From: Octopus vulgaris
Lineage: Eukaryota
Direction: 5' to 3'
Assembly (NCBI GenBank): GCA_951406725.2
Contig: OX597825.1
Coordinates: 66,774,001-66,838,000, forward strand
Length of the DNA stretch: 64,000 nt
Shown here: positions 1 through 64,000 of the stretch, piece after piece
Layout of the letters: every line of letters starts with the position of its first letter
Position numbering within the stretch: position 1 is the first letter of the stretch
Notes under the pieces: generated by a model
Told to the model about the DNA's origin: nothing
The model's input: only the letters and a program-made list of their open reading frames with translations
The model's database searches: none
Position numbers and translations under genes: made by a program

Positions 1-86
<86 letters not shown>

Positions 87-94
87 TATACATA

Positions 95-509
95 TGCATA
101 GGAGTGGCTGTGAAGCAAGTAGCTTGCTTACGAACTACATGGTTCCGGGTTCAGTCCCATTGCGTGGCACCTTGGGCAAGTATCTTCTACTATAGCCTCG
201 GGCCGACCAAATCCTTGTGAGTGGATTTAGCAGGCTGAAACTGAAAGAAGCCCGTCGTATATATGTATATATATATATATGTATGTGTGTGTATATGTTT
301 GCGTGTCAGTGTTTGTCCCCACCAACATCACTTGACAACCGATGCTGGTGTGTTTACATCCCCGTAACTTAGCGGTCCAGCAAAAAAGACCGATAAAGTA
401 AGTACTAAGCTTACAAAGCATAAGTCCTGGGGTCGATTTGCTCGATTAAAGGCGGTGCCTCAGCATGGCCACAGTCACATGACTGAAACAAGTAAAAGAG
501 TAAAAGAGT
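95..509 (+). mobile_element. SINE family A, full length (tRNA-derived head, CORE-like segment, internal TA/TG microsatellite, AGTAAAAG tail)
   Basis: A/B-box-like head GGAGTGGCTGTG..GGTTCAGTCCC; CORE-like CACCTTGGGCAAGT; more than 12 similar copies in the window. Confidence 0.85.
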
Positions 510-519
510 ATAGATACAT

Positions 520-850
520 TTGATCCTTCAGGGGTGTTTGTCGAATAAATCGTCCCCAAAATTTTGTTTTAGCCAGGTACTCATTTCATCGGCCTCTGTA
601 CGGGACGTAAACACACCAACACTGTTTGTCAACTGGTGGTGTCGGACAAACAGACACAAAAGCACATATATAGATATACACATATAGATATAAAAAAACA
701 GGCTTCTTTCAGTTTCCCTCTCCCAAATCCAATCACAAGTCTTTGGTCGGCCCAAGGCTATAGCAGAAAACACTTGCCCTTGGTGCCATGCAGTGGGACT
801 GAAAAGCGGAACTATGTTCTTGGGAAGAAACCGTCTTACCGCAAAACTAA
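520..850 (-). mobile_element. SINE family A, diverged copy
   Basis: Reverse-complement similarity to 95-509. Confidence 0.75.
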
Positions 851-1044
851 GATCTTGTGTGTACACATAGATGTACGGTTGCTATTTTAACGTTTAGATC
901 GCCACGTTGATTATTATTGTCCATTCTGCTCACAGTATAGTGTTTTAGAAACTGCTATTATTCATCGTATGACAAGTTTTGATATACAAAGAAAATGTAG
1001 ATGAATTTACGATGAATGCAAGTTTATATCATTTGTTTCTGCGT

Positions 1045-1447
1045 AAGGTGGCGAGCTGGCAGAAACGTTAGCACGCTAGGTGAAATGCTTAGCGGTATTT
1101 CGTCAGCCGTTACGTTCTGAGTTCAAATTCTGCCCAGGTCGACTTTGCCTTTCATCATTTCGGGGTCAATAAATTAAATACCAGTTACGCACTGGGGTCG
1201 ATGTAATCGACTTAATCCGTTTGTCTGTCCTTGTTTGTCCCCTCTGTGTCTAGCCCCTTGTGGGTAGTAAAGAAATAGGTATTTCGTCTGTATTTACGTC
1301 CTTAGTTCAAATTCCGCTGAGGTCGATTTTGCATTTTATCCTTTCGGGGTCGATAAATTAAGTACTAGTTTCGTACTGGGGTCGATCTAATCGACTGGCC
1401 CCTCCCCCAAAATTTCGAGCCTTGTGCCTAGAGTAGAAAAGATTATT
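1045..1447 (+). mobile_element. SINE family B dimer (first unit tail type 1, second unit tail type 2)
   Basis: Head AAGGYGGCGAGCTGGCAGAAACGTTAGC, B-box GAGTTCAAATTC, central GTCGACTTTGCCTTTCATCCTTTCGGGGTCGATAAATTAAGTACCAG present twice. Confidence 0.85.
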
Positions 1448-1685
1448 TGTTTCCGTGTACGTTTCACCATCACAATAATTGTGATTGCACTGGATTTTCC
1501 AGTTGCAATTGGATGCTTAAGATCTTCGTATGACCAAGGAACGCTTTATTGCATTATTTAACAGAGAACTAATGTAAAGAATCTAATTGCATTTGAAACA
1601 TCCAATGCAGAATTCCAATAACCGCAATGACAAAATGTGCGGAAGAACAAGGAATATAAACTTGTGTTTAACGTAGTCTCTCCAA

Positions 1686-1895
1686 CATACATACATATAT
1701 ACATATGTACATACATACACACGCACATACATACATACATACATACATACTTACATACATACATACATACATACATACTTACATACATACATACATACAT
1801 ACATACATTCATACATACATACATACATACATACATACATACATACATACATACATGCATACATATATGCATGCATGCATGCATGCATACATACA
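1686..1895. repeat. (TACA)n microsatellite
   Basis: Direct reading. Confidence 0.95.
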
Positions 1896-2584
1896 AACAT
1901 ATAGATATAATTAGAGAAATAATCCAGAGAAATAAGCAGGAAATATGCGCCCACAGGTATTATTTTCCCTTCTGATATGAAGCTGGTCTTAATTGCCATT
2001 TGGGAGATAATGCTAATAAGTCAAGATTTTCTATTGTACAGTATTTGATATACCTCTATTTGTTCTATGATCAAATACATGTCACGTGTCATTCTGAACT
2101 ATTTCTCCTGGTACACTTTAGTTTAAATTGGACAACTTCCTTAGACCATAACTGTGTCCTACTCTCTTTTATATAAGACTTCTCTGCAGATAAGAACAAC
2201 TGCTGTGCTAATGACGGCTGTTGAATGAGAAACGCGACTAGGCAATCATTGTCTTGTCTCTAGACAATAAACATGACCTCTTCTTTAATATGTCAACTTT
2301 AGAAAATTCTTGATTCTGCAGATTATTTCCGCTTCTCATGTAGAGCTTGTTGTAATTGCCATTTGGTAATTAAGTAACATCCTTTAGAGGCGGAAATTAG
2401 TTTAGTAAATCAGGAAATTATCATGTATAGTATCGGATATCCGGGTTTCTGCCTCTCTCTTTCTCCTTCTGTCTGTCTGTCTGTCTCTTCTTCTCTCTCT
2501 TCCTCTATCTCATTTCTCTCTCTCTCTCTATATATATATATATGTATATGTACATATATGTATATGCATGTATATATATATGTA

Positions 2585-2657
<73 letters not shown>

Positions 2658-3388
2658 GTGTGTGTGTGTGTGTGTGTGTAGGCAAATCCATGAACAATAA
2701 AACAGTAAAGACAAAAGTTAATTGGTCACACGCAGTGAATGCATTAGATTTAAGCTCAGTGATGGTTTTAGATGGATAGATAAGAGTAGAAATGGCGTCT
2801 CTAGCATGCCCCACCGTCGGTTAGTGTAAGAAGTGCAGAGAATGTGAAAAAGAGGAAACAGAGGAATTGTCCGTAGAAAAGCACGTGTTATATAGACTTA
2901 CGCAGAGACAATCACGCGAACACACACACATATTTATACTTACATATTTATACTTTAACCTGATGGTGCTTTGTTTTACTGGGAAGCAATACTAATGCAT
3001 TGCGCAATCTAATAATTTTTCTATATATGTATGAATATACGACAGGCTTCTTTTAGTTTCCGTCTAACAAATCCATGTATATATGTATGTATGTATGTAT
3101 GTAGGTATGTATGTATGTATGTATGTATGTAAGTATGTATGTATGTATGTATGTATGTAAGTGCCATGTAGCCAAGGAGTTCAATTCGTTTCGCAAGCCC
3201 GAGATTACGAGTTCGAGTCTATTGCATTGCATATTGGATAAACGTCATTTTCCATAGCTCCAATGCAACCCATGGCTTACGGATGAAATAATGTAAAACA
3301 ACACTGTGTAGGCCATCGGGTTGATTGCACCCTTAATTCAAATGATGCATCCTTGTCAAACTTTGCATTACAGTAATTATCTTACGAA

Positions 3389-3637
3389 GGCGGTGAGCTG
3401 GTAAAGGCGGCGAGTTGGCAGAAACGTTAGCACGCCGGGCGAAATGCTTAGCGGTATTTCGTCTGCCGATACGTTCTGAGTTCAAATTCCGCCGAGGTCG
3501 ACTTTGCCTTTCATCCTTTCGGGATCGATAAATTAAGTACCAGTTACGCACTGGGGTCGATGTAATCGACTTAATACCTATGTCTGTCCTTGTTTGTCCC
3601 CTCTGTGTTTAGCCCCTTGTGGGTAATAAAGAAATAG
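3389..3637 (+). mobile_element. SINE family B (tail 1) with 16-bp TSD
   Basis: TSD GTAATTATCTTACGAA at 3373-3388 and 3638-3653. Confidence 0.9.
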
Positions 3638-3829
3638 GTAATTATCTTACGAATTACATTAAACGGTATCAGTTTCTGTGAAAGTCCCCACAAATAATCA
3701 GTTAAATCGGAAGCAGTTGGTCGAGTAAATGAAACCACATTTCCGAACAACAGGGATCCACTAACAGCACCATCAGCATCACCATCACTATCGTCACCAC
3801 AACCACAGTTGTTTGCTGTGTAGGTTACT

Positions 3830-4929
3830 TATGTTGTGTGCGGATAGTTATTTGTTTATCCGTGCTTTATCTGTGGTGTTCACTGAACACAGGTAGAGTG
3901 GGAAGACCTGGAATTCGGGAGAATTATTGTTTTGCTCATATGCCTGTGTCCACTCAGCGGAATCTGTCTAGTACTGGGGTCTCGTATTTGTTGTCGGTGA
4001 ATGGTCAGTCTATATCTTAGTGTAAGCTTAGTTTGACCTATGTACTCTTCATTACATCCTTGACATTTGATAGCGTATATTAAATTCCTTGAAGAACATG
4101 CAAAGTAATTCTTTACGGTAAATATCTGTCCTGATTTGAATTTGTATATTGTGTCTTCAATAAGATTGATGCAAGTCCCACAATTGGGGCGGCCACACTA
4201 TTTGATTGTTGGTGTAGGATTTGTGGAAGGTAATTAAGCACTTGTGAAGAATATTTTGAGAGACAGTGATTGTCTTTTAATCTTGACTATTTTGTGTATT
4301 TCGGATGTTTGTTTCATTCTTGGGTGTTGTCTTAGTAGTGGGATGTTTTGGTGGATAGTATTGTAATTCTTGGGTTGTGTATTGTAATAAAGGTTAGATT
4401 ATTGGATGTATCTGGAGCATTTTCATTTTTCGTAGTTTTTGGATATTTATTGCTTTCACATTTTCTATTCCGTTGTCAACTTTAATGGATATTGTCTTGT
4501 AAGCAGTATTTGTTTTACGAATTTCAGAGTTTGAGACAATTGTGCAGAATTGCTAGAGTAAAGAGAATATTATTCTTCGTATGTTTCAGAATGCATGCGG
4601 TAAACAATAAGTATTGTTTAGAATCTGTTTGTTTGTAGTGAATGTCTGTTTCAATGTTTTTATCTCTTTTGATGATATCCAGGAATGGTAGTTAAGTTTT
4701 ATTGTATTCCATGGTGAAGCTTATATCATTGTTTATGCTGATGTTAGAGGTTTTTGAAATCTGTAAGTTGTTCACATGTATGCGTCCATAGAATTAGGCA
4801 GCCATCTAGGTAACGTTTCCAGTTAGTAGATATTTGTGAAAGTCCAAGCCATATTTTGATTTTGAGTGTTCATATATCTAGACCTCCATGTAAGCTATGA
4901 CTAGATTATCGTAAGTCGGAGCAACTTTT
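3830..4929 (-). pseudogene. Penelope-like element remnant (RT C-terminal half + GIY-YIG endonuclease), disrupted
   Basis: Minus-strand translations: KVAPTYDNLVIAYME, WKRYLDGC (YxDD site), LPFLDII, IETDIHYKQTDSKQYL, CGRPNCGTC, NLIYAIKCQGCNEEYIGQT..RLTIHRQQI; stops and frameshifts present. Confidence 0.85.
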
Positions 4930-5162
4930 GTCAGCGTGCAATGAAAAGAAAACTGCAGACACATATATATATTTTCACACACACAAACACACACTCACAC
5001 ACACACACACTCACACACACACTCACACACACACACACAAACACACACACAAACACACACATATGAAAAACACGATCACATATATAGATGTATTTATCTA
5101 TCTATCTAACAATTATTATACACATACATACACAAATACATATGTATATATATATATATATA

Positions 5163-5940
<778 letters not shown>

Positions 5941-5954
5941 TATGGTGGTAGGTT

Positions 5955-6170
5955 CACTCAGCTGTAGAAATGAGTTGCGACGTCACGAGTGCCAAGCTGT
6001 ATCGGCCTTTGCCTTTTCCCTTGGATAACACTGGTGGCGTGGTGAGGGGAGGCCGGTATGCATGGGCGACTGCTGGTCTTCCATAAACAACCATGCCCAG
6101 ACTTGTGACTAGGAGGGTAACTTTCTAGGTGCCATCCCATGGTCAGTGTTGTGACCGAAGGGGGTCCCGG
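5955..6170 (+). mobile_element. 3' portion of another retroposon/SINE (family C)
   Basis: Tail CTAGGTGC..CATGG..TGACCGAAGGGGGTC recurs reversed at about 59605-59652. Confidence 0.5.
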
Positions 6171-7139
6171 ATGGTGGTAGGTAGAAGCACAGGTATAAAA
6201 ACACACAAGCACGCACACACACACACATACACACACATAGGACAGACTTCTTTCAGTTTCCGTCGACCAAATCCACTCACGTAGATGCTTTAGTAGAAGT
6301 CACTTGCTCAAGGTGCCATGCAGTTGGACTGACCTCGGAACCATGAGGTTTGGAAGCATCTATATACATCATACATCACTCATACACGCACACATACACA
6401 CACACTCAACACACAAACACACATGTATATAATTACAAATGCAGATATAACGACTCACAAATATTCGTTTATATATTTGCATACAAATAGTTGAATAGAT
6501 AGATACGTATCGGAAATACATTTTCTAATGCTTCTCAATACAGAACATTAGGAAATTCTTCCTTATAGCGATTTTACGATAGTTTTGAGGAAAAGAAAAT
6601 ATGAAAAACATGCTGACCACATGCCCTAAGAGGCAAGGAAATAGGGATACATAGAAAAGAAGGAGAATTGTGAGAGTTAAAGCAAAACAAATGGAATAAG
6701 AATTCCTGCTTTCAGAACGTAAAGAATGCATTGGTCCATTTAAAATATTCCTATTGCTTCTCCTGGCATTGAAATTCATAGAGTTATGAAACGAACAGGA
6801 ATTGTAGTTTATCGATCTTTGAAAACCTTCGGGGAGAGGTTAGATAATAGTAGCTAACATTAACTTTCAGTTTTACGCTTGCAAAAGCTTCAAGTGATTC
6901 TCATTACAAACTTACTACAATCCTTTAGGTCAAGAAAGCGATAGACTGATTCAAATAGCGTTCGTATATATATGAAGATCAAAATGATTTCATGCGGCGA
7001 ACACTTATATTACAATGTAACTAAAATGTTAATGGGTAAGATACGTATAGAAACATACTTACCTACGAAAGGGTCACCGGATTTAAGGCTATCGCGAAAG
7101 GCCTGGCTGGTGGTCCAACCTCCCGGGTTTTTCTGCAGA

Positions 7140-7281
7140 TCTTAGAAAAAACTAAAGGGCACCGCTGCAATAAGTGTATGAATGTTAGAGGGGTGCATGT
7201 TGAATAAAAAAAATTCATAATTATCTAATCCTGTATTTTCTTTTACCGAAAGCCGGGAAATTTTCAGCACACCCTCGTACA
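7140..7281 (-). mobile_element. mariner-like terminal fragment
   Basis: Minus strand starts TACGAGGGTGTGCTGAAAA, a typical mariner TIR with TA. Confidence 0.45.
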
Positions 7282-7286
7282 TACCT

Positions 7287-7671
7287 CGCAGGAGTGGCTG
7301 TGTGGTAAGTAACTTGCTTACCAACCACATGGTTCCGGGTTCAGTCCCACTGCGTGGCATCTTGGGCAAGTGTCTTCTACTATAGCCTCGGGCCGACCAA
7401 TGCCTTGTGAGTGGATTTGGTAGACGGAAACTGAAAGAAGCCTGTCGTATATATGTATATATATGTATGTGTGTGTATATGTTTGTGTGTCTGTGTTTGT
7501 CCCCCTAACATTGCTTGACAACTGATGCTGGTGTGTTTACGTCCCCGTCACTTAGCGGTTCAGCAAAAGAGACCGATAGAATAAGTACTGGGCTTACAAA
7601 GAATAAGTCCCGGGGTCGATTTGCTCGACTAAAGGCGGTGCTCCACCATGGCCGCAGTCAAGTAAAAGAGT
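7287..7671 (+). mobile_element. SINE family A, full length
   Basis: High similarity to 5515-5898. Confidence 0.9.
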
Positions 7672-7917
7672 ATACCTACTAACGTATATATATATACATT
7701 TACTTGTTTCAGTAATGGGACAGTGATCCTGCTGGGAACAACCTTGAAGTGTCTAGTTAAATAAACCGACCCTAGTAAATATTTCCTTTAAGTCTAGTAC
7801 ACATTTTCTCGGAGTATTTTGCCGAACCGCACCGCTGGTTCGGGAAATATGACTAAACAAACACCGGTTGTCGAGCGATGGTGGGGACAAACATAATATA
7901 AACACCAAGACATACAA

Positions 7918-8006
<89 letters not shown>

Positions 8007-8337
8007 AATGCATACACCCAAGTCTATGCATCTATTCTTGTAAGAGACTTAGTAATCGCTTAGATTTGAAGAATCCACGTCAGTTTCTTTTACACTTCTC
8101 CGTGAAACTGAGTCTTCCCAAGTTTTAGTGCAAATGTTGTATGTATGTATGTATTTATGTATGTATGTATGTATGTATGTATGTATGTATGTATGTATGT
8201 ATGTATGTATATTTTCAAATTTGCATGCTTTGTTTTATGTATGTATTCTCATGCATATAGTTGCATATCTAGACATGAAAACATATCTTCGAACTCATAT
8301 AAAGAATCTTGCAAGCCAAATCCCAAAACGAAGACTG

Positions 8338-8534
8338 CGTGCGTACCGTTGGCGATTTTTTTCCTCTGTCTTCCCTTCTCTGGATCATTCCTTCTCCTAT
8401 GTTTCCGACGAAGAGCTCCGCTCGAAACGTTAAACCTTCCTTCTTTCCTTCTTTCCTGAGCGTCCAATAATAGTATATTTGTTCCATGTCCTCGCGTTGT
8501 TGTGTTTTTTTGTGTTTTCTTGTTTGGATTAACT
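8338..8534 (+). mobile_element. About 200-bp non-coding HHR-bearing element, family H1 copy 1
   Basis: Near-identical copies at 24295-24497 (+) and 39805-40004 (-); all end GGATTAACT next to TA-rich runs. Confidence 0.85.
8401..8435 (+). ncRNA. Minimal type-I hammerhead ribozyme motif (C4 variant)
   Basis: GTTT-CCGACGA-A-GAGC(TCC)GCTC-GAA-ACGT-T-AAAC. Confidence 0.65.
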
Positions 8535-8790
8535 TTATATACATACGACGGGCTTCTTTCAGTTCCTGTCTCAGTTCACTCACACGGCTTTGGTAAGCCC
8601 GAGGCTACAGTTGTAGACACTTGCCCAAGGAAGCACGCAGCAGGACTGAACCCGGAGCCACGTGTTTGTTAAGCAAGGTACTTACCACACAGCCGGGCGT
8701 ACTCTAGCGACTGAACGAAAAATGTATGCGTGCTTGTACACCCTAATAGAGTAAGAGTGTGAACGTGTATACACAGAGAAAGAGAGAGAG

Positions 8791-8837
<47 letters not shown>

Positions 8838-9243
8838 AATAAGGAAAGAAAGAAGGAAAGAAGGAAAGAAACAAACAACCAAAGAAGGGAGAAGAATGAA
8901 ATTGCAATTGTGTGAGTATCATGCAAGAAATTTCAGAAACAACATCCTCTGTATTTCTGTAACTTTAGAATAAAATTTTATTAGAATTTTTTTTATTCCT
9001 CTATTTCAAATTAAAAATGGAAAATGTTGCGCAAAGTATTTTCTTGTTAGAAAGTTCCACGCGAAAGTAATACATTAATAAGCTATAAAAAAAACATTCA
9101 GTCACAGTTGGTACTGACATATGACGTGAAAAAATCTCTTACAACGTCTCTGTAATGGGTTTTATGTATATTTGCAACAAACCAATGAAGAAATTTACAT
9201 GCAAATTCACAAATACACACGCACATAGAACACATGCACGTAC

Positions 9244-10773
<1,530 letters not shown>

Positions 10774-10774
10774 G

Positions 10775-10829
<55 letters not shown>

Positions 10830-11104
10830 GATCTATCTATCTATCTATCGATCTATCTATCTATCTATCTATATACCCACGCACATATATATCAATTGAT
10901 CTATCTCAAAGTATGTATGAGCGAACGTATACGAGTGTGTATGAATGTATAAAATATATATATATACATATATATATACATATACATATATACATACATA
11001 CATACATCTATATATATATATATATAGACACACATAAACGCATATACATACATGCATACATATCATAGGCACATATACATACATATATGTATATATATAT
11101 ATAT

Positions 11105-11138
<34 letters not shown>

Positions 11139-11392
11139 ATGTATATGTATATATATATAATCATAATTAAGGGTTTCAAAAGAGATATCATCTTGCTAGA
11201 TATAGCAGTCAAAGCCCGACTCTCAAACCACATCATGTATTCATACAGCACAGGTGAAAAGATGAATGAACAAATAAACTACCAAAAAGTTAATTATAAT
11301 TTTAATAATAATAATTACGTATAAGTTTTTAAGTTTTTCCAAGCTGGCCACTCGATTTGATCGTTAATTTAAATAACGGTCTTATCCCCTTC

Positions 11393-11448
<56 letters not shown>

Positions 11449-11557
11449 GAAGGAAATAATACCGTTATTTAAATTTACGATCATATCGAGTGGCCAGGAA
11501 CTGGGAAAAACTTACAGGTAATTATTATTTTTTCCTAAATTAGTAGTATAAGTACAA

Positions 11558-11627
<70 letters not shown>

Positions 11628-11635
11628 TATATATA

Positions 11636-11787
11636 CCGGAGTAAACACATAAATGTGAAACAAGGTGGAAAAAAGAGTACTCAAATACCAGTGGTAGAAT
11701 AATATGCTTTATTTAAAGCAGCAGAAAATTCAACAAAACCTGTTACTCTGAGTTTCCCGTTGCCGTTCATCGGACAGTTTTTGCTAG

Positions 11788-11790
<3 letters not shown>
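11636..11790 (-). mobile_element. Short HHR-bearing element (family H3) between (TA)n tracts
   Basis: About 155 bp of unique sequence flanked by long TA runs; HHR motif followed by AATAAA. Confidence 0.65.
11740..11777 (-). ncRNA. Minimal type-I hammerhead motif (C4 variant)
   Basis: CTGT-CCGATGA-A-CG(GCAA)CG-G-GAA-ACTCAGAGT-A-ACAG. Confidence 0.6.
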
Positions 11791-11836
<46 letters not shown>

Positions 11837-11851
11837 TACATATATACATAT

Positions 11852-11937
<86 letters not shown>

Positions 11938-11943
<6 letters not shown>

Positions 11944-12741
11944 AGATAGGGGTTGAAAATTCAACCCACCATGGGATAATATATATCCAATATACTGCTA
12001 GATAGGTACCCAACAAGACTAATACATAGATGCTAAAAATTGCCAAACAATCAGTTCATCTATTGTATTATATGGGTAAAGGTAATAATATTACCGTAAA
12101 TTAATACTACAAAATTAGTGAATGGAGAAACATACTTAAATCAATAAAACATCAACTATCAGATGATACCCAATCAATACTTTAATACACCATTACATAT
12201 CAGTAAAGGCATTATAAAAAATATACAGTAAGAGTAAATAGACAAAGAGATATAAGTATAAAATTTCAAATATAATATGTAATTAAATCAATTCTGACAG
12301 CTGTTTCGGCAGTGAGGGCAGTCATACCTCATTTAACCTATAAGCCATAAAGGCAGGTATAAATGAGGCATTAACAAGGATGCCCCACGGCCTCTTCAGA
12401 GAATTAAATTTGTTATAATTGTGAAAAAGATTATTTAACCATATACATATAAATATAAAAATATAAAAATGTAAAATATAAAAACTTATACATAAACTTC
12501 ATAATGCTACACTTATATAATATAATACTCATTGGTACAATAATGGAAGGTAAACAGGACAAAATAAAACAAAATATATATCAGTGTATATATTAATATT
12601 AATAAGCACCGATATTATACATATTTGGCTAATAGTTTTTTAAAAAAACTAACACATAGGGAGATGAAAAATAATAATTAAAACCATGGTTCAGTTCATA
12701 AAATTATAAAGCTATAAAAGTTAATAAAAATTACTATTAAT

Positions 12742-12772
<31 letters not shown>

Positions 12773-12902
12773 TATACAGTTATGTTTGCACCAAGTCCAT
12801 CCTTTCAAGATTGTAATAACTATGAGTTAAGAAATACTGACCACTAGGTAATGATAATTTAGATTAATTCGATTGGCTATTGGTTTGAAATTTAAATCAC
12901 AA
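11938..12902 (-). mobile_element. About 1-kb AT-rich PLE-type terminal remnant between (TA)n tracts
   Basis: Flanked by TA microsatellites; contains the canonical HHR at 12290-12405. Confidence 0.5.
12290..12405 (-). ncRNA. Type-I hammerhead ribozyme, canonical core, long stem II
   Basis: AATTCT-CTGAAGA-GGC...GCC-GAA-ACAGCTGT-C-AGAATT; stem II about 85 nt, extensively paired. Confidence 0.85.
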
Positions 12903-12906
12903 TATA

Positions 12907-12983
<77 letters not shown>

Positions 12984-12990
12984 ATATTAC

Positions 12991-13049
<59 letters not shown>

Positions 13050-13077
13050 CCTACCTATCTATCTATCTATCTATCTA

Positions 13078-13136
<59 letters not shown>

Positions 13137-13673
13137 TTATACTTATTCCCATATTCAGTAATGCTAAACGCATAAGTGTATGTATAGCAAATTGGCAAGA
13201 TGTAAACTTACGAATGAACAAAGAAATTAACTAGGATGTAAAACCAAAATCAGGGACTAAATCTGCATTTTCAGGAGAATGAATTGTGCTTGTGGGTCTA
13301 TGTTTGTTTGACAAGATTGAGGTGAGAGATAAAGGCCGAGCGGCGGATAACAAAGAAAGCAATGATAGAATGCAAAGTGAAAGTGAAAGTTAAAAAAATT
13401 GAAGAAGTGGAAAAAATAAGATGAAATTTCATTTCTCTAGGGTTGTGATTCGTCTTTTTAGATCAGGGTGCTCTGTGATACGGCATGTTGTTATCTCTGA
13501 TCCTATGTTCGTTGTAATGACATCTATTACTGTTGCAACATACTTACGCAACATTTACATTTCTCGAAAATATCTCGTCTCATACATTGATCTTAATGTG
13601 TGTTCACCCAAATAATGAAACTCTTCACAACTGTCTTGCCGTTATATTGTTAATCCCTATATTTATATTGAAC

Positions 13674-13905
13674 CAAGGCGGCGAGCTGGCAGAAACGTTA
13701 GCACGCCGGGCGAAATGCGTAGCCGTATTTCGTCTGTCGTTACGTTCTGAGTTCAAATTCCGCCAAGGTCGACTTTGCCTTTCATCCTTTCGGGGTCGAT
13801 AAATTAAGTACCAGTTACGCACTGGGGTCGATGTAATCGACTTAATCCGTTTGTCTGTCCTTGTTTATCCCCTCTGTGTTTAGCCCCTTGTGGGTAGTAA
13901 AGATA
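13674..13905 (+). mobile_element. SINE family B (tail 1) with 16-bp TSD
   Basis: TSD TATATTTATATTGAAC at 13658-13673 and 13906-13921. Confidence 0.9.
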
Positions 13906-13929
13906 TATATTTATATTGAACATACTCTA

Positions 13930-14600
13930 TTTTTGTATTAACTACTTCATGTTGAAGCTTGTGATATAGTCCTCTTATTTACAGATGTAACTTGATATTC
14001 TTGTGTCTTTTTAGTTTTAGCATGTTTGAGCCTAAAACTATGGTTGTAACATCTTTTTCGAATGTTCCCTTGCGTTACGCGTATATACCTTTATAGTTTT
14101 GTACACAACTGTTTGAACTTGTAGGACGTGTTTAGTGGCCATGTGGTTGTGAGTTGTGAGTGGCCTCGATGCTATTCTTGCTGGTAATGCTCATATAACT
14201 TGAAAACCGGTTACAGATGCTCCAGTATCAAAGAGGCTAATATTAAGAACCCCAGTGAATAACATCGATGGAGCATTTTCTGTATGTTTGTGGGCAAGTG
14301 CTTACCATTAATAATAAAATGATTTATCTATGTTTGACTGGGAGTTAAAAGAGAACTACGGAGCAAACAATATATTTTGTCATGGATTTGTGGTTTGTTG
14401 GTTGTGTTCATTGGTAAAAGCAGCTATTGTAATACATATGCTACTAGATCTTGCTAGATTGTAGTCTCTGTGTTATCCTGTATGTGAATGTGAATTTCTT
14501 GGTTTGAGGGTCTATTGTGCATTTGTGTATAAGGACGCATAGCTCTACGAGAAAAAGTTAGCTGCTATGAGAAATGGAATTCATCTGAATATTGGAAAAG
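13930..14600 (-). pseudogene. Highly decayed Penelope-like ORF remnant
   Basis: Minus-strand patch YIRVTQGNIRKRCYNHSFRLKH resembles the GIY-YIG YIG..R..H segment; many stops. Confidence 0.35.
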
Positions 14601-14609
14601 AGATACCTG

Positions 14610-15195
14610 TATTATGAAGAATCACGGTGAATATCTAATTTCCGACATCATGACTACTGTTCAATGGTCCGTCAACTTTGTAAAGGATGTAGGACGTGAC
14701 ATGGACACCTGCAGCGCAAATTACGAATCTGTTACCAGCAGGAAAGGACACAGCAAGCGTTCTGACTGCGTCCGCACGCCAGACTTTATTCCCACATCTT
14801 TGAACAAGGCCTTGTGTGATGGAGAGAGTTGTTGCTGGAAGGCTATATCCGTTACAATACTTCCGAAAATAGACAGAAATGATTATCAGAGAATTTCTAC
14901 GACTTCATTTGCCTAAATTTCTGGCCTCCTAATTCTGCGATTATAATTCTACTTATCACTATGTTCTGCTTGCAACACCAAGGCCGAGCTGGTGGCCAAA
15001 ATCAAGGTGTTGGAAGACCTTCCCAGGTGGGGCACATTTTGAAAAGCATGCGGCAGGTCCCGGAACCGTGTTCAGGCAGTGGTAGAAACTGTGGGCGGCT
15101 ACTTTGAATAAATTGTTACTGTCCAGCCAAAATCTAGTTGATATATTTTTAAATTTTAAAACATTTTTATTCAGTCTTAGTCCGAACACACTATA
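14610..15195 (+). pseudogene. Tc1/mariner (maT/DD37D-like) transposase remnant
   Basis: FWPPNS motif at about 14918, CNTKAELVAKIK, C-terminal ACGRSRNRVQAVVETVGGYFE*. Confidence 0.7.
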
Positions 15196-15239
15196 TATGC
15201 GTATATATACACACGCATGCACACATGGATATATAGATA

Positions 15240-15451
15240 TCTCTTTTACTCTTTTACTTGTTTCAGTCATTTGACTGTGGCCATGCTGGAGCACCGCTTT
15301 TAGTCGAGCAAATTGAGCCCAGGACTTATTCTTTGTACGCCTAGTACGTATTCTATCGGGCTCTTTTGCCGAACCGCTAAGTTACGGGGACGTAAATACA
15401 CCAGCAACGGTTGTCAAGCGATATTGGGGGAGGGGACAAACAGACACACAA

Positions 15452-15502
<51 letters not shown>

Positions 15503-15675
15503 GATATATGCGACGGGCTTCTTTCAGTTTCCGTCTACCAAATCCACTCACAAGGCTTGGGTCAGCCCGAGGCTATAGTAGAAGACACTTGCCCAAGGTG
15601 TCATGCAGTGGGACTGAACCCGGAACCGTGCGGTTCGTAAGCAAGCTACTTACCACACAGCCACTCCTACGCCTA
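15240..15675 (-). mobile_element. SINE family A, full length
   Basis: Reverse complement of the family A consensus. Confidence 0.9.
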
Positions 15676-16560
15676 TAGTTAATTATTTTTATAGGCGTTT
15701 GGAAAAAGTACATAATGCAATATAGCTCATGCATATATATATTCATACATATATAAATATATAAAATACACACACACACACATATACATTCATACAAGCA
15801 TCCATGCATGCATACATACACACACATACATGCATATACATGATTGATTTCGTATCGTAATCGGTTAGTTAAGCACAATTCATTTATGTTATGTTTACAA
15901 TTTTCGATACGAACCACGTCCACCGTGATTCTGTACAAAATCTATGACTCTGAACTGCAATTAAGATATGTTCCTGAAATATGAGACTGTTGGACGCTAG
16001 GTTGTCGGCATATATATATGACAAAATTTGCGTCTTTGAACTTCCATCACTAAATGTTTTGACAAGGTCATTTAAAATCCATAAAAGAGATGTTGAGGGT
16101 ATATCCTGTTTCGCGTGGAACCGTCAATAGAAATAGAAGAAGGATGTGCCACAACTTGAGTTATAAACCGTTTTCTCTTCGCCGAATGTTAGGAGGAAGT
16201 GTATAAATGCATTTGATAATGAATCCATGACGAAAATCTCATTTTCCGTTATTTACCTCTCTGTTTGATTATCGCTCTCGCTGTTATCTGTCTCTGTCTC
16301 TAACCGTCTCTCAACCACTTCCGTCTCTTCCTCACCATTTCTCTCTCTCTTTCACTCAATTTATCTCTGTTTTCATACCGTGTTATCTTTTTTAGTGTAA
16401 AACAATCGAAACTAAATGTAAATGTGAATTAACGTTACGAAATGTATTACTTCGTTAAGATGTGATATTGAATTAGAAAATGAATTGATTCTAGCAACAT
16501 ATTAGATGTTACGTTTTATTGGCATAATAATATTAACGTCAGAATAGTGTTCAATATCTG

Positions 16561-16745
<185 letters not shown>

Positions 16746-18459
16746 AGAGAGAAAGGGAAGAAAATTAATTAAAATATATGTACATTTAAGCTTCTAAATA
16801 TATCGGGTATAGCATAATTCATGTGACTGATATTAAAATATATATCGTATCAGATTGTAGGTAAATATTCAATATTTCATATGTTACATACAATTATCAG
16901 AGGTAAAAGGGCCTTTATAATCATACATATTTAATTTACATTAGCATCGTGTAATGTGGCTTGCGTAAAATAAACAATATCCTTCAGAATAAAGGAAACG
17001 GCGAAAAATATGCGTGATATATACGTTTTGACAGTATATCTAAGAGAATAAATCTACATGAATTAATATCACAGTGTGCTTAGCTTCGTTAAGAAGAGGC
17101 TAAATATTAGTTTAGGCTTTGAGTTAGAAGCAGTTCTAATACTGTAAATATTAATGATGAGATATACTTAACGTATGTGTTTTGTTTAAATGCTTACATG
17201 CTGCGGTAGTTCGTTCAGAGAAAGTCCCTTTAAGACATAGCGTGTTAAAAAAATACTGTATACCACCAAACCAGACTAAACAAATCACCGTTTAGATAAA
17301 TGAATACGGTAGACAGAGGTATTTTGCTGTTATTTCAGCCCATCAGTACTTTAGTTTTACTTTTGTGGAGCGCTGTTGTACATCGACATATAGCCTTTAC
17401 GTTATCTGCCTATAGCGCAGACCCGCGACTTGAATTATAGCCAATTGCTATAAGATTCAAGAATAATACTATAAAGAAACACACGGCAGGTGTTATATAC
17501 ACACACCTTGGTGAAGAGTAATTATAGAGAAATAAAATTGTTGTACCAGATCCAGAAAACAAAGGAAAAAGTTAAGGGCCAGAATTAGCCTATATGAGAT
17601 GCAGTTCAGTTTCGTGCCAGGACACCATCATCCTCATCAGGACATCATCGTCGTTGACCTGGAGAGACCCTTACACGGGGTCTCTCACTCTCTGATCTGG
17701 TCGTTGCCAAGGAAGCTACAAGTAGACAAATCCTACAGGCCATGTGCATATGTCCTATCATCAATATAAAAGTTAGCAACAATTACACTCTGAATCCAGT
17801 GTGCGGGTAGGTATTCAGTACTCAGTTAACTTTTATTTAATCCAGATTTCTTGGCCACTGCAGGTGACTTTAAGACTGGCTGCTGATGAGCTGGATGTTA
17901 TAGCTGAACTGAGGAAAAACTTAAAGCATTACTATGTAGGAATCCCGAAAAGCAGGAAACCCGATATGTAGAAAAAAAATTGGTGGACATTATGTACGGT
18001 ATATTTAATGCAAACTACGGAAACACAAGGGGTGTAGGAAGGTTAACAGAGAAACCAAACGTTGTATGTGGTGGGAGCAATATGCTCCTAAGATCACACG
18101 GGATTCTCTGAAATGATCAAAGATGGAACTAGTATCCAACCAGAAAAAATCATATTCACATCCCAACGCTTGTGCAATGTACACTAGGAATGTAGAAACA
18201 AAGTACAGAGAAGGAAATGCAATAGTATTTTAAACAGCGTAAAAACAGCCGATCAACAGTTCAAATCTCGGATAGGTTTTAGAAGTATTATATTTCAGTG
18301 ACCCACAAAACATGGACCCTCACTTGGCCAACACACAAAAACTCATCATGGAAGATTTTGGAATTTCTAACCTCGAATAATACCATAAAGAAGCACGCGG
18401 CAGGTGTTATCAGGTTAGTGGAGTAGCCTGATCAATGCAAGTGGATATCTAACTTTTAT

Positions 18460-18799
18460 GGAAGCACTCCGTCGGAACAGACTGCTCGTGAAATTAACGT
18501 GTAAGTGGCTGAGCACTCCACAGACACGTGCACCCTTAAACGTAGTTCTCGGGGATATTCAGCGTGACACAGAGAGTGACAAGGCCGGCTCTTTGAAATA
18601 CAGGTACAACAAAAACAGGAAGTAAGAGTGAGAGAAAGTTGTGGTGAAAGAGTACAGCAGGGATCACCACCATCCCCTGCCGGAGATCGTGGAGCTTTTA
18701 GGTGTTTTCGCTCAATAAACACTCACAACGCCCGGTCTGGGACTCGAAACCGCGATCCTACGACCGTGAGTCCGCTGCCCTAATCACTGGGCCATTGCA
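18460..18799 (-). mobile_element. SINE family D with 11-bp TSD
   Basis: tRNA-like head CAATGGCCCAGTG..GGTTTCGAGTCCC; TSD CTAACTTTTAT at 18449-18459 and 18800-18810. Confidence 0.85.
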
Positions 18800-18849
18800 C
18801 TAACTTTTATATAAATATCTTGTTTTCAGTGTATTTTTTTTTTGCTCAA

Positions 18850-20105
18850 AAGCTGCGAGCTGCTAGAATCTTTAGCACAGCTGGAAAAATGGTTAGCGGC
18901 ATTTCGTTTGCCGTTACGTTCTGAGTCCAAATTCCGTCGAGGTCGACTTTACCTTGCATCCTTTCGGAGTCGATTAAATAAGTAACAGTTACGCACTGTG
19001 GTCGACATAATCGACTTAATCCGTTTGTCTGTCCTTTTTTGTCCTCTCTGTGTTTAGCCACTTGTGGGTAGTAAAGAAATAGGCATTTCGTCCATCAGCA
19101 CCTTCTAAGTTCAAATTCTGCCAAGGTCGATTTTGCCTTTCATCCTTTTCGGGGATGATAATATAAATACCGGTTAAGGCCGCGAGCTGGCAGAAACGTA
19201 AGCACGCCGGGTGAAAGCGGTATTTCGTCTGTCTTTATGTCCTGAGTTCAAATTCCGCCGAGATCGACTTTGCCTTTTATCCTTTCGGGGGCGATAACTT
19301 AAGTACTATTTACGCACTGGAATCGATGTAATCGACTTAATCTCTTTGTCTGTCCTTGTTTGTCTCCTCTATGTTTAGCCCCTTGTGTGCAATAACGAAA
19401 TAAGAAACGTTAGCACTGGGTGAAATGCTTAGCGGTATTTCGTCTGCCGCTACGTTCTGAGTTCAAATTCCGCCGAGGTCGACTTTGCCTTTCATCCTTT
19501 CGGGGTCGATAAATTAAGTACCAGTTACGCACTGGGGTCGATATAATCGACTTAATCCGTTTGTCTGTCCTTGTTTGTCACCTCTATGTTTAGCCCCTTG
19601 TGGATAGTAAAGAAATAAGCAATCTTAGCACGCTGGGTGAAATGCTTAGCGATATTTCGTCTGTCTTTACGTTCTGAGTTCAAATTCCACCGAGGTCGAT
19701 TTGCTTTTCATCCTTTCGGGGTCGATAAATTAAGCTCCAGTTGCGTAGTGGGGTCGATCTAATCGACTTTCCCTCTCCCAAAATTTCGGGCTCTGTGCCT
19801 AGAGAAGCAAAGACTATAAAGTACCGGCTGAATACTGGGGGCCAATGCAAACAATTGGCTTTGTGCCTATAGGAGAAAGGATTATAATTTTTTGGTTCGT
19901 TGTGTGACAAAATCAATAAAACAGTGGACAAATTAATGCCTTTCATCAATTTACTTTCTGAGCAAAAAATGTCGCCGAGGTCAACTTTATCGGTCAATCT
20001 CTCGATGTTCGATAAAATAAATTCCAGTTGAGCACCGGGGTCAAAGTAATCAACTTGCTTTCTTCCTTCACAATTGCTGGCTTTCTGTGAAAATTAGAAC
20101 GAGAA
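18850..20105 (+). mobile_element. Tandem cluster of about 6 SINE family B units
   Basis: Repeated GAGTTCAAATTC..GTCGACTTTGCCTTTCATCCTTTCGGGG units, head to tail. Confidence 0.85.
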
Positions 20106-20107
20106 GC

Positions 20108-20632
<525 letters not shown>

Positions 20633-21229
20633 CGACAAATTCTTCGTCGTTGTTTTGTTTGTGTGTATATTGTGTGTATGGGTGAGCGCATATGTTTCAA
20701 CTATACGGCACTAAAAACAAACAAAAATGCTATTTTTATTCTGTGATTGCAATCTCTTCACGGTTAGTTTATCCTGTTTGTCGTTTGATACTGGCAAAAT
20801 GTTTGCCATAGACGTACAGTCTAGCTCATTGACAGACACCAGCTGACCTCTGTATATCTCAAAAGAAAAACTATCATCATTCTGTAGATATTATGTTTCT
20901 ATCGAAATGAAGAACGTTAATAGGACGAGCATCGTTCAAACCATTTGACTGGTAAATTGGAAATTAATAGAGACGAAAACAAAACGAAGCATAATACCGT
21001 TTCAGGAAAGCGGTATTGGAATTGGTAGATCGGCAGAAAAATCAGTTAATGATACTAAGGTTCAGGGTTCAAATCCCGTGCAGTTCAATTTTCATACGCA
21101 TCAATATCTCTTCCCCACTCTCTCTCCTATACTATTTCTGGCTTTGTATTAATGTAAGAATTTTAATGTTTTTATTTCGAAGTCAGGGTGTTGGTATTGG
21201 TAAACCAATAAACCGTATATTTATCTTTT

Positions 21230-21429
21230 TTCCTTTTATTTGTTTGAAGCCGCTGGATTCCGGCCATGTTGGAGCACTGCTCTGTCTTGAAGGGTTTAGT
21301 CGAACAAATCTAACACCTTACTCAGTTTTGAAAATTTGGTACTTATTCTGTTCGTTTCTTTTTCCGAATCGCTAAGTTGCTGGGACGTAAACAAAACGAC
21401 GTCGGTTGTCAAGCAGTGGGGAGACAAAC

Positions 21430-21466
<37 letters not shown>

Positions 21467-21612
21467 CACACAACGTCTACCAAATTCACTCACAAAACAT
21501 CGGTTGGCTCCAGGTCGTAGTACAGAACACTTGTACAAGGTGGCGCGCAATGGGACTGAACCCGAGATCACGCGGTTACAAAGCGAGCTTCTTAACCACA
21601 CAGCCATAACTG
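21230..21612 (-). mobile_element. SINE family A, diverged
   Basis: Similarity to family A. Confidence 0.7.
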
Positions 21613-21916
21613 CACTTACAAAGTTGTGCTCCTTTATATTCTAAGTTCAAATAGCGCTTGGGTAAAATTTCTTTAAATCGTTATCGGCCAACTAATTACA
21701 CAGTTATTAATTTCTGGTACCAACTAAATATCAAACACTCCTCCTCTTATAAAAATTAATGACTTTCTGTCGTGTTGTCTGTTGAGTTGTTACAATTTAT
21801 GATTTGCTGGTTTCAATAGCCAATGGGAACGTTTTAAATTCAGATATAATTTTAAAAATTCCTTTGAAATATGAGGATTATATTGATATTCATTCAATTG
21901 TTCGTCTTGTATTTAA

Positions 21917-21948
<32 letters not shown>

Positions 21949-22101
21949 CCAACACTTAATGTGGGGAGCTTGCAGAATCGCTTACTGGCAGGAATTTCGT
22001 CTGAGTATAAATTTCGCAGAGATCGACTTCACCTTTCATCGTTTCGGGGGTCGGTGAAATAAGTAACAGTTGAGCAAAATGTCGGGCATTGAGCCTATAG
22101 T

Positions 22102-22427
22102 TTTGTTTTATTTTTTCGCCCTTTTCAAGTCTAGTCAGGCTCATGTGTCCGGTTTCTGTGGCGTATGTGTTCCCCCCCCCAGCTGGAGAGGACGCCAGTC
22201 CATTACACCTTTATTCAAGAAACAGGAAGAGAGAGTGAGAGAAAGTTGTGGCGAAAAAGTACAACAAGGGTCGCCACCGCCCCCTGATTGAGCTTCGTGG
22301 AGCTTTTAGGTGTTTTTGCTCAATAAACATCTAAACAATAAACACCCAGACAACGCCCCTGGGAATCGAAACCGCGATTCTCCGACTGCGAGTCCACTGC
22401 CCTAACCACTGAGCCATTGCGCCTCCA
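22102..22427 (-). mobile_element. SINE family D nested in the tail of a diverged family B copy, 15-bp TSD
   Basis: TSD CATTGAGCCTATAGT at 22087-22101 and 22428-22442; host B copy spans 21960-22455. Confidence 0.85.
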
Positions 22428-23870
22428 CATTGAGCCTATAGTAGAAAGGATTATTTAATGCGGCGAGCTGGAGCAATCCTTAGCACACCAGACAAAATGC
22501 CTAACAGAAATTCTTCCGTCTTTATGTCCTAAAATTACACTGAGATTAAATTCAGCTGAGGTCATCTTTGCTTGCTATCTTTTCGGGGTCGATAAATTAA
22601 GTTTTAGGACAGATTATTATTTCTGTCCTGGTAAAACCTAATCGAGAAAAACTATGATAAAAGCTTTTCCAGTACGAACCATACTCTCTATTTTCAGGGT
22701 ACAACTTTAATAATTAGACCTTCTTTTCGAGGAGGTAGGATCTGATCAAAAAGAAATTAGGTTGTTATTTCTAGGAATTCAATTGATTACTCAGAATTTT
22801 CCCGACCCACTTCTTTGTCTCAAGCTGTTTAGTTATTTCAAGTTGTGGTCAATGATGAGTTAAATTTAGTCTTTTAAATGAAGTGAAATCGTATGCTAGC
22901 TTCGAAGCCAAGCTGTGATGTTACTTTATTTACGTACACGATATTCATATGAAATTTTAATGACCATTTACCCATTTTAGTTCTAAATCAGTAACAACTT
23001 CATATAAACAACAGAAATTTAAAATCATTTTGAATTATTGATCAGTACTGTGATGGCTGCAAATTCACAGTAAGCACTTAATGTTACTTAAAATGATAAC
23101 AAATGATGATTTACTTCAGTCCCTTTCTAGTGATATAAGAAGCACGCAGAAATACAGCGATAAATACTGTCTATGAATTTCTCTCACAATCGTGCAACCC
23201 AATTCCCACCTCCTATATTTACATTTCTAAGCATTATAAGCCAGAATTTTGGAAGCGTTTCTTATGCCTATATTACAAATAGCAGCGTAATTGTTTATAA
23301 TGCAAACCGTAAATCATGTCTTTTGCCGCTAAATAGAAATTATTAATTATTAAAAACCTTGTAAATATCTGAATCTTACGCGTTAAATTGCTTCGAAAAT
23401 TAATCTTAACGAGAGGGACGTGTGCAAATTAAACGTTTTTATAAATGTTGTATCTATCTTTATTTCTTATATTTTGCTTGCTCCATTCATTGGACTACGA
23501 CCATGCTGCGACCCCCATCTTTAAGGGTCCAGTCGAAAAATCCGACGGCTGTATTAAATTTGTATATATCTGTCGCTTATTATAATCTATTGCTATTGAG
23601 AAACTGCTAACTTACGGACACATAAAGGAATCAAAACCGGTTAACAAGCAAATGGGTTCAAACATAAAGACATACACAAATGTAAATACACAGTTTCATA
23701 TTGTTTCATGTGCATGTATACATTTTCATGTGCATGTATACATATATATGTATATATATACATATATACATATCTATGTATATATGTATATATAAATATA
23801 CATGTATACATGCATATCTACATATATATATACGCATACATATATACATATATATATACACATACATATA

Positions 23871-23925
<55 letters not shown>

Positions 23926-23956
23926 TTAAAAAAGGAGATGTGGAACACGAATTGTG

Positions 23957-24271
23957 ATATATAAAAAAGGAAATGAAGAAAATGCTGACAAAATAATTTA
24001 AGTAATTTAAGTAATTTAATTAGGTGAAAGTTCTTTTTACCGGTTGCGCATTTGTTATGCTTATCAAAAGATGTTCTTTTAAGAGAGATAGAGTTACTTT
24101 CTGATAGATTTTTGAGGAAAAAATCTATCAGAAAGTAACTCTATCTCTCTTAAAAAATCATCTTTTGATAAGCATAACAAATAACCGGTAAAAAGAACTT
24201 TCACCTAATTAAATTACTTAAATTACTTAAATTATTTTGTCAGCATTTTCTTCATTTCCTTTTTTATATAT
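23957..24271. repeat. About 155-bp near-perfect inverted repeat with a 4-5 nt spacer, within (TA)n
   Basis: Arms 23957-24113 and 24119-24271 are reverse complements. Confidence 0.9.
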
Positions 24272-24294
24272 ATATATACATATACATATGTGAC

Positions 24295-24497
24295 CTCGTG
24301 AGTACCGCCAGCGATTTTTTTTTCCTCTGTCTTCCCTTCTCGGGATCTTTCCTTCTCTTATGTTTCCGACGAAGAGCTCCGCTCGAAACGTTAAACCCTC
24401 CTTCTTCCCTTCTTTCCTGAGCGTCCAATAATACTTTATTTGTTCCACGTCCTCGCGTTGCTGTGTTTTTTTTTGTGTTTTCTTGTTTGGATTAACT
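24295..24497 (+). mobile_element. HHR element family H1 copy 2 (HHR at 24362-24396)
   Basis: HHR identical to 8401-8435; followed by (TA)n. Confidence 0.85.
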
Positions 24498-24754
24498 ATA
24501 TATATATATATATATACATACATACATATACATATAACAATTGCAGCATGGAGGTGCAGCACGGATTTTTGTCAGTGAACAGGTCGCGGTCTTAAAGCGA
24601 CGAAAATATTTTGACAAATTAAACTTAAATGATGAAGTGAATCGAACGGCTTTTGTGTGTTTCTTAAATGGCTTACAAACACCTTCCACGCTGCAATTGT
24701 TTTTGTTCCAGCACACGATCTCAGATCAAATCACTTGCTATGCAAGTACATCTC

Positions 24755-24811
<57 letters not shown>

Positions 24812-25644
24812 GTGTGTATGTGTTTGTGTGTGTGTGTATATATATATATTTATATATTGTTCACAATAATGTTTGTAGATTGATTCCAACGTTACCTTTC
24901 CGTAACCTAGTGGTTCGGTATAAAGTGTCCGATAGAGTAAGTAACCATGCTCAAAACAAGATGTACTCAGATCAATTTGTCCAGCTAAATCCATGAAGGC
25001 GGTGCCTGGCTGTAGTCCATCCCATGACCGAAAAATCTCTAATCATAAATTGGTTGCATTTACATTATTTAGAGACTGTCCATATCTCTGCCGTTAAAGA
25101 GTGCTTTTAGTTAGAATATAAAAATGCGTGCACCTTATTCTCGTTTCAGGTGATCAATCAAATAATTTGGTATCTGATTTGTCACGTGATAAATAAAACT
25201 TTATATATATAATACATAAATAGTTCTTGCAGGTGTGAATAAACACATTTCTCTCAGACAGAGAAAAATAATTCGTGGTAAGGAACCACATAATTTTGAT
25301 ATATGTCCTTTGTTCCTTTGAATTCTATTAGGGATAATTGCTTACTTTAATGTACAACAGTCATATAATTTAGCTACAACATATGGTCCTAAATACATAC
25401 ATATACGTGTATGTGTTTCTGTGTGCACGCGTGTATTAATATGCATGTATGTATCTTATGATTATACATGCGTGTTGTGGATGTGTAACAATGGTGAAAT
25501 GACGAAAACTTTGTTTCTGAACTTTTCTTCTGGAAAGTTCATAGTACACTGGAATAATGCACATGTCCACGTTTCTATCTCAGTAAACAATTACCTGACA
25601 GAGATGGGTATCAGAACTCTCTCTCACCCTACCTAGATTCCATA

Positions 25645-25822
25645 CGCGGAAACGCGTGGCTTAGTGGACTCATGATCTTAAGATTGTGATTTCGATTCCT
25701 GGACCGAGCGACGTTTTCTGTTCTTGCGCAAAGTACTTCATTTCACATTGCTCCTGTCCACAACGATGGCAAAAATGAGTAATCCTGCAACGGACAAGTG
25801 TCCCCCTCCAGTTGGGGAATAT
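25645..25822 (+). mobile_element. Diverged tRNA-derived SINE fragment
   Basis: GCGTGGCTTAGTGG..TTCGATTCCTGG box-like motifs; related minus-strand copy at about 41990-42150. Confidence 0.45.
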
Positions 25823-25827
25823 ATATG

Positions 25828-25861
<34 letters not shown>

Positions 25862-25865
<4 letters not shown>

Positions 25866-26045
25866 AGAATTCACAAAAAAACAAAAGACGAAGCCATGTT
25901 GTGTAGACAACAAACAGATGTATTAGTATAACGCTCGGGAAGTGAAAAAGTCTTTAACGTTTCGAGCCTACGCTCTTCCACAGAAAGGAACACAGAAAAA
26001 AACAAGGAGAGAAAATTAAGAATGTGTAGTGGCTAGCGATCTATG
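25862..26045 (-). mobile_element. HHR element family H2 (sister of H1); HHR motif at 25952-25987
   Basis: CTTT-CTGTGGA-A-GAGC(GTAG)GCTC-GAA-ACGT-T-AAAG; abuts (TA)n. Confidence 0.7.
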
Positions 26046-27289
26046 ATACACACACACATACACGCACACAATTCAAACATACAGACATATCTGAATGTGT
26101 GTATGTGTGTGTGTGTCTGTGTCTGTGTCTGCGAGTGTGTGTGTGTGTGAAATCTAGCTAGAAAATACTACTGATGTTATTGCTTGTATCAGTAAGCATT
26201 TCAGTATACATCTTACAGTAGTATAAAACCAAAATATACAGACGGATAAGCAGAGTTGATTGAACTGACTTGTAGCATATTTCTGGTACTTATTCTAATG
26301 ACTTCTGCGTATGAAAAACAAAGGTATAATCAATCTCAGTGCATCGAATCGTAAAGAGACGCAACAGAGTGCTGAGAATTGATATGTGTATAGAACGAGT
26401 GAGTCTGTCATAAAACCTCAAATTTACAGAGGAAGCAAATAAATTACATCGAATCCAATACTTTTATTGATATTAAGTTTATCACATTGGGGATGTTTAA
26501 TGGAATATTCAACATCGATTGGATTCGTTCGTGCAAAATCCTGAGACAAAATACCATCAAAATCATTTTATACGACGTGGTTAAGTTTTTGAAAAACGAC
26601 TGTAGTTTATGAAATCTCTGCAATTTCCTTTAATCAGTGATGTTAAGATGGTTGAAGGTAAACAATTTAGAAATAGCAAAAGCTTAAAAGCAAAAAAGCA
26701 CGTAGTTGAGAAGTTAATCAAACAAAGCCGCAAAACATATTTTCTGTTGGAAAAATATACGAGTTGGTATGTTAGGGAAAATAAATATTTAAGAGTCAAT
26801 ATAAAATAATTTCCAATCCAATGAATAATAATAATAATAATAATTGCACGGGTATAGAAATGGTTAATTATAAATTCGGTAATCTATTTTAGAAAATGTT
26901 ATTTAAATATTTTTATTGGATTTTCATCTTTTTCGGAAACGAAATATATAAAAATATTGTTTGGTCGATGTAATTGTGTGGGTTTATAATGCAATCAATG
27001 ACTGAAAGAGGTTATTAAAAGCAGTGATTAAAAAAGATTATTTTAATGTATTATTTTGAGTTTTTTAATAACCTGCAATGGCTGCAGTTATGAAAGTTGT
27101 ACTAAACGCAAACGCAATCGGGAATATATTTATTGTTTTGTAAATTTATAACAATGATTAAAGATTTCAATGAATTCTATTTCGATTGTTACCTTCTTTC
27201 TCGCAACATATACTTACATACAAACATGTAAGTCATTTTTAACGGTAGAACTCGAAGTAGATAAAGCTATCGATAGTGTTCAGCAAGAT

Positions 27290-27475
27290 CAGGGAAGAGG
27301 CTAAGTCGATTACATCAACTCCCAGTGCTCAACTGGTACTTACTTTGTTGAGCTCGAAAGGATGAAATGCAAAGTTAATATCGGTGGAATTTGAACTTAC
27401 AATGTAAGTAAAGATGAGCAAAATGACACTAAGCATTTTGTTCGGAGTGTTAACGATTATACCATCTCGCCACCT
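27290..27475 (-). mobile_element. SINE family B, diverged
   Basis: GTCGATTACATC..AACTGGTACTT..GAAAGGATGAAA..GGAATTTGAAC. Confidence 0.7.
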
Positions 27476-27780
27476 GAGAGAAAGCTATAAATAATAGTAC
27501 GTAAATATAGGTGTTAAAAATTCCTTTGAACAAAAAGAAGACGAGGGTATCTGTAAATATGATAGACATCCTAGTACGAACAACATCCTACAACGGACCT
27601 TTTTAAAAATTCAAAGTGTTGTTTCTTACTCATTGTTTACACGTTACTATTTATGGAGTTATTTACTTCGAGTTCAATCTTTATAAACGAATTATTTCCC
27701 TTTCTCTCGAAGTTTCTAAATTCTTATGTCGTAAAAAATATAAAAACACACACACATATATCTGGAAAAGGGTATGTGTG

Positions 27781-27878
<98 letters not shown>

Positions 27879-28036
27879 CGTGAATGGGTGAATGGATGGG
27901 TGCATGCATTTATTACATTCACACATTTAGCAGTACCAATGAATAATAAAAAAGTGTGCTTAATTGATGAAAGGCACTACTTTGTCCACTGTTTTATTCA
28001 CATAACGAACAAAAAAGTAGAGTATATAGTTTATAT

Positions 28037-28296
28037 CAGTGACTCCCAAATGTTTTCGGGCTGCCACCCACTTGGCACCCAGGCCATTTTCCAAGCGCCT
28101 CCAACCCCAACTAAACCATCACAAACAGACCGCTTTCTGAAGCAAATTTAAAGCAACTGTATTTCAAAAATAAAACTTAACCTAATGAACACATTATTTT
28201 GTTTTTACATAAATCTCTACCCCACTTTTCTTAATGCCCCCTTGGAACTTTTCACCGCCTCCAATGGGGTCATACCACCCACTTTGAGAACCACTG
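28037..28296. mobile_element. hAT-like MITE
   Basis: TIRs CAGTGACTCCCAAA / TTTGAGAACCACTG; 8-bp TSD GTTTATAT / GTTCATAT. Confidence 0.75.
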
Positions 28297-29741
28297 GTTC
28301 ATATAAGCGGAATTAATTTCTAGTGTTTCGCTTTCGTTTCCCCTCTGTCTCTTCCAATACAATGTGTGTATGTGTATACTGGTGTGTGTATGTCTGCATA
28401 ACTTAGCGGTTCGGCAAAAGAAACCGGTAGAATAAGTACTAGACTTACAAAGAATAAGTGCTGGGGTCAATTTGTTCGACTAAAGGCGGTGCTCCAGCAT
28501 GGACGCAATCAAATGACTGTAACCAGTAAAATAATAAAAGAATACACATCATGTGCTGCTTTCTCCTGAAGTTTATAGATATTAATGTCTTTTTTCGTCG
28601 AAGGAGTGCCTGCTTTTGGCTTTCATCTTTGTCATTAATTTATATTTTAGTTGTAAAAATATCCTATTACCATTTTAGCGTTCTTCTTGACGATGATAAA
28701 TTTATAATATATTTGTTGATGTTGTCTAGTCCCCAGATTAATCTTCATTGTGATCCCCTATGATCACCGACATTCCAGTCGCACGCAACCTCTCTTTTAT
28801 TTAAAATTCTAAATCTACGATTACATCGTTTGTGTCCTTCATTTTAACAATTGGTAGTTGCATTTTGAGTGAAATTCGACTTCATTTCTAGTGGGTCGAA
28901 TTAACGCATAGAGCGTCCTCCTAATGTTGCTCAGTCTAATTCAGCCGTGACCGACACCACTGAAATTCCAGCCATGACTATGCTGGCTTTTACAAGGCAT
29001 GCTGTACTCTCATATTATACCCAATGGGATTTCCCGGTTTATAGACGGTAGGGACTATGTGCGATATATAACTTCTATTTATTTTAGTCAAGAGACTACC
29101 TAGAAGTCTGTTGGTGTTGTTCTTGTTTCCGTGAACACTATATTGTGTTAAATCACTTCATAATATTGACGCTACTGGCATTGTTGTTGTCGTTGATGTT
29201 GATGTTTTTATCCAGCATCACTACTCTTTTTCATCTTTGCATTGCCGATATCTTTATTAGATATTAGTTTGACATTTTCCTCAGCGAAACACATGTTTAC
29301 GTCGATGAAAATATTATTTTTTTTTCTCCTATTACTAAAGCCGCCGACAGACACAGGAACTGATTTCACGGCGACACTACCACCTTTTATGGATGCCACA
29401 CCCACCCACCCACCCACCAAATACCATTCCACTCTCAACAACATTGTTAATATATCCAGAAAAATCTATCAACTTGCAAAAGCCGGTGACGTTGAAAAAT
29501 ATTTATACTTTCCATTTATAAGATGTCTATTTCTTCCGGAAATATGGCGAACTGTCGACACTTTTTAGACCCGGACAAACTTTATCATAAACACAATAAC
29601 AGATTACAAATTTATTTGGAAAAAAATAATCTACACAGACTATTTGAAAACTTACGGGTCTTCAATACACATCTTCATAGAAGTTCGAATTACGATAATT
29701 AATAGTGTAGACAATAATAATAATAATGATGAGAAATAATG

Positions 29742-29802
<61 letters not shown>

Positions 29803-29831
29803 TGATAATAATAATGATAATAATAAAAATG

Positions 29832-29896
<65 letters not shown>

Positions 29897-29897
<1 letters not shown>

Positions 29898-30382
29898 GCT
29901 CTGAAGCAGTACCAGGCAGTGGGTTTCATGGCTTCTTATCTTAACTGATTGGAAGTGTTATTATGTACATTGTATTGTCTTGGTATAAAAATTGGACTAC
30001 AGCAATAGTCTGCTCAGTATCACAGAGTTGCTTGTCAGTTGTTTGACTTTGATTTGTTGAGCATATCCTTTAGTGGCTGACGATATGTGCATCTCTGATC
30101 ACAAGCAGAAGTAGTGAGGGAGCATCACAGCCATGTGTTGAGAGGAATTCTGTGGGGTTTGGACAAGTCACCTTTGGAAACATGGGTGTTTCGTTCAACA
30201 TGCTTAAATAACTCGCCTGCAAGATTCTGCGCTGTTTATATTGATATGATATCACCAAATCGCGCACATATTGTTGTGATGCATGTGCCTGGTGTACCCT
30301 TATCAGGCGGGTAGTCATGATGGTATACTGGGCTTCGTACCCCAGTGTCACTCTGATGGTATGCACTGCTCTCCCACTCAAT
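29897..30382 (+). mobile_element. 3' end of an (AAT)n-associated retroelement (family T), longest copy
   Basis: Shares its 3' module with 32731-32920, 47005-47153 and 57371-57441; all are flanked by (AAT)n. Confidence 0.65.
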
Positions 30383-30544
30383 AATAATAACTACAATAAT
30401 AATCCTTTTTACTAAAGACACAATGGCTGAAATTTGGGGGATTTAAGTCGATTACATCGACACCAGCGTATAACCGGTACTTATTTAATCGAACCCGAAA
30501 GGATGAAAGGCAAAAAAGTTTACATCGGCAGAATTTGAAATAAT

Positions 30545-30600
<56 letters not shown>

Positions 30601-30611
30601 GAAGAAAAAGA

Positions 30612-30988
30612 AGAAGAGCACTCAGAGAGAGCAAACCTCCGCCAAGGCAACAACAACGTCCCTTCAACGATTAGCCAAAGATGATTTTAAAATGAGAATA
30701 TCTGAAATAAACAACTTTCACAAACGAGAATACTAAAAATGAACCCCAGCGCTCTCAAAAATTAAGTAAAAAAAAAAAAATGGAAAAATAATCAAGAAGC
30801 CTAGTTCGGTATCGGATCGATGCCTAAGTTTAATCACTTCGCGCCAGTCATGAGGTCAAACGTCTCTGAAAGTTTCATAGGAACCCATTCAACGGTTCTT
30901 GAGATATCTTGTCCACAGAAAAAAATAAACAAGCAAACAAACAAACAAACGCGACTGAAAACAATACCTCCGCCTTCGCTAAAGCAGA

Positions 30989-30993
<5 letters not shown>
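30612..30993 (-). mobile_element. Helentron-associated (HINE/DINE-1-like) non-autonomous element
   Basis: 5' ACCTCTGC..GGCGGAGGT inverted pair, (GTTT)n tract, 3' subterminal GGCGGAGGT plus small hairpin, T-rich flanks. Confidence 0.65.
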
Positions 30994-31050
<57 letters not shown>

Positions 31051-31489
31051 TAATAATGATGATGATGATGATGGTTACTCGCGTCGATTTCGTCGCATGA
31101 GTGAGTGTTGGAATACAAAGTTTAACAGAAAACACACAGCACTTGACTTTTAAATTCTACTTAAATTCAGCCAACGTCCATAAAGACACGGACATTACCC
31201 AACCGACTTCCATAAACCAATGAAAGCGGAGATTCAGAAATAATTCAATCCACCGCCGTTATTAAATTTTCATTCGTTCAAAGACAGAGGGAACATTTGA
31301 AAGCAGTTATGAAACGCTGAGTGACCACAAAGTTAATCAATCTCAGTCGCACACAGGGGGTGCATCCACCCCATCCCCCGCAAAATTTATGTGCGTATAT
31401 ACGTGTGCAATATTTATTGATGCCTTTATACACAAACATATGTACGCTTATATAAAAATACATACTAATGTGTGCGTATAGATAGACAT

Positions 31490-31595
31490 ACAGATCGACA
31501 GAGATATAGATATAGGCATACATACATACATACATAGATACATACATACATACATACATATACATATATATATATATATACATATACATATACAT

Positions 31596-31627
<32 letters not shown>

Positions 31628-31650
31628 GTATATGTATGTATGTATGTATG

Positions 31651-31682
<32 letters not shown>

Positions 31683-31813
31683 AGTATATGTATATGTATA
31701 TATATATACATATACATATATATATATATATATACTGTATATATATATATGTATACATACAGAATATATTTATACTGTATATATGTACAGTATATATATA
31801 TACACACACACAC

Positions 31814-31867
<54 letters not shown>

Positions 31868-31921
31868 TATATATATATATATATACATATGCATACATAC
31901 ATACATACATACATATATATA
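31490..31921. repeat. Compound TA/TACA low-complexity tract
   Basis: Direct reading. Confidence 0.9.
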
Positions 31922-33365
<1,444 letters not shown>

Positions 33366-34111
33366 CACACACACACACGCGCACATTAGATTAGTGCAAG
33401 AACGTTATGAAACAGCTGTAGAGCACAACTTATGGATAGCATGTGAAATTAATATTTAAAAAAATTTTTTTAATTCTAGGTGTATTTATTTGATTATATA
33501 AATCCACATAGATGATATATATATGTCAATCTAATGCCTTCATTGTGTAAATGAATTTTGTTATTTGTTCCTGCTTGTAATTTTCATTTGCACATATATG
33601 AAATATATATATATATATACATAGACACATGTGTGTACGTATATATATATATTTGCATAGGAAGACACACATACTTTTATGTAACTATATAGAGAAATGA
33701 AAGCAAGAGAGAGAGAGGAGGAAGTGGAAGAGATACAGAGATTTTAGTAAAAGATCTCAGTTCTAAAGAAAATATTACATTATTAGAATGCTAGATATAT
33801 ATTCCATTCGAAACCTTGGACCCTACAGCAGTTAAAATCTAATTGAATTATATAAACAAATATACAATGCTTCTTTTTGGTACGCAACCATTATTATAAT
33901 TAATACAGAACAAAGCCCACGCAGATGAATACATACACACTCACTATACATGTGACTCACACACACATGCACACACTCACACAAGCACACACATACATAC
34001 ATAGTGTTCATGTATCTTTTTTGAGTTTCTATTATTATCATTGTTGGTGTATATATATATATATATATATATATACATAATACATACATATCTCTCTCTC
34101 TCTCTATCCAC

Positions 34112-34182
<71 letters not shown>

Positions 34183-34211
34183 AATATATATATATATATA
34201 CATATATATAC

Positions 34212-34328
<117 letters not shown>

Positions 34329-35380
34329 CACATACATATATATATATATACATGCGAGCAGGCAGAATCGTTAACAGACTGGGTGAAAGGTTTAGCGGTA
34401 CTTCTCCCGTCGTTACATTCTGATTTCAAATTTCACCGAGGTTGACCCCAAATTTCACGCTTTCTGCCTTTAGTAAAAAGGATTATTATCATTGTTGTTC
34501 GTGTTGTTGTTGATATCATTACTAATTGAAAAAGAGAAAGTTATTCCTGTAGTAATGAACGCTAATGATATGCTGGAAAAGATGGAAGTATATATCAGTG
34601 ATACCAATTATATGTCATGCTATAAAGAATTGATTATTATGGAATATGTACCAAAGAGCCACATTAGCAAACTTTCGATATATTTGTCTATGTATATGCA
34701 TGTATACACATACTCAGACGCACGCTCGCGTACATGCGCATATGCATGTTTATATTTGCATATATGAATATATAGTACATTATAGTACATATATGGATAT
34801 ATATATATGTAAATATATAGACACAGCAATATATATTTATATATACACGCGTATATATATTTGTACATATATATATACATACACACGCACACACACAGAC
34901 AGACAGACAGACAGACAGACAGATAGGTAGATAGATAAATTGATAGATAGATAGATGACGGGTGGATGGATAGACAGAGAGACAGACACACAGATAGATA
35001 GATAAACAAACAGACAGACAGACAACTAGATAGATAGATATTGAGATAGAGAGATAGAGAGAGAGTTTTGCACGAAACGAAGTATTATACAAACAGTCGG
35101 ACTCAGTACCAACGATTATTTATACTTACGTCTCTTGAATATAAATTTGACTTATGTAGGATTTGAACTGAGAACGTCAAGCAAGAGACATGCAAAACAT
35201 AACTCAACTAATCCTTATGAGAAAAAAGCCCCACACCTGTTTCCCCCCCAAAAAAAATACCGTAAACTAAATATAAAATAGGTTTATAGTGGTGCTTCTG
35301 TATTAAAAGCCTAACATACAACGTGATAATATGCAAAGCTAATGGCCAAGCAGATGTTGTTCTAGTGTCTATACTAAATA

Positions 35381-35515
35381 CTTTGCCTTTCATCCTTTCG
35401 GGGTCGATAAATTAAGTACCAGTTTCGCATTGGGGTCGATGTAATCGACTTAATCCCTTTGTCTGTCCTTGTTTGTCCCCTCTATGTTTAGCCCCTTGTG
35501 GGCAGTAAAGAAATA
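35381..35515 (+). mobile_element. 5'-truncated SINE family B (tail 1) with 11-bp TSD
   Basis: TSD TATACTAAATA at 35370-35380 and 35516-35526. Confidence 0.85.
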
Positions 35516-35930
35516 TATACTAAATAAGAGAGATGTTATAATATACAGGCGAAAAAAATATCATTCTGTTTGATTACTCAATCCGATAGAATCTGTGCTA
35601 TGACTTCTTAATATACCACTCTAGCGCCTTTGAAATAGAAGGACACGTAGGATGATTTAGTCCAAGACATTGTGTCTGATAAACAATTTTGTATCAGTTA
35701 ACAAAAGGAAAATCAATTCAAAATGTTTTAAAGATCATAGAAAGTGGAAACTCGTAATAACGTGAGAGGACAGCGGGACAAATCCTCAAATGAAGGACTC
35801 CTGTTAAGCAAGTGTTTCGGTTTCTGACGTTCCTAGGGAACGGAGCCCAAGTAAGTCATGAGTCTTAGGAGTCCTCCTGCTGTTACCAAAATGCTACTTG
35901 AGCTAAGAAACTAGAACTAAGGCGTATACC

Positions 35931-36169
35931 TATTTCTTTTATTACCCACAAGGGGCTAAACACAGAGGGGACAAACAAGGACAGACATAGGTATTAAGTC
36001 GATTACATCGACCCCAGTGCGTAACTGGTACTTAATTTATTGACCCCGAAAGGATGAAAGGCAAAGTCGACCTCGGCGGAATTTGAACTCACAACGTAAC
36101 GCAGACGAAGTACCGCTAAGCATTTCGTCCGGCGTGCTAACGTTTCTGCCAGCTCGCCGCCTTTTATAC
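35931..36169 (-). mobile_element. SINE family B (tail 1) with 15-bp TSD
   Basis: ACTAAGG(C/T)GTATACC at 35916-35930 and 36170-36184. Confidence 0.9.
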
Positions 36170-37472
36170 ACTAAGGTGTATACCACTCGGCCACATAGAC
36201 TGCTGAGAGAAGTTGCACAGTCGACATATTTTAAGATGGATTTCCCTCCTCTTATTCTCTGTTCAAGAAATTCCTGGGGTAATGATAAAAAGAACTGGAA
36301 AGAAAGCAAACCTTACTTTGCTCCAAATACAAAAGAGTTTCTCTTAAAGTGTTGGCATAAATATCACAAAGCTTTGTGTGTGTGTGTGGTCTTTTTCGTC
36401 CTGTTGCTTGCATCCAAATCGGCATATGGCCCTACTCGTGAGATAGGCTTAACCCATGGTCCGGTTTAGCACTAAAATAGGGTTCTCAGCTGCCTTTAGT
36501 GGAACATATTCTGTTGCTTGTGTTCGTTTTAGGTCTCCTGTTTACGTTTTGGTCATTTAAGATTTAATTTCCATGGCAGTAAACTCCGATATCGACAGCA
36601 TAAAGAAATAAATGCACGACACAACACACCACACATGCGTGCGCAAAAACACCGCAGAATATAATTAATGGCGCTCTTCATAGAAGTGGAGGTCAATCCT
36701 TTTAGAGTAAGTGACCTCAACCTTACAGACAATAGAAAGAGAGTAAACAGTAGAAAATTGAGAATGAAAGAAAAGAAGCACCATTATTCAGAAAAAACAA
36801 AATAATAGGAGAAATTTAATTTGAAATAGAAAAAAGCCAACAACATAAAATAAAACGAATATTAAAACTAATACTTTATTAACAAACCGGAAGCTATTTT
36901 GTGTGGAAAAAAAATAGAATAAAACAACAATTTCTGGTAAAAACTTGCTTCTTGCGGTAGAATCATGTACTTGAGAGAATAAATATCGTATACAAAGCTC
37001 TATAAAAGAAATATCACAAAAGGAAATACAGCAACAATAATTGAATATTTCATCTTGCCGGAGAGAGATATCTTTTTTTATCTTTCATCTTCGATTTGTT
37101 TAAGTCACTAAATTACGACCAAATCGATCGTAATAATTTTATGTCTGGTATTTATTCTATTGACCTGTCTTATCGAACGGCTAGTTTTACAGGAAGTAAA
37201 CAAAGATACACAAATTATCAAAAGGTACGAGATGTCCACAATCACGAACATACACACACACACACACATATACACATATGGCTGGCTGTGCGGTAGTGAG
37301 ACACATGTGTAGGTGTAGCAAGAAATTTGCTTCCCGACCGTATGGTTCCGGGTTTAGTACCATAGTTTCATCGCGTGGCAGCATGGGCAAGTGTCCTGTA
37401 CCATGGGTTTCTGCCTTCTGAATGGATTTGATAGACGGAAACTAAAAGAATCCTTCGCACCCACCCATATAT

Positions 37473-37890
37473 ACTCTTTTACTCTTTTACTCTTTTACTT
37501 GTTTCAGTCATTTGACTGCGGCCATGCTGGAGCACCGCCTTTAGTCGAGTAAATCGACGCCAGGACTTATTCTTTGTAAGCCTAGTACTTATTCTATCAG
37601 TCTATTTTGCTGAACCGCTAAGTTACGGGGACGTAAACACACCACCATCGGTTGTCAAGCAATGGTGGGGGGGGGGACAAACACAGACACACAAACATAT
37701 ACGCATATACATATATTTACATATATACGACGGGCTTCCTCCAGTTTCCGTCAACCAAATCCACTCACAAGGCTTTGGTCGGCCCGAGGCTATAGTAGAA
37801 GACACTTGCCCAAGGTGCCACGCAGTGGGAATGAACCCGGAACCATGTGGTTGCTAAGCAAGCTACTTACCACACAGCCACTCCCGCGCC
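37473..37890 (-). mobile_element. SINE family A, full length
   Basis: Family A match with (CTCTTTTA)n tail. Confidence 0.9.
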
Positions 37891-37893
37891 ATG

Positions 37894-37926
<33 letters not shown>

Positions 37927-37939
37927 GTATGTATATATA

Positions 37940-38229
37940 TAAGTTCAGTAAAAATTTAGATTAAGTTGAATATGGTACTTAAGTTAAAGGCACCATAATT
38001 TGGTATGGTATTATCCATATAAATCAAAATGGGGTGATTATAATCAAAATAAGCAACAAGGATATCCAAAGGTAGTGTAGTACAATCGTTTCATGCGACT
38101 TCATTTAATTAAACAATGCAAGTATTACATCAGTTTTAAAATGTAGAGCAATCTTCAGCTGCATATGGAATTTTTTTAGTTAAATCGTAAAGATTCCTTT
38201 TTATACTTATATATATATATGTATGTATG

Positions 38230-38270
<41 letters not shown>

Positions 38271-39175
38271 TGAGGGACGAAATGCGTAACCTCTGCTGAT
38301 TTCTGGATATTTTTTCCCATTTTTTCCCTGCCTGTTTGAAATCATTACATTGCATGTATTGCACCATTATTTTGTACTTTTGCATCATATTTAAGGAGCA
38401 AATATTGGTCAGCATAGTTGTTGTTGATATTATTGAAGTTGTGGGGTTGGACCATAGTCAGATGCTTTTTTTCTCAACAAATTTTTTTCTCAACTTTGAC
38501 CCGAATGTAATTGAGGTTGCTCATAAAATATCTGGATAATTTTCGGTGTTTAACAATCAATATTCTCTTCTCTGATGGATTCCAAGTAAATATTTTCCCA
38601 CACAAATGTCTAATTTGATAATTTTCAGTTTTCAAAACATGTCTTAGATGGGTTAAAACGAGTCATGACTAATTTCAATAATACTTTCAATTTAAGGACA
38701 TGCTGTGTAAATATATTAGGAAGGGAGCCACCCCAGTAGATCGTGTAGAGATCGTGCAGTAGCTATGCTTTTACGTTGATTTTCATTTGTTTTAATCTAT
38801 CTTCATGAATTTCATATCATGTCATTTTCCCATGATCCTCTTTCATTTGATCTAGATAATTAAAATTTTTGTTGCATTTCATATTTTTCTGATACTAAGG
38901 ATGTATATTGATGTGTACGAGTCTGTTTTTAAATGTAATTTTGGAGATATGAAGAGTAAAATCTACTTTGTGGCTTACTCCATTTGACTCAGCTAAATTT
39001 GTCTTTTATATGCTCAAAGAAAATGGTAATAATTTTCTGAAATAGTGTTCAGATTATGTTATAATGTTTTTAATGCATTTCAAGAAGATCATTTTCTCAG
39101 CTGATATAGTTTTTGTAATGTTAATATTTGTAAAAATTATATTTCCTCTTAAAGTCTAAATTACAGTAAAAGCAC
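37940..39175 (-). mobile_element. AT-rich PLE-type remnant carrying a slightly degenerate HHR (38076-38163)
   Basis: TGCAG-CTGAAGA-TTGC...GCAT-GAA-ACGATTGT-A-CTACA; abuts a TA run. Confidence 0.5.
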
Positions 39176-39212
39176 CTCATTGTGCTCCACACTCCCTTTA
39201 TACATTCTGATA

Positions 39213-39507
39213 TTCTTTTACTTGTTTCAGTCATTTAACAGCAGCCATACTGGAGCACTGCCTTGAAGAAATTTAGCCGAACAAATCTATCCCAGTACTT
39301 ATTTTTTAAAGCCTAGTACTTATTCTATCGGTATTTTGCCGAATCGTTAAGTTACGGGTATGTAAACACAGCAACACCAGTTGTCAACTGGTGACGAGGA
39401 GACAAACACAGACACAAACACATACACATTTACATACATATATACACACATACATATATACACACATACATATATACATACATACGTACATACATACATA
39501 TATACAC

Positions 39508-39572
<65 letters not shown>

Positions 39573-39700
39573 CGACGGACTTCTTTCGGTTTCGGCTACC
39601 AAATCCACTCACAAGGTTCAGTAGAAGACACTTGGTGAAGGTGCCACGCAGTGGAACTGATCTCGGAATCATGTGGGTGGGAAGCAAGATTCTAACTACG
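39213..39700 (-). mobile_element. SINE family A, diverged, with expanded internal microsatellite
   Basis: Family A match. Confidence 0.75.
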
Positions 39701-39804
39701 TGAATTATTCGGGAAGTCTCTTTTACTATATCTCCGGGCCGATAAAGCCTTGCGAGTGAATTTGATAAAAGAAACTGAAAGAATCCTGTCGTATATATAT
39801 ATAT

Positions 39805-40004
39805 AGTTAATCCAAACAAGAAAACACACAAAAAACACAACAACGCGAGGACGTGGAACAAATATAGTATTATTGGACGCTCAGGAAAGAAGGGAAGAAG
39901 GAGGTCTTAACGTTTCGAACGGAGCTCTTCGTCGGAAACATAGGAGAAGGAAAGATCCCGAGAAGGGAAGACAGAGGAAAAAATTCGCCAACGGTACACA
40001 CGAG
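39805..40004 (-). mobile_element. HHR element family H1 copy 3 (HHR at 39905-39939)
   Basis: Reverse complement of 8338-8534; stem II has a G-U wobble change (GTTC). Confidence 0.85.
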
Positions 40005-40064
<60 letters not shown>

Positions 40065-40065
<1 letters not shown>

Positions 40066-40492
40066 ACATTATTGGTGAATTGAAGAAATGGAGCTGAACG
40101 CAGATTGAACAGAAATCGTTTTATTTCATTCTACACGTGTTTCGAAAGGCACAAATTACCAAAATCCGATGGAATAATGGGACCATATTGTGTCTTTCTC
40201 TTCAGGAAGAAAGACACAATATGGTCCCATTATTCCATCGGATTTTGGTAATTTGTGCCTTTCGAAACACGTGTAGAATGAAATAAAACGATTTCTGTTC
40301 AATCTGCGTTCAGCTCCATTTCTTCAATTCACCAATAATGTTCTAATTTCAATTATCCGCACCAACGCACGGTTGCAACACCATATGGTTGTACCTCCAA
40401 CCGTGCTGTTTTACTGCTGTGATTTTTGCTACTAAGGTATCGGTTAAACTTTTGATTAATCTACTACAAGATTATTCATCTTTCTATTTCAC

Positions 40493-40495
<3 letters not shown>
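40065..40495. mobile_element. PLE-type terminal element with a perfect 135-bp inverted repeat (40065-40199 / 40208-40342)
   Basis: Arms are exact reverse complements with an 8-nt spacer; flanked by (TA)n. Confidence 0.8.
40129..40208 (-). ncRNA. Type-I hammerhead motif, canonical core
   Basis: TTC-CTGAAGA-GAAAGACACAA...TTGTGCCTTTC-GAA-ACACGTGT-A-GAA, then AATAAA. Confidence 0.75.
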
Positions 40496-40545
<50 letters not shown>

Positions 40546-40889
40546 CATATAAGTAAAATTGAGGCACCTTGTTGGATCGATCTAATTTGCACACCCAAAC
40601 AATATCAGGTGAATATCAAATTCTGTGCTGAAGAGTTTGCACTTGATATTCTTGCAGTGTATGCAGATAACATAACCCAACTTAGTGAAGAGATCCGCTC
40701 TTGGTTGCTCAGATATCTATTTTATATAAAAATGCAAAACTACTTTTTATAAAATTTTCTAAAGTGCAGATTCCAGGGTAGGTGGATAAAATATAAACGA
40801 ATAACAAAGATGTGCAGGTGTTATTTCATTACGGCCGTAATGTACATCTTCGTTACACATTTACGCACTCACGCACATATATACATGAT

Positions 40890-40935
<46 letters not shown>

Positions 40936-42824
40936 TTCTTCACCACCGCCCGGCAAACGGTGATTTGTCACGCATTTTATCGACCCGGGTCAGGTTGAAG
41001 GTAAAGCTGACCTTGGTCGGATTTGAACTCAGAACATAATGAAGCGGAAGTAATACAACAAATTAGTTTTGATACTTTCCTTTTATCGATAACCAATTTA
41101 TTATTTACTAAAGGGTCATCGAACAAACTATTGATGTTTGATTCAATTACTTGCTCTTTTCCTTTTCTATGGGGTAGTGATATCTATTCCGAAAGTCCTT
41201 TGGCCAATTATTACAACCGTCTCTTGAGTCTAATAATTCCTCTACTAGTCTTTGATAAAATAAAATTTGGCTGTCGATAATATGAAAGCACCATATTTTT
41301 TCCAAAGTATTAACGATCCTGGTTGCTCGTTACCTTAAAATAGAAACATAATAACACGCAATAGCATAACTCATGAGGTCTTTATTTAAGCTAGTCCATT
41401 TATAATCTGGAAGAATTATTCTAATCGATAAAATTCCACATTTCGGCTTAAAGTACTTAAGCACTTTATGTGAAGTTATAGAAATATAGTAATCAATGTA
41501 ATTACTAAAAAGAAGAAGACCCGAATCAATACCTGAGTGATTACTAGAAGAGAAAAAATTATCATCCCTACAAAAATCAAAGATACTTTATCGATTAGTC
41601 AAGAGGGAATTGCAATGTTAATTATCCTTTATGCGGTGAGGAAGATATCATGAAACCAGCGATATGGTCATTATGCTTACGACAGACTGGACTCCACTAG
41701 CAGTTTGCGGGGTACCAGATGGTAGTGTTAAATCGGGCCAATGATAAAGTCTATATTTCAAGCACGCACCTTCAACTTATACTGGAAAGGGCCAGAAAAA
41801 ACAGCGTGAGGATTCCTGTCTATGGCTCTAATGATTCTGCTAGTTAACCACCGTAGACTAAATGATGAGAGACTCCTGTAATCCGGAATGGCGGTTCTGC
41901 ATTATTCTAACTGAACAGCCTGGACAAATGATTTGGTTATATGTGCTGTACCTTAGTTCACCCACTCCATGAAATCGACGTCACTTAAACAGGTGCACGG
42001 TGTCCCACATGTCAGAGACGTTGAAATGATCACAGCGTGAGATGAAGTATTTTGATCAAGAAAACCACGTACCACTCGGTCCTGGAATTGAAACCACGAT
42101 CTCACGATGGTGAGTGCAACAAACTAACCAGTAGGCCATGACTCCTCACCATTCTAGACTGGTACCTTATTTAAATGCAATTGATCGAAAAAAATATAAT
42201 GTTGGTCTCAGTGTGATGTGGAGTCATAACGCAAGGAATCAGAATAAATAATCCAAGAAATTGCCTCATTCGTGCTAAGGGCTCTCTTTATTCGCCAAAG
42301 CCAGCAGAGCTGTTTCTCAACAACGTTTATACTTATAATAGACCAGCGGGTCACTCTGATTATAAAGACAGTTCCTTACAATAGCAATAGAACGTGTGTT
42401 AGAGAAAGATGTATGAATGTAACAAACATCTATTGGTAGAAAACATGAATATTTACACAAACACGTAAATTTTCAATATGCAACGAAAAGATTATTATTG
42501 TTATTGTTCGTTTTTCTAAATTATTTAATTCTAAGGAATATGTTTGACATGAAAAATAAATGTTCTTATCAATATATAAATTATTGAAATGTCAATAATG
42601 TTGTTTAAACGTATATAATCTTTCGGCGAAGTCGAAAGCTATCAATTTTAATGTTTTCGCATAAAAGTGTACAATTTGAAAGGTCAAGAAATATTAACAA
42701 TAGGTTTATAAGGTTAAAGAATAAATGAATAAATATCACAATTGTATCGATTTATATCTGAACGATCGAGTGAATATTATACACATCTCGATATTGGGCA
42801 CACCACCTTAAGGAAAACAGATTA

Positions 42825-42969
42825 GGCATAAGCGCACTGTGCGGTTCACAACCACATGGTTCCGGGTTCAGTCCAACTGCATGGTATATTCGGGGAGTGT
42901 CTTCTACTATATCTCCAGGCAGACTAAAGCTTTGTGAGTGAATTTGGTAAGAGAAACTGAAAGAATGCC

Positions 42970-43019
<50 letters not shown>

Positions 43020-43092
43020 TATCATACATATATATAAGTATGTATATTATTATATAATATTATTTATATAATAAATTATTATATATATAATC

Positions 43093-43123
<31 letters not shown>

Positions 43124-43240
43124 TATGCATATATATACATGTGTGTCTGTGTCCTGTGGCGAAGCTTGTCTGCCACCACAGCTTGACACCCGGTGCTGGT
43201 GTCTTTACGTCCCTATAACTTAGCGGTTCAGCAAAAGATA
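42825..43240 (+). mobile_element. SINE family A, diverged, with expanded internal TA tract
   Basis: Family A match. Confidence 0.7.
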
Positions 43241-43645
43241 CACACATACACACACACACATGCATGCATGTATGTATGCATGTATGTATGTATGTTTGTA
43301 TGTATGTACCGTATTTCCTGGCCTTGAGGACGCACCCTAATTTTGACAAGCAACAATTAAAAAGTATATATAATTAACACAAAGATAAGGTCTCAGCACT
43401 TCGGGTCTTGTTACCTTTACAGATGCAACGAAAAATAATCACTGTAACCTCCAGTATGCCACTTAAAATGTTCCTAGCATTTATTTTGGCTGTTCGTCTA
43501 ACATTTATTTGCGCTATCCCTTACGTTGGCTAACCATAACTGTCTCCTGTTGTGACCCCACACTCGCATCTGTAACATTAACAAAAGGTAGCACTCACCT
43601 ACCTGACTAATTTGTTTTGTAGTACCGTCAGTACAGAGACATGGA

Positions 43646-43880
43646 GGTGGCGAAGCTGGCAGAAACGTTAGCACGCCGGGCGAAATGCGTAGCCGTATTT
43701 CGTCTGCCGCTACGTTCTGGGTTCAAATTCCGCCGAGGTCGACTTTGCCTTTTCATCCTTTTGGGGTCGATAAATTAAGTACCTGTTACGCACTGGGGTC
43801 GATGTAATCGACTTAATACCTATGTCTGTCCTTGTTTGTCCCCTCTGTGTTTAGCCCCTTGTGGGTAATAAAGAAATAGG
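43646..43880 (+). mobile_element. SINE family B (tail 1)
   Basis: Near-identical to 3404-3637. Confidence 0.9.
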
Positions 43881-44889
43881 TATGGTACGCTTACTCTCAA
43901 AGTTTACGACTACCGTTAAATACCTACAGTAATACTGAAACTACACTACGACAGGGATGGATTCAGAGGGGATATATGCCCGTGGGTATATGGCGTAGTG
44001 GTTGTCATTATTAGCTCCGAATAATTTTAGACGACTTTTTATGTCATAAATCACAATTTTTGAACTACAGAAATTGCATTTCCCATCTATATCATTCATT
44101 GATATTTCATACATATTCGCTTTTGATACTATAGTTTTAAAAAAAACTAAAATTATATTACTGCAAGTGAATAGATAAGGATAACTATGCATTTTTTCAG
44201 CGATTCCCATTTGGGACTTTTCGAAAACTTATCTATTGTATAGAGAATCTGTACACCCCCGTGATTGGCTAAGTAAGCTATAGTGTTAGTTTAAATGAGC
44301 ATGCGCACAACAGCCTGAAAGAGAGTCTTATGCACAGTCATAGTGTACAGGTCGTAGGAATTACTGAATAGGGATATCATGAAATGCCTGTTGAACATAC
44401 ACAGTTGGAGAGTAATAAGAGAACATCAAAAACGTTTAATATTATAACAGTTCTGATATAACAGCCACGACGTACCAAGTCGTACGTCATATCATTATCA
44501 TAATTTCCAAAACAATTCACATATAAAGGAAATTTAAATACTATATATTATTTTAACTCTTAAGACACCCGGCAAACCAAAACATACGAGTAAAAAGATT
44601 TGGCAGTTAATGAGTTAATACTGAATCAAGCCATCAAGATTTAGTGATGTTAGGATGTTGCTTTGCAACCTCGAGGTTTGGAGTTCAGTCCCAACATAGC
44701 GGTAGTTTCCGTCTACCAAATTTAATCACAATACTATGTTAATAAATTTGGTAGACGGAAACTGCGTGGAAGCCTGTCGTATGTGTGTGTGAGAGAGAGA
44801 TAGAAAGAGAGACAAAGAGAGTATGATGTGTATTTGTCCTTCCAACTGCTTGATAACTAATGAGGCTAGGACACACATAGATACCCATA

Positions 44890-45003
44890 CACGCACACAC
44901 GCATGCACACATACACACACGCATGCACATAGACACACACGCATGCACACAGACACACACGCATGCACACAGACACACACGCATGCACACAGACACACAC
45001 GCA
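44890..45003. repeat. 20-bp minisatellite (ACACACACGCATGCACACAG), about 6 units
   Basis: Direct reading. Confidence 0.85.
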
Positions 45004-45107
45004 TATACATACATGCGTATATATATTTTTGTATTGGATATATAATATAACGAAGCAGGCGGGAAAGAGAGTATTTACACGACGCACTACTATCGCTTGT
45101 ACATAAG

Positions 45108-45176
<69 letters not shown>

Positions 45177-46479
45177 TACATATATATATTCTAAATATAC
45201 GTACAATTATCATAAATTATATTCACTATATTTAAGAACTCCATAATTTACGCATAGTTCAACTTCAATAATATATTAGAATGCAATCGACTTCTGGCGA
45301 AATAGATACCGCATTACATTTTAATTAATCAATTATGTATGTTAATAGTGTAATTTAATAATTGATGATGTTTCAACTCTATTGAAACATTTGTAAAGTA
45401 CAGTTTCGTGCGCACACTTACAAAAATTATTTCTATTGACGTGTTACATTTCCATTCTTTATTATTTGAAGTGTAAAACTGCTTACATGCTTTTGGAAAT
45501 TTTGTATACATTTTAACATGTATATTGATGTATGAGAGTGTATATTTACAGCTACATAGGCGAAATGCATGGATGTGTATTTGTGAATGCAGCAACATGT
45601 GTATGTGTAAGCATCAAGCGTTATTATGCGTGTGTGTGCTTTCTAAACGTTGCTATATAATAACTAGCTGTAACAAAATCTAAAATAGAAGACCGTTATG
45701 AAAAAAGCTGTCACTTATATTAAATGAAAATATAAAAAAATGTGATACACTGAGAAAGTTGTTTAAGATGTTCTATTTCTATAAGCAATCAGTTCAGTGA
45801 GGCATATATCAACTAGCAACACAGGATATTAATCTTTGATTGCAGCTCGTAATTCCTGGATGCCGTCGATGCTGTATTGGTTGACACCTATTTTTATGAT
45901 ACGAACATAAGGAATGTTGAAATCCGAGGAAAAAGAACATCAGTGGCAAAAGATTTACAACCGTTAATATTAACACTTTTAGCTGTTAGATAATTGATCA
46001 TGTAATCATGCACTTGTGATGCTAATAAAATAAAGCGAGGCCCCATCCTACAGAAAATATTAATAGAGACCTTGGCAACATAAAACGACCAGGACAGACC
46101 GAATCTTTTAATATCTGGACCTGCTTGTCAGCACGTGTCAACAAGAACGAAGGTCACAGTCAAAATTAGAACTTTGCAACAAAAAATTAGAACATTGCAA
46201 CACAAATGCACAATCCAGGACTCACCCTATCGTTTCTTATAGTTACATCACGTTTTCGGAAACATACAATATGCATTTATGCCAACTGATGATTCCCTCT
46301 ACCTAAGGTATTGGCTCCTTGTCCCTAAATTATACGATCACGAAAATTAGGATCATTATGAAGGTACGCCAATGTTTCGTTGCAGAATTATACACGACTT
46401 TGGACGAGTATAATTCCTTTAATACTTACTAGCGGAAAACTGCCCAAAGGTCAGCACTTCTACTAGTAATGATAATAAT

Positions 46480-46900
46480 AATACCATCTAATATAGGCAC
46501 AGGGTCTGAAATTTTAGGGAGCGAGCTAGTCAGTTGCATCAACATTAGAGCTCAAATGATACTTATTTTATAGATCCCGAAAGGCAAAATTAATGTCAGC
46601 GAAATTTGATCTCAGAAGGTGAACCCCGAAAAAATACCGCAAGCATTTTGTACGGCTTTCAAAGGATTCTGCCAGCTCACCACCTTCATAATAATGGTTT
46701 CAAATTTTGGCACAAGGTCCGCAATTTCGGGGGAAGTGCGAAGCCGATTACATTGACTCCAGTGCTCAACTCATACTTATTTTATCGACCTCGAAAGGAT
46801 GAAATGCTAAGTCGACCTCGGCGGAATTTGAAGATCTGAACGTAAGCATTATGTCCAAGGCGGTAATGCTTCTGTCAACTCGCCGCCTATTTAACAACAA

Positions 46901-46989
<89 letters not shown>

Positions 46990-47183
46990 TATAAATAAGG
47001 GTATACTAGGCACATGCATCACGTGCTCATATGGTTGTAATGCATGTGCCTAGTGTACTCTTATCAGACGGGTAGTCAATATGGGTATACTGGGCTTCGT
47101 ATATTTTATCCCAGTGTCACTTTGATGGCATGCACTGCTCTCTCACTCACTCAATAATGATAATAATAATAATAATGATGATG

Positions 47184-47263
<80 letters not shown>

Positions 47264-47504
47264 CCTTTCTATTATAGGCTTAAGGCCTGTAATTTGGGTG
47301 AGTGAGATAGTCAATTACATCGACCCCAGTACTCAACTGGTACTTAATTTAGCAACCCCGAAAGGAAGAAAGGCAAAGTCGACCTCGACAGAATTTGATC
47401 TCAGAACGTGAAGACGTAGAAAATGATGCTATGCATTTTACGTGGAGCGTTAACGATTCTACCAACTAATAATACTACTACTACTACTACTACTACTACT
47501 AATA

Positions 47505-47554
<50 letters not shown>

Positions 47555-48031
47555 GATAATGATACTAAAAATAATATCCCTTTCTACTACAGGCACAAAG
47601 CCTGAAATTTTTGGGGGTAGAGGTTAAGTCGATTACATCGACCCCAGGGTTCAACTGATACTTATTTCATCGAGTCCGAAAGGGTGTAAGACAGAGTCGA
47701 CCTCAGCGGAATTTGAACTCAGAATGCAAGGACGGGCGAAATGATTCTAAACGTTTCGTCCAGCGTGCTAACAATCCTGCCAGCTCACCGCTTTCACCTT
47801 GATGATATTTAATCCTTTCTATTATGGGCACAAGGCCTGAAATTTGGGGGTGGGAGGGGATAGTCGATTACATTTGAGCCCTGTGTTTCATTGGTTCTTA
47901 ATTTATCAAACCCCAAAAGGATGAAAGGCAAAGTCGACCTCGGCGGAATGTGAACACAAAACGTAAGGACGGAGCAAACGCTGCTAAGCATTTTGACCGA
48001 CCTGCTAGCGATTCTGCCAGCTCGCCGCCTT
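46480..48031 (-). mobile_element. Cluster of 5 minus-strand SINE family B (tail 2) copies interleaved with (AAT)n/(ACT)n and a family T fragment
   Basis: Repeated AATCCTTTCTA..GGCACAAGGCCTGAAATTT..GTCGATTACATCGACCCCAG units. Confidence 0.8.
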
Positions 48032-48038
48032 CAAGGTG

Positions 48039-48455
48039 AAGGCGGTGAGCTGGCAGAATCGTTAGCACGTCGGGCGAAATGCTTAGCGGTATTTCGTCTG
48101 TCGTTACGTTGTGAGTTCAAATTTCGCCGAGGTCGACTTTGCCTTTCATCCTTTCGGGGTCGATAAATTAAGTACCAGCTATGCACTGGGGTCGATGTAA
48201 TCGACTTAATACCTCTGTCTGTCCTTGTTTGTCCCCTCTATGTTTAGCCCCTTGTGGGTAATAAAGAAATAGGTATTTCGTCTGTCATTACGTTCTGAGT
48301 TCAAATTCCGCCGAGGTCGACTTTGTCTTTCATCCTTTCGGGGTCGATATATTAAGTACCAGTTACGCACTGGAGTCGATGTAATCGACTTAATCCCTTT
48401 GTCTGTCCTTGTTTGTCCCCTCTATGTTTAGCCCCTTGTGGGCAGTGAAGAAATA
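48039..48455 (+). mobile_element. SINE family B dimer (tail 1), head-to-head with the preceding copy
   Basis: Two tandem units joined by AAAGAAATAGGTATTTCGTC. Confidence 0.9.
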
Positions 48456-49094
48456 CATAATAACAATAATGGTTTCGAATTTTCCAACAAGGGCAGAAAT
48501 TTTGGCTGAGGGAACGAGCCGATTATATCGACCCCAGTGTTCTACTGGTACTTAACTTATCGATCCGGAAAAGATGAAAGGTAAATTCAACCACGGTGAA
48601 ATAATTAATAAGTTTTAGTGATAAATGTCCAACAAAGCTTAACGCGCGTCTATGTTACAGAGTGACAGGCAACATTATTATATGATTCTTTGAAGACAAA
48701 CAGAAAGTTTTCTAAGTTACTAACTGAAGTTAGTAACTAAAGTTACTAACTAAAGTTGAAGTCGATGAAATTCGAATACTTTCATTTGTGTCATAGCTAT
48801 GTTAATTCAATATTTAAAAATTTAAATGAGTAATATGTAAAAATTGCCTGAAGATAATGTTATACTGTATCCTTATTAACAGACTTTTCCCTTAAACTAT
48901 GGCAGACACTTGAAAACCAAACTGAAGCACTTCATTAAATAAGTCTACGCTCGTCCATTTGCTAAACGTAATACCGATCGATTGGCTGGTTGCCGGATGA
49001 CCTCTCGAGTACTTCTAACACTAACGTTTAAGTAAAATTGGTTAATGAATTAATACGCGTTCTTTCTTCTTTCTTCTGAAACAAGCAAAACACA

Positions 49095-49162
<68 letters not shown>

Positions 49163-49255
49163 CACATACACAGATACACGCACACATATATATACATATA
49201 CATATATATATATATATATATTATATATTTATAAATATATACGTGTATATATATA

Positions 49256-49307
<52 letters not shown>

Positions 49308-50994
49308 TATCATATTGAATATATATATATATATATTATATTTTATATACCATATAATATTATATGCATATATATATACACACACACATATGTACATACA
49401 CATACACACACATACACACACACACATATATAATATATATTATATATTATATTAGATATACATACATATACATACGCGCGCGCGCACACACACACACACA
49501 CACATATATGATTATGTATGTATGTATGTTTGGATAGAGAATTGAAAATTCATTTTTATCATACTATCTTAATATAAAATGTAATTGGATATTATAATTC
49601 TGTTTACATGTTTCATAATGCTTTCGCATAACAACTTATGATAGAGTATCTACACACACATACACACACACACAAGTACACGTGCGCGCACACAGTTATC
49701 ATCTGAGACGCCATGTGTCAATGACACCCATGTGTATAAATGTTGAGTTTTTTTACTTAGATGTTTATTATACAATCTTCAGTGGTCCTTATGTTTATTT
49801 TGCAACAAATAGAAGAGAGAGAGAGAGAGAGAGAAATGCCGCTCGTCAACGTGAAACCACAAACGTTGCAAAACCACAAAATGTATTTCAGAAATTTAAT
49901 TTAATTTAATTTACAAACTTCAAAGTAAACATGAAAGCTGCCGACTTTATGGCTCAAAGTATAACATCGGACACACAAGGAGAATTCTTTCTCTTCGGTT
50001 GACCATGCATTTAGCATCGCTAGCCATTGAAGCATAGACTGCGCACAGAACAAAATTGGATAGGGAGGCATTAATTCATATCACCCTCAAAATGTATAAA
50101 TTTTAAAATATCAAAAAATAAAAAAAAAGATCAATTATGACAGCATAATTAATAGCGAAATATAAACCAAGAATTCACACAGGTATAGCGATGTACCACA
50201 TATTAGTGAAATATGAAATGTAAAGGAATTAGCTTTTGAATAATTTTGTCCGGATTTTGTGATTTTATTAGTTACTAGCTTTAATACCCGGCGTTATCTC
50301 AACGTATGGTCTCAGGGAATCAATGTTAATGTTCTAAAGTAAATTATTTAAATTACAGCAGAGTTTCTTGGTAAACCTTTAGCAAAATTTCGGCGTTTTT
50401 GTTTCAAGTACCCAACGCCGGATCTTTATGTTTTAAACGAAGGCGATAGCATTTCTGCCAAGAATTCCTAAATCAAATTTCTTCGACACTCCTCTCGTTA
50501 TGTTTAGCCCTAATTCTAAACACTATCCATAAAACCGAAACCCAAATCCTACAGCCTAACTGCACAGCCTAACCATACAATGTAAACATTATACGTTTAC
50601 CCTAAACCTTAAATCTAAACTCTGACTCTATGCTTATATGTAAAGCATAACATTAATCCCTAAACGCTAACCTTAAATCCTAAAGCCTAGCTCTAAATCG
50701 TAAAACTAGATCCAAAATTACCTATAAAACATGAAATAGATGTCATTAATGGATTCACATTACTGCAATTCGACATTGCAGCAACTATTACATGCTTATA
50801 CACCTTCACTCCAAGCACTGCTGTAAAAGTGGAAGTGAGCTAGACCGTTAAAACTTAGTGTGCATGCACCACAGAGTTCACGATCAATCTGTGCCAAATG
50901 GTTTTACTCTGCGTTACTATGGCAATAGTCCGGATACTTATTGATCAGACCACGTATATATATATATATATATGATATAAATAATATATATATA

Positions 50995-51393
50995 TTCTTT
51001 TATTCTTTTATTTGTTTCATGACAGCGGCCATGCTGGAGCACCGCCTTTAGTCGAGCAAATCGGCCCCAGGGCTTATTCTTTGTCAGCCTAGCACTTACT
51101 CTATCGGTCTCTCTTGATAAGTGACGGGGACGTAGACACACCAGCATCGGTTGTCAAGCGATGTTGGGGGGACAAACACAGACACGCAAACATATATACA
51201 CACACACATATATATAGATATACATATATACGACGGACTTCTTTCAGTTTCCGTCTACCAAATCCACTCACAAGGCTTTGGTCAGCCCGAGGCTATAGTA
51301 GAAGACACTTGCCCAAGGTGCCACGCAGTGGGACTGAACTAGGAACCATATGGTTGGTAAGCAAGCTACTTACCACACAGCCACTCCTGCGCC
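50995..51393 (-). mobile_element. SINE family A, full length
   Basis: Family A match. Confidence 0.9.
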
Positions 51394-51477
51394 TATATAA
51401 AATATAAAATACCTGTAACTAGGTAAATAAAATCTTCGAACAGACGGTCAGTAGCGACACCTGCGGGTCTGACTACG

Positions 51478-51518
51478 CTGCATTGATAAAGGGCAACAAC
51501 CCTGAAACATGTCTGCAG
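51478..51518 (+). ncRNA. Minimal type-I hammerhead motif, U3-A8 covariant core
   Basis: CTGCA-TTGATAA-AGGG(CAACAA)CCCT-GAA-ACATGT-C-TGCAG, within a ca. 350-bp element (51400-51755). Confidence 0.75.
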
Positions 51519-52121
51519 ATGTCTGACTAGCAAGGTGAAGCCGATGACCTCCCCTGTTCGAAGGTTTGAAATGGACGCAGGTTCGTGTGTCAAATAGCTA
51601 GCTAGAGGCGATGGCCTCTTGGAGCTAATCAGCGACAGCTTTAGTCTTATATTTATAGACTACCATATTAGTATGGCGATAACTATTAATATCCAGTAAC
51701 GCTGCCGTAATCTCCTTTAGAGAGACTTAGTAATTTTAATATTTCTATTATTAAATATATATATATAACTGGGTAAGAACTTTCCTGTCATTGCTCCATA
51801 ACTTTCCCTTCTCGTTTTTGTCAAATGCATCCAATTATTTGCAACATCTTATTCTTTGTCGACCTTTGTTTCTTTGCGCATTCCTGTTGTTGTTTTATTA
51901 CATTATTCCACATTATTCCAATCCTAATGTTTTCATGGACATCAGTTTTCTTGTTGGAATTGTGGGCACGTGGCATTGAATGTAAACTATCTTTTATGGC
52001 TTAGGTTTATTTTGATTTGAAAATGGAATCCTTCCTCCTGGATGTTTACCGGCAGTTTTATTTCTTCTCGCTTTTTTTTGTCTTAGAAACTTGACAAGTT
52101 ACGAGTAACTATGTACTATTT

Positions 52122-52732
52122 TGAAGTATATTTACCACCTAAAGTGGCTAACCCTATGGGTCGATGCTACTGTAGTTTGTAGCCCCAGGAAGACATTTCC
52201 TCCAGCTGGCTATTGATAGGGCACAGATAGTGTGTCAATAGCCAGCTGGAGGAGATGTCTTCCTAGGGCTACAAGCTACAGTAGCATCGACCCTTAAGGA
52301 TTAGCCACATTTAGGTGGCAAATATACATCACGATGTCGAGCTGCTACTGTTTATAACTCGCTCAGAGATTTATTTTGCTTGTTCCCACTTTTTCGAGAT
52401 CACTGACTTTTCGTCACTGGATAAGTCTATATATTTGCATTGAGAACCACTTCCAATCGCCAATCGTTGGTTGTCACGCGCTGATGAGGGGTCAATACCC
52501 AGAAACTCGGGTCCGTGTGTATCACGTCAGGCTGGAGATGAGAACGATGACTTCCCTTTGCAAATACTGATATGGCACAGATAGTGTGTCAATAACCAGC
52601 TGGAGGAGATGTTTGCCTGGGGCTACAAGCTACAATAGCATCAGCCCTTAAGGGTTAGCCATATTTAGGTGGCAAATATACTTCACAATGTCGTGTTACT
52701 ACTGTATATATCTCGCTCAGAGATTTATTATA
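52122..52732 (+). mobile_element. Retrozyme/PLE-like non-coding element: inverted segment plus about 155-bp direct repeats around an HHR
   Basis: Inverted arm 52122-52217; direct repeats about 52220-52375 and 52575-52729; candidate TSD TACTATTT at 52114-52121 and 52733-52740. Confidence 0.75.
52475..52519 (+). ncRNA. Minimal type-I hammerhead motif, canonical core
   Basis: CACGCG-CTGATGA-G-GGGT(CAAT)ACCC-A-GAA-ACTCGGGT-C-CGTGTG. Confidence 0.8.
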
Positions 52733-52857
52733 TACTATTTGTTGATACGTTTCTTCGTATTTGATATCAGGAACTTCATCTATCAGTTTATGGGATATGA
52801 TAGTTTCCATGTCCATTCTTATTCTTAGTGGTTTGCCTTATATACAGGTTTCGATGT

Positions 52858-53045
52858 AAGGCACAAGGCTAGCAATTTCGCAGGAGGAGTAAGTCAATTA
52901 CATCGACCTCAGTACTCAACTGGTACATATTTCAACGACTCCAAAAGGAAGAAAGCCGAAGTCCACAACTGCGGAATTTGAACTCATGACGTAAAGACGA
53001 ACGAAATGCCGCTAAGAAATTTTCTCAGATGCTACGCCTTGCCTT
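52858..53045 (-). mobile_element. SINE family B (tail 2), diverged
   Basis: Family B match. Confidence 0.7.
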
Positions 53046-53522
53046 ACACATTAAGCTGGTTTTGATTTCTATTGGGTATTCCTAAAATAGGAACTATGCT
53101 TTCTGCAAATAGGAGCTATGTGTGAAACTCGCCGTAGTTTTACCAATTCCTGTATCGTTGTACATCCGATTCTTCTATACAGGGTGTGAATACTTCAATG
53201 GGATTCAAATCTCCCAATTCAATCACATGCCATCATTGAGGGGAAATTTCATCGAATTTCTGTGTGGTCTAAAGAAATAAGGGTGTTACATTATTTTGTT
53301 ATGGAGCTTTACTACTCAGTTCTTTGATTGTGTAATCTATATTGTCGGATGTGCTGAGAAGTGTGTCTACTGCTTCTTTTACACTGAATAAGAAGCAATG
53401 GATCAAAGAATATGATCTGCTCTAATATGCAATAAGCAAGAATGATACGTTAGAATCATAACACCTTATACATTCAGATATGCAAACACACACAGACGCG
53501 CGCGCGTGTGTATATATATACA

Positions 53523-53561
<39 letters not shown>

Positions 53562-53748
53562 CAATACACCATACAAAATAACGATATAATATGCACAAAT
53601 AATATATATAATATAGATATTTATATATATACAGTATAAATATATATAATATAAAAAAATATATAATACATATATATTTCTACAAGCACACACACACATA
53701 CATATAAATATATATTGTATTTACTTTCATACTATACATCTATATATA

Positions 53749-53794
<46 letters not shown>

Positions 53795-53841
53795 CATATT
53801 CCCATATATAAGGTATATGTGAATGTGTATATACCTATATA

Positions 53842-53940
<99 letters not shown>

Positions 53941-54152
53941 CTATAGATATATAATTACATTTATATATAAGTATATCCAGATACTGGGTGTCCATAAATT
54001 ACCTGTGCAACTGCAAAATTCAAACATAGAAAAATTTTAAAAAAACTAGGATAACACAGCAGAATTTATTGGCAAAAAATTAAGTTTTATTAGAAATACT
54101 AGAACAGATTCATGTGGCCTCCATTGGTCGCACACAACAAGAAGAGATAGAT

Positions 54153-54187
<35 letters not shown>

Positions 54188-55066
54188 AAGAGAGAGAGGA
54201 GGGGGAGAGGGAGTGACACACAGAGCAAAAAACGGGGAGCAGGGAAATCGGAAGAAAGAAAGCGAAGGTCAGGGAGAAAAAGAGTCAGCAAATCTCTTAT
54301 AGTATTAGAAAGTTACTGTGTCTGACGATTACTATTATTATCAGTTTTTTTCCTTTTCTGTTACTAATCATATTTTACATGGAACTACACACCGCAGATA
54401 TATATACAGTATCTGTACGAGCAGCGATTCTTATTAATGTTATTATTATTGCTATTGTTATTATTATTATTATTATTATTATTGTTGTTGTTGTTGTTCT
54501 TGTTGTTTGTTGTTGTTGTTGTTGTTGTTGTTGTTTTTGTTGTTGATGCTGTTACTGTTTACGCTTTTTTGTTTGCGCTCTCAGAGCATAGAATTACCTC
54601 GGATGTAATCATCAGGTAATATTTATTTTTTTAAAGATTTTTATTTCTAATTTTCGGGTGTTCTTTTGTAATGTTCTCCCTCGTGCGTATATGTATGTGC
54701 ATGTGTACGTGTGTGTGTGTGTGTGTTTCTGTGTGTTTGCATGTATGTATGTGTATGTATGCGTATGGATATGCGACTGTTTTTGTGTCAATATGAGTGT
54801 ATGTGTAGCTCTATGAATGGTTATATGTATGTCTATGTACGCTTGTATATGTATGCGCGTGTACATGCGTGTGTGTGTGTGTGAGTGTGTGTGTGCATGT
54901 GTATGTGTGCATTTATGTATGTATCTATAGGCATGTAAGTGTATATAAAAAATACGTTTCATGAATTTAAGTAGCAAAAAAGGATTTTATACAGAAATAA
55001 ATTTTTGCATGAAATATACAACCTATTTATTATACGCTAACACCTTAGCCGTATATTAACACTTGC

Positions 55067-55190
<124 letters not shown>

Positions 55191-55314
55191 AGTAGATAGG
55201 TAGGTAGGTAGATTGATAAATAAAAACATACATACTTACATACATATATATATATATATATAAATATATAAATATATATATAAATACACACATATATACA
55301 CACATATACATATA

Positions 55315-55357
<43 letters not shown>

Positions 55358-55441
55358 TTATTTATTTATTTATATACATACATATTTGTATATTTATATG
55401 TTCACACACATATATGCGTATATACATGTATATGAATAAAC

Positions 55442-55477
<36 letters not shown>

Positions 55478-55990
55478 ATAGGTACGTAGATAGATTGATA
55501 GGTAGGTAGATTGATAGATAGAAGCATACATACATACATACTTACATAATATATATATATAAACACGCACATGTATACACTTAATCATACATATAAACAT
55601 AAATATATATTTATATATATAAAAACATATATATATATATATATATATTTATATATTCACACACATGTTTACGTATATATATATGTATATTAATATACGT
55701 GATTCTCTCCCCCTCTCTCTGTGTGTGTGCTTATATATATATAATATATAAATATATGCATATATACATATATGTACATACCTACATATATATGTATATG
55801 CGGAAACTTTCTCATTCGGTAGCATGGTAACGGATGATATGAAATAGTATATTTATTTATTTACTTATTTGATCTAAGGAGATATTTTAATGTTGAAACA
55901 TATACTTTAGAAGTTAGTTATTATACATAGAGAATTGAAGCTTCTCAGGTTTCCCACCCGTTGTCTTAGTGTGTTTGTGTATGTGTATGC

Positions 55991-56026
<36 letters not shown>

Positions 56027-56179
56027 CTGTGTGTTTCTATGTGTGTATGTATGTGTTACTGTGTGTATTTGTATATATATATATATGAGAGAAAGAGAGA
56101 GAGAGAGACGTAGTGAAAGAGAGGATGAACATAATTATGCGAGATAGAGATAAAGATATAGATAGATAGGTAGATAGAG

Positions 56180-56262
<83 letters not shown>

Positions 56263-56659
56263 GAAAGTGAGAGAGTGAGAGAGAGGGGATGAAAGGATTG
56301 AGAGAAAGTGAGAAAGAGATTCAGTGTCATGTTACAACTACCTGAAGGAAATGAAACGTGATGTTATGAACGAACTGCTCACACACATCCATATAAAGCT
56401 TTAGTCACACATACATACGTACAACCACAAGCACAACACACACAGACGCAAAACGTACAACTGCACATATGTGTGTGCTTGTATTTAATAAGCAAATATT
56501 TTATTTACTGTAATATCTTATATGTAAGTAAAAATGAGCTCAGAGAAATGACTCCGAGTAACCGGAGGTATGTATTTGAATACCATAGATAAATACAGGT
56601 ATATGAAATACTATACAGCATAAATCTTTGATTTAAAAAAAAAATATCAACCTCTAGAG

Positions 56660-57299
56660 GAGAATACTTGATCCTTGATATCCTTCTTGTGCAGAAAGAT
56701 TACAAACGTAGACATGACAAGGTAGCCCAAAACCTCCAATGGCTAGTATCCCATAAGCATGGATATGAGTTTACGGGTGCTTGGTACCAACATACACCGA
56801 AAAAGGTAATCGACGAAAAGAGGAAGGCGAAGGTTCTCTGAGACTTTGATTTCCAGACAGTCAAGGTATTAGAATACCGAAGGCCGGATATAGCAACTTT
56901 TAGGAGGAACAAATATGAGTGCCTAATAATTGACGTGGCAATGCCAGATCAACAAATCATCATGTGAGAAAGAGAAAAGGTTGATATATATGGAGACCTG
57001 AGAATTGAGATCGGTTAAAACATGGCAGCTACGAGAGTCAAACATAGGTTATCCCTATTGTCATCGGAGCATTGGATTCTGACCAGCCAATCTGCAAAAA
57101 AAAAAAGTCTGAAAACTTTAGAAATGTTCTACAATCTGGGTATATTGGAAAAGTTGGCATTACTTGGAATTGCCCGCATATTGCGTAAAGAACTGTCTGT
57201 TTGAGGTCCTTGTTGCGACTTGATAAACAGTACAAACACCCGGAAGACAATATCTTCAATTCGGCAGACTCAGGATATTGTATACAGTGCGACGTCTAT

Positions 57300-57300
<1 letters not shown>
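56660..57300 (+). pseudogene. Decayed RLE-type (R4/R2-like) LINE 3' end
   Basis: YKRRHDKVAQNLQW, DFDFQT..RRPDI, CLIIDVAMP, LEKLALLGIARILRKEL; ends in (AAC)n/(AAT)n. Confidence 0.8.
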
Positions 57301-57338
<38 letters not shown>

Positions 57339-57447
57339 AATAATAACAATAACAATAATATTAATAATAATGGTTGTGTTGCATGTGCCTGGTGTACCAT
57401 TATCAGACGGGTAGTCATGATGGGTATACTGGGCTCCCTCAATAATG

Positions 57448-57523
<76 letters not shown>

Positions 57524-57989
57524 GCAGAAGAAGAGGAAGAAGGGAAAGAGGATAGGAAGAATGAGAAAGATGAGAAAGGAGAAGAGGAGGGGGAGGAGAA
57601 TGAGGAGGAGGAGGAGGACCGCCCGAGCCGTCTTACAGAAGATAACGCTCGATTGGTCCGAAAAAATATTTAATAACGATGATGAAAGGGACAACAAATG
57701 AAATCGAAAATAATAATTGACGTAAATGTTGAGGTTTACCTGTTATAATATCTCATAAAATCTATTGGCCATTATCATGTATAATTGATGTATTATAAAT
57801 ATTCAGATTATTCGACGACCCCATACAACGCGTAAATATACTTGGAGTCTGATCAATATCAATGATAGATCAACTGTTTTGGTACCCCATCAACATATGC
57901 TGACAAATTACTCAATTATAGATTATTCAAATATAACCTGTAACGTTTAATACAAAACTGTTAATAGGTGAGTACGTACATTGATTCCT

Positions 57990-58342
57990 ATTTTGATTCT
58001 TTACTGCCCACAAGGGGCTAGACACAGAGGGGACAAACAAGGACAGACAAACGGATTAAGTCGATTATATAGACGCTAGTGTGTAACTGGTACTTATTTC
58101 ATCGATCCCGAAAGGATGAAAAGCAAAGTCGACCGCGGCGGAATTTGAACTCAGAACGTAGCGGTAGACGAAATACCTATTTCTTTACTGCCCACAAGGG
58201 GCTAAACACAGACAGGACAAACAAGGACAGACAGACGGATTAAGTCGATTATATCGACCTAGTATGTAACTGGTATATATTTAATCGACACCGAAAGGAT
58301 GAAAGGCAAAGTCGACCTCGGCGGAATTTGAACTCAGAACGT
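57990..58342 (-). mobile_element. SINE family B dimer (tail 1), 5'-truncated
   Basis: Family B match, twice. Confidence 0.85.
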
Positions 58343-59066
58343 ATTGTTCACCTTTCCAGTTTTTCATATTTCCTCATGAAAATTATAGTAGAGTTTCCAA
58401 AGAAATAAGATTACCAAATATTCCAGACTTTCGCTCGCTCATCTTCCGTGTGAAACGAAATACATGATTGTTGATACAGCTTTATTCTAGGCAGGATCGA
58501 TATGATAAACGTACGCATTACAACTAGAATTTAAATCTGGGCCTTGAGATTTACAAGTATATAGTCTTGTACTTATGGTTATTTTTCATAATTTTGTTGT
58601 TGTTTAATTTCCCATTGGACTCTGCTATGAATAACACTTTCAACATTAAGCGTCCATTTTTTTGCGTAGAATTATATATACTATGTGTTGTTTACTAATG
58701 TATTCTTCTGTGGTCTAAGTTAGTTTTGACTTTTGTGTTGTATGTACACTGCATATTAATGTAACGGCTGAAAATTCAAACTTCGAGGTTACTGTTAGCT
58801 TTGGCCCTATTTAATAACGGACATAGCAAAAAATACAAAATAAGTCCATCCAGAAGATCAAATCCTGAAAATCCAGAAATGGCAAAGTTGCATTTCCGAA
58901 GTTTACTACTGTATACAAATAAATTGCACAAACCTCATGTGTAAGTATGATAAAAAAAACCCTTAATATAATATACAATATGCATATTTTATATACAAAC
59001 ATGCATAATGACATACATACATAAATACACTACATACATACATACATACATACATACATACATACA

Positions 59067-59097
<31 letters not shown>

Positions 59098-59099
59098 GT

Positions 59100-59500
59100 C
59101 ATGTGATCAAAATCTATGGAGGATGCAGAGATTTACTAAAACAGAAATTTGGTGGAGAATTAGGTAGCATACCAGCAAAAATGAAAGAATGGGTACATAT
59201 CTAGCAAGTTATAGAATAACAACAATATTGAAAAGAAAAGTACCCTCTCTTAGACCTGTGATAAGTACATTACATCCTACTTAGAAGGATATGCTTTCAC
59301 TATCCAGGAACAGGAAATAGCTATTAAACACCTGATAAAAAAATCATACAAAACAACACCAAACCTACATTTTGTGATAGAAAGCATCATCTCTGCTATA
59401 CCAGTGTGGAGGATATAGCCATTTCATCAGCATCTAACCCATAATATCTGCGAGGCAGTACCTGACTCTGAGGCATGATGTAGTTGCAAAGACTATTTAA
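59100..59500 (+). pseudogene. Decayed RLE-type LINE fragment (RT-to-zinc-knuckle linker)
   Basis: FTIQEQEIAIKHL and RHDVVAKTI motifs. Confidence 0.45.
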
Positions 59501-59689
59501 ATCTGCCCCTCGCACACCTCTGAAGCTGGGTACTAGAATACTGAAAGGTTATCGGCTCTTGACACTTAAGCTGTTACATTACACGCAGTCACGTAAATAT
59601 ATAGGGTAAAGACCCCTTTCGGTCATGAATAACCATTGTATTGCACCTAGAACTAGTGTTTCATGGAGATTCCCGGGGCCTCCCTTTTC

Positions 59690-60420
59690 AAGACATCGGA
59701 ACATTAACTTAGAGGCAATATTCACTCTCATTTATAGATGATGGAATTAAGCGTACTAAAAAATTAGGCATTAAAACACTAAGGTAAACACAAGGTTACA
59801 CCACATCTAATCTAAAAAACTACCGTATATATCAACTCACAATCCTAGAAACAATGAGGCGTACAACACTATTATACAAAATCTACCTGTGCTCACTAGG
59901 GATCCCAAAATGAACAACATTCTGAAAATACATAAATTCGTTAAGTGCAAAAAGGAACACAAATCGATGAAAAGACTTGTGACAAATTCGAAATTTTACA
60001 CAACAACCACGAAACCAATGGTTAAAAATGTGGACGCCCAATCTGCGGAACATGCGCCAACCTGATGGAAGGCTGGGAATTTCCATTCAGACAAGGAAAG
60101 AGGTTCACAATTAAAACCAACTTCCCTTGTACTTCCGAGAATAATGTATATTATAACTTGTTCAGTTTGTGGATATAACTATATAGGACCGACAAGTATG
60201 GTACTTAGACGAAGAACCACACTACATATGGAACATATCCAGTACAGACAGATTCCTTTTAGTGAACACATAGATAGGTGTGCAGGTAATATCCAACCAA
60301 ACTTAACAGTTTTCCCCATCTACTAGTGCAAAGAAACAATTTACTAAACTGTTTTATTATTTATGATTAATTTCAGATTACAATAAGAAAATATGTTGCC
60401 CAAATTAAATATAATTTGTA
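59690..60420 (+). pseudogene. Penelope-like element remnant (linker + GIY-YIG)
   Basis: LPYISTHNPRN, CGRPICGTC, MYIITCSVCGYNYIGPTSMVLRRRTTLH..IPFSEHI; homologous to 3830-4929. Confidence 0.85.
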
Positions 60421-60589
60421 CAACACATGCACAAATATTCAACAGGTGAAGAAATACCCAGAGAGAACGATTATTGGTGGCGGGGTCTGTATCTTGGAAC
60501 TTGCTTACGTATATACTTATTCGAGAAGCTAAAATCTTAACAGAGCTCGATATTTTATCCCAGTTATTAATCCTTTTCTGTTTCTTTCT

Positions 60590-60839
60590 ATTGTTTCAGT
60601 CATTAGGACGAATGCCGTTCGAGAATATTTCTAGTCGTATGGATTAACTCGAGTCCTTATTTTTAAAACCCTGCTATTTATCCTATCACCCTCTATTGCC
60701 GAATTGCTAAGTTAATACACCATGGTCGGTTGTCAAGCACACACACATACGATCACACAGATGCACACATACACACACATACGGACACACACACACACAC
60801 GGACACACAAACACAAACACACACACACACACGCACACA

Positions 60840-60903
<64 letters not shown>

Positions 60904-61055
60904 TACGACGGGCTTCTTTCAGTTTCCGCCTACCAAATCCGTTTACAAGGCTCTGGTCGGCCCGAGGCTAAAGTAGAAAAAACATGCCCAAATTCCCGCG
61001 CAATGGGATTGAACCAGAACCACGTGTTTGAGAAAACAGCGTCTTACCACAGATT
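60590..61055 (-). mobile_element. SINE family A, diverged
   Basis: Family A match. Confidence 0.65.
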
Positions 61056-61227
61056 TTGGTAAGTTGACTCTTTATAAGCTCGTTTCCTCGAATTCTCCAG
61101 TGAATATATATGATTTACTGTGATTCTTGTGCCGTTTGGACTCTTCTTTTTAGCAATGCCGTGTTCTGTATTGTACCCTGATTATAAACTTTATATATAC
61201 ATATACATACATACATATATATATATG

Positions 61228-61264
<37 letters not shown>

Positions 61265-61269
61265 ATATA

Positions 61270-61327
<58 letters not shown>

Positions 61328-62135
61328 CATACATAAACACGTTCACTCATATATACATATGCATATATACATACGTACAGCATACATATATATACATATT
61401 TGCATCATACACACATACACCTATATACACAACGTAGATTAGCAAGAGAGTGATAACAACAGTTAGATAAGTATGAATACATGCAAGATAATTTTTCCAT
61501 TCCAGCATGCTTCTGCACGCCATTATTAACTCATACTGTGAAAGCTGTGAATGGATAGTGTTCCTAGAATGACTGAGATAAATGCCTTGTATCTTTATAG
61601 TTCCCAAACACCTTTTTGTTATGAGCTTCACACCGACTTAGGACGACCATCTCTACCGCTCATCTTTGTATTGATAGCAAAATATATCTGATAAATAGGC
61701 ACGTGGATTTCGTTAAACTATCGGTAGAAACTGATTGTATAATATATGTATTTCCTGCATCTTCATCCTCACGCACACATACATCAACATCACATCAGCA
61801 TACACATATATACATCATCATCATCATCATTATTATTATTATTATTATTATTATCATTATTATTATTATATATTATTATTATTATTATTATTATTATACA
61901 TATATGTAAGTAAGTAAGTTTATATGTTAGTATGTGAGTGTGTGTGTGTGTGTGCATTGTGAAAAAAAAACAATCCTCAACCAATAGCTGCGAGGTTATG
62001 AAGTTTGCGAATTTCGGAGTAAATTCAAACTTACTGTCATGTATAATTCATAAAGTTAGATACACTATATGAACTTAGTTTCTAAGCTACATACTAGCAA
62101 AGCACCAAAGAAACTTAAAGCTTAGATGTATAAAG

Positions 62136-62197
<62 letters not shown>

Positions 62198-62345
62198 ATA
62201 ATTAAGGGATCGGCAAAAGTTGCTTCATCACATACCGAAATTTAGAAATAGCAGTTAAATTAACATTTCTTCTACAATATATCTCCACAGACAGTAATAC
62301 ATAGGTAAAAAGAAGAAAAATAAGGAAACTAACCAGCCTTAGTTA

Positions 62346-62404
62346 ATCATGTACGCGTTTCGGGATTACAATGGTGTAAAATCCATTTCCTTCTTCAGCA
62401 TGAT
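62346..62404 (-). ncRNA. Type-I hammerhead motif, canonical core, in a ca. 250-bp element (62195-62448) between microsatellites
   Basis: ATCATG-CTGAAGA-A-GGA..TTACA(CCAT)TGTAATCC-C-GAA-ACGCGT-A-CATGAT. Confidence 0.75.
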
Positions 62405-62446
62405 ATTCCAGTGCACGAGCATATCTGATATATGGGTTTATGTCTA

Positions 62447-62497
<51 letters not shown>

Positions 62498-62609
62498 AAT
62501 ATAAGCCACTTGGTGTTAAATTGATGGTATTATTAAATTAATATCCAATTTTTTTCACCCTTATTTTTGATTATATATATATATATATATATATGGTTTA
62601 TGTCACTTA

Positions 62610-62925
62610 TTTATGTCTGCTTGTCGGCTGATTCCATCATAAAGATTGCTCTGCCGCCTTCCTTTGGCCGGCAAGGAAAGGCAATTTTCATCTGTGTCGT
62701 GGCTATAGTGAAAGAGGATGTGTGGTGGTCTAGACTGAAAGGGCTGAAGACAAATACTTTTCTCTTTAGTCTACCCTTCATCAATTTTATCAGATACCAT
62801 CTGAAATGGAAGGTGAGGGTTGAAAGAGATGGGGCGACTTCCAGCAATTTTGTTAAAAGGTGGGTGAATGTGGCGAAGATGGTCCGCCTCAAAAGGCCTA
62901 CTTTGAGCATGCACTTATGAGATTC
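62610..62925 (+). pseudogene. Possible Tx1/L1 ORF2 C-terminal fragment
   Basis: VAIVKEDVWWSR..FIRYHLKWKVRVER..FVKRW resembles Tx1-type C-terminal patterns (K..IW..R, F..RW). Confidence 0.4.
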
Positions 62926-63269
62926 CAATGCTGAGAGAGAAAGACTTTCAAACTATCAATATTATCATTATCATTATATGTTTTATGTCTTGTTATATGT
63001 TTACATCGAGAGAAAGATGGGAAGATGACTGTTGCCCTAGTGGTCGTGGCACTTGTGGATTTTTCGTGGAGTCTCCATGTGTTGCTTGCCTCTTTTAGGG
63101 ATTTTTAAAAATATTATTTTTTAATTATTATTATTAATATTATTATTATTATTATTATTAATATTGTTGTTGTTGTTCTTCTTCTTCTTGTTGTTATTAA
63201 TCATCATCATCACCATCATCATTGTTGTTGTTGCTATCATCATCATCGTCATTATTATTATTATTATTA

Positions 63270-64000
63270 TTCTATGTTTGACTTTTGCTTTATATTTGTA
63301 CAAGTTGGCTCCAAGTCTCACCCAGAGACCTCAAGAGACAACAGGGTTGGAAGTTCATGTTGTTGTTATGCCTAGTGTGCCATATATTTGGGGGTGGGGA
63401 TGTTGTACTAATGAATGTCTAAAAAAAAAAAAAAAGGTTTTTTTTTTTTTTTTTTTTTTAAACCGAAAATTATGTTTGTTTTAAACCTTGAGATTACATA
63501 GAGAGTATTTTGCGTAGGATATGAGCAGTTCCCATGAGCACTATCTTTTGAACTTCTGCCATTTTTGGGTTTCCTGGTATCTGAGTTAGGTAGCTATCAG
63601 CCCCTTTTGCTATCATTCCCAGGGCACCTATGACAACAGGTATTGTTTTAGTCTTCAGCTTCCACATTTTGCTGATTTCTATTTCAAGATCTTTATATTT
63701 GCTCAGTTTTTGGTAGGTCTTGACAGATACGTTTATATCGATTGGGACAGTCATATCAATGAGGAGGCATGTTCTTTGTTTGAAGTTTTTCAATATGATG
63801 TCTGGCCTATTTGCATCTATCTTCCTGTCAGTTTGAATGGTGAAGTTCCAGAGGAGTGAGATGTGGTCATTTTCAAGCACTGGGGGTGGTTTGTGTTCCC
63901 ACCAGTTTTTTTTCATGGGGCAAATCCAGGTTTTTACAGATTACCCAGTGAATATATTGTGCAGCTCTATCGTGCCTGTTGAGATACTCTGTAGGCGCTA
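63270..64000 (-). mobile_element. 3' end of an R4/Dong-like non-LTR retrotransposon with restriction-like endonuclease, adjoining (AAT)n
   Basis: EYLNRHDRAAQYIHW, then a +1 frameshift in the A-run at about 63910, then WNFTIQTDRKIDANRPDIIL..CLLIDMTVP..KLSKYKDL..PVVIGALG (ORF 63494-63916); 3' UTR runs into (AAT)n. Confidence 0.9.

What the first reader, a model, noticed from the sequence alone, without database searches (positions are those of the whole stretch)
8338..8534. H1: three near-identical 200-bp elements with a non-canonical CCGACGA hammerhead core
Copies at 8338, 24295 and 39805 all have C at core position 4 (CCGACGA instead of CUGANGA), an extra A before stem II, a loop-less ACGT helix III and a GUU cleavage triplet. 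Because all three copies share it, the variant is a family trait rather than decay. All end precisely at GGATTAACT next to a TA-rich run, and two of them abut the internal TA tract of SINE family A. A downstream GAGCG could pair with the CGCTC strand of stem II as an alternative fold (inference).
Basis: partly seen in the sequence, partly recalled or inferred. Interest (0 to 1): 0.7.

Follow-up and report, generated by a model that had tools for sequence, protein, structure and literature searches.

The report
Altered-core hammerhead in Penelope retrotransposon ends
These three repeats are short end-pieces of a Penelope-type jumping gene with thousands of copies in this animal genome; they carry a predicted self-cutting RNA (hammerhead) in which one normally fixed core letter changed and was then kept by every later generation of the element, which likely means that only weak cutting, or none, is needed for it to spread.

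Summary
The three copies are real (91.5-93.9% identical to copy 1; copy 3 is on the minus strand) and all carry CCGACGA. They are not a free-standing family: the same 200 bases form the terminal repeats (pLTRs) of full-length Penelope-like elements in this genome (95% identical, flanking an RT + GIY-YIG frame). The window copies are 5'-truncated end-pieces inserted in (TA)n. Three of the four 'oddities' (extra A, loop-less ACGT helix III, GUU) are the published consensus of Penelope minimal hammerheads; only C4 is unusual. C4 is a derived subfamily trait: 7,744 exact C4 against 2,800 U4 matches; U4 marks the older subfamilies, and the youngest, with intact elements, has 936 C4 to 4 U4. The rest of the 31-base core stayed unchanged while flanks drifted, stem I shows one compensatory change, and a larger sister lineage changed A6 to U instead. 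67 of 70 sampled copies span the predicted cut, so templates were mostly uncut. Best reading: a weakened, dimer- or protein-dependent hammerhead still under constraint. Cleavage is untested; U4C is known from a viroid; one key paper could not be read.

The parts
8324..8542 (+). Copy 1: 5'-truncated 3' end (solo pLTR) of a Penelope-like element, subfamily S4; 5' end approximate, last 8 bases shared by parent and TA target
   Evidence: 95.4% to the upstream pLTR of full-length L178; alignment; length 211
8401..8435 (+). Minimal type I hammerhead: stem I 8401-8404 with 8432-8435; C3 8405, C4 8406, G8 8410, A9 8411, extra A 8412; stem II 8413-8416 with 8420-8423; GAA 8424-8426; palindromic helix III 8427-8430; U17 8431; predicted cut 8431/8432
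   Evidence: sequence, column table, pair counts; cleavage is predicted only
8458..8462 (+). Conserved downstream GAGCG, complementary to the 3' strand of stem II
   Evidence: 164 of 201 motif instances (partly picked by this motif); pairing probability 0.69 in copy 1; no covariation
24288..24497 (+). Copy 2, subfamily S5, inside a TA/CA tract
24362..24396 (+). Hammerhead of copy 2, C4 at 24367, predicted cut 24392/24393
39805..40012 (-). Copy 3, subfamily S5, between a TA tract and a CA tract
39904..39939 (-). Hammerhead of copy 3, C4 at 39934, with private changes in stems I and II (predicted to misfold)
   Evidence: stem II probability 0.0

Best explanation
The three repeats are 5'-truncated terminal-repeat copies of an autonomous Penelope-like retrotransposon, likely pasted into (TA)n tracts by the element's own endonuclease and reverse transcriptase, and they carry a minimal hammerhead whose position 4 changed from U to C in the master lineage and which is predicted to cut only slowly, as a dimer or with protein help. 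Shown: identity with the pLTRs of RT/GIY-YIG elements; copy numbers; U4 in older and C4 in younger subfamilies; an otherwise unchanged core; TA-flanked ends; copies that span the cut site. Inferred: reverse transcription starts at a fixed internal site (the GGATTAAC end) as in the anole PLE, and in subfamilies S1-S5 usually stops about 210 bases upstream, possibly at the transcript's 5' end; uncut RNA is the template; U4C lowers cleavage and was tolerated or favoured because of that, while the fold and the catalytic G8 and G12 are still kept.
For: Parent: L178 has pLTR (95.4%) - ORF (74-85% aa to P0001, broken) - pLTR (94.9%) - (TA)n; 11 of 14 ORF loci fetched have the repeat just upstream of the ORF. 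L064 has a 949-aa open frame between 1,452-bp repeats 99.4% alike, both C4; GIY-YIG E 7e-4 and RVT_1 E 3e-4, both under cut-off; atlas score 0.98 to RT/GIY-YIG/HTH_animal clusters. Counts: 7,744 C4, 2,800 U4, 222 decay control, 12,734 by a flank motif, reversed-pattern controls 0. Youngest subfamily 936 C4 to 4 U4; 6 of 8 of its full-length elements are C4 in both repeats. ORF tree of 27 copies is a ladder from U4 copies with long tips (about 0.03-0.05) to C4 copies with tips of 0.000-0.001, key nodes 97-100. Position 4 is linked to a flank site in 56 of 58 copies. Constraint: 1 of 31 core positions against 29 of 144 flank positions vary between subfamilies (Fisher p 0.019; 0.011 and 0.13 at other thresholds); position 17 is U, A or C in 199 of 201 instances; outer stem I pair is G-C/G.U in 126 of 127 H1-lineage and C-G in 37 of 41 sister-lineage instances. 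67 of 70 copies span the cut, none starts at it. Literature: PMC4209133, PMC11167929, PMC3088659.
Against: No cleavage data. Nearest-neighbour folding does not favour the active dimer (-7.3 kcal/mol for S2-S5, -0.9 for S7, against -24.7 for an inactive duplex and -14 to -19 for two monomers). The youngest subfamilies S6-S7 have a U.U mismatch in stem I (20 of 127). The compensatory change is one event between two lineages. The core/flank test loses significance at threshold 6, and S7 and many copies were found through the core pattern, which inflates its apparent conservation. The tree is rooted by assumption on the oldest-looking copy; L181 (S5) has T4 in its upstream repeat and L179 has T3. 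The sharp 5' boundary does not hold in S7 (5 of 6 copies run 470 bases or more upstream). Neptune versus Nematis was not tested by phylogeny.
Confidence: 0.7

Rival explanations
1. The hammerhead is catalytically dead since U4C; the 31 bases are kept as a protein-binding, promoter or dimerisation signal of the pLTR.
For: Two successful lineages each lost a core letter (U4C here; A6U in 40 of 41 sister instances, 19,028 matches). Stem I gained a mismatch in S6-S7. Templates are uncut. In the anole PLE, hammerhead mutants do not affect insertion in vitro (PMC11167929). Predicted inactive folds dominate.
Against: C3-G8, G5, A9, G12, A13, A14, A15.1-U16.1 and non-G at 17 are kept in both lineages; S6-S7 moved to the canonical GUC triplet; stem I covaries once; U4C stays active enough in vivo in a viroid (PMC3088659). 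Some of these letters were fixed by my search patterns.
Confidence: 0.25
2. U4C is nearly neutral: the C4 ribozyme cuts about as well as U4 in its natural context (protein-assisted or with tertiary contacts) and the change hitchhiked with a successful master.
For: One change on the ladder suffices; C4 also occurs in small distant families (6 inspected copies), so the change is easy; U4C weakens a competing hairpin by 0.5-0.9 kcal/mol.
Against: U4C 'considerably decreases activity in vitro' in the viroid case; C4 sits in a CpG that reverts readily, yet no U4 subfamily re-expanded (4 of 940 in S7).
Confidence: 0.3
3. A separate non-autonomous element (retrozyme- or SINE-like) that amplifies through its own short or circular RNA.
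For: 46 of 73 copies are 197-217 bases long; non-LTR retrozymes derive from pLTRs (bioRxiv 10.64898/2026.07.22.740005).
Against: Each subfamily variant of the repeat is found on ORF-bearing elements and evolves in step with the ORF; 5' ends are ragged and some run into the parent's 3' UTR (L038 1,290 bases; L221 about 1,000); 3' ends are fixed, not circularly permuted; no head-to-tail arrays among the loci inspected. A short transcript from solo copies is not excluded.
Confidence: 0.1

Closest known systems
Minimal type I hammerheads in pLTRs of metazoan Penelope-like elements (Cervera and de la Pena 2014, PMC4209133; read: main text parts 1-2 of 4, supplement file 2 part 2 of 3 and a term search; file 1 not searchable)
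   Same: Location in pLTR; extra base between 9 and 10.1; G10.1-C11.1; palindromic loop-less helix III (C-G-U-U rows occur in their table); 4-bp stem I; U-rich flanks; mostly solo truncated copies.
   Different: Their consensus is CUGANGAH and the core exception they describe is U3-A8; no row I saw has C4. Here C4 is fixed in the dominant and youngest subfamilies.
U4C natural hammerhead variant of a viroid (Ambros and Flores 1998, not held; known only through PMC3088659, of which I read one section and passages)
   Same: Same substitution; reported as much slower in vitro but sufficient in vivo.
   Different: A rare variant in a full hammerhead with tertiary contacts, against the majority state of a minimal dimer-type motif in thousands of genomic copies.
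Poseidon element PAc of the green anole (Frangieh et al. 2024, PMC11167929; parts 1-2 of 4 read)
   Same: EN+ PLE, AT-rich target, hammerhead in the pLTR region, fixed internal start of reverse transcription, uncut RNA as template.
   Different: Canonical core; the hammerhead overlaps the start codon, whereas here the cut lies about 420 bases upstream of it (L064); this element has the cysteine linker of Neptune/Nematis type.
Neptune-clade PLEs (as described in Craig et al. 2021, PMC8557442; passages read)
   Same: RT then C-terminal GIY-YIG, CX4CxxC linker, microsatellite insertion, partial tandems and inverted 5' copies.
   Different: Clade not confirmed by tree; Nematis shares the linker.
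Non-LTR retrozymes (bioRxiv 10.64898/2026.07.22.740005, parts 1-2 of 5 read; supplements closed)
   Same: Short non-coding pLTR-related units with a type I hammerhead.
   Different: Those are tandem arrays without coding capacity; these are dispersed solo ends that match coding parents.

Membership tests
PLE minimal type I hammerhead | CUGANGA core | tested here: not met
   C at position 4 in all 3 window copies; U in older subfamilies S1-S2. Hence a variant, not a canonical member.
PLE minimal type I hammerhead | Extra base between 9 and 10.1; G10.1-C11.1; GAAA | tested here: met
   extra A in 64 of 64 covering copies of the flank-picked sample
PLE minimal type I hammerhead | Palindromic, loop-less helix III | tested here: met
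   ACGT at 8427-8430; majority 60-66 of 67 per column
PLE minimal type I hammerhead | NUH cleavage triplet and short stem I | tested here: met
   non-G at 17 in 199 of 201; stem I 89% paired with one compensatory pair; U.U mismatch in S6-S7
PLE minimal type I hammerhead | Located in pLTRs of a PLE | tested here: met
PLE minimal type I hammerhead | Self-cleavage as dimer | not testable with these tools
   no assay; no raw RNA reads available
EN+ Penelope-like element | Single ORF with RT and C-terminal GIY-YIG | tested here: met
   in relatives L064 and L072, 949 aa; Pfam hits under cut-off, atlas 0.98; window copies hold no ORF
EN+ Penelope-like element | Pseudo-LTRs from partial tandems; inverted 5' copies | tested here: met
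   direct repeats 99.2-99.7% in 7 young elements and 96.6% in one; head-to-head pairs L053, L067
Neptune clade | CX2-5CxxC linker between RT and EN | tested here: met
   C-x4-C-xx-C seen in P0001 ahead of the GIY-YIG motif; shared with Nematis
Neptune clade | Microsatellite targeting | tested here: met
   46 of 70 copies end directly in TA repeats, 9 in variants, 15 with no end recognised
Neptune clade | RT phylogeny with reference Neptune elements | not tested
   no named reference sequences fetched
Non-LTR retrozyme | Head-to-tail arrays, each unit with a hammerhead | tested here: not met
   solo copies in the loci inspected; L178 has three TA-separated copies at its 3' end; no genome-wide array search
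Non-LTR retrozyme | No coding parent; circular RNA | tested here: not met
   coding parents at 95% identity; circular RNA not testable

The most novel reading that the evidence does not exclude
Penelope-like elements in this genome tune their hammerheads down: two sister lineages independently fixed different weakening changes in the uridine-turn strand (U4C, A6U) while keeping the catalytic guanosines, the NUH site and a conserved downstream GAGCG anti-stem, because uncut RNA is the template for insertion; the ribozyme is a slow, protein-gated switch, and the near-identical intact C4 and U4 elements L064 and L072 are a natural matched pair to test it.
Probability: 0.25. Interest if true: 0.68.

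Novelty: new variant of a known kind. Interest (0 to 1): 0.42.

Why it matters
What Penelope hammerheads are for is an open question: they are nearly universal in these elements, cut poorly, and are dispensable for insertion in vitro. Here a lineage can be followed through seven subfamilies in one genome, with a core change fixed midway and the most recent intact elements carrying it, and a sister lineage with another core change. That gives ready natural pairs for cleavage and insertion assays. It also means that descriptor searches with CUGANGA miss most hammerhead-like motifs of these two lineages. As a structure it is an ordinary minimal hammerhead, and the substitution itself is known from a viroid.

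Tried and rejected
Rfam scans: no hammerhead model matched; minimal dimer-type motifs may simply fall outside the models. Decay as the source of either state: rejected by the 222-match control and by linkage to flank sites. First search for the parent by Pfam GIY-YIG (148 matches, 30 loci) gave other PLE families (28% aa to P0001); a pattern for a non-TA continuation gave 3 uninformative hits; the parent came from paired core matches and an ORF fragment beside L048. Candidate pairs L061, L062, L063, L065 were not one element (separate copies, an inserted other PLE, or a duplication). GAGCG switch: conserved and plausible by folding (probabilities 0.02-0.70 in 7 natural copies) but covariation not above shuffles (67 of 500); RNAalifold returns only stem II, whose sequence was fixed by my patterns. 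A pseudoknot of loop II with an upstream GGA was considered and dropped because families with other loops lack the partner (by eye). Subfamily ages from copy divergence (medians 1.6-5.1%) are biased by mixed sampling and hand-made class rules; I rely on the ORF tree instead. Sequencing runs: no RNA holder on record listed, contigs only. Contigs of four other coded organism labels show both C and T at 8406 (T share 23, 18, 3, 30% of depth); run kind is unknown, so this is a hint only. Lunse et al. on PLE hammerhead variants and Ambros and Flores 1998 are not held, so U4C or A6U in PLEs may already be in print. Paper searches that found no report of a C4 core in PLEs or cephalopods. Earlier-findings look-ups by sequence, by words and for U4C were blank.

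Full report
Observation. BLAST of copy 1 against the window finds two further full copies, 39805-40002 on the minus strand (93.9%) and 24297-24497 (91.5%). The alignment shows C at core position 4, the extra A, stem II GAGC/GCTC, GAAACGT and U17 in all three, and the shared end before TA repeats. Copy 3 has private changes in both stems. Rfam has no match on 8338-8534.

Copy number. G000 has 2.80 Gb in 227 contigs; the repeats look octopus-like (recalled, and so labelled in earlier AI notes). An exact 31-base core pattern gives 7,744 matches with C4 and 2,800 with T4, reversed controls 0. C4 lies in a CpG; decay on the other strand gives 222 matches, so only about that many T4 copies come from C4. 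A 22-base flank motif gives 12,734; 28 of 70 copies picked by it hold the exact core, and 29 of 70 picked by the core hold the flank motif, which suggests 20,000-30,000 copies (my arithmetic, rough).

The parent. Core matches about 6 kb apart led to L064 and L072: one open frame of 949 aa between direct repeats (1,452 bp at 99.4%; 768 bp at 99.5%), then (TA)n. [quoted passage not shown] Its repeat is only 75-77% like the window copies, but an ORF fragment beside L048 led to 42 matches, 30 loci. Of 14 of these fetched at length, 11 have the repeat just upstream of the ORF, 1 only downstream (L190), 2 more were informative only as ORF or lacked it (L191 none); L178 carries repeats 95.4% and 94.9% identical to window copy 1 on both sides. 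So H1 is the pLTR of an autonomous lineage, and the window copies are truncated ends. Head-to-head pairs (L053, L067) are the usual PLE arrangement (PMC8557442 passages).

History of position 4. In 70 copies picked by the flank motif (the first 70 listed on contig C1), 45 have C, 18 T and 7 do not reach the site. The state is linked to flank sites (56 of 58 at 8394). Hand-made classes on 225 copies give seven subfamilies whose 31-base core differs only at position 4: T in S1-S2, C in S3-S7 (sampling mixed). A tree of 27 ORF segments of 920 bases (4 of 31 candidates dropped as too short) is a ladder: U4 copies L183 and L190 with long tips, then S3, S4, S5, and S7 with tips of 0.000-0.001; support 97-100 at the U4/C4 boundary (rooted on L183 by assumption). 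Exceptions: L181 has T4 in its upstream repeat, L179 T3. The youngest subfamily has 936 C4 and 4 T4 exact matches; of 8 full-length members, 6 are C4/C4, L072 T4/T4, L329 mixed; only L064 and L072 have unbroken frames. C4 therefore arose in the master lineage and accompanied about 0.13 substitutions per site of later ORF evolution.

Constraint. In the flank-picked sample 1 of 31 core positions and 29 of 144 flank positions carry a shared non-CpG variant in at least 5 copies (p 0.019; p 0.011 at 4, 0.13 at 6). Between an S3 and an S7 copy the core is identical, the flanks 105 of 126 aligned bases plus many gaps; S7 was found through the core, so this is partly circular. A sister lineage, 19,028 matches, lies behind an ORF 62% identical to P0001 (L315) and has U at position 6 in 40 of 41 instances, U4 in 40 of 41. 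Across 201 instances position 17 is G only twice, and the outer stem I pair is G-C or G.U in the H1 lineage and C-G in the sister (8 cells, 0 of 500 shuffles, but a single event). Small distant families also show C4. Against: S6-S7 have a U.U in stem I, and folding favours inactive hairpins and duplexes over the active dimer.

Ends and template. 46 of 70 copies pass directly into TA repeats, in two registers (27 and 19), 9 into variants, 15 not scored. 46 of 73 lengths fall at 197-217, at most 7 are longer; S7 copies are mostly much longer. 67 of 70 span the predicted cut and none begins at it. This fits the anole PLE, where reverse transcription starts internally, the hammerhead cuts only with protein, and uncut RNA is the main substrate (PMC11167929). 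That the 210-base limit is a transcription start is inference; Penelope has an internal promoter (PMC2377424 passages).

The downstream GAGCG is present in 107 of 127, 32 of 41 and 25 of 33 instances of the three groups (the first group partly picked by it) and pairs with stem II at 0.51-0.70 in 3 of 7 folded copies, without covariation. It remains a candidate switch.

Comparison. The published PLE consensus already has the extra base, the palindromic helix III and NUH; no row seen there has C4. U4C is known from a viroid, slow in vitro but viable. Nine paper searches found no C4 core in PLEs, but the paper most likely to list one is not held. Earlier AI notes on this genome report other altered cores in PLE families; they are leads, not support.

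Verdict. Real; a new core variant of a known kind of ribozyme motif in a known kind of element. Confidence about 0.9 for the identity as PLE ends, 0.85 for C4 being derived and fixed, about 0.5 that C4 RNA still cuts at a lowered rate. Interest 0.42.

Noticed in passing
window 25860-26040 (-); genome-wide 19,028 matches; L315: Decayed copy of a larger sister PLE lineage whose hammerhead core reads CUGUNGA (A6 to U), with the same stem II, a compensated stem I and the same downstream GAGCG.
   Followed up: partly
window 23957-24271: Inverted pair (89 nt at 100%, 64 nt at 97%) next to copy 2 in the same TA tract; holds a hammerhead-like motif with a U3-A8 core and an ACCGGT palindrome, probably the end of another PLE family.
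   Followed up: partly
window 40062-40345: Inverted pair (138 nt, 99%) next to copy 3 with a canonical CUGAAGA core, a long stem II insert and a palindromic helix III.
   Followed up: partly
window 52481-52515 (+): Another canonical-core hammerhead-like motif (CUGAUGA) of an unrelated family.
   Followed up: no
window 9125-10426 (+) and 3946-4197 (-): A 433-aa frame with LINE-type RT motifs after a microsatellite, and a GIY-YIG-like PLE fragment, 33% to P0001.
   Followed up: no
L081, L086 (G000:C16) and many others: A different young PLE family with repeated intact 781-aa frames, 28% to P0001, with no motif of the H1 type in 9.9 kb.
   Followed up: partly
L061:3455-4900, L073:2100-4300: Another PLE family inserted into TA tails of H1 copies, with a U3-A8 hammerhead-like end and an inverted terminal copy.
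   Followed up: no
L048:960-1440: Internally deleted element joining an ORF fragment directly to a U4 end-piece; single copy among 42 matches.
   Followed up: partly
L064:1700-4380: The 3' UTR of the intact element is about 2.8 kb of degenerate CA repeats, shared with L072 at 98%.
   Followed up: no

Follow-up and report, generated by a model that had tools for sequence, protein, structure and literature searches.

In the 64,000-nucleotide stretch of octopus DNA analysed here (the window), the minus strand carries a type I hammerhead motif with an 85-nt stem II. We interpret this motif as the hammerhead in the terminal repeat of a Penelope-like element (PLE) that is young and belongs to the Hydra clade. 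A double hammerhead would cleave slowly or with the aid of protein, and stem II would be a rod, specific to the family, onto which the protein encoded by the element docks (probability of about 0.62 for this reading as a whole). The initial annotation had described a textbook hammerhead and the best candidate for an active ribozyme; the long-stem-II hammerhead was borne out, the stand-alone ribozyme was not, and the Penelope-like retrotransposon in which the motif sits had been overlooked. The minus-strand positions given there for stem I, core, stem II, GAAA, palindrome and GUC site all hold (Table 1).

Table 1. Positions in the window of the hammerhead parts, the surrounding element and a second long-stem-II hammerhead.
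Feature	Position	Strand	Basis or remark
Stem I, 5' strand	12405-12400	-	pattern; reaches 8 bp including one G-U in the window copy
Catalytic core CTGAAGA (CUGAAGA, C3-A9)	12399-12393	-	sequence
Stem II rod, 85 nt	12392-12308	-	predicted fold of -40.7 kcal/mol with 33 pairs; unbroken helices reach 11 bp
Core GAAA (G12-A15.1)	12307-12304	-	sequence
8-nt palindrome, predicted intermolecular stem III	12304-12297	-	duplex -11.1 kcal/mol
Predicted cleavage site after GUC	between 12296 and 12295	-	hammerhead consensus
Stem I, 3' strand	12295-12290	-	minority variant, 5/94 sampled copies
Family A PLE 3' end (pLTR region), 5'-truncated, ~970 bp	11935-12902	-	identity to L076; boundaries common to other copies
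(TA)n microsatellite (target) adjoining the element at its 3' end	11790-11938		repeat analysis
(TA)n/(GATA)n microsatellite adjoining the element at its truncated 5' end	12902-13131		repeat analysis
Second long-stem-II hammerhead, family B, stem II 55 nt	40129-40208	-	inverted junction 40160-40247

The window motif contains the CUGANGA, GAAA and NUH core together with the G10.1-C11.1 and A15.1-U16.1 pairs of a type I hammerhead, with zero unpaired bases between A9 and G10.1. Folding of 12280-12415 yielded -49.1 kcal/mol (z -6.59; equalled by 0 of 200 shuffles), and the minimum free energy (MFE) fold contains every stem II helix that had been proposed. The description as a GC-richer island was also correct, as the G+C content of stem II is 48% (41/85) compared to 23% for 12001-13000. 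CTGANGA alone is found 21 times in the window, about as often as chance would give (20.0). Rfam returned nothing at the hammerhead site (0 matches at E<=10 in 12100-12600), whereby its hammerhead models do not span such a stem II length. By inspection, the families have no common loop at the canonical distance for a loop I-loop II contact, whereby such contacts may still exist. On the plus strand at ~52475-52515 there is a further, short hammerhead-like motif (by eye), whose stem I has 6 bp and whose stem II is mismatched at its base; it has probably decayed.

The element to which the motif belongs was termed family A. The window copy shows 90-91% identity to the 3' end and the 5' pLTR of the full-length copy L076 and terminates at the distal one of the two 3' end sites of the family. 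A search of the octopus's own genome (2.8 Gb) with a 161-nt query yielded 1,082 candidate copies; the 40 that were scored are all 99-100% identical, and many hits are arranged as divergent pairs. Family A copies are 5'-truncated, lie in (TA)n and frequently have an inverted arm, and the longer ones carry an ORF. The full unit of 5.58 kb, as present in L076, consists of a hammerhead, 617 nt, an ATG with a 947-aa ORF, and another hammerhead, which follows the first at a distance of 5,579 nt. The predicted protein has RT motifs and, at the C-terminus, a GIY-YIG-type domain (VVY...YIG) and presents, by eye, RWR, DKT, a CxCx5C linker, CxxC and CxH near the C-terminus, and no CCHH. Pfam gave no match for this ORF nor for the 895-aa ORF of family B, the second family with a hammerhead in the window. 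Among the best 120 of 671 homologues of the family A protein, the top named matches are from Argonauta hians. The single RT/GIY-YIG ORF and the pLTRs, recognisable from the tandem arrangement, 5' truncation and inverted truncated copies, are those of a PLE (EN+), and the (TA)n insertion preference is that of the Hydra clade. With the Hydra-clade PLEs described by Craig et al. (2021, PMC8557442), including Hydra-1_Obim, family A has in common RW(R/K), DKT, CxCx5C, CxxC and CxH without CCHH, the C-terminal GIY-YIG, the (TA)n target, a hammerhead near the 3' end, and tandem as well as inverted truncated copies, whereby it has RWR where the Hydra-clade list gives an RWK-like motif. In the family B protein DKT and RW are present and a clear CxCx5C is absent. 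Judging by these motifs, which were read by eye, the element is a Hydra-clade PLE; the literature already describes hammerheads in PLEs, the Hydra clade itself and a Hydra family from Octopus.

A Nematis-like identity of the ORF, initially considered, was dropped because the motif list in PMC8557442 fits Hydra, and a SECIS identity of the stem II rod, weighed by eye, was dropped because an in-frame UGA is missing from the family A ORF. The window motif is also not a non-LTR retrozyme, being a single hammerhead inside a fragment of a 5.58-kb coding unit. Compared to the Hydra-clade PLEs described in PMC8557442, family A is larger (5.58 kb with a 947-aa ORF versus under ~3 kb) and has ~180 nt between its two 3' ends instead of a 30-40-bp tail. 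Long asparagine-rich insertions between RT and endonuclease in the ORF (L076, oriented 3288-6131) and a 2.1-kb AT-rich 3' UTR (oriented 6132-8249) give the unit roughly double the length of the Hydra elements that have been described. Several full-length copies (L077-L083) break at one common ORF position and yield 459-aa products with like endings, which suggests a slippage-prone spot or a non-autonomous sublineage. The window copy, with its single hammerhead and without an ORF, is most likely a passenger, able to cleave only with a partner RNA in trans, and shows no sign of a host function. A host gene context was not found in the window: none of 146 further ORFs, out of 173 filtered ones with a length of >=55 aa (a set that short exons would escape), has a Pfam match.

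Hammerheads were counted genome-wide with exact patterns that had a 6-nt stem III hexamer, other loop III lengths being outside the count. There were 904 matches with a stem II of 7-32 nt (control 24), 7,612 with 33-57 nt (control 3), 3,720 with 58-82 nt (control 3) and 1,645 with 83-112 nt (reversed control 12), the latter far above chance; together, 12,977 matches (control 18) have a stem II of 33-112 nt, and the resulting long-to-short ratio is valid for the 6-nt-hexamer pattern only. Counted by eye, 92 of 100 matches listed for the longest class belong to the superfamily of the window motif. The fetched loci form at least 24 long-stem sequence clusters with a stem II of 49-101 nt. The core is intact and GUC or GUA is the commonest triplet in 24/24 of them, and the pattern would also have permitted GUU. 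Across families, stem II has no common sequence, length or internal loop, and the fold strength of representatives ranges from z 0.6 to -7.5, whereby several barely beat their shuffles. A Hydra-like RT or endonuclease lies upstream on the same strand in six families, namely A, B and those in L135/L222, L163, L182 and L224. Family B, with 940 candidates (40 of 41 matches listed 100% identical), an 895-aa ORF and an array on C1 in which four 3,624-bp units follow each other head to tail, is a very young Hydra-like family. Other long-stem families are tandem arrays: L226 (C1:10835000-10840000) and L227 (C1:16525000-16530500) are retrozyme-like, with ORF-less units of 594 and 535 bp, each of which contains a hammerhead with a long stem II (70 and 49 nt). 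Among metagenomic loci, a first scan with a single protein query gave zero relatives; of 79 Hydra-like loci, mostly on short contigs, 10 have a hammerhead, in all cases with a stem II of 10-23 nt. As far as sequence patterns tell, a long stem II characterises the whole class in this genome, compared to 10-24 nt in published and metagenomic Hydra relatives.

The Hydra rows in File S2 of PMC8557442 have a stem II of at most ~24 nt, compared to 85 nt in family A, but the same file includes a spike-moss PLE-X1 motif with a stem II of ~53 nt, flagged as deviating, so that a long stem II in a PLE has a precedent. The minimal hammerheads of metazoan PLEs, as described by Cervera and De la Pena (2014, PMC4209133), resemble the motif in being type I, in lying in pLTRs, in the palindromic helix III, the short helix I, the G10.1-C11.1 pair and the predicted dimer activity, as well as in the many dispersed truncated copies and opposite-strand pairs. 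However, their "larger than usual" helix II has 7-8 bp versus ~33 pairs in 85 nt here, and the lack of an unpaired base between A9 and G10.1 is a further difference; in viral type I motifs, a "long helix II" means 6-8 bp (PMC13725137). Animal non-LTR retrozymes are likewise type I with a weak helix III (PMC7229834; bioRxiv 10.64898/2026.07.22.740005) and are matched by the 535- and 594-bp arrays, whereas the window motif is the truncated end of an autonomous ORF-bearing element and not a tandem non-coding unit. A literature search found no hammerheads with a 50-100-nt stem II in animal PLEs, a point on which the supplements of PMC4209133, PMC8557442 and the bioRxiv preprint and also Lunse et al. 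(2017) may bear.

In the monomer, the catalytic fold (-41.6 kcal/mol) is predicted to lie 7.5 kcal/mol above the MFE fold, in which the core CUG is mispaired with the palindrome (probability 0.97); stem III of a monomer can close by no more than 2 bp. The monomer pair probabilities are 0.96 for stem I, 1.0 for stem II and 0.001 for stem III, which is predicted only in the dimer, where two palindromes would form an 8-bp duplex (Table 1; of the dimer, only the palindrome duplex energy was computed). Out of 244 deduplicated long-stem sites, 225 have a fully palindromic stem III hexamer, and 237 do if G-U pairs are allowed. All 8 palindromes permitted by the search pattern occur, whereby the pattern itself fixes the outer C-G and the purine-pyrimidine positions. 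Because the monomer is predicted to misfold, cleavage likely requires two copies that pair through the stem III palindrome, as the dimer option of the initial annotation had allowed. The energy gap speaks against the best candidate for an active ribozyme, and so does the window copy itself, a fragment with a single hammerhead and no ORF. Dimer cleavage by PLE hammerhead variants was reportedly found by Lunse et al. in 2017. Metazoan PLE hammerheads were described to cleave weakly and as dimers (PMC4209133), the legend of Figure S8 in PMC3088659 is consistent with such a dimer model, and the palindrome data presented here fit it.

Stem II is probably under selection as an RNA structure. Out of 50 variants found, 23 distinct ones from five subfamily groups were picked by hand and aligned; the CUGAAGA core, by which they had been selected, is invariant in 23/23. 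For the named hammerhead structure, pairing amounts to 94% and 95% in the two helices of stem II, with double changes at 4/12 and 3/12 pairs (7/24 in total), compared to 31-42% pairing in slid controls. The covariation score of stem II was reached by 0/500 shuffles and the count of pair types by 52/500, whereby the counts amount to a few events since the variants are related, and the structure was derived from the same sequences. The long stem II of the type I fold is thus kept among copies, with covariation, and in this respect the initial annotation was confirmed. Stem II is more similar than the flanks in three of four A1 comparisons (0.99, 0.94 and 0.83 versus 0.63-0.93); in the A1-A3 comparison, 0.83 stands against 0.63-0.66 for the flanks and 0.60 for the shuffled background, whereas the 100-nt subfamily A4 (0.57) is not above its flanks (0.50-0.64). 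It may simply be that mutation is faster in the AT-rich flanks. The weakness of the motif lies in stem I, which is 62% paired and in which only the two core-proximal pairs are kept (23/23 and 21/23 variants). Among 94 deduplicated copies, a sample biased towards ORF-bearing ones and to which the variant frequencies refer, the 6-bp form of the window occurs in 5 and two pairs followed by mismatches in 48; the ORF-bearing subfamily has the latter form (~-3 kcal/mol). The designation "textbook" is thus not borne out.

The strongest competitor of the docking-rod reading is that we deal with an ordinary PLE hammerhead whose stem II could lengthen, as a tolerated outgrowth, in the absence of a loop-loop contact that would have to be preserved, its pairing being maintained only to spare the core from disturbance or by hairpin-templated repair. 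We regard this as quite possible, although not as the leading account. It would agree with the sequence-unrelated stems of 49-101 nt in the clusters, with the variable folding strength and with the occurrence of hammerheads with a short stem II both among Hydra relatives and, with 904 matches, in this genome, but it would not predict that the distal helix covaries too (the helix with 3/12 double-changed pairs and 95% pairing), that stem II is better conserved than the flanks in three of the four A1 comparisons, or that long forms dominate the pattern counts. Neutral outgrowth is thus a close rival of the protein-docking rod, which nevertheless is our best guess.

The ends of genomic copies were used to deduce which RNA serves as template. 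Measured from the cut site, 3' ends of family A lie at ~+190-200 (42/94) or +370-385 (27/94), with 24 further copies running into the ORF and one ending at the locus edge; those of family B lie at +50-79 (26/59) or +220-227 (18/59), with 15 running into the ORF. No 3' end lies at the cut site (0/94 and 0/59), and neither does any 5' end of ORF-bearing copies (0/30 in each family, whereby some loci share one insertion); 4/60 of these 5' ends lie within 20 nt of it, and 23/30 (A) and 17/30 (B) of the ORF-bearing copies read through. Two-armed insertions pair one short and one long end in 9/10 (A) and 8/10 (B) cases, and the rest run into the ORF. Because no copy ends at the cut, reverse transcription most probably uses uncut or re-ligated RNA and starts ~200 or 380 nt past the cut site; the copy ends would be compatible with rare cleavage as well as with circles. 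Contigs of four runs presumed to be RNA, which concern the 5' pLTR only and cannot reveal ends, strand or editing, cover the 5' pLTR and in part bridge the cut site, and contain no joints. In anole Poseidon (Frangieh et al. 2024, PMC11167929), the hammerhead cleaved only with its protein, RT began at two sites downstream of the hammerhead in uncut RNA, and hammerhead mutants left in vitro insertion unaffected. The two fixed 3' ends found here suggest two RT starts beyond the hammerhead in the same manner, and the account of PMC11167929 likewise reports no RNA ends at the cut. However, Poseidon belongs to another clade and its hammerhead overlaps the start codon (PMC11167929); a like protein dependence in family A is putative.

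Such data could also mean that cleavage no longer matters and that the motif is kept as a structured RNA signal for packaging or RT positioning, with the core carried along. The cut site devoid of copy ends, the weak stem I and the unchanged in vitro insertion of Poseidon mutants (PMC11167929) would be in line with this. We nevertheless consider it improbable, as the core is intact, GUC or GUA prevails in 24/24 long-stem clusters although GUU was permitted, the family-specific palindromes are kept, and re-ligated circles would likewise leave no ends at the cut.

According to our preferred reading, the double hammerhead with a docking rod, the two pLTR hammerheads in a tandem transcript would swap palindromes, the swapped pair would cut slowly or with protein help, and cleavage would free an RNA of unit length that terminates in the stem II rod at its 3' end. 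We hold this swap and release to be reasonably likely. The rod would then dock the ORF protein of the element, a step that we propose only tentatively and that taken alone is rather unlikely, and RT would copy uncut or re-ligated RNA from ~200 or 380 nt downstream of the cut. Against this, the clade does not require a long arm, since Hydra relatives work with 10-24-nt stems, and stem I is weak in the ORF-bearing subfamily and the cut site is unmarked by any copy end. The role of hammerheads in PLEs is described as an open question (PMC8557442).

A ribozyme that stands alone, is active as a monomer and has a rod that is at the same time a substrate for Dicer or ADAR, along the lines of the initial annotation, would suit the 6-8-bp stem I and the 33-pair rod of the window copy but is very improbable given the predicted monomer misfolding, the rare stem I variant (5/94), a longest unbroken helix of only 11 bp, the lack of an edited-template signature in the 94 genomic copies (A>G at 1/16 A positions, G>A at 5/20 G positions) and the two-armed insertions of the family, which would yield far longer duplexes than stem II.

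As a wider speculation, which we think unlikely to hold in full, the stem II of cephalopod Hydra-clade elements would be a 50-100-nt family-specific domain that binds the element's telomerase-like RT, the ribozyme would be gated by protein, and the palindromes would form a family pairing code. If true, this code would confine cleavage and circularisation to the own family and the retrozymes derived from it, and ~13,000 such motifs would be invisible to standard descriptors. Length-limited descriptors and Rfam overlook a large natural hammerhead class. Families A and B, which are young, have intact ORFs (of 947 and 895 aa, respectively) and nearly identical copies, and differ in palindromes and long arms, provide material for swap experiments, suited to cleavage, protein binding and RT start sites.

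The window contains remnants of other elements as well. A GIY-YIG endonuclease fragment with cysteines upstream lies at 3880-4197 on the minus strand (Pfam PF01541, E 8.8e-05), which we take to be probably a Neptune- or Naiad-type PLE remnant, and a non-LTR RT fragment (PF00078) lies at 9350-10423 on the plus strand. A C-terminal fragment on the minus strand at 63497-63940, for which Pfam gave no support, presumably resembles the restriction-like endonuclease of non-LTR elements. Finally, tandem copies of an abundant SINE-like repeat are present at 19216-19769 and 48088-48455, with periods of 215 and 184 bp, respectively.

Follow-up and report, generated by a model that had tools for sequence, protein, structure and literature searches.

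The enzyme that copies animal retrozymes has so far been proposed to come from Penelope-like elements (PLEs), and it is unsettled how the inverted ends and the one-sided tail of these elements arise. Both questions are raised by a mirror-ended stretch of 630 bases in Octopus vulgaris, located in the window (the whole stretch of DNA analysed, 64,000 nucleotides; contig OX597825.1, positions 66,774,001 to 66,838,000 of the forward strand): by which enzyme, and from which template, could it have been inserted, and why do its two ends differ? Its features are listed below by window position, with unit numbering starting at window 52211.

52110..52121, forward strand: candidate left target-site duplication (TSD), 12 nt, one mismatch to 52729-52740
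52122..52216, reverse strand: inverted arm, about 95 nt, with the short (S) 3' end outward; unit 25 to 121
52211..52564, forward strand: old subfamily O, complete unit of 354 nt
52214..52216, no strand: TGA microhomology at the junction of the 5'-truncated arm ends, where the arms overlap
52214..52731, forward strand: direct arm, ending 3' at the long (L) site; it covers unit about 4-354 and, in a second passage, 1 to about 167
52475..52519, forward strand: type I hammerhead motif, recognized by core sequence and stems, with predicted cleavage after 52513
52680..52690, forward strand: region of the S start on the second passage through the unit (about 116-126), placed by the end histogram and the predicted circular fold
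52690..52731, forward strand: stretch of about 43 nt from S to L, the 'tail', on a single arm only
52729..52740, forward strand: right TSD, 12 nt, the first 3 nt of which double as the L end (microhomology)

Self-alignment reveals a direct repeat of 165 nt (52211-52375 and 52565-52729; 89% identity, period 354) on either side of a unique part of 189 nt (52376-52564), and E-values of about 1e-58 to 1e-62 show that this repeat structure is not due to chance. Identity of the inverted arm to the two direct copies is 91% and 86%, respectively, while the direct arm spans 518 nt, or 1.46 units. Most of this architecture had been recognized in the first-pass annotation: its inverted copy of about 95 bp is found as described, whereas its repeat (about 155 bp), period (about 355), unique part (about 200 bp) and 1.4 tandem monomers are present with the corrected sizes given here. 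The TSD it proposed also stands, except that its 8 bp constitute the perfect core of a duplication better read as 12 nt with one mismatch. The reported lack of coding capacity holds, as the longest ATG-started ORF is 28 aa, and the window element contains no RT or GIY-YIG ORF, the combination that characterizes an autonomous PLE. The left flank of the insertion is single-copy sequence. Elsewhere in the window, a non-LTR reverse transcriptase fragment lies at 9350-10390 (Pfam RVT_1, E 2.6e-29), and a 148-aa frame on the reverse strand at 63494-63940, with no Pfam match, presumably resembles the C-terminal region of a non-LTR retrotransposon. Common interspersed repeats at 50955-51400 and 52860-53034, which are assumed to be SINE-like and occur in many of the fetched loci, flank the insertion at a distance.

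The hammerhead motif consists of stem I (CACGCG/CGTGTG), CTGATGA, stem II, GAAA, a two-pair stem III, and GTC ending at 52513. Every core base is present in the window copy; nevertheless, the earlier description of the motif as canonical has to be dropped, as the G-C pair at the base of stem II (positions 10.1/11.1) is replaced by G/A. Among the O family hammerheads, the same positions are C/A in 62/85 and G-C in 0/85. Rfam reports no hammerhead in the window copy, whether the threshold is the gathering score or E<=10. Shuffled versions of the 56-nt motif fold equally well (z -0.23), and the active topology of a 60-nt segment reaches -6.9 versus an MFE of -15.9 kcal/mol; as neither Rfam nor folding lends support, the call rests on core sequence and stems. 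The stem III loop is near-palindromic in the window copy and perfectly palindromic in a young subfamily, Y, the hammerhead of which has G-C at the base of stem II. By analogy, hammerheads with such a self-complementary loop are predicted to act as dimers, an architecture known for this type (PMC4209133). Dimeric cleavage, ligation by RtcB, and circles have been shown in other retrozymes (PMC7229834). A predicted circular fold is common to O and Y (z -3.9 and -7.0 versus 40 shuffles), and the joint fold reaches -74.3 versus a control mean of -49.6 (best control -63.3, n=60). The substitutions between O and Y lie within paired columns in 20/67 cases (170/358 columns are paired), with no excess of compensatory, double-sided pairs (6 versus a control mean of 3.7 and maximum of 7). 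In both single predicted folds, the S site is located at a small hairpin loop.

The unit is anything but single-copy: in the 2.8-Gb genome, where (TA)n is abundant, one of its 21-mers has 1,049 exact matches (reversed control: 0). The unique part, used as a genome query, gave 2,888 preliminary candidates (40 scored). In all, 144 distinct loci were mapped (143 of O and one, L137, of Y), selected by best similarity, exact motif, or listed position, including 11 chosen for paired motif matches. No ORF beyond the unit is shared by any of the 143 mapped O loci, so the unit is not always the terminus of a longer autonomous element. Since the arms of O differ from the majority sequence by a median of 7.9%, the subfamily is old. 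The window copy thus represents a dispersed hammerhead repeat without coding capacity, in the form of an old insertion with two arms truncated at their 5' ends; its age and single ribozyme make it a product rather than a likely source.

The ends of these copies are highly regular on one side only. The 3' ends peak at unit 121-125 (S) and 167-172 (L), about 43 nt apart, and the 5' ends are variable. The 144 loci comprise 61 two-armed insertions, all tail-out, and 83 in a single orientation, with no other arrangement. Both ends could be classified in 47/61 two-armed O insertions, which are S+L in 43 cases (p 1.4e-9 against 0.5), SS in three, and LL in one; the other 14 have an unclassed end. Random circular permutations of the unit, for which a search had been proposed in the first-pass annotation, do not describe these copies, given their fixed 3' and variable 5' ends. 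The tandem arrays sought alongside them do exist: 8/143 O loci pass the predicted cleavage site twice (in a selection that included the 11 paired-motif loci), and Y forms arrays of up to about six units on a single arm. In general, the interpretation as a retrozyme or mini-Penelope insertion is supported by the high-copy unit, the absence of a shared ORF, and the Penelope-type ends, and the PLE signature comes out stronger than described: the 3' ends are fixed at two sites, each two-armed insertion as a rule combines S with L, and the targets are AT-rich.

Templates starting at the cleavage site, which 0 double crossings in the first 55 loci would have allowed, were ruled out by longer copies. 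In the initial set of 30 O loci (L001-L030), 7/30 long arms have their 5' end between unit 148 and 154; this cluster is absent from the motif-selected O set and may be a sampling effect. The TA tract at unit 218-224 repeatedly receives unrelated insertions of about 190-1,030 nt (L051, L054, L057, and L058). Breaks at this position were considered as traces of a deleted ORF and rejected, as the inserts are unrelated and lie inside the TA tract.

The target sites provide a further footprint. Non-simple TSDs flank 16/43 S+L insertions of O versus 1.4 in mismatched-flank controls, with lengths of 12 (five cases), 13 (four), 9 (four), and 10, 15, and 16 (one each), i.e., 12-13 nt in 9/16. Among one-armed O copies, a TSD is rare (8/83, control 2.4). 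Ends lie in (TA)n in 27/86 cases in O and 65/74 in Y, and the remaining O flanks appear AT-rich by eye; the 12-13 nt stagger is readable in O because this subfamily often landed outside pure TA repeats.

An inverted arm might also result from fold-back and self-priming of a single strand, the short end being trimmed later by the endonuclease, with no second priming on RNA. Self-priming has been invoked to account for head-to-head palindromes of PLEs (PMC3846280), and resolution by the endonuclease to account for their tail (PMC8557442); fold-back likewise predicts variants common to both arms. Matched 5' ends would also be in line with it: those of the window copy are separated by about 21 nt in unit numbering, and the arm pairs of O match to within 30 nt in 15/40 cases (9.9 expected, p 0.03), a weak excess that may reflect either a weak fold-back signal or a sampling effect. 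However, in Y, which is a much cleaner set, the 5' ends are uncorrelated (7/34 pairs within 30 nt, 6.8 expected, p 0.53). Moreover, the longer arm in O may be L (27 insertions) or S (13), and one-armed copies end at S (45/83) or at L (26/83), which together make fold-back very unlikely as the source of the second arm.

Subfamily Y, first met at L137, has a unit of 353 nt that is 80% identical to that of O; a 25-mer of Y has 464 exact matches in the genome, and its arms show a median divergence of 0.85%. After two segmental duplicates were dropped, the set consists of 76 insertions, 42 of which are two-armed: 37 are S+L, five have an unclassed end, and none is SS or LL, so that all 37 classifiable insertions are S+L. 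With O and Y taken together, S+L accounts for 80/84 insertions, which argues against a random choice of site on two RNAs, as this predicts about half. The two arms of a Y insertion carry one haplotype: polymorphic states agree in 31/31 comparisons versus 19% on permutation (maximum 44%). The arms of O are 9.2% apart within one insertion versus 12.4% between insertions.

The preferred reading, to which a probability of roughly 0.7 is assigned, is that the window unit is an animal retrozyme inserted by the RT/GIY-YIG enzyme of a Neptune-type PLE through double priming on one, likely circular, RNA. Tandem copies would be transcribed, and their hammerheads, likely acting as dimers, would free monomers from the transcript, which a host ligase would close into circles. 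A Neptune-type complex might then bind the S-L region of one RNA and make two DNA cuts staggered by 12-13 nt, so that 3' overhangs remain. Each overhang would pair over a few bases and serve as primer, one of them at S, its counterpart at L; both cDNAs would extend upstream through the uncut ribozyme to variable stop points, and the two truncated cDNAs would be joined via microhomology, like the TGA shared by the arms in the window.

Private variants of Y at doubly covered sites (n=90) bear on whether the template was a circle. Eight recur in every pass of both arms, which gives a circle indirect support, including two variants found in 5/5 passes at L303 and a case of 4/4 passes at L337; six occur in both arms and in some passes; and 76 occur once. 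The once-only variants (76/90) and the partial-pass variants (6/90) are unexplained by a clean monomer circle. The six partial-pass cases are at L280, L292, L300, L310, L333, and L335, and in four of them the L arm agrees with the last pass of the S arm. They could stem from a template base changed or modified while being copied, from sequential arms, from a multimeric template, or from inter-arm repair. Assembled contigs from runs presumed to be RNA cover the unit; the head-to-tail joint of Y is present in three of them, and its presence also in a large unlabelled run used for DNA comparison means that it says nothing about circles.

These variants also bear on the possibility that a Penelope-type insertion started from an uncleaved linear multimer (or a multimeric circle) transcribed from a tandem array, the hammerhead being idle during copying. 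Ribozyme cleavage is dispensable for PLE insertion in vitro (PMC11167929), stem II of the O hammerhead is weakened, and at L310 the successive passes of the two arms (G, C, G, G and G, C, respectively) follow the pattern expected of a co-registered multimer. However, insertion-private variants that recur in all passes (L303 and L337) fit such a template poorly, since a source array fixed for a private variant should have several descendants, and the arms reach up to 2,125 nt in Y. A linear multimer is therefore considered unlikely, and double priming on one probably circular RNA is retained.

As to the enzyme, the genome contains many PLEs in which RT is followed by GIY-YIG, with a CxxxxCxxC linker. 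Penelope and Poseidon are described as having no such linker (PMC8557442), and the octopus elements are provisionally called Neptune-type on the basis of the linker, without a tree. GIY-YIG candidates number 6,136, of which 150 were scored and about 50 loci examined. The unit shows no similarity to the 3' regions of these approximately 50 GIY-YIG loci, nor, apart from separate neighbouring copies and L237, to 60 loci of the groups N5 and N6; because of the former result, homology does not name the partner. N5, a young, autonomous, Neptune-type element, has S and L ends of its own, about 30 nt apart, and is S+L at 4/4 loci with both ends seen, among 30 loci. The 3' end of N2 gave no match as a query, and N2 is excluded from the S+L tally.

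At L237 (positions 3031-5599; G000:C17 near 47.71 Mb), a truncated N5 arm stands head-to-head with a Y arm across a 7-nt filler; (TA)n is confined to the outside of the pair, with none between the arms. Divergence from the respective majority sequence is 0.7-1.1% for the N5 part (0.7% in the ORF) and 0.3% for the Y arm, compatible with a single insertion event. It is the single such chimera in the set of 76 Y insertions; unit 226, at which its Y arm stops, corresponds to neither S nor L. The (TA)n in which the pair sits forms the centre of an unrelated inverted repeat, each arm of which measures about 110 nt. Other putative links to a partner were discarded: L127/L131 and L137 are separate insertions, with (TA)n or about 600 nt in between, and at L288, where a co-insertion with the Neptune-type N6 was considered, the N6 part is 4.5% from its majority and thus older than Y, which is better explained by Y landing in N6. 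Fragments of O, Y, and Neptune-type elements often adjoin at a common (TA)n (L131, L137, L242, L251, and L269), with further loci of this kind at L304, L307, L340, L355, and L361. A young Neptune-type element, N1, is found at L121-L124, with many intact 781-aa frames and tandem repeats in its 3' UTR; the core of its 3' hammerhead-like motif starts with UUGAUAA versus CUGAUGA, and the cores of N5 and N6 are of the UUGAAAA type.

The unit might instead be a mere pseudo-LTR (pLTR) of an undetected autonomous PLE, its tandem copies being truncated partial tandems. Retrozymes of Xenopus match PLE pLTRs (bioRxiv 10.64898/2026.07.22.740005), and with 150/6,136 GIY-YIG candidates scored, a homologous PLE is possible as an ancestor. 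Against this stand the head-to-tail units, which close on themselves without a coding insert, the unrelated nature of the inserts at unit 218-224, inside the TA tract, and the fact that PLE protein matches near the loci are separate insertions. A pseudo-LTR origin is hence regarded as extremely improbable, and a retrozyme likely inserted by a Neptune-type enzyme remains the favoured reading.

Judged from its sequence, the element is a member of the animal non-LTR retrozymes, likely mobilised by a PLE, and behaves like a non-autonomous PLE. It has a short non-coding unit (the class spans about 150-400 nt), a type I hammerhead per unit, and, at the family level, tandems with two or more hammerheads. 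The metazoan non-LTR retrozymes described measure 350-390 bp in mussel and 330/350 bp in axolotl (PMC7229834), and the octopus unit is similar to them in its non-coding tandem unit of about 350 nt, structured predicted circle, type I hammerhead with a short stem III, and co-existing PLEs. The mismatch at the base of stem II in O resembles that of axolotl HHR_Amex2 (U-U), whereas most O copies comprise 1-2 units, unlike the long arrays reported there (PMC7229834). In mussel and axolotl, cleavage and circles were shown and the mobiliser was proposed (PMC7229834), while in octopus the insertion footprints were measured, and cleavage and circles are predictions from sequence. The same dependence on PLEs was proposed for retrozymes by Li, Clavereau, and Pollet from co-occurrence and pLTR homology, mainly in vertebrates (bioRxiv 10.64898/2026.07.22.740005). 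In octopus, the PLE loci examined show no pLTR homology, and the case is built on end structure. Li et al. require two hammerheads of an 'active' retrozyme, a label that therefore does not apply to the window copy with its one hammerhead.

The insertions themselves show the two fixed 3' ends, 5' truncation with an inverted copy, one-ended tail, and AT-rich or microsatellite targets typical of PLEs. Two RT start sites, an optional tail on one inverted end, partial tandems, a 5' inverted copy, and such targets are described for EN+ PLEs (PMC11167929, PMC3846280, PMC8557442), from which the octopus unit differs by the absence of an ORF and by a tail of about 43 nt versus 30-40. Its TSDs are mostly 12-13 nt, compared with 8-10 in Adineta Penelope (PMC3846280). 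The Anolis Poseidon element PAc has two internal RT start sites, a tail, and AT-rich cutting on both strands, and its protein is predicted to be a dimer (PMC11167929). In vitro, its start site was not found to differ between strands and cleavage is not needed, both of which count against the preferred reading (PMC11167929). In the portions of the EN+ PLE literature compared, no count corresponding to the near-strict S+L pairing was met (PMC11167929, PMC3846280, PMC8557442). Literature searches returned no octopus hammerhead retrozyme by title or abstract, and no paper on the PLE mechanism from 2023; the main text of the octopus repeat annotation contains neither 'ribozyme' nor 'retrozyme' (PMC13282606), and its supplements, or those of the preprint (bioRxiv 10.64898/2026.07.22.740005), may carry the repeat under another name.

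The tail at one inverted PLE end is already known, and PLE mobilisation of retrozymes has already been proposed. What the octopus family adds is an old wave, the 12-13 nt stagger, a conserved fold, the finding that an autonomous element also has S+L ends, and a single candidate for a mixed insertion. Taken alone, the window copy is an unremarkable fossil; its family, by contrast, yields predictions that can be counted: synthesis starting at two sites, each on its own strand; cuts staggered by 12-13 nt; a single template for every insertion; and an enzyme candidate. More tentatively, and with somewhat less than even confidence, double priming by one enzyme complex, at two structure-defined sites of a single RNA circle, may explain the inverted pseudo-LTRs and the one-sided tail of PLEs, the cassette and its fold may have been kept through two waves in spite of 20% turnover, and N5 might be the current engine of the family.
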